Shown here: positions 1-20,000 of the stretch, in pieces
How positions within the stretch are numbered: position 1 is the first letter of the stretch
Layout of the letters: every line of letters starts with the position of its first letter
IMG/VR virus record: IMGVR_UViG_3300005253_000382
Location: 46,102 to 66,101 of that record
Strand: one strand, 5' to 3'
From: an uncultured virus (IMG/VR IMGVR_UViG_3300005253_000382)
Taxonomy: Duplodnaviria; Heunggongvirae; Uroviricota; Caudoviricetes
Length of the DNA stretch: 20,000 nt
Made by a program: the position numbers and the translations under genes
Notes under the pieces: generated by a model
What the model saw: the letters and a program-made list of their open reading frames with translations, nothing else
Database searches by the model: none
Told to the model about the DNA's origin: nothing

Positions 1-23
1 AAATCCTTAGTCCAGTCTGGCAT
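1..23 (-). CDS. 5' end of the next gene (MPDWTKD...), runs off the window
   Basis: ATG at 23-21 preceded by AAGGA with a 6-nt spacer, just after the stop of 33..1064. Only 7 codons are visible. Confidence 0.45.
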
Positions 24-32
24 TAAAGTTCC

Positions 33-1064
33 TTATGGGACAAGAGTCCCCTCGATAAACCGTTCCCTTCCATCATCGTGCCCTACCCAATGAAGGCGGT
101 TTTGTACTACTGATAGATTGCCTGGTATCAATTGAGTACCACCACCACCTACACCAGAGGTAAAGACCACATTCGCTCCGTAAACAGTCCCCTCAGTATT
201 CGTTGCATACGCTCTCACATAATATTTCTGCCCATCTAGTAAACCAGTGATGCTTGAGGTAAACACCCCTAAACTTCCAGCCCCGTTATCCACATTGTTA
301 TCTCCTGTAACAGGGTCTACAGATGTATTCCAAGCGTGTCCGTGTGCCGTCACTGAGCTTATACCAGTATCATCAATAGCCCCATTCCCCGTTGCGGTGG
401 TGGCTGTGATGACTGTCATAGCCTGAGTGCTTACTTGAAGGGCTGTAGCTATCGTGGTAGAAATCTCAAAGTTCTGAGTCCAGCCACTAGTAGCTTTGGT
501 AGTACCCTGATTGGCTGACATTATCGCATAAATATATCTAAAATCCTTCTTGGATGTGGCGAGTCCCAAAGCAACACTACTAACAATAACAGTCCTTGCT
601 GCATCAGAATATACAACAAGGTAAATCGTGCCAAAAGTTCCCACGCTTTCATCTCTGTAGAATTTTAGATAATAATTTGTGAGATGGGTCAAAGTTATAA
701 CAGTCGCTTCACGCCTTGTTCCACCATCTATTTCTGTTAAAATAGCCCTGAATGAAGCCCCTGCTGCTGCCGGACGGCTAAATCTCACCCCTTGCATGTC
801 TTCACTGTTAATCTCAATCCCCCTAAAATCGTCTACAACATTAGCCAGTGCGCACCACACAAATTGAGCATCAGTCTCAGATAAGATTGTATGCAGATCA
901 AACTCAATTACAAAGTTACCACCAAAGAATGCAGCTCCTTTATCAAAGTAAACATAGGCATCCTCATTCCTTGCCAGACTAGTCCACGTAGCCCTGCTAG
1001 TAGTCACAGCAATCTTGGAATTAGGGTCGGTTTCCGTATAGGTAGTTAAATCTTCAGTTGCCAT
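33..1064 (-). CDS. Putative virion/tail-associated protein with a C-terminal fibronectin type III-like domain
   Basis: 343 aa, Thr/Ser-rich and beta-strand-like. The C-terminal 'FTSSITGLLDGQKYYVRAYATNTEGTVYG' fits the FN3 'L.P.T.YYVRAYATN..G..YG' pattern. Start overlaps the upstream stop (TAATG). Confidence 0.7.
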   Translation of the reverse strand: MATEDLTTYTETDPNSKIAVTTSRATWTSLARNEDAYVYFDKGAAFFGGNFVIEFDLHTILSETDAQFVWCALANVVDDFRGIEINSEDMQGVRFSRPAAAGASFRAILTEIDGGTRREATVITLTHLTNYYLKFYRDESVGTFGTIYLVVYSDAARTVIVSSVALGLATSKKDFRYIYAIMSANQGTTKATSGWTQNFEISTTIATALQVSTQAMTVITATTATGNGAIDDTGISSVTAHGHAWNTSVDPVTGDNNVDNGAGSLGVFTSSITGLLDGQKYYVRAYATNTEGTVYGANVVFTSGVGGGGTQLIPGNLSVVQNRLHWVGHDDGRERFIEGTLVP

Positions 1065-1301
1065 TACCCACTAAGCCCCACTACCTTACTTCCTACATTA
1101 CCTTCAGGAAAGGTATAAACGTCATACAATTCTCCTCGTTGCCTTATCTCTGTAATATAGCCTAGTTTTTCGTACTCAGTAGCACACCTTTTGGCTAGAA
1201 ATTCTGCGGTTCTACCCTTTGGCTGTATACTGTTATCATATGTGGCTAACCAATACATCATCCTTATGCTCCTTATACGTAGTAAAATCTTCTATTGCCA
1301 T
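1033..1301 (-). repeat. Imperfect 32-bp direct repeat (1033-1064 and 1270-1301) flanking the 65-aa gene
   Basis: Minus strand ATGGCAACTGAAGATTTAACTACCTATACGGA vs ATGGCAATAGAAGATTTTACTACGTATAAGGA, 27/32 identical by eye; encode MATEDLTTY vs MAIEDFTTY. Confidence 0.85.
1064..1261 (-). CDS. Small hypothetical protein (65 aa), probably an inserted accessory gene
   Basis: ORF track; AAGGAG upstream; TAATG coupling to 33..1064; flanked by an imperfect duplication of the downstream gene start. Confidence 0.6.
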   Translation of the reverse strand: MMYWLATYDNSIQPKGRTAEFLAKRCATEYEKLGYITEIRQRGELYDVYTFPEGNVGSKVVGLSG

Positions 1302-1305
1302 AATA

Positions 1306-2670
1306 TCACTCGTGGGGTATCTCTAAAGCATCTGTTACAGTTAATCTCCTGAAATAAGCATCTTCTATCTGTGCGTTCAGAAATTCTATTATTCCCGTCT
1401 GGGTACTATCTAAATTAAAAATAGCAAAAGTAATTGAAGTAACAGCTTCTATGAGGTTAGCAATATTTGTGTCTCCTCCACCTACTCGTCCTACTCCCCC
1501 ACCAGATGTACCTACCAAGATAGGACTTGGCAGAATAGCCGACTTCCCAAACCTTATGTCCATATCAAAAACAAGCTGGCCGCCACGTCCAGGCACTTGA
1601 ACATTCCTTTTAAGGTATCTAACATTACCAGTCCTCGTATCGTTCTGGCGTGAGTCCGTAACCTTAATGAAATCCCACACCTCCTGTCCTACGTTCATTG
1701 GAACCTTCACCGCCCCAACCTCACTATCCAGCTCATAGGTTTCTATAATAGCCGGAGCAATAGAGGCTGCTATACCCGTAGAAGTCAATCTTAAATAAGT
1801 AGTATGGGTCTGAGGGAACAACGCAAAACTGGTAGCACTGGTAGCACTAGCCGTAAATTGAGGGGTATGTGAAGGGTGAGAGGAGACCACTTCTTTATTA
1901 GGATTAACAAACCTGTTGATAAGCTCCTTATTAAACAAGGTATGCTCTCCCGATACAGCCAGTTTATATTCATAATCGAATACAGCCCCTGAAATAACAG
2001 GGTCGAAGAAGTGTAACGCCTCATCATCTTCAACCCTCATCTTCTCCCCAGTCCACGACAACAATCTTTTAACCCTACTCAAACGGGAAGAGTTTAACGG
2101 CACCCTGAAAGCCTCTTTGGGTAGAAGGCCGTCTACTACCCCATCCAGACTATCAAATGTTGTCGTGAAATTGGTGTAATTAGTGTATGGAGCTAAGGTT
2201 GCATTAGCTACCGCACTGATTAAGGTCTGAACAGTTCGTGCATCCCCCTCAGTTAAAGTTAGTTCCGATTCAGCAAGGTCTAACCCTAACAAATTAGGGA
2301 CACCGATTAAATTTAACTGGCACACCAGAATCCCTTGAGCAGAGAAGAAGCGCTGGTTCTTGACAAATACAGGGGCAGTAGGGGAGTATTCATCTCCCTG
2401 AGTAGGGTCATTATACCCATACGAAATAACACCCCTGTATCTCTCAAAGTCTATCGTAGTAAGAACGCCATCGGAGTTATCCAGTAAAACAGTAGCTATT
2501 CCATTGTCTTCTGTTTCTGTATGACTGATTGAAAGGATACGTGTTTTGGTGTAGGTCTGTGTAGACTGTCCCGCCCTTGAAAGCGTAATTTTCCAAATAG
2601 GGTTTTGGGGTAGCCCATCTACCCCAACGGAAGCCTGATTACTCGTAAGTGTTGCACTTAAAGTACGAAT
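1306..2670 (-). CDS. Putative tail/baseplate-like virion protein of ~454 aa, probably starting at ATT 2670 rather than GTG 2325
   Basis: Manual translation shows the frame open from 2325 up to the previous gene's TAA at 2677-2679, reading (I/M)RTLSATLTSNQASVGVDGLPQNPIWKITLSRAGQSTQTYTKTRILSISHTETED... GAGGGGGT lies 8 nt upstream of the ATT, and there is no in-frame ATG/GTG/TTG in the extension. Function is inferred from position and composition. Confidence 0.7.
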   Translation of the reverse strand: MRTLSATLTSNQASVGVDGLPQNPIWKITLSRAGQSTQTYTKTRILSISHTETEDNGIATVLLDNSDGVLTTIDFERYRGVISYGYNDPTQGDEYSPTAPVFVKNQRFFSAQGILVCQLNLIGVPNLLGLDLAESELTLTEGDARTVQTLISAVANATLAPYTNYTNFTTTFDSLDGVVDGLLPKEAFRVPLNSSRLSRVKRLLSWTGEKMRVEDDEALHFFDPVISGAVFDYEYKLAVSGEHTLFNKELINRFVNPNKEVVSSHPSHTPQFTASATSATSFALFPQTHTTYLRLTSTGIAASIAPAIIETYELDSEVGAVKVPMNVGQEVWDFIKVTDSRQNDTRTGNVRYLKRNVQVPGRGGQLVFDMDIRFGKSAILPSPILVGTSGGGVGRVGGGDTNIANLIEAVTSITFAIFNLDSTQTGIIEFLNAQIEDAYFRRLTVTDALEIPHE

Positions 2671-2676
2671 TTTAGA

Positions 2677-3732
2677 TTACCCCCTCGTATACAACCTCTT
2701 GCTTCTCGGTTTGCTGCCACCTAGTTCATTGATAACTTCGTTATATAGTTCTCTCTTCCATCCCATATAATCAGCCCAAGTCCCGGGCCCGCCTATGTTA
2801 ATAGTGTTTATGAAACTTCTGGAATCACTCATTGCAGCCCTGGCAGCCACAAGGCGTCCAAATATTTCCTCATCCTGATCCCTTAAAGTGTTCTTCCTGA
2901 ATGTTAAAACCTCAGCCGTATTTGAGGCGTCACTGTCTAATCCCGGGAAGAAACTAATGGTAGCTGTATTACTGGCTATCGTGGTGGCAGTAGTTACAGT
3001 ATAAACGAACCTCTGATTTTCAAGATGAAACTCCTCCCCTATCTCAATCGTACCGGCTCCCATTGTTGCTGATGCCAGGGAAGTAGCCCCTGCTGTTGTA
3101 GTAGTTGCCACCTGCCCCGTTAAACCAACCAACTGTGAGATTTTGTGGGCGACTGCAAACCTGACTAAAACATCTACATCAGGTAATCGGTCGAGCGTAG
3201 AATCACTGTCAGGTATCTGGTCTACCATTATCTCAATAACGTCATCCAATTCCTTCCAGTTCCTCTTTTCACCTACGGGATATTCTACGGAATCAATCCA
3301 CATATAGGGCATAAAATCCCCTATGAATATCTGCCTGTTATTGGTACACCTTTTATTATAGATTCGATAGGCTTCATTGGCACTAAAAATATCCTTGCTA
3401 ATTGAGAATATGGAGGTTGAATCCTGAGCTAGAACCACAGCGTAAGTGTTTTGGCTAAGATTATGCACTACCTTTTCGTCAGTGGCATCCCCCGCTAAGA
3501 ATTGAGCCTTCACAGAGTCGGTTAATTTATCGGTTGTACCGGTGACATCATCCCCAAACCTTGACTCCAATTTGAAGATAACATCCACTAGATGAGGACG
3601 ATAAGTAGAGAACTTCTTTAACCCTTCTTCAATCCAGTAATCCCATTCCACTGTTCCAGCAACAGCATTACCAGTATCCTGATATATCTGCTCAACGAGA
3701 TTACGGAATTCAGAATATGTTCGACTTCCCAT
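2677..3732 (-). CDS. Putative virion structural protein (head-tail adaptor-like, with an inserted Thr/Ala-rich beta domain)
   Basis: 351 aa; SD GAGGTG. Helical N-terminus 'YSEFRNLVEQIYQD...WDYWIEEGLKKFSTYRP' and helical C-terminus resemble adaptor proteins. The call relies on context. Confidence 0.5.
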   Translation of the reverse strand: MGSRTYSEFRNLVEQIYQDTGNAVAGTVEWDYWIEEGLKKFSTYRPHLVDVIFKLESRFGDDVTGTTDKLTDSVKAQFLAGDATDEKVVHNLSQNTYAVVLAQDSTSIFSISKDIFSANEAYRIYNKRCTNNRQIFIGDFMPYMWIDSVEYPVGEKRNWKELDDVIEIMVDQIPDSDSTLDRLPDVDVLVRFAVAHKISQLVGLTGQVATTTTAGATSLASATMGAGTIEIGEEFHLENQRFVYTVTTATTIASNTATISFFPGLDSDASNTAEVLTFRKNTLRDQDEEIFGRLVAARAAMSDSRSFINTINIGGPGTWADYMGWKRELYNEVINELGGSKPRSKRLYTRG

Positions 3733-3735
3733 CTG

Positions 3736-3783
3736 TCACCTCTTCTTTGCCGATTTCAATGTTTTCTTTATATGTTTTGGCAT
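3736..3783 (-). CDS. 15-aa basic micropeptide MPKHIKKTLKSAKKR
   Basis: Manual translation; ATG overlaps the previous stop (TAATG); GAGGA upstream; fills the gap to the next gene's SD. Confidence 0.4.
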   Translation of the reverse strand: MPKHIKKTLKSAKKR

Positions 3784-3908
3784 TATTTCTTCCTCGTAAA
3801 TTCCTTTAGTTTCTTCTCGGATAACCCTGTCTTGGTTTTCTTCCCTGCCCTCCGCCTTGAAAGCTCGGCTCCAAAGAACCTTCTCTGCTTTGTACTCTTA
3901 GCTGGCAT
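3783..3908 (-). CDS. 41-aa Lys/Arg-rich protein MPAKSTKQRRFFGAELSRRRAGKKTKTGLSEKKLKEFTRKK, resembling DUF3008-like small basic proteins
   Basis: Manual translation, below the ORF-track cutoff; SD GAGGTGA; overlaps the end of the E1-beta-like gene. 'MPAKS..Q....GA.LS.R.G' recalls DUF3008 from memory. Confidence 0.75.
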   Translation of the reverse strand: MPAKSTKQRRFFGAELSRRRAGKKTKTGLSEKKLKEFTRKK

Positions 3909-4413
3909 TACTCACCTCAATCAATAAACTACTCCTGTCACTATTCAAGGCACACTTATAACTCTCAACAACATCCTCAGCCTTGTCTAGTTTAATGACA
4001 TCCACGTTCTTTAATATGTCCCTGAAGCCTGAAGTGTAATCAGAGCAATGCTGTATCCCGGGATATAAAGGTTCGGTTGCTCCTACTGCTGTACGTATGA
4101 TTACTTTAGGATTGAACTCTCCATTGCTCATTTCACTTATCTTGTCCAGATGATTGACTAGCTGGTTCATTGCCAGGATTAAGAAATCAAATCTCGGATA
4201 AATGCTAATCGGGATATACCCCTCTAAAGATAACCCGATACTCATACCTAATTGGGTATCTTCCATAATTCCAACCTCTAATCTCTTGTCCATTGGTACA
4301 CCTTTTAACGTGTCATACATACCACTCCCCGAATACTCCACTGTCTGCCCTAAGAATATCGTTCTGGGGTCACTCCCTAAAAGGGTCATTGCTTTTGTCA
4401 GTTCTTCATACAT
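3898..4413 (-). CDS. ThDP enzyme, transketolase/2-oxoacid dehydrogenase E1 beta-like, pyrimidine-binding domain only
   Basis: 'IFLGQTV', 'EVGIMEDTQLGMSIGLSLEGYIPISIYPRFDFLILAMNQLVNH', 'PGIQH'. Start most likely ATG 4413 (TGATG coupling with the alpha gene), 171 aa; no C-terminal domain. Confidence 0.85.
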   Translation of the reverse strand: MYEELTKAMTLLGSDPRTIFLGQTVEYSGSGMYDTLKGVPMDKRLEVGIMEDTQLGMSIGLSLEGYIPISIYPRFDFLILAMNQLVNHLDKISEMSNGEFNPKVIIRTAVGATEPLYPGIQHCSDYTSGFRDILKNVDVIKLDKAEDVVESYKCALNSDRSSLLIEVSNAS

Positions 4414-4964
4414 CAAAAATTCACCCACTGCCCGCATCCGTGATGAGGAAAGCCCCTTTCATAGCTATATCTCCATACATCCTTTGTTGGAGTATTCACA
4501 CTAAAACCGTTATCTTCCACCACAAATTTAATCGGTAACTCGTGTCCGTTAGCATACTTAACGCATTCGTGAAAAACCCCTGTCTCAGCCCCCATATCAC
4601 CGATGAATACCCATACCTTATTAGGAGCATTCCGCCTCTTTAGTCCCAATGCCACACCAAGGGCTATCGGTAAACACCCCCCCACAATAGAAGAAGTGAA
4701 AAACTTATGCTCTTTACTATTGATGTGCATTGACCTGTTATCCAGTATCTCAGCCCGTAACCATTCCACACCCATCCCCTTTAATAAGGCGTGGTAATGA
4801 CTCCTATGAGTGGAGAATACCCAATCATCAGGGTGAATATTCCTGAATATGCTAATCAACTGCTCCTCATTCCCCTTACTCAAATGCACCGGCGAATGTA
4901 TCTTCCCACCAATGTAGGCAGTTTTAATCCCTTCCTCAAAGTCTATTAAGGTCTTGGTGTCCAC
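4413..4964 (-). CDS. ThDP enzyme, 2-oxoacid dehydrogenase E1 alpha-like subunit (shortened)
   Basis: 'HLSKGNE', 'DWVFSTHRSHYHALLKG', 'SSIVGG' and the ThDP-binding motif 'GDMGAETGVFHE...FVVEDN'; 183 aa. Confidence 0.88.
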   Translation of the reverse strand: MDTKTLIDFEEGIKTAYIGGKIHSPVHLSKGNEEQLISIFRNIHPDDWVFSTHRSHYHALLKGMGVEWLRAEILDNRSMHINSKEHKFFTSSIVGGCLPIALGVALGLKRRNAPNKVWVFIGDMGAETGVFHECVKYANGHELPIKFVVEDNGFSVNTPTKDVWRYSYERGFPHHGCGQWVNF

Positions 4965-6166
4965 TCTAGCATCTCCTGTATCTGGATTACTGCTTGCTTC
5001 CCATACTTCTTCTGTATCATTTTCAGGTAATCTTCCCTTGAGAAGTATTCCTGAAAAGCCCTGTCTCTGAACTCCAACACTTCCTTAGAAGTCAAATACT
5101 TGGTCGGTAAGGGCTTCAGGTTAGGAGAATACTGGTCGTAATCCTCCCATTTATCAGGTAAATCCTCTTTAGGGGTGTCTTCGTACAATTGAGAGCCTGG
5201 ATAAGCCATCGCACAGTAGAAATTAACATACTCACACTTTAATTCCTCAGCGAAGTCTAAAGTCTCCCTCATTGATTTAAGGTCGTCATCAGGCAGGCCA
5301 AATATGAAGTTCCCCAGAACACTTATACCCGCCTCTTTGGTCATCTCAGTGGCTCTCATCATATCTTCCGTACTTTGTTTCTTACCTATACCTTTGAGAA
5401 CATCCTCGTTAGCTGATTCAAAACCATAAGCCAGCCAGTTTATGCCGACTTGCTTCATTCTTTTTAACATCTCAGGTTGTACCAAACCTACCTTAGCATA
5501 CGCCCACACATTCAGATTCTTCCCTTCCAAAACATCACATATCTGGTAGACGTGACTTGGGCTTATTGTAAACAACTCATCGGCTATCTTCAGGTTCTTA
5601 ACTCCTTTAGAAACCAGATAATCTATCTCCTCACCTACATCTTGTGGCTCCCTGTAAGTTACCCCCTTATATAGCGTGTGGATGTTACAATAAGAGCAAC
5701 TAAAAGGACACCCGAATGACGTATAAATAACTCCGTAATTACTCCTGTCACTCCCATTCAGACAGTGCCAATTGTGAGCTTTATATTTAGAGAAGTCTAT
5801 TAAGTCCCAACGAGGGACAAGCTCACACAATTGCTCAGGAGAAGGTATTGGCATACAATAGCCTTTTTGAGTTACAGCTTGATGATGCAGTCCCATTATC
5901 TTTGGGGTTTTTATAAGCCTATAATAAAGTTCACCCACTATTCCCATCTTAGGCGTAGAAGACGCTGAAGGATTTGCTCCCATTGCTACAAGAACTGACT
6001 TCTCCTTTCCTATCTGAGCTACTGTTTCCCACGATGACCATCCCTCAACCTCAGCATCGAGTATTTTATCAGCCTTCAAATAACCCGCTAGATAAGCACA
6101 CCATATCGGAGGCTCTATCGCTGATTGAGGCGAAGGATTCCTATGATTTGGATTAACGATAATCAC
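4946..6166 (-). CDS. Radical SAM protein with a (shortened) B12-binding-type N-terminal domain
   Basis: 'TSFGCPFSCSYC' CxxxCxxC, 'IADELFT', 'YGFESAN', 'GNFIFGLPDD', 'AYPGSQLY' are typical of class B (cobalamin-dependent) radical SAM enzymes. GTG start with AGGAG. Confidence 0.88.
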   Translation of the reverse strand: MIIVNPNHRNPSPQSAIEPPIWCAYLAGYLKADKILDAEVEGWSSWETVAQIGKEKSVLVAMGANPSASSTPKMGIVGELYYRLIKTPKIMGLHHQAVTQKGYCMPIPSPEQLCELVPRWDLIDFSKYKAHNWHCLNGSDRSNYGVIYTSFGCPFSCSYCNIHTLYKGVTYREPQDVGEEIDYLVSKGVKNLKIADELFTISPSHVYQICDVLEGKNLNVWAYAKVGLVQPEMLKRMKQVGINWLAYGFESANEDVLKGIGKKQSTEDMMRATEMTKEAGISVLGNFIFGLPDDDLKSMRETLDFAEELKCEYVNFYCAMAYPGSQLYEDTPKEDLPDKWEDYDQYSPNLKPLPTKYLTSKEVLEFRDRAFQEYFSREDYLKMIQKKYGKQAVIQIQEMLEWTPRP

Positions 6167-6251
6167 GTAATGCTCCTGCGGGGAAGGCTGCTACTAAATG
6201 TAACCTATTAGCCTTACCAATGTCAGTTCCGATTGCTTCTCTATATGCCAT
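6153..6251 (-). CDS. 32-aa micropeptide MAYREAIGTDIGKANRLHLVAAFPAGALRDYR
   Basis: Manual translation; strong SD GGAGGT before ATG 6251; spans the gap between the cupin and radical SAM genes and overlaps both. Confidence 0.55.
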   Translation of the reverse strand: MAYREAIGTDIGKANRLHLVAAFPAGALRDYR

Positions 6252-6576
6252 TTGTACCTCCATTTGTAGAACCTGAAAGACGAATAACATCATCCTCCCT
6301 GTGAGGTGTACTTACTTCTAAAATAACCGCATCTGAAATCCCAAAGAACTTATGTGGAGTATTAGGGTTAATGGTATAAGGCTCTTCCAAAAGAAACTCA
6401 TCACCATCGATTGTCAAACTAACCTCACCCTCTAAGCAATAAAAGGTCTCCTGTTTCTCAGGATGATAGTGATAGGAACAATTAGCACCTGCATCCAGGT
6501 AGAGCAATTTACCGCAATATTTATCGTTGTTCACTACCCAGATCTCCTTCCCCCAGTTCTTCTTGACCTCAATCAC
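6241..6576 (-). CDS. Cupin-domain protein (mannose-6-phosphate isomerase type II / D-lyxose isomerase-like)
   Basis: 'KNWGKEIW...YCGKLL', cupin metal motifs 'SYHYHPEKQETFYCLEG' and 'PNTPHKF', 'LEVST'. Confidence 0.85.
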   Translation of the reverse strand: MIEVKKNWGKEIWVVNNDKYCGKLLYLDAGANCSYHYHPEKQETFYCLEGEVSLTIDGDEFLLEEPYTINPNTPHKFFGISDAVILEVSTPHREDDVIRLSGSTNGGTNGI

Positions 6577-7369
6577 AATAAATTACCTTTGCCCCGTCAG
6601 TATCAAACTTAAACTCCACCTGTTTTATCTTCAATGCCTGCCCGACATTATCCTGCTTGTCCGGCTCAACCACAAAGACTATAAACCCTCCACCTCCAGC
6701 CCCTAAAAGTTTCCCTCCTATCGCACCGGCTTTGAGAGCTTTATCATAAATGGTATCCGTGAGGGGAGAGGAAACATCATCAGCCAGTTTCTTCTTGAGT
6801 TGCCATGACATATCAAGTGCTGCCCCAAACTCTGAGGGGGTGTTGTAGTCATTCAATGCCACCTCCTTTAACTGATGAAGTATATCCTGATTCTCATCCA
6901 CTCTTTCAAGCTGATGCTCCACTATCTTCCCAGCACTCCTATATTGTCCTGTATCAAACAACATTAAGTAAGGCTCAAGCCATCTGTAATCTACTTCCTC
7001 ATCTACTATCCCGGAAGCATAAAACCTTAATCTGCGAAACCCACCCATAGCACAAATATACTGATCTTGATAACCAACATGACCATCCAGTTTATCCCTC
7101 TCCCATATCGTAGCGAGACCTGCTATCTCCTCATTACTCTTATCCGTGCAAGCCTTCAGTAACCCTACCGTAAAAGCCGAACTCGTTGCCATACCACTTC
7201 TCACAGGTAAATCAGAATGCGACCACATCTTCCCGCTATCTACTCCTACATAACAATACTTATTTATCGAGGTGGCTAGAACTACTCCCCCGTGTTCGTT
7301 AAAATATTCAGGGTAATCCGTCCCTCCTCCAAAAAAGGATATTCTAAATGGTGTCCTGCTTATAATCAT
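6569..7369 (-). CDS. hddA: GHMP sugar kinase, D-glycero-D-manno-heptose 7-phosphate kinase (HddA)-like, internally shortened
   Basis: 'MIISRTPFRISFFGGGTDYP', 'INKY', 'GYQDQY', 'GAIGGKLLGAGGGGF' are HddA-family hallmarks. P-loop variant 'DLPVRSGMATSSAF'; 266 aa. Confidence 0.85.
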   Translation of the reverse strand: MIISRTPFRISFFGGGTDYPEYFNEHGGVVLATSINKYCYVGVDSGKMWSHSDLPVRSGMATSSAFTVGLLKACTDKSNEEIAGLATIWERDKLDGHVGYQDQYICAMGGFRRLRFYASGIVDEEVDYRWLEPYLMLFDTGQYRSAGKIVEHQLERVDENQDILHQLKEVALNDYNTPSEFGAALDMSWQLKKKLADDVSSPLTDTIYDKALKAGAIGGKLLGAGGGGFIVFVVEPDKQDNVGQALKIKQVEFKFDTDGAKVIYCD

Positions 7370-8415
7370 GGGAAGCTAACGCACATACTATCGCTCTCAA
7401 TTGCAGTGACCTGTTTATTGTATTCACTCCACGTACACCTGGCACACTCTACAGCAGGGTCAATATCTTTAAGCAATGCCCTGTGTTCATTGGAACCCCA
7501 CTCTTTAATCTCAAACCTTTCCTCCATCCTGTGGTCAACACAAACGTACATCTTCTTATCACTGCATATCTGCACTACTAAAGGTGAAGCCAGGCATTTA
7601 TTGAAGTCATGCTTAACGTGAAACTCATTATCATATTTATGCGTTACCGTGTGTACATGGAAATCCTCCCCTTCCAACTCATGCAATTGACTAAACACAT
7701 AATGCACCTTCTCCATATCCAGTTCAGCCCTTTCCCCGGTAAAGTCTTTTCTCTCTAAATCTACAGGTCGAACATGAAAGTCCTGAACACCTAATTCTTT
7801 AGCAACCTTACCGGTATAAAGTAACGTGTCTATAGTCTCAGGCAGAACCAATGCCTTAATGCAAATATCAGTTCTCTGTCTATGGAGTGCCAACCACTTT
7901 ATATTATCTAACACCTTCAAGCAGTCATCACTACCCCTTACCTTCCTGTAGACCTCAGGGTCCGCACTGTCCAATGAAATCCCGACCCACCTGCAAAGCT
8001 GTAACTCATTACGTACATCCGAATCCATGAGTACCCCATTGGTAATTATCGAACACTCCATTCCGAGATTAACACCATAAGCAGTCATCCCTTTTATGTT
8101 CTCATTCAAGAGAGCTTCACCACCACCACCCCAGCAGAAGGCTTTAACCCCCCATTCAGAAAGATAATTAAGAGTGTCTTTAATGTATTCTCCATCCCAC
8201 TTAAACTTAGCCGGTAAATATCGCTGAGAATTACAGTAATAACAATTCTGATTACAAGCGCTTATAGGGTCAAGGGAAGCCTCAATCGGTGCAGGAAGTT
8301 CCCCACCATCAAGCCATGCCACTATCTTTTTGTAATGCTCGTAGTACGTTAATCCTTTGTACGAGTTAAAACTTGAGTATTTATTAGCGTCAGACCACTC
8401 TTTTATCTTTTCCAT
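7366..8415 (-). CDS. Radical SAM protein with a SPASM/twitch-like C-terminal Fe-S domain
   Basis: 'CNQNCYYC', 'GGGGEALL', 'IITNG', 'ISLDS'; C-terminal cysteines 'KCLASP...YVCVDHR...ECARC'. Confidence 0.88.
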   Translation of the reverse strand: MEKIKEWSDANKYSSFNSYKGLTYYEHYKKIVAWLDGGELPAPIEASLDPISACNQNCYYCNSQRYLPAKFKWDGEYIKDTLNYLSEWGVKAFCWGGGGEALLNENIKGMTAYGVNLGMECSIITNGVLMDSDVRNELQLCRWVGISLDSADPEVYRKVRGSDDCLKVLDNIKWLALHRQRTDICIKALVLPETIDTLLYTGKVAKELGVQDFHVRPVDLERKDFTGERAELDMEKVHYVFSQLHELEGEDFHVHTVTHKYDNEFHVKHDFNKCLASPLVVQICSDKKMYVCVDHRMEERFEIKEWGSNEHRALLKDIDPAVECARCTWSEYNKQVTAIESDSMCVSFP

Positions 8416-8609
8416 TATTTTGTATACCTCTCAATGACTTCACAAGGTTTACCCTGATAGCATCTGTGGATATTACATGATGGTCTTATTCCATTAACAA
8501 TCTTAGTCTTAGAAACCTCTGCCTTCCTTTTGCCAAAGACTGACCTCGCCTCTGGTTCTGTATCAAAATCTTCGTTAGGTTTGCCATCCATCATTACTCT
8601 GTATTTCAT
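8415..8609 (-). CDS. Small hypothetical protein (64 aa) with a C-x2-H-x-C-x5-C-like cluster
   Basis: ORF track; GGGGGG SD-like run; overlap-coupled on both sides; 'SCNIHRCYQGKPC'. Confidence 0.7.
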   Translation of the reverse strand: MKYRVMMDGKPNEDFDTEPEARSVFGKRKAEVSKTKIVNGIRPSCNIHRCYQGKPCEVIERYTK

Positions 8610-9394
8610 CTATACCCCCCCTTGGTAGCTAGGAAAATACCTCGGATTGTATTAGAAGGTAGAGGCTTATCGTAAATTATAACCTCTCCTATCTTTCCTC
8701 CGAACATGAGGACTGAGGTAGCTCTTCTTAAAGTTCCAACAGCAAAACTATCCCGCAAATCAGTATCAGCAAACCAATCTCCGTTGTTAGCACCTCCGAT
8801 AACAGTTAACGTTCCTTCATCTAAACCATCTATCAAGATTGAGTAGGCTGTGCCATTAGATACCAACGCCCCAAGATGCCAAGTATCGTCCCTAACATCT
8901 GTTACACCACGAAGTTCGTCATTGGTATCCGCATTTCGTTGCTGCACAACAAGTAATCCACTACTATTTATCTCTAAGAAAAGGTAATTAGCATTAGGCC
9001 CAGCCTCATCTGACGAACTAAAAAGACAACCAGATGTGCCCGATATGCAATTAAACCATACCAAGATTGTACCCGCAGAGTCACCGCTTCTAAAGTTAGC
9101 TACAGTGGTAAAGACCTCATCGTCAACGTCATCAAAACTTAACACCCGTTTCCCACTGTCTGAGATAGCCCAAGTAGCCCCGTCAATGGTACCGTGATTT
9201 TCAAATTTAGTTTTATCAAACCAAAAAAAGGGGTTTGGTTCGTGTAGGGGAGATACAAGATGTAGCACCTCGGCTTTAGCTAAATTGGTACTAGGGGAGT
9301 ATAGGTCGTCAATAGCATAACTAGCCACGCCCTTACTAAAGTCACGGCTCACGCTGCCTATCTGGTTAGGTCTTATGATATGTGATTGTACCAT
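8606..9394 (-). CDS. LamG / concanavalin A-like jelly-roll virion protein
   Basis: 'NHGTIDGATW', 'LSFDDVDD', 'GTILVWF', 'DDTWHLGALV', 'ILIDG', 'FGGKIGEVIIYDKPL' follow the Laminin_G_3 pattern. Confidence 0.85.
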   Translation of the reverse strand: MVQSHIIRPNQIGSVSRDFSKGVASYAIDDLYSPSTNLAKAEVLHLVSPLHEPNPFFWFDKTKFENHGTIDGATWAISDSGKRVLSFDDVDDEVFTTVANFRSGDSAGTILVWFNCISGTSGCLFSSSDEAGPNANYLFLEINSSGLLVVQQRNADTNDELRGVTDVRDDTWHLGALVSNGTAYSILIDGLDEGTLTVIGGANNGDWFADTDLRDSFAVGTLRRATSVLMFGGKIGEVIIYDKPLPSNTIRGIFLATKGGYR

Positions 9395-9403
9395 TCCTTC
9401 TCC

Positions 9404-10036
9404 TTACAACGATGTTATGAGGGCTGCCCTTGCGACTATAGGCTGTGTTCCAGAGCTATTGTTGTTATTGACAATCACTCTCACCCTCGTTACCGCTTCC
9501 AGGTCAGCAGAAACTACGAAATGTTCACCACCACCAAATATACCGGTATCCGAAGCATGGTCGAATCTGGTAGCATCCTGAACACTGAACGAGGCTGTGC
9601 CTGCTATGGCAGTCGCCCTAACCCACTCAATTGTCCCACTTGTAAAGCAGATAATATCACCCAAGACCATAGCAGTTCCACTGGTGATTTTGACCACTGA
9701 TGTACCGATAGCAACATCAGATGAAGCGGCTGCTGAAGCTGCCACCGCCGACCCCGCTACCAAGGAAGCAATAGGTCTCCACGTGTCATTGTCCGCAGAC
9801 TCTGCCGATACCTCTATCCNNNNNNNNNNNNNNNNNNNNNNNNNNNNNNNNNNAGCGTCAGATGTGTATAAGAGACAGGTCTCAATAGTCTCCGTGTTAC
9901 TAACAGCTACCGTCCCCGCAGCAACTGTGCTGGCAACCGCAATAACCTTCATGGCATCAACGGTCTCATCAAACATATCATCGCCGTCACCGGTATATGG
10001 CGTTCTCCCTGGATACTTCCTAAAATTATTAACCAT
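9404..10036 (-). CDS. Putative virion structural protein, Ala/Ser/Thr-rich, interrupted by an assembly gap
   Basis: SD AGGAGGT. The frame is consistent on both sides of the N run, but the internal 'CLLYTSDA' is translated adapter, so the true length is unknown. Confidence 0.6.
   Translation of the reverse strand: MVNNFRKYPGRTPYTGDGDDMFDETVDAMKVIAVASTVAAGTVAVSNTETIETCLLYTSDAXXXXXXXXXXXXIEVSAESADNDTWRPIASLVAGSAVAASAAASSDVAIGTSVVKITSGTAMVLGDIICFTSGTIEWVRATAIAGTASFSVQDATRFDHASDTGIFGGGEHFVVSADLEAVTRVRVIVNNNNSSGTQPIVARAALITSL
9820..9878 (+). other. Scaffold gap (34 N) followed by a Nextera/Tn5 adapter remnant; artefact
   Basis: 9854-9878 AGCGTCAGATGTGTATAAGAGACAG is the 3' part of the Nextera read-1 adapter, including the 19-bp Tn5 mosaic end. 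Confidence 0.98.
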
Positions 10037-10380
10037 TACTTACCTCCTGAAGGATAAAACGCTTGTCTCCATTTCTTGTGTCCTACGCTCATAAGTTTCC
10101 CTCCCTGTGCTCTGATTCCCATTAGTCGTCTGAGTTCCTTCCGAGCCTCTTCGACTTTCCTTCTCTTTTCGTAATCCTCTTCGGCTGCATCGCAAACAGA
10201 CTGAACATAAGCCTCATCCGTAATGCCCTGTTTAGAAAGTTCCAGCCGGACAATATCGTCTAGCTCACTCCTCTCCATCTTATAAAAAGGCACCACCAGA
10301 GAAGGGCTGTCTTTAGTCTGCCCTAATGGAATGTATAATCCTAATCTCTCGGAGTCACGCTGAAAGGATAGATTAGCCAT
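10036..10380 (-). CDS. Hypothetical protein (114 aa)
   Basis: ORF track; SD GGAGGT; overlaps both neighbours. Confidence 0.75.
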   Translation of the reverse strand: MANLSFQRDSERLGLYIPLGQTKDSPSLVVPFYKMERSELDDIVRLELSKQGITDEAYVQSVCDAAEEDYEKRRKVEEARKELRRLMGIRAQGGKLMSVGHKKWRQAFYPSGGK

Positions 10381-10738
10381 TATTTACCTCCGGCAGTGTA
10401 CCAGGACTTTGATATGCTTTCCTGGTCTGCCTCTTTTTATCCACATTGACAGTATCAGCGATTATTTGTTCGGCAGTTCGTTCTGCCTTCACACGTTTTG
10501 CCTCTCTAGCCTTAACTAAATTCTCGACCCTTTGCTTTCTTAACAAGTCAAGTGGCGTCTCTTGCGTTACTACGGCAGCCACGCTTCCAGACTCCTCATT
10601 GTAAGCCTTACGGCCTGCCTCAAGGAACCCCGTAGTCTGTCCATAGATACGGTTTTCTGAGACCTTTACATCCTTATTTAATCTCCGTATTTCAGAACTC
10701 GGCATATCCTTTATCTGTGAGTTAAAATATTTTCCCAT
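10373..10738 (-). CDS. Hypothetical basic/helical protein (121 aa)
   Basis: ORF track; AAGGGGGA upstream; abuts the previous stop. Confidence 0.7.
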   Translation of the reverse strand: MGKYFNSQIKDMPSSEIRRLNKDVKVSENRIYGQTTGFLEAGRKAYNEESGSVAAVVTQETPLDLLRKQRVENLVKAREAKRVKAERTAEQIIADTVNVDKKRQTRKAYQSPGTLPEVNNG

Positions 10739-10933
10739 TTACGATTTCCCCCTTAATACATTCCTTATTCGACACAAGTCCTCGATTGCCCCAATCACCT
10801 CATTTTCCTCTTCCCACTTCTCAACTACCTTTTGTTCAAAACAAGAATGACAGGCCAGAGTAACGGTAGATGGGTTGGTTAAATCATAGGGTACAAATCC
10901 CGATACTGCATACCAATCGTGACAACAAGTCAT
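10739..10933 (-). CDS. Small putative Zn-binding protein (64 aa)
   Basis: 'CCHDW...CHSC'; SD AGGAGGAGG; ATGA overlap with the upstream mini-gene. Confidence 0.7.
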   Translation of the reverse strand: MTCCHDWYAVSGFVPYDLTNPSTVTLACHSCFEQKVVEKWEEENEVIGAIEDLCRIRNVLRGKS

Positions 10934-11046
10934 TCCTCCTCCTTATCAGGTATCTCCCCTACTCCATGACAGGTTTTACAAAGAATTCCTGAATGGTCTG
11001 GAACAAGCCATTTCCAACCTTGCCCATCGCAATCGGGACACTTCAT
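10930..11046 (-). CDS. 38-aa stand-alone DnaJ-type zinc finger MKCPDCDGQGWKWLVPDHSGILCKTCHGVGEIPDKEEE
   Basis: Manual translation; two CxxCxGxG motifs; SD GGAGG; ATGA overlaps at both ends. Confidence 0.85.
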   Translation of the reverse strand: MKCPDCDGQGWKWLVPDHSGILCKTCHGVGEIPDKEEE

Positions 11047-11522
11047 TTCTTAGCCTCCAACAGCTTCATTAGTTCCTTGTTCTGTTCGATTAGTGAGTGT
11101 ACATCACCTTTGAGTTCCAGGAATTCAGTTCGTAGTTCTTCTGTTTCCTTGGCTGCCTCCATTGCTTCACCCTGCTGCCTTTCCTTCGCCCACTTCTCCC
11201 ACTCCGCAGCCTTAGTTTTCTTTCCAAGGATACAGGCATCTACCTCTTCCTGTGTATCGTGCCAGTTATCGCACCCATCACAGTGAGGTTTTAATTCAGT
11301 AGGCATAACAGGCAACCACCCCTTATCATAGTTGGCATCCCTCGTCCCCGATTCTATAACCTTGCCATCCTGTTTAACCACATAATCCCTGATAGCGGGG
11401 ATTGCTCTCATTTTCCGTCCATCTGGTGTGAAATAGGTCTGCCTCCCTATCCCACCAATATCACCACTAATACCATATCCAGACCTTTCAATCCCTTCTT
11501 TAGCCTGCTCAGAAATAGTCAT
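11043..11522 (-). CDS. Hypothetical protein with a CxxCxxxH...C cluster and C-terminal coiled coil
   Basis: 159 aa; 'HCDGCDNWHDTQEEVDAC'; SD GGAGG; ATGA overlap. Confidence 0.75.
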   Translation of the reverse strand: MTISEQAKEGIERSGYGISGDIGGIGRQTYFTPDGRKMRAIPAIRDYVVKQDGKVIESGTRDANYDKGWLPVMPTELKPHCDGCDNWHDTQEEVDACILGKKTKAAEWEKWAKERQQGEAMEAAKETEELRTEFLELKGDVHSLIEQNKELMKLLEAKK

Positions 11523-13102
11523 GCTGCCTCCAATTTGATTTTGATTCTCTTATTACATTGATGGCAACTCGTACCTAATTGATGTAACCCTGCTTCTTTA
11601 TTAGCTACTTGCCGATACATTAAATCCTCTCCGCAATGGGGACATACAGCAAATATCTGATAAGCACGGAATCCATTATTCAACATAGGGCTTTCAGACT
11701 GTGGTTCCTCAATAACATTTACAGCAGTAGTCGATTCAGCCATCATCCAGGTCTGCTCCAATCTCATAATAAACTGCATCCACTGCCCGAATAAGGGGTT
11801 AGGCATTGCAGTCATATTGTAATTAACCTCATCAATCATCTCGTAATATTGCTCTTTATCAGGAATAATTCCCTTCTCGATAGAGTATTCAAATATCTTA
11901 CACCCCGGATAAGGGATAACCATAGCCAGAAACACCAATGACTGCTGACAATACTTTGCCCAGAAGTCCAACGTTTCCTGTATGGTTTCTTCAGTCTCAG
12001 CAGGGTCTCCAAATAAAAGATTCCCTCCAAAACCTATTCCGACTTCCTTAGCTAAACTTATGGCCTCGATGAATTGACCAACATTAGCCTTCTTATTCAT
12101 ACTCTTTAAGACTATAGGAGATGCACTCTCTATCCCATAAGAGAAGAAATAACAACCGGCTTTCTTAGCCAACTCCAATGATTCCCTGTCTAGCTTGGCA
12201 TTAGCATGAGTCTGAAACATCCAGTCAAAGTCCCAGCCGTATTTCTCTTTATTCTTAATCAAAGCATTGCAAAAGTCCTTCATACGCTTCTTGTTAGTAG
12301 CAAACAACTCATCACCGATAATCAAAATATTAAAGTTATACTTCTTGTAAAGCTGTTTAATCTCAGCCATGATGTTTTTAATCGACCTGGCTCTATACTT
12401 CGGACCACCTGAATGAACACAGAAGGAGCAATTAAAAGGACACGACCTTGCTGTGTTAATCGTCATCGGTCTGGGGTAAGGACGGGAATATTTATATAAG
12501 ACTCTGGTAGACATTGAATAATCATCCAGCATCCCCTGAATCCCGAAAGGTTCATAATCAGGGAATGCCCGGTCATCCAAGTTCCCATAATCATAGTTAG
12601 TCTCATTAAACACTGCCCCATCATCTGTCCAGTAAGCCAGATTATCAATACCTCTAGGGTGTCCTTCTGTTTTAAGTATATCAACCAGTTTAACTATCGC
12701 CTCTTCACCCTCACCCCAAATACCGAAGTCAGGTTTCAGGAGATTAAAAATAAACTCTTTGTCGTTATTTACAATCCCGCCACCTAAGACTATCGAGACA
12801 GAAGAACACTTCCTGATAACATCGATTGCGTCTTTCAAGAATGAATAATCCGTGCAAAGCCCACCCAAACCTACCAGGTCAGGCTGTTCTCTCTCAAGCG
12901 TTTGCTGTAACTCATTAGCTATCCTGAGAAACGGAGACGGGTACTTGGTAGCATTGTTCAAGTTTAACCCGATAACTTCATGTCCGGCGTTCTTTAAGGC
13001 TGAAGCAATGTACGCTAACCCGGTCGGGAAGTCGCTCATTGACAAGTAAGTAAAGTTTTTCTTCTTATATTGAAAAGTAGGAACGCATAGGAGTACTTTC
13101 AA
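11519..13102 (-). CDS. B12-binding radical SAM protein with a C-terminal Zn ribbon
   Basis: B12-domain motifs 'PTGLAYIASALKNAGHEV', 'PDLVGLG', 'IVLGG', 'GEGEEAI'; 'ARSCPFNCSFC'; 'YGIESAS'; 'PYPGC'; C-terminal 'CPHC...CHQC'. TTG start. Confidence 0.92.
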   Translation of the reverse strand: MKVLLCVPTFQYKKKNFTYLSMSDFPTGLAYIASALKNAGHEVIGLNLNNATKYPSPFLRIANELQQTLEREQPDLVGLGGLCTDYSFLKDAIDVIRKCSSVSIVLGGGIVNNDKEFIFNLLKPDFGIWGEGEEAIVKLVDILKTEGHPRGIDNLAYWTDDGAVFNETNYDYGNLDDRAFPDYEPFGIQGMLDDYSMSTRVLYKYSRPYPRPMTINTARSCPFNCSFCVHSGGPKYRARSIKNIMAEIKQLYKKYNFNILIIGDELFATNKKRMKDFCNALIKNKEKYGWDFDWMFQTHANAKLDRESLELAKKAGCYFFSYGIESASPIVLKSMNKKANVGQFIEAISLAKEVGIGFGGNLLFGDPAETEETIQETLDFWAKYCQQSLVFLAMVIPYPGCKIFEYSIEKGIIPDKEQYYEMIDEVNYNMTAMPNPLFGQWMQFIMRLEQTWMMAESTTAVNVIEEPQSESPMLNNGFRAYQIFAVCPHCGEDLMYRQVANKEAGLHQLGTSCHQCNKRIKIKLEAA

Positions 13103-13665
13103 CTTACTAATTCCTTTGTTTTAATTTGCCATTGCAACAATCTAATTTCGTTCTTTAACTCTCGCAATTGATTCGATTGACCATCAAGGTATCCTTGTTG
13201 ATAGCCATCTCGATAGCCTTTACTATGACTCAGGGAATGACTCCCATTTGTAGAGAGTTGCAGGTTTTCGATACGGTTGTCATCTTTAATGCCGTTCTTG
13301 TGGTGGACTATTTCCCACCTATGAAGACATCTACCAAGATGCTTTGCCATTACAAGGCGATGTTCAAGGACATAAACTCGCTTACCCGACATTGGATAAA
13401 AGAAATCATCCGATGCAACATAAATACGTATATAGCCTTGAGTATTTAACACACGGCCACCTTTCCAAAGATGGCAATCTTTCCCACGATTATGTAGACG
13501 AATCTTAGCACTACAACTACCACATCGAGGTGTTAAAGGTTTGCCTTTGCATAAAGTAACCCATCGTTCTCTCTGGCAATTAGGGCAAGCAGTCCAAATA
13601 CGTGCAGTATTGTGCTTATATCCCAACTCTCGTCCATACTTGATAGAACCTAAAAGTATCTTCAT
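13099..13665 (-). CDS. Free-standing HNH endonuclease (HNH_3-like) with an N-terminal Zn ribbon
   Basis: 'EHRLVMAKHLGRCLHRWEIVHHKNGIKDDNRIENL', 'WKGGR...GY', 'CPNC...CGSC'; 4-nt overlaps with both neighbours. Confidence 0.93.
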   Translation of the reverse strand: MKILLGSIKYGRELGYKHNTARIWTACPNCQRERWVTLCKGKPLTPRCGSCSAKIRLHNRGKDCHLWKGGRVLNTQGYIRIYVASDDFFYPMSGKRVYVLEHRLVMAKHLGRCLHRWEIVHHKNGIKDDNRIENLQLSTNGSHSLSHSKGYRDGYQQGYLDGQSNQLRELKNEIRLLQWQIKTKELVS

Positions 13666-14480
13666 TGGCCTATTCCAGGGATGGTGTGGATAAGGTCTAT
13701 CTCATTCACATCCTCCACACTCTTTTGGAACTCCTCGTAGAATCCCCATCTCTTATAAAATGTAATCATGTTCTCTGCGTTGAGTTCTTTCCCATCTAAA
13801 GTGTTATCCATCCTCGTAGCCTTCGGTGCGTGATAACCTACTCCATACCCGCAGTAAAATATATCCCATCCCTTATCTTTGACTACAAAGCAGTTATCTA
13901 TATCGTCTACACCCTTGAATCCGTTAAATAAATCCTCATCGAGATTTCCCTCAACCGCTTCCTTTCTTAAGAGAGCGAAAGCCCACTGGCAGGCATCCAC
14001 TTGATAAATACCTGTTAATCTGTGAGATGGTAAATCTCTCCCAATATCACAAGGAAGCCACTTATTCATCCTTATCCCAGCACTTTCAATAAGCCCTGTA
14101 GAGGGGTACAAGCACTTGAATCCGATAACCCCTATCTTGGGGTTTGATTCCATAAGTTTAAGGGCTTCAATCTCCCACTCAGGCTCTACGGTTACACTAT
14201 TCATTACAGTAGCCAGGTAGGGTGTTTTCATATGAGAGATTGCGATATTGAAGAATTGATTGCCGGATTTATACGGCTCATCTGAATGTATGAAAGTTAT
14301 GTTTCCATTACGCTGTTTCAGATCAGCCATATATAAGACGGTTAAATCCGTAGAGTCATCGACAACAATAAGATGGAAAGGAGAAGGTGTACAAAGATAA
14401 AGCCTCTCAATACACTTAACAGTTAGTTCAAGGTGTCCGTGTGTTGGTATTAATATATCCAGTTTATACTCATCCATCAC
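13662..14480 (-). CDS. Glycosyltransferase family 2 (GT-A fold)
   Basis: 'LDILIPT...LTVKCIERL...LIVVDDSTD', 'IGVIGFK...IESAG', 'GVDDIDNCF...GWDIFY...YH' follow the WbbL-like GT2 layout. Confidence 0.9.
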   Translation of the reverse strand: MMDEYKLDILIPTHGHLELTVKCIERLYLCTPSPFHLIVVDDSTDLTVLYMADLKQRNGNITFIHSDEPYKSGNQFFNIAISHMKTPYLATVMNSVTVEPEWEIEALKLMESNPKIGVIGFKCLYPSTGLIESAGIRMNKWLPCDIGRDLPSHRLTGIYQVDACQWAFALLRKEAVEGNLDEDLFNGFKGVDDIDNCFVVKDKGWDIFYCGYGVGYHAPKATRMDNTLDGKELNAENMITFYKRWGFYEEFQKSVEDVNEIDLIHTIPGIGQ

Positions 14481-14502
14481 TCCGCCACATCCTCCTTTTC
14501 TT

Positions 14503-14526
14503 GGGAGGGGCTTTTACACCCCTCCC
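14503..14526 (-). promoter_or_regulatory. 8-bp GC-rich stem-loop after the decoration-like gene, without a U-tract
   Basis: Minus strand GGGAGGGG-TGTAAAAG-CCCCTCCC followed by AAGAAAAGGAGG. Confidence 0.6.
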
Positions 14527-14532
14527 CATAAT

Positions 14533-15324
14533 CTATTCCAGGTTCAAGTTCATCATGCCAAAGTTTTCAGCCGTTCCAGCAGCAGTCACGCAGTAACCGA
14601 CCTCAGCTTCAGTAGCCCACGACAGATTGTTAGCCGAAGCAGCGGCAAACCAAACACTGAAGGCACCAGCAGCTTGTGTAGCTGCAACTACAGGTAAGCC
14701 AACAACAGCCAAAGTAGCTGAAGCGAAGTACGCAACGTAACCCCTTCTCTGAATCCAACCGAAGGAATTGGCAGGGATAGCAGTAGGCGGAACACCCGCC
14801 AAAGCACCAACCCTGACTGTATCAGCAGTAGTGAGTAGTACATTCTTGTACTCATTCTGCCTTAAACCAGTCTTGGTAGTACCCCCTGCTATTGCAGTCT
14901 TGACGGGGTCACTCTGGTAAAGCGTGATACTGGCAGCAGCCGAACCGGCAGCAGCCGAACCATTAGCCCTTACCTTATAGACCTCGCCAACGCCACCACC
15001 GGCACTTGAGGCAGTGGTGAAGTAGCCATCCTCAAACTGGTCTTTAGTAACAGCCGTAGTCCCGCCAGTAGTAATAGTGATAGCGGTAGCCCCAACAACT
15101 GCACTACCTGTCACCAGTTGCTGTTGATACATAGTATCAGCAACCTGAGCCTCACCCTGATAAAGTTTACCAGCAATAAGCGCAGTGGCAGATGCCTGTA
15201 CGTGACGAAATATCCGTCCGTCTGGCAATTCCATTCTGGTTCCAAGAGGTAAGCCACCAATCTTAGCTGCAGCCGTTACCTTCTCATCCCCAAAACTTCC
15301 GTAAACCGTACTTGGATAACTCAT
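14533..15324 (-). CDS. Putative capsid decoration/cement protein
   Basis: 263 aa, Ala/Gly/Thr-rich, directly after the capsid gene with SD AAGGAGG. 'LGTRMELPDGRIFRHV' and 'FGWIQRRG' resemble proteins commonly found after capsid genes. Confidence 0.7.
   Translation of the reverse strand: MSYPSTVYGSFGDEKVTAAAKIGGLPLGTRMELPDGRIFRHVQASATALIAGKLYQGEAQVADTMYQQQLVTGSAVVGATAITITTGGTTAVTKDQFEDGYFTTASSAGGGVGEVYKVRANGSAAAGSAAASITLYQSDPVKTAIAGGTTKTGLRQNEYKNVLLTTADTVRVGALAGVPPTAIPANSFGWIQRRGYVAYFASATLAVVGLPVVAATQAAGAFSVWFAAASANNLSWATEAEVGYCVTAAGTAENFGMMNLNLE
14932..14961. repeat. Exact 2 x 15-bp in-frame tandem repeat encoding GSAAA-GSAAA
   Basis: ggcagcagccgaacc at 14932-14946 and 14947-14961. Confidence 0.9.
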
Positions 15325-15334
15325 TTATTCCTCC

Positions 15335-16228
15335 TTATGCAGGTGTAGTGGCATCATTGAACAGTTCGACTATCCAGCCTGGTAGATACTCACCAACCCC
15401 ATATTCTCCAACGATATTGAGCTCCCACCCTCGTAGGGACGCATCCCTCTCAGGTTCGACCGACCACTCATTTGCAGTTGCTAGTATGATACCTCCACCC
15501 AAACCCGCAGCGAACACTCCACCCTTTCCAGCAGTAGAAGTGGCTATATCCAGGTTGCCATCTTCGACAATCGGCATCCCAAACAGCCTCCCGACACTGT
15601 AGTTCCTTAGAATGTCCTCAGCCCCACCACTCCATGCACCGGCAGCCGAAGCTGACCCAGCGATAGGAACCAGTGGTGTTACAATGTCCACCAAATCGAG
15701 TAAAGTGAACGGGTGGTGAACCATAACGTAGGGCATCGGGGCTGGCCCGCCAGTAGCCGTAGCATTACCCGAAAGTAACGCCCTGCCAGCAGCGATAGCT
15801 CCCATAGTCAGGGCTGTTGAACTACCACCAATGGACTCAGTAGCATCGTCTAACTGCCCCAGCAAGTCCTGGTCACGCTTCTTTTCCATTGCATCACCAA
15901 GTATCCTACCAGCAGCAGCCTGGACATCATTCATATTGTCTCTGATCAGTTTATCCGTTAGGATTATCTTGACACCCACTTCAGCAGGAGTAATCTGAAC
16001 ATTGGTATCCTCCATAGCTGAAGCGTTAGTCATATCAACACCTTCGGTCAGACCAACAGCTATGACCTCACCCCAGTAGGGAATGTTGACAGTTTTTCCG
16101 TCTCCTTTTTCCTTGGTGATTTTCCATACTAAAGAAGCCATAACAGCCTTAAACTGTGCCGTAAATCTAGCTTGCTCTATGACTGTTGGGATAGTATCAC
16201 CAAGTTCAGCAGTTGTGGTAATTGTCAT
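15335..16228 (-). CDS. Major capsid protein (HK97-fold)
   Basis: 297 aa; 'GKTVNIP', 'LTEGVD', 'ITPAEVG...LTD', 'GDAMEKKRDQDLL', 'VGRLFGMPIVED', 'ERDASLRGWELNIVGEYGVGE'; SD AAGGAGGT; follows a scaffold-like gene. Confidence 0.88.
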   Translation of the reverse strand: MTITTTAELGDTIPTVIEQARFTAQFKAVMASLVWKITKEKGDGKTVNIPYWGEVIAVGLTEGVDMTNASAMEDTNVQITPAEVGVKIILTDKLIRDNMNDVQAAAGRILGDAMEKKRDQDLLGQLDDATESIGGSSTALTMGAIAAGRALLSGNATATGGPAPMPYVMVHHPFTLLDLVDIVTPLVPIAGSASAAGAWSGGAEDILRNYSVGRLFGMPIVEDGNLDIATSTAGKGGVFAAGLGGGIILATANEWSVEPERDASLRGWELNIVGEYGVGEYLPGWIVELFNDATTPA

Positions 16229-16247
16229 CCAATTACCTCCTTATATT

Positions 16248-16910
16248 TTATCTTCCTTCGCTTGCACGAAGTTCCATATATCTTTCTTTAACTTTAGGGT
16301 CATCAGGATTCTTGATATAATCCTCAATGATTTTCTCCCTGCCTTTACCACCAATCGTCCTATTAGAATCAACTTTAAGGGTTTTCTCCTCACCCTTCTT
16401 GGGAAGCTCTCCAGCTATCTCCTCTATCGCTTCAAGTGACCAGTCTGTACGTTTAGCGAGTTTAACGAGTGACTTCTTGTCTACATTAAGACGTTCAGCT
16501 ACCTCACTTGCAGTTTCTTCTCCTTTTAAGCTAGCTTCTATCTTCTCGTATCCTTGAAGTTTCTCATTTACCTCGTCTCGTTCTAAGGTCATTGATTCAA
16601 GGTTGGATTCAGCCGTTCTGCGTGTTTGCCTTTCTGTGATAGCACTTAACTGCTCGGTATTCCCTTCAGCAGCCTTTATCTCTGCTTCGTCTGATTCCTT
16701 TTGAATCCTGTCTAACCTTGCAGTTATCCTTTGGGAATTACTGATGAGTTTTGCGTTCTCAGTTCTTAATCTACCAACCTCAACTAACCCATCACTTTTT
16801 CCCTTACGCTCTGCTTCCTCAAGTTTCTTGGTAAAAGTCTCGGTGTCCTGTGAAGTCTCCTTTGACTCAACAGAAGTATCGTCCTGCTTCGTCTCTAGTT
16901 CGTCCGGCAT
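16248..16910 (-). CDS. Putative capsid scaffolding protein
   Basis: 220 aa, acidic N-terminus and Glu/Lys-rich coiled coil, directly upstream of the capsid gene; SD AGGAGG. Confidence 0.75.
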   Translation of the reverse strand: MPDELETKQDDTSVESKETSQDTETFTKKLEEAERKGKSDGLVEVGRLRTENAKLISNSQRITARLDRIQKESDEAEIKAAEGNTEQLSAITERQTRRTAESNLESMTLERDEVNEKLQGYEKIEASLKGEETASEVAERLNVDKKSLVKLAKRTDWSLEAIEEIAGELPKKGEEKTLKVDSNRTIGGKGREKIIEDYIKNPDDPKVKERYMELRASEGR

Positions 16911-16933
16911 ATCTCCTCCTATTTTTTGATAAT

Positions 16934-16968
16934 AAAAAAGCCGAATCAGAATTTAATCCAATTCGGCT
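16934..16968 (-). terminator. Intrinsic terminator immediately upstream of scaffold and capsid genes
   Basis: Minus strand AGCCGAATTGGA-TTAAAT-TCTGATTCGGCT followed by TTTTTATT: 8 perfect pairs plus 4 more including G-U, then a U-tract. Confidence 0.85.
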
Positions 16969-16987
16969 ATCGTTCTCGATTAACCTG

Positions 16988-17071
16988 CTTGCTGGCTGGT
17001 TTTATTTAGGCTCTAAGCCAAAGGATTCTCAATAAAGCGGTATATCCTCTTTCATTACCGCCACCAGCAAG
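16988..17071 (-). ncRNA. Candidate 84-nt structured cis-RNA (multi-stem, possible pseudoknot), family not recognised
   Basis: Closing stem CTTGCTGG/CCAGCAAG; inner stems GCGGTA/TACCGC and GGCT/AGCC; loop AGGAT is complementary to the downstream ATCCT. Confidence 0.5.
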
Positions 17072-17089
17072 TTATTCTATTGTTAATGT

Positions 17090-17200
17090 TCAGTCTAACT
17101 TCGTGTCGTGCTTGATAGGACTTACCATAACAGGTTGCCCATCCTTCACAACAACCTCAACCTTGCCCCATCCGAACTCTTTACAGTATTCTAAAGTAAA
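17090..17200 (-). pseudogene. DUF2292 (YezD/OscA)-like mini reading frame lacking a canonical in-frame start
   Basis: Reads FTLEYCKEFGWGKVEVVVKDGQPVMVSPIKHDTKLD*, resembling the DUF2292 pattern 'FGSVEIVVHDG.V..I.....K..L'. An in-frame TGA at 17201-17203 precedes it. Confidence 0.55.
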
Positions 17201-17223
17201 TCACAATCATTTTTACTTGTCAA
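17195..17223 (-). promoter_or_regulatory. Possible sigma70-type promoter
   Basis: Perfect TTGACA (17223-17218), 17-nt spacer ending in TGn, then TTTACT (4/6 to TATAAT but missing the -11 A). Confidence 0.3.
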
Positions 17224-20000
17224 GTTCTTGTAACTCTCTTCTCTTTCTTTCTAGTTCCCCAAGTGATGAAGGCGTACCTTTTCTTTTAGGCGCTACTCTT
17301 GCTCTTGGCTTGCCATTTCTCTCCTCAAATGGCTTCCACTTACCTAATCTAACGCCCTCAGCGTCGAATTTAAGGTCATTACCCCTAAAAGCATACCTAG
17401 CAGCACCTAACTCCTGTTTCTCATACTCAACGAGCTTCTCTTCAAATTCTACAGTAGGTATTTTATCGAAGTCTATTTCCTGATTACCCAGTATACCTAG
17501 CCAGACATTATTATAATAATCCTCATTATCTCTCAGAAGTCTCTCTTGGTCAAAACCCGTTCTCGGTAATGAATAATATTGCAGGTATGTTCCTTCAAGA
17601 TTCTCCGGAACCCCTATTTCGATAGCCTGAATCAATCTCTCATCCTTTACCCATTGGGGATGAGTTAAGTCAAAAGCCTCACGTTCTTCGTCAGTCTCCA
17701 GTGCTTCCCTTTGCTCACTTAATTCTCTACCTTTAACTTTTAATTCCAACCGTCTAACAGAATCGTCTATTTCATCTAAACCACGCCATTCTCGGTATTT
17801 GGCATCCTTAGCTAGAATAAGGCGAGCCTCAGCACTGTTGGCACCAAACTCCTTAACGGCATCAAGGTAATTAGTGTGAGATACCTCTGAACCTTTGGGT
17901 GGTAAGGAGAACTCAGCCAACCCCTTCAGTGGAATCCCCAAAGTTTTTATCATTTGCTGAGCTATATCGTAGGCTTCCTCAGTTAATATATTAGCATTGC
18001 CCCAAATAGCCAACCTGGCATTATCTTCAGGATTCAATTTCAACCACTCATCTCCAGGGTCTTCCTTTAATTCAGGGTGCCCCTCCAGGAAAAGTTCCTG
18101 CTCTTCACCGCTAAGTTTATGATAATCTCTCAAAGCCGAGATTTGAGCAGGAGTTAAGTTGCCTTGATGTGCATTGGGGAACCTTTTGTCGAAAGTTCTT
18201 AATTCTCCAGGGTCTGTAATTAACAAACGCTCTTGCCATTGAGTAATAAAGTCCTCAAAGGTAAATCCTTTCTTAGGGTCATTATTTATCTTTGTTAAAG
18301 GAATGCTGGGGAATGTATCGTGAACTTCCAAGCTAGCTTCCTTTTCATACCAAGCAGGGACAGTCTTGGGTATCTTCTTACCTTCTAAATCAGCAAGTGT
18401 TATCCCTCTTAGGGTATCCGAATACTCCCTATTCAAATCGGTCATATTGTAAATATCGGGCTTCTCACGAGCTAATAAAGGTACGTCATTGAGAGTATCA
18501 CCCAGTTGGTTGCTAGCATCAAAGAGTTGCTTTTCTATAACAATCGGCTCCTCAGCAGGGAATAAGGCCAAGGCTCTCTTAACGACACCAACCTTTAATC
18601 TGTCCATCTCGTCTATTTTCTCTCGTTTCTCTTCAGGAGACATAGTAGTTGATTTGAATACCGCATCCTGTTTCTTTCTTATTTCAGATAAATCCCTGGC
18701 TACACTACGGAGGTATCTGGCTGAAGCAGAGTAAGCTATCTCCTTGTCAAAGTCGTGAAAGAATAAAAGTTCGGGGTGTTTCGCTTTCAATTCATCGAAT
18801 TTGATTATATCTCCAGTCTTAAGGAATTCCTTTAAGGCCTTCTCATTCTTCTGATATTCCTCTAATTTCTCATAGAACTTATTAACACTCTCATTCTGAG
18901 AACCAAATGGATTACGAACCACAAACGCCTTCAGAACAGGAATGTCTGCTAATGTTTTAGAGGGTTCTATTATCTTGGAGCTTATTCCTGTTCCCTCTAA
19001 AACAAGATCCAATATATTTACAGCATACCTACCTAACCCACCTGTCCATTGTTGTACTAAGTTATCAATCTTAGCAGGTGAGACATTGATTAACTTCCCT
19101 ACTTCTTTAGATACAGTCGTGGTATATCTGGTGTACTGTAATTCCGGGGGCAAGTTCTGCCGGCTTCTCGGGACTATTTCTCTACCTCTAAAGAAGTTAA
19201 AGTTCGCTAGATTCTCAATTATAGGAAGGATAGCCTGCGGGATAAAACCTGGACTCCCAGCTTCTACGGCACTCTCCAAAACACCTTCCAATAACTTGGG
19301 GTCACGTTTATCAAGAAACTCCAAAAATCTCTCAGGAGCGGACCCGAATACAATCCCTAGTTCAAAGGGTTTGGGTATTCTGAAGATGGTGTCTTCGGTC
19401 ATCACAATCCAGAATAAATCCTTCTGCCATTGTGGGATTTCGTCCCATCTTGGATCATCACGGTTAGCCAGATAAAGTAGGATAGAAGGTAATGTTATTC
19501 CTACAAAAACCTTGAGGGATGTTCTTGTGGGATGCGTCCTAAACTCAGTAATCATCTTATCCCAACCCCGTATGTTCGCATTAAAGAACGGGATATATCT
19601 GTTCAAAGCATGAGCCGTTGCTCCTGCCTTTGCAAAGTCTAGCGTAACCTCTCTTGCTGATATTCCAGCCTCCAAAGGTGTAGCTCCTCTAGCAATTCCT
19701 TTCTTGAACTCACCTAACCTTGTTGCCCTTTCGCTAAACTCACTAAGTAACCTTAACACTTCGATAGGATTTTTAACAAAATCCGTGAGCTTTTTCCCCT
19801 CTGTTATTTCCTTAAATGACTTCTGGAGGTACTCTCTGTCTAAAGAAACCATCATGGCGTGTTCAGCACCCGAACTCCTAAATAACTGATAGTCAGCATC
19901 CTTTTTCACAGCACCAGCCATTCCTTTCAGGAAGTCTACACCTGGCAGGAATAGGTAATTTGAAAAGGAAAAAGCGGTCATTTGGTCACGAACAGGATTT
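17213..20000 (-). CDS. Large LPD38-domain (large polyvalent) phage protein, 5' end beyond the window
   Basis: 'YLANRDDPRWDEIPQWQKDLFWIV...FRIPKPFELGIVFGSAPER', 'VTLDFAKAG', 'YIPFFNANIRG', 'SPAKIDNLV...TGGLG' are LPD38-like. The frame stays open upstream of Met 19981 (...NPVRDQM). Confidence 0.85.
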   Translation of the reverse strand, partial: NPVRDQMTAFSFSNYLFLPGVDFLKGMAGAVKKDADYQLFRSSGAEHAMMVSLDREYLQKSFKEITEGKKLTDFVKNPIEVLRLLSEFSERATRLGEFKKGIARGATPLEAGISAREVTLDFAKAGATAHALNRYIPFFNANIRGWDKMITEFRTHPTRTSLKVFVGITLPSILLYLANRDDPRWDEIPQWQKDLFWIVMTEDTIFRIPKPFELGIVFGSAPERFLEFLDKRDPKLLEGVLESAVEAGSPGFIPQAILPIIENLANFNFFRGREIVPRSRQNLPPELQYTRYTTTVSKEVGKLINVSPAKIDNLVQQWTGGLGRYAVNILDLVLEGTGISSKIIEPSKTLADIPVLKAFVVRNPFGSQNESVNKFYEKLEEYQKNEKALKEFLKTGDIIKFDELKAKHPELLFFHDFDKEIAYSASARYLRSVARDLSEIRKKQDAVFKSTTMSPEEKREKIDEMDRLKVGVVKRALALFPAEEPIVIEKQLFDASNQLGDTLNDVPLLAREKPDIYNMTDLNREYSDTLRGITLADLEGKKIPKTVPAWYEKEASLEVHDTFPSIPLTKINNDPKKGFTFEDFITQWQERLLITDPGELRTFDKRFPNAHQGNLTPAQISALRDYHKLSGEEQELFLEGHPELKEDPGDEWLKLNPEDNARLAIWGNANILTEEAYDIAQQMIKTLGIPLKGLAEFSLPPKGSEVSHTNYLDAVKEFGANSAEARLILAKDAKYREWRGLDEIDDSVRRLELKVKGRELSEQREALETDEEREAFDLTHPQWVKDERLIQAIEIGVPENLEGTYLQYYSLPRTGFDQERLLRDNEDYYNNVWLGILGNQEIDFDKIPTVEFEEKLVEYEKQELGAARYAFRGNDLKFDAEGVRLGKWKPFEERNGKPRARVAPKRKGTPSSLGELERKRRELQELDK

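Follow-up and report, generated by a model that had tools for sequence, protein, structure and literature searches.

A candidate protein-dependent antitermination gate, with a DUF2292-like mini gene, in front of the head genes of an uncultured phage

How does a phage transcribe its capsid genes when the leader directly in front of them ends in what looks like a strong terminator? This question is raised by a stretch of 20,000 nucleotides, here called the window, which is the end of a 66-kb record of an uncultured virus of the Caudoviricetes (IMGVR_UViG_3300005253_000382) with its structural genes on the minus strand. We consider it probable, judging from the sequence of this leader and of its relatives, that the locus is a protein-dependent antitermination gate for the head genes, which would work like the BglG-RAT system with a nut-like boxA added. 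The features on which this reading is built are as follows, in the order of transcription.

17213..19981, minus strand: gene of an LPD38-domain protein, 922 aa from the first ATG and open at the window end (PF18857, E 1e-49)
17218..17223, minus strand: -35 hexamer TTGACA, whose TTG probably starts the mini gene or is one of its early codons
17195..17203, minus strand: extended -10-like element TG-n-TTTACT, 17 nt past the -35
17090..17223, minus strand: DUF2292/YezD/OscA-like mini gene, 53 aa including 28 bases that are absent from the record
17194..17195, no strand: site of the 28-base gap in the record; the bases are present in a sequencing-run contig (assembly gap or minor variant)
17073..17092, minus strand: boxA-like motif, beginning at the mini-gene stop codon, with a conserved A-rich tail
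16988..17071, minus strand: 84-nt insert with paired ends, lineage-specific, in part competing with the lower stem of the hairpin
16965..16985, minus strand: candidate antiterminator hairpin of 21 nt, with a lower stem of 3-4 bp, a small internal loop, a 4-bp inner stem (16980-16969) and an AGAA loop
16934..16968, minus strand: predicted intrinsic terminator, with a 12-pair stem (16968-16939), a 6-nt loop and a U-run to 16934
16915..16920, minus strand: Shine-Dalgarno sequence AGGAGG of the next gene
16248..16910, minus strand: putative scaffold protein gene, 220 aa, ATG at 16910, assigned by position only
15335..16228, minus strand: major capsid protein gene (Phage_capsid_4, PF25209; phrog_544), 28-32% to annotated capsid genes (5 records)

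The leader and its mini gene

Much of this layout had been predicted from the letters of the window, and several of the predicted elements are in place: the TTGACA hexamer at 17223-17218, the 4-bp hairpin at 16980-16969, the strong U-tract terminator with its 12-pair stem (16968-16939) and U-run to 16934, and the short distance to the scaffold gene, with 23 nt between the U-run and the ATG at 16910. The boxA-like motif at 17092-17073 had been overlooked. The label "scaffold" holds by position, but the gene product has no convincing Pfam match and no PHROG match; no relatives of the protein were found in viral contigs. Upstream, the 3' end of the LPD38-domain gene overlaps the promoter and the start of the mini gene by 11 nt.

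Some other parts of the record deserve mention in their own right. Between the head and tail genes (window 3898-8415 and 11519-14480) lies a block of metabolic-type genes that includes three radical SAM enzymes (one of them B12-binding), a GHMP kinase, a cupin, a glycosyltransferase, an HNH gene and a split transketolase/E1-like pair, and that possibly serves virion or sugar modification. Inside the ORF at 9404-10036, a run of 34 Ns is followed by adapter-like sequence (window 9820-9878), which we take to be a Nextera adapter end and thus a library or assembly artefact. A second head module is present in the same record outside the window (G000:C1:12302-14881), with a capsid gene at 12302-13177, a scaffold gene at 13189-13971, a Com-like gene near 14705-14881 and a Com-type hairpin near 14144. 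Because it contains two capsid genes, the 66-kb record may consist of two related phage pieces joined together.

As written in the record, the DUF2292-like frame extends from 17200 to 17090 (36 aa), scores 14.6 bits against a Pfam cut-off of 22 and has no start codon ahead of the domain. Three sediment runs, X1, X2 and X3, contain this stretch; no RNA run with it is listed, which has no bearing on whether the locus is expressed. A 507-nt contig of X1 has 28 extra bases after 17194 and is otherwise identical to the record, and X1 record 6 at the gap site has a depth of 13.7, no other letters and the 28-base gap. The contigs of X2 and X3 stop short of 17194, and X1 may be the source sample, so that its support is not independent. 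By hand arithmetic the restored frame has 131+28 = 159 nt and is open over 53 aa, from the TTG within TTGACA as far as the last codon; the codons gained in this way agree with the beginning of the helix in close homologues, P0042 among them. Since these 28 bases restore both an open frame and the match to homologues, the mini gene appears to be whole in the population, the record carrying an assembly gap or a minor variant. A programmed frameshift had been considered as the cause of the broken frame and was dropped once the X1 contig showed the extra bases. The predicted DUF2292/OscA-like frame is related to the family by profile; in the record it is startless and 28 bases short.

A profile search recovered 101 DUF2292-like homologues among 645 candidates; the protein is a stand-alone one of 43-55 aa. 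Of 97 aligned homologues, 76 match PF10055 with E of 0.1 or lower, and a profile of all 97 gives the window frame 54.7 bits. Its closest intact homologue, P0042, reaches 13.7 bits on PF10055; the cut-off of 22 bits is passed by three of the six DUF-type proteins scored (L027 with 30.2, L010 with 29.7 and L040 with 26.9). With the OscA equivalog NF033785 (cut-off 85 bits), P0002 scores 22.3 bits, and neither the window protein nor P0042 gives a match. The model of P0042 consists of one helix and a beta-hairpin (pLDDT 86). Its homodimer model scores 0.70, as against 0.00 for the best of three controls, by a mark which true homodimers reach in 20 of 30 cases and monomers in 1 of 23, and which is roughly applicable to P0042; the homodimer runs agree in at least 94% of contacts with pLDDT of at least 87. 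The family consensus contains no arginine-rich stretch. No solved relative was found by sequence, by Foldseek (no E below 1.6) or by VIA-align (best Z 2.9), which by itself does not make it a new fold, and the ESM Atlas returned only DUF2292 or unnamed clusters with scores of 0.86 or lower. Other searches for the mini gene were sparse in yield. Searches of annotated phages by tblastn with the mini proteins gave chance matches only, back-translated and hairpin patterns gave no matches in viral contigs, and alignment-based locus searches confirmed 1 of 179 and 1 of 523 candidates, both on the same contig; in another such search the one hit among 113 candidates, L119, proved to be a false positive inside a long ORF. 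DUF2292/OscA proteins are widespread and have genetic ties to sulfur starvation and chromate resistance, and to our knowledge no molecular function has been described for them.

The TTGACA element that had been noted ahead of the mini gene is present, but the -10 that follows it after 17 nt (TG-n-TTTACT) is non-canonical, and the head promoter is not among the 38 promoter sites returned by a scan of the window. In relatives, the -10 at the same spacing reads TATAAT, TATGGT, TATGCT, TATAGT or TAATAC, and TTTACT in L006. In seven of the eight other DUF-type loci an open frame leads from the -35 hexamer to the end of the gene, so that promoter and gene start overlap in 8 of 9 when the window is counted; the exception, L006, has its DUF gene upstream of the promoter. 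L047 has in addition an internal ATG with a ribosome site. Transcription is thus predicted to start within the mini gene, and because the promoter sits within the first codons, the full protein would need a transcript that comes from upstream. Many of the head-gene promoters of L006, L007, L022, L089 and L097 have, like the window, T for A at the second place of the -10 after TG, which may reflect the host sigma factor.

Hairpin, terminator and insert

The terminator ranks at the top of 12 terminator-like sites in the window scan, and a 56-nt piece containing it folds with a z of -4.6 (0 of 200 shuffles as stable). The small hairpin was predicted to abut it. It does adjoin the terminator, but it reaches further, from 16985 to 16965, and shares the first 3-4 bases of the terminator stem. 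In folding calculations, all eight DUF-type phage loci form the extended hairpin while the RNA is nascent and the terminator once it is complete; the same overlap was computed for L120 and L131. The shared bases are in all eight DUF loci the foot of the terminator stem beside the U-run, which is the part of a stem that matters for termination. In the insert-free loci L131 and L009 the lower stem has a pair probability of 0.98-1.0 before the terminator completes and near 0 afterwards, whereas in the window, where the end of the insert competes for the lower stem, the nascent value is 0.2-0.6. One fold of the leader, the minimum-energy structure, pairs the U-run with the Shine-Dalgarno region; this pairing is absent from the centroid.

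The inner stem of the hairpin covaries, by the kind of check that had been proposed for the locus. The three inner pairs are paired in 11 of 11 hairpins, and among six distinct stems all 12 variable cells are paired, as compared with 6.0 in shuffles (p 0.0004), in a register that was set by hand on the loop; a pair count based on a MAFFT alignment is weak (72.9% versus 65.2%, 15 of 500 shuffles). Letters of the loop and the bulge are conserved and those of the stem vary, as is expected of a binding site. Two subtypes can be distinguished, one with a 4-nt AGAA loop in the window, L009, L047, L129 and L131, and one with a 5-nt loop in the rest, and the link of the window hairpin to the 5-nt type is suggested by position, geometry and protein family. 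A covariance model, R1, built on a MAFFT alignment of six sequences mostly from the other subfamily, found its own training set and L047, L129, L137 and L138, and did not find the hairpins of the window, L006 and L131; it gave an off-target match in L042, and its match in L131 at 307-337 looks like chance.

Between boxA and hairpin lies the 84-nt insert, which had been described as a structured segment and considered as a larger, put-like RNA that might itself be the read-through signal. Its ends do pair, but its stability is weakly above chance (24 of 200 shuffles as stable, 16981-17070; 1 of 200 for the wider piece 16981-17090), and it is not conserved. It is missing from L009, L010, L040 and L131, and elsewhere its place is taken by unrelated self-closed inserts, found between boxA and hairpin in L118, L022, L006, L014, L047, L084, L064 and the second module of the same record; in local alignments with other inserts, 1 of 11 falls below p 0.05, and the first 9-12 nt alone recur. 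This argues against the larger RNA as a read-through signal, and the segment is best read as cargo and not as the switch. Several inserts, that of L118 lying at 1680-1855, share their first 9-12 nt with the window insert. Some look, to our eye, like degenerate tRNAs with long arms; ARAGORN finds no tRNA in the window or in nine loci with inserts. Rfam gave no match at gathering level in the window, chance matches only for the leader and for L118, and among eight other loci a single SAM riboswitch, in L120. At a loose end at window position 16977, another X1 contig runs from a boxA-like motif straight into a similar hairpin and terminator and lacks the 84-nt insert.

Exchange of protein and hairpin among related leaders

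Searches for capsid homologues gave 4, 80 and 32 loci. We kept those with at least 900 nt upstream of the capsid gene and a callable scaffold frame and merged identical leaders, which left 62 entries, the window and the second head module of its record among them. Seven of these 62 non-redundant leaders carry a DUF2292-like gene, 22 (8 of them seeds) a gene for a Com-like zinc ribbon, none both and 33 neither. The Com-like protein of L003 matches phrog_13819 (gpCom, E 0.01), and no CxxC..CxxC zinc ribbon is present in the window leader. The hairpins differ along with the proteins: at DUF loci the hairpin has an internal loop and an A-rich apex, and at Com loci it is shorter and ends in AGCC or GGCC, while in both types the 3' side doubles as the terminator foot. 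Terminators of -10 kcal/mol or better are found at 26 of 29 loci with a mini gene as against 11 of 31 without, in a count whose rows are related, whose finder missed two visible terminators and from which L093, L056 and L076 were left out. Thus 11 of the 31 tested leaders with neither protein still show a strong hairpin with a U-run. Strong terminator-like hairpins stand before the scaffold gene, with neither mini gene, in L008, L011, L021, L032, L057, L059, L062 and L085; L032 has a different small hairpin ahead of the terminator, which perhaps points to a third module or to a factor encoded elsewhere. In one marine clade (L089, L092, L097, L098, L105, L110 and L117) a further conserved structured leader adjoins the scaffold start and, where a terminator is present, lies downstream of it. 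At L009:1294-1467, just upstream of the DUF2292-like gene, we noted a CxxC..CxxC frame that the profile does not class as Com-like.

How closely the hairpin follows the protein was measured by a label-free comparison, which we prefer to the regular expressions for the classes, as these were written after seeing the data and give false positives. If each locus is given the class of the locus most similar to it in the 31 nt ahead of the terminator, the protein class is right in 29 of 29 loci (permutation mean 17), with the terminator anchors of L009 and L070 set by hand, and it remains so when neighbours above 75% capsid similarity are barred. The nearest capsid predicts the class in 17 of 27. 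On a capsid tree of 56 rows, which leaves out L111, L117, L118 and the second module, the DUF label changes 5 times for 7 rows and the Com label 10 times for 19. The nearest relatives of the window illustrate this, since L006, with a 97% capsid, has another DUF subfamily with another hairpin, the 95% neighbour L007 has a Com pair, and L008 has neither. The hairpin type therefore follows the protein type across cassette swaps. Gene and hairpin are, however, linked in one short cassette, so co-occurrence is possible without binding, and much of the 29 of 29 could come from co-transfer by itself. Three out-of-sample loci tested the pairing and agreed with it. In L047 the hairpin was seen before the gene, which was then found about 800 nt upstream, on the far side of an insert and of an HNH-like gene. 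L118 came up with the protein as the only query and shows the complete layout, and L131, which came up with only the hairpin pattern, encodes a mini protein of the same subfamily as the window. The pattern gave 15 matches, 2 in context and 13 out of context; L129 offers too little sequence to look for the gene. The order of gene, hairpin and terminator is thus conserved in relatives, as had been asked of them. The central claim of the original prediction, that the small hairpin is a read-through signal opened by the DUF2292-like protein, is favoured by these comparative tests but not by the R1 search. At this level, the anatomy, the mutual exclusivity, the covariation and the co-occurrence of protein and hairpin are computed features of the loci.

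A similar arrangement occurs in bacteria. In three of five Bacillales YezD loci examined, a hairpin of the same kind, overlapping a terminator, follows directly after the YezD stop codon; of one set of seven YezD records, two near-duplicates were left out. These three are a Cytobacillus and two Bacillus records, two of the three being near-identical, and in the two annotated ones the element stands before cysH; L120 has a SAM riboswitch upstream as well. The other two loci, on Priestia plasmids, have no hairpin.

The boxA-like motif of the window matches 9 of 12 positions of the E. coli consensus, as given in an excerpt of PMC13753749, which on its own is not significant (P 0.08). A match of 9 of 12 or better is present in seven of eight DUF leaders (1.1 expected; 12 of 12 in L006), in 5 of 21 Com leaders (2.7 expected, a weak excess), in 3 of 31 other leaders (3.3 expected) and in none of the five bacterial YezD loci. 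Because Nus factors alone are reported to block Rho-dependent termination, intrinsic antitermination in lambda needing N (excerpt of PMC5725501), boxA would be at most a helper at this locus.

Proposed mechanism, alternatives and known systems

We infer transcription start, termination, binding, read-through and Nus involvement in the following way. A host-type promoter lies in the first codons of the mini gene, so that its own transcript could not encode the whole protein. By default, both this transcript and read-through from upstream would stop at the terminator, which wins in the completed fold. The 53-aa protein would be made from the upstream operon and dimerise, as modelled, and the dimer would bind the nascent 21-nt hairpin. 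The bound hairpin would lock 3-4 bases of the terminator foot, letting polymerase continue into the scaffold and capsid genes, and the boxA-like motif probably helps, although with weaker grounds, by recruiting NusB-S10. Such a gate would be a timing device that turns the capsid genes on only after the upstream late genes have been translated. In related phages, a Com-like zinc ribbon fills the same slot together with a hairpin of its own type. Such an exchange suggests that each protein opens the stop signal to switch capsid synthesis on. The locus is real and conserved, and it is probably a regulatory gate of a known logical kind with an undescribed protein-RNA pair. A wider version goes further than we would readily follow and is offered tentatively: DUF2292/YezD/OscA proteins would be minimal dimeric RNA-binding antiterminators, and a fixed chassis of promoter, boxA and terminator would take swapped orthogonal protein-hairpin pairs, among them several DUF2292 subfamilies and Com-like zinc ribbons. 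The protein would block the terminator sterically and, with boxA-bound NusB-S10, load a processive complex, and the promoter within the gene would serve as a feed-forward timer for capsid synthesis.

Three other readings of the same locus have to be weighed. The mini protein might be a small DNA-binding dimer, with a Phd-like sheet and helix, acting on the promoter of its own gene, while hairpin and terminator form a protein-independent attenuator of fixed leakiness and co-occur with the gene by way of the cassette. The overlap of promoter and gene start in 8 of 9 DUF loci, the symmetric dimer model and the formation of the nascent hairpin without protein in the calculations would all agree with this, as would a weak match to the Phd-like profile phrog_375, seen in 3 of 97 members (best E 0.004); yet none of the 97 homologues matches the Pfam Phd family. 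The pairing of protein and hairpin persists, moreover, across about 800 nt of inserted DNA in L047, with the gene upstream of the promoter in L006 and in Bacillales sulfur operons, where the hairpin lies directly past the stop codon, and a conserved loop and bulge with varying stem letters are poorly explained by it. We regard this reading as unlikely.

Binding to the hairpin with a post-transcriptional effect is somewhat less likely still. The protein would then protect or process the 5' end of the head mRNA or release the ribosome site, like Com at the mom gene of Mu, and the "terminator" hairpin would mainly serve stability or occlusion. Com, the type of protein that takes the slot in place of DUF2292, is known to activate translation (excerpt of PMC6483171), and BglG also stabilises its own leader RNA (excerpt of PMC12591593). 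The pairing of U-run and Shine-Dalgarno sequence in one minimum-energy fold points the same way, but it is missing from the centroid; the hairpin, furthermore, comes with a U-run and leaves at least 14 nt between its end and the Shine-Dalgarno sequence, and the overlap falls on the stem foot beside the U-run in all 8 DUF loci. Very unlikely is the idea that the transcript from promoter to terminator is made for its own sake, as a small RNA of about 280 nt with variable cargo, and that the head genes are fed by leakage or upstream transcripts. Many relatives do have structured, self-closed inserts between boxA and hairpin, but these are unrelated past the first 9-12 nt, missing in several loci and without match to any Rfam family or tRNA, and the covarying hairpin at the terminator foot would be left unexplained.

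If the antitermination gate is true, it would be a late-gene switch that works without a sigma factor, a Q protein or an N protein, and orthogonal antiterminators of 50 residues with 20-nt targets would be compact regulatory parts. The locus gives DUF2292/OscA a specific and cheap test, namely a 21-nt candidate RNA target with a terminator read-out, and by swapping DUF2292-type and Com-type pairs between phages whose capsids are 95% similar, nature has set up a specificity experiment of its own. Such mini genes are missed or apparently broken in annotation, as is that of the window, which is hidden by the 28-base gap.

The literature searched contains no description of a DUF2292-hairpin antiterminator, although the motif catalogues of PMC5737381, PMC10690425 and PMC8040213 might contain the hairpin. 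OscA/YezD of sulfur operons (DUF2292, PF10055; excerpt of PMC2996968) belongs to the same family by profile, with a hairpin of the same kind in 3 of 5 Bacillales loci. The likeness to Mu Com/mom is that relatives put a Com-like CxxC..CxxC gene in the slot and that their short hairpin loosely resembles the GAGNNCC Com motif; the window protein, however, is not Com-like, and Com frees a translation start (excerpt of PMC6483171), whereas the hairpin here overlaps a terminator. The boxA-like motif, the small hairpin with an A-rich loop and the small phage gene upstream of a terminator recall lambda N/nut and Gp17 of mEp021 (excerpts of PMC5725501 and PMC11893012). Unlike lambda N, the mini protein lacks an arginine-rich motif and is predicted to be folded and dimeric; unlike lambda nut, the hairpin overlaps the terminator, the genes behind it are late head genes and boxA can lie 84 nt or more from the hairpin. 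HK022 put resembles the locus as a structured RNA upstream of a terminator. It is a conserved two-hairpin RNA that needs no phage protein, whereas the 84-nt segment here is not conserved and has no Rfam match.

The RAT target hairpin has an internal loop. BglG, SacY and LicT bring together a small dimeric RNA-binding module and a hairpin that overlaps an intrinsic terminator, binding of which favours read-through (excerpt of PMC12591593), and a target hairpin that overlaps and excludes the terminator in this way is found by folding in 8 of 8 DUF phage loci. The resemblance does not extend to the protein or to the RNA sequence. BglG CAT has four strands (excerpt of PMC12591593), whereas the P0042 model combines one helix with two strands; Pfam matched neither a CAT nor a PRD domain in the window frame or the 97 homologues; and the hairpin is unrelated in sequence, has no Rfam match and stands before head genes, not sugar genes. 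In its geometry of mutually exclusive hairpins, the locus is nonetheless closer to BglG-RAT than to lambda boxB. Unlike BglG, the mini protein has no sensor domain, and control therefore seems to come from when the protein is made.
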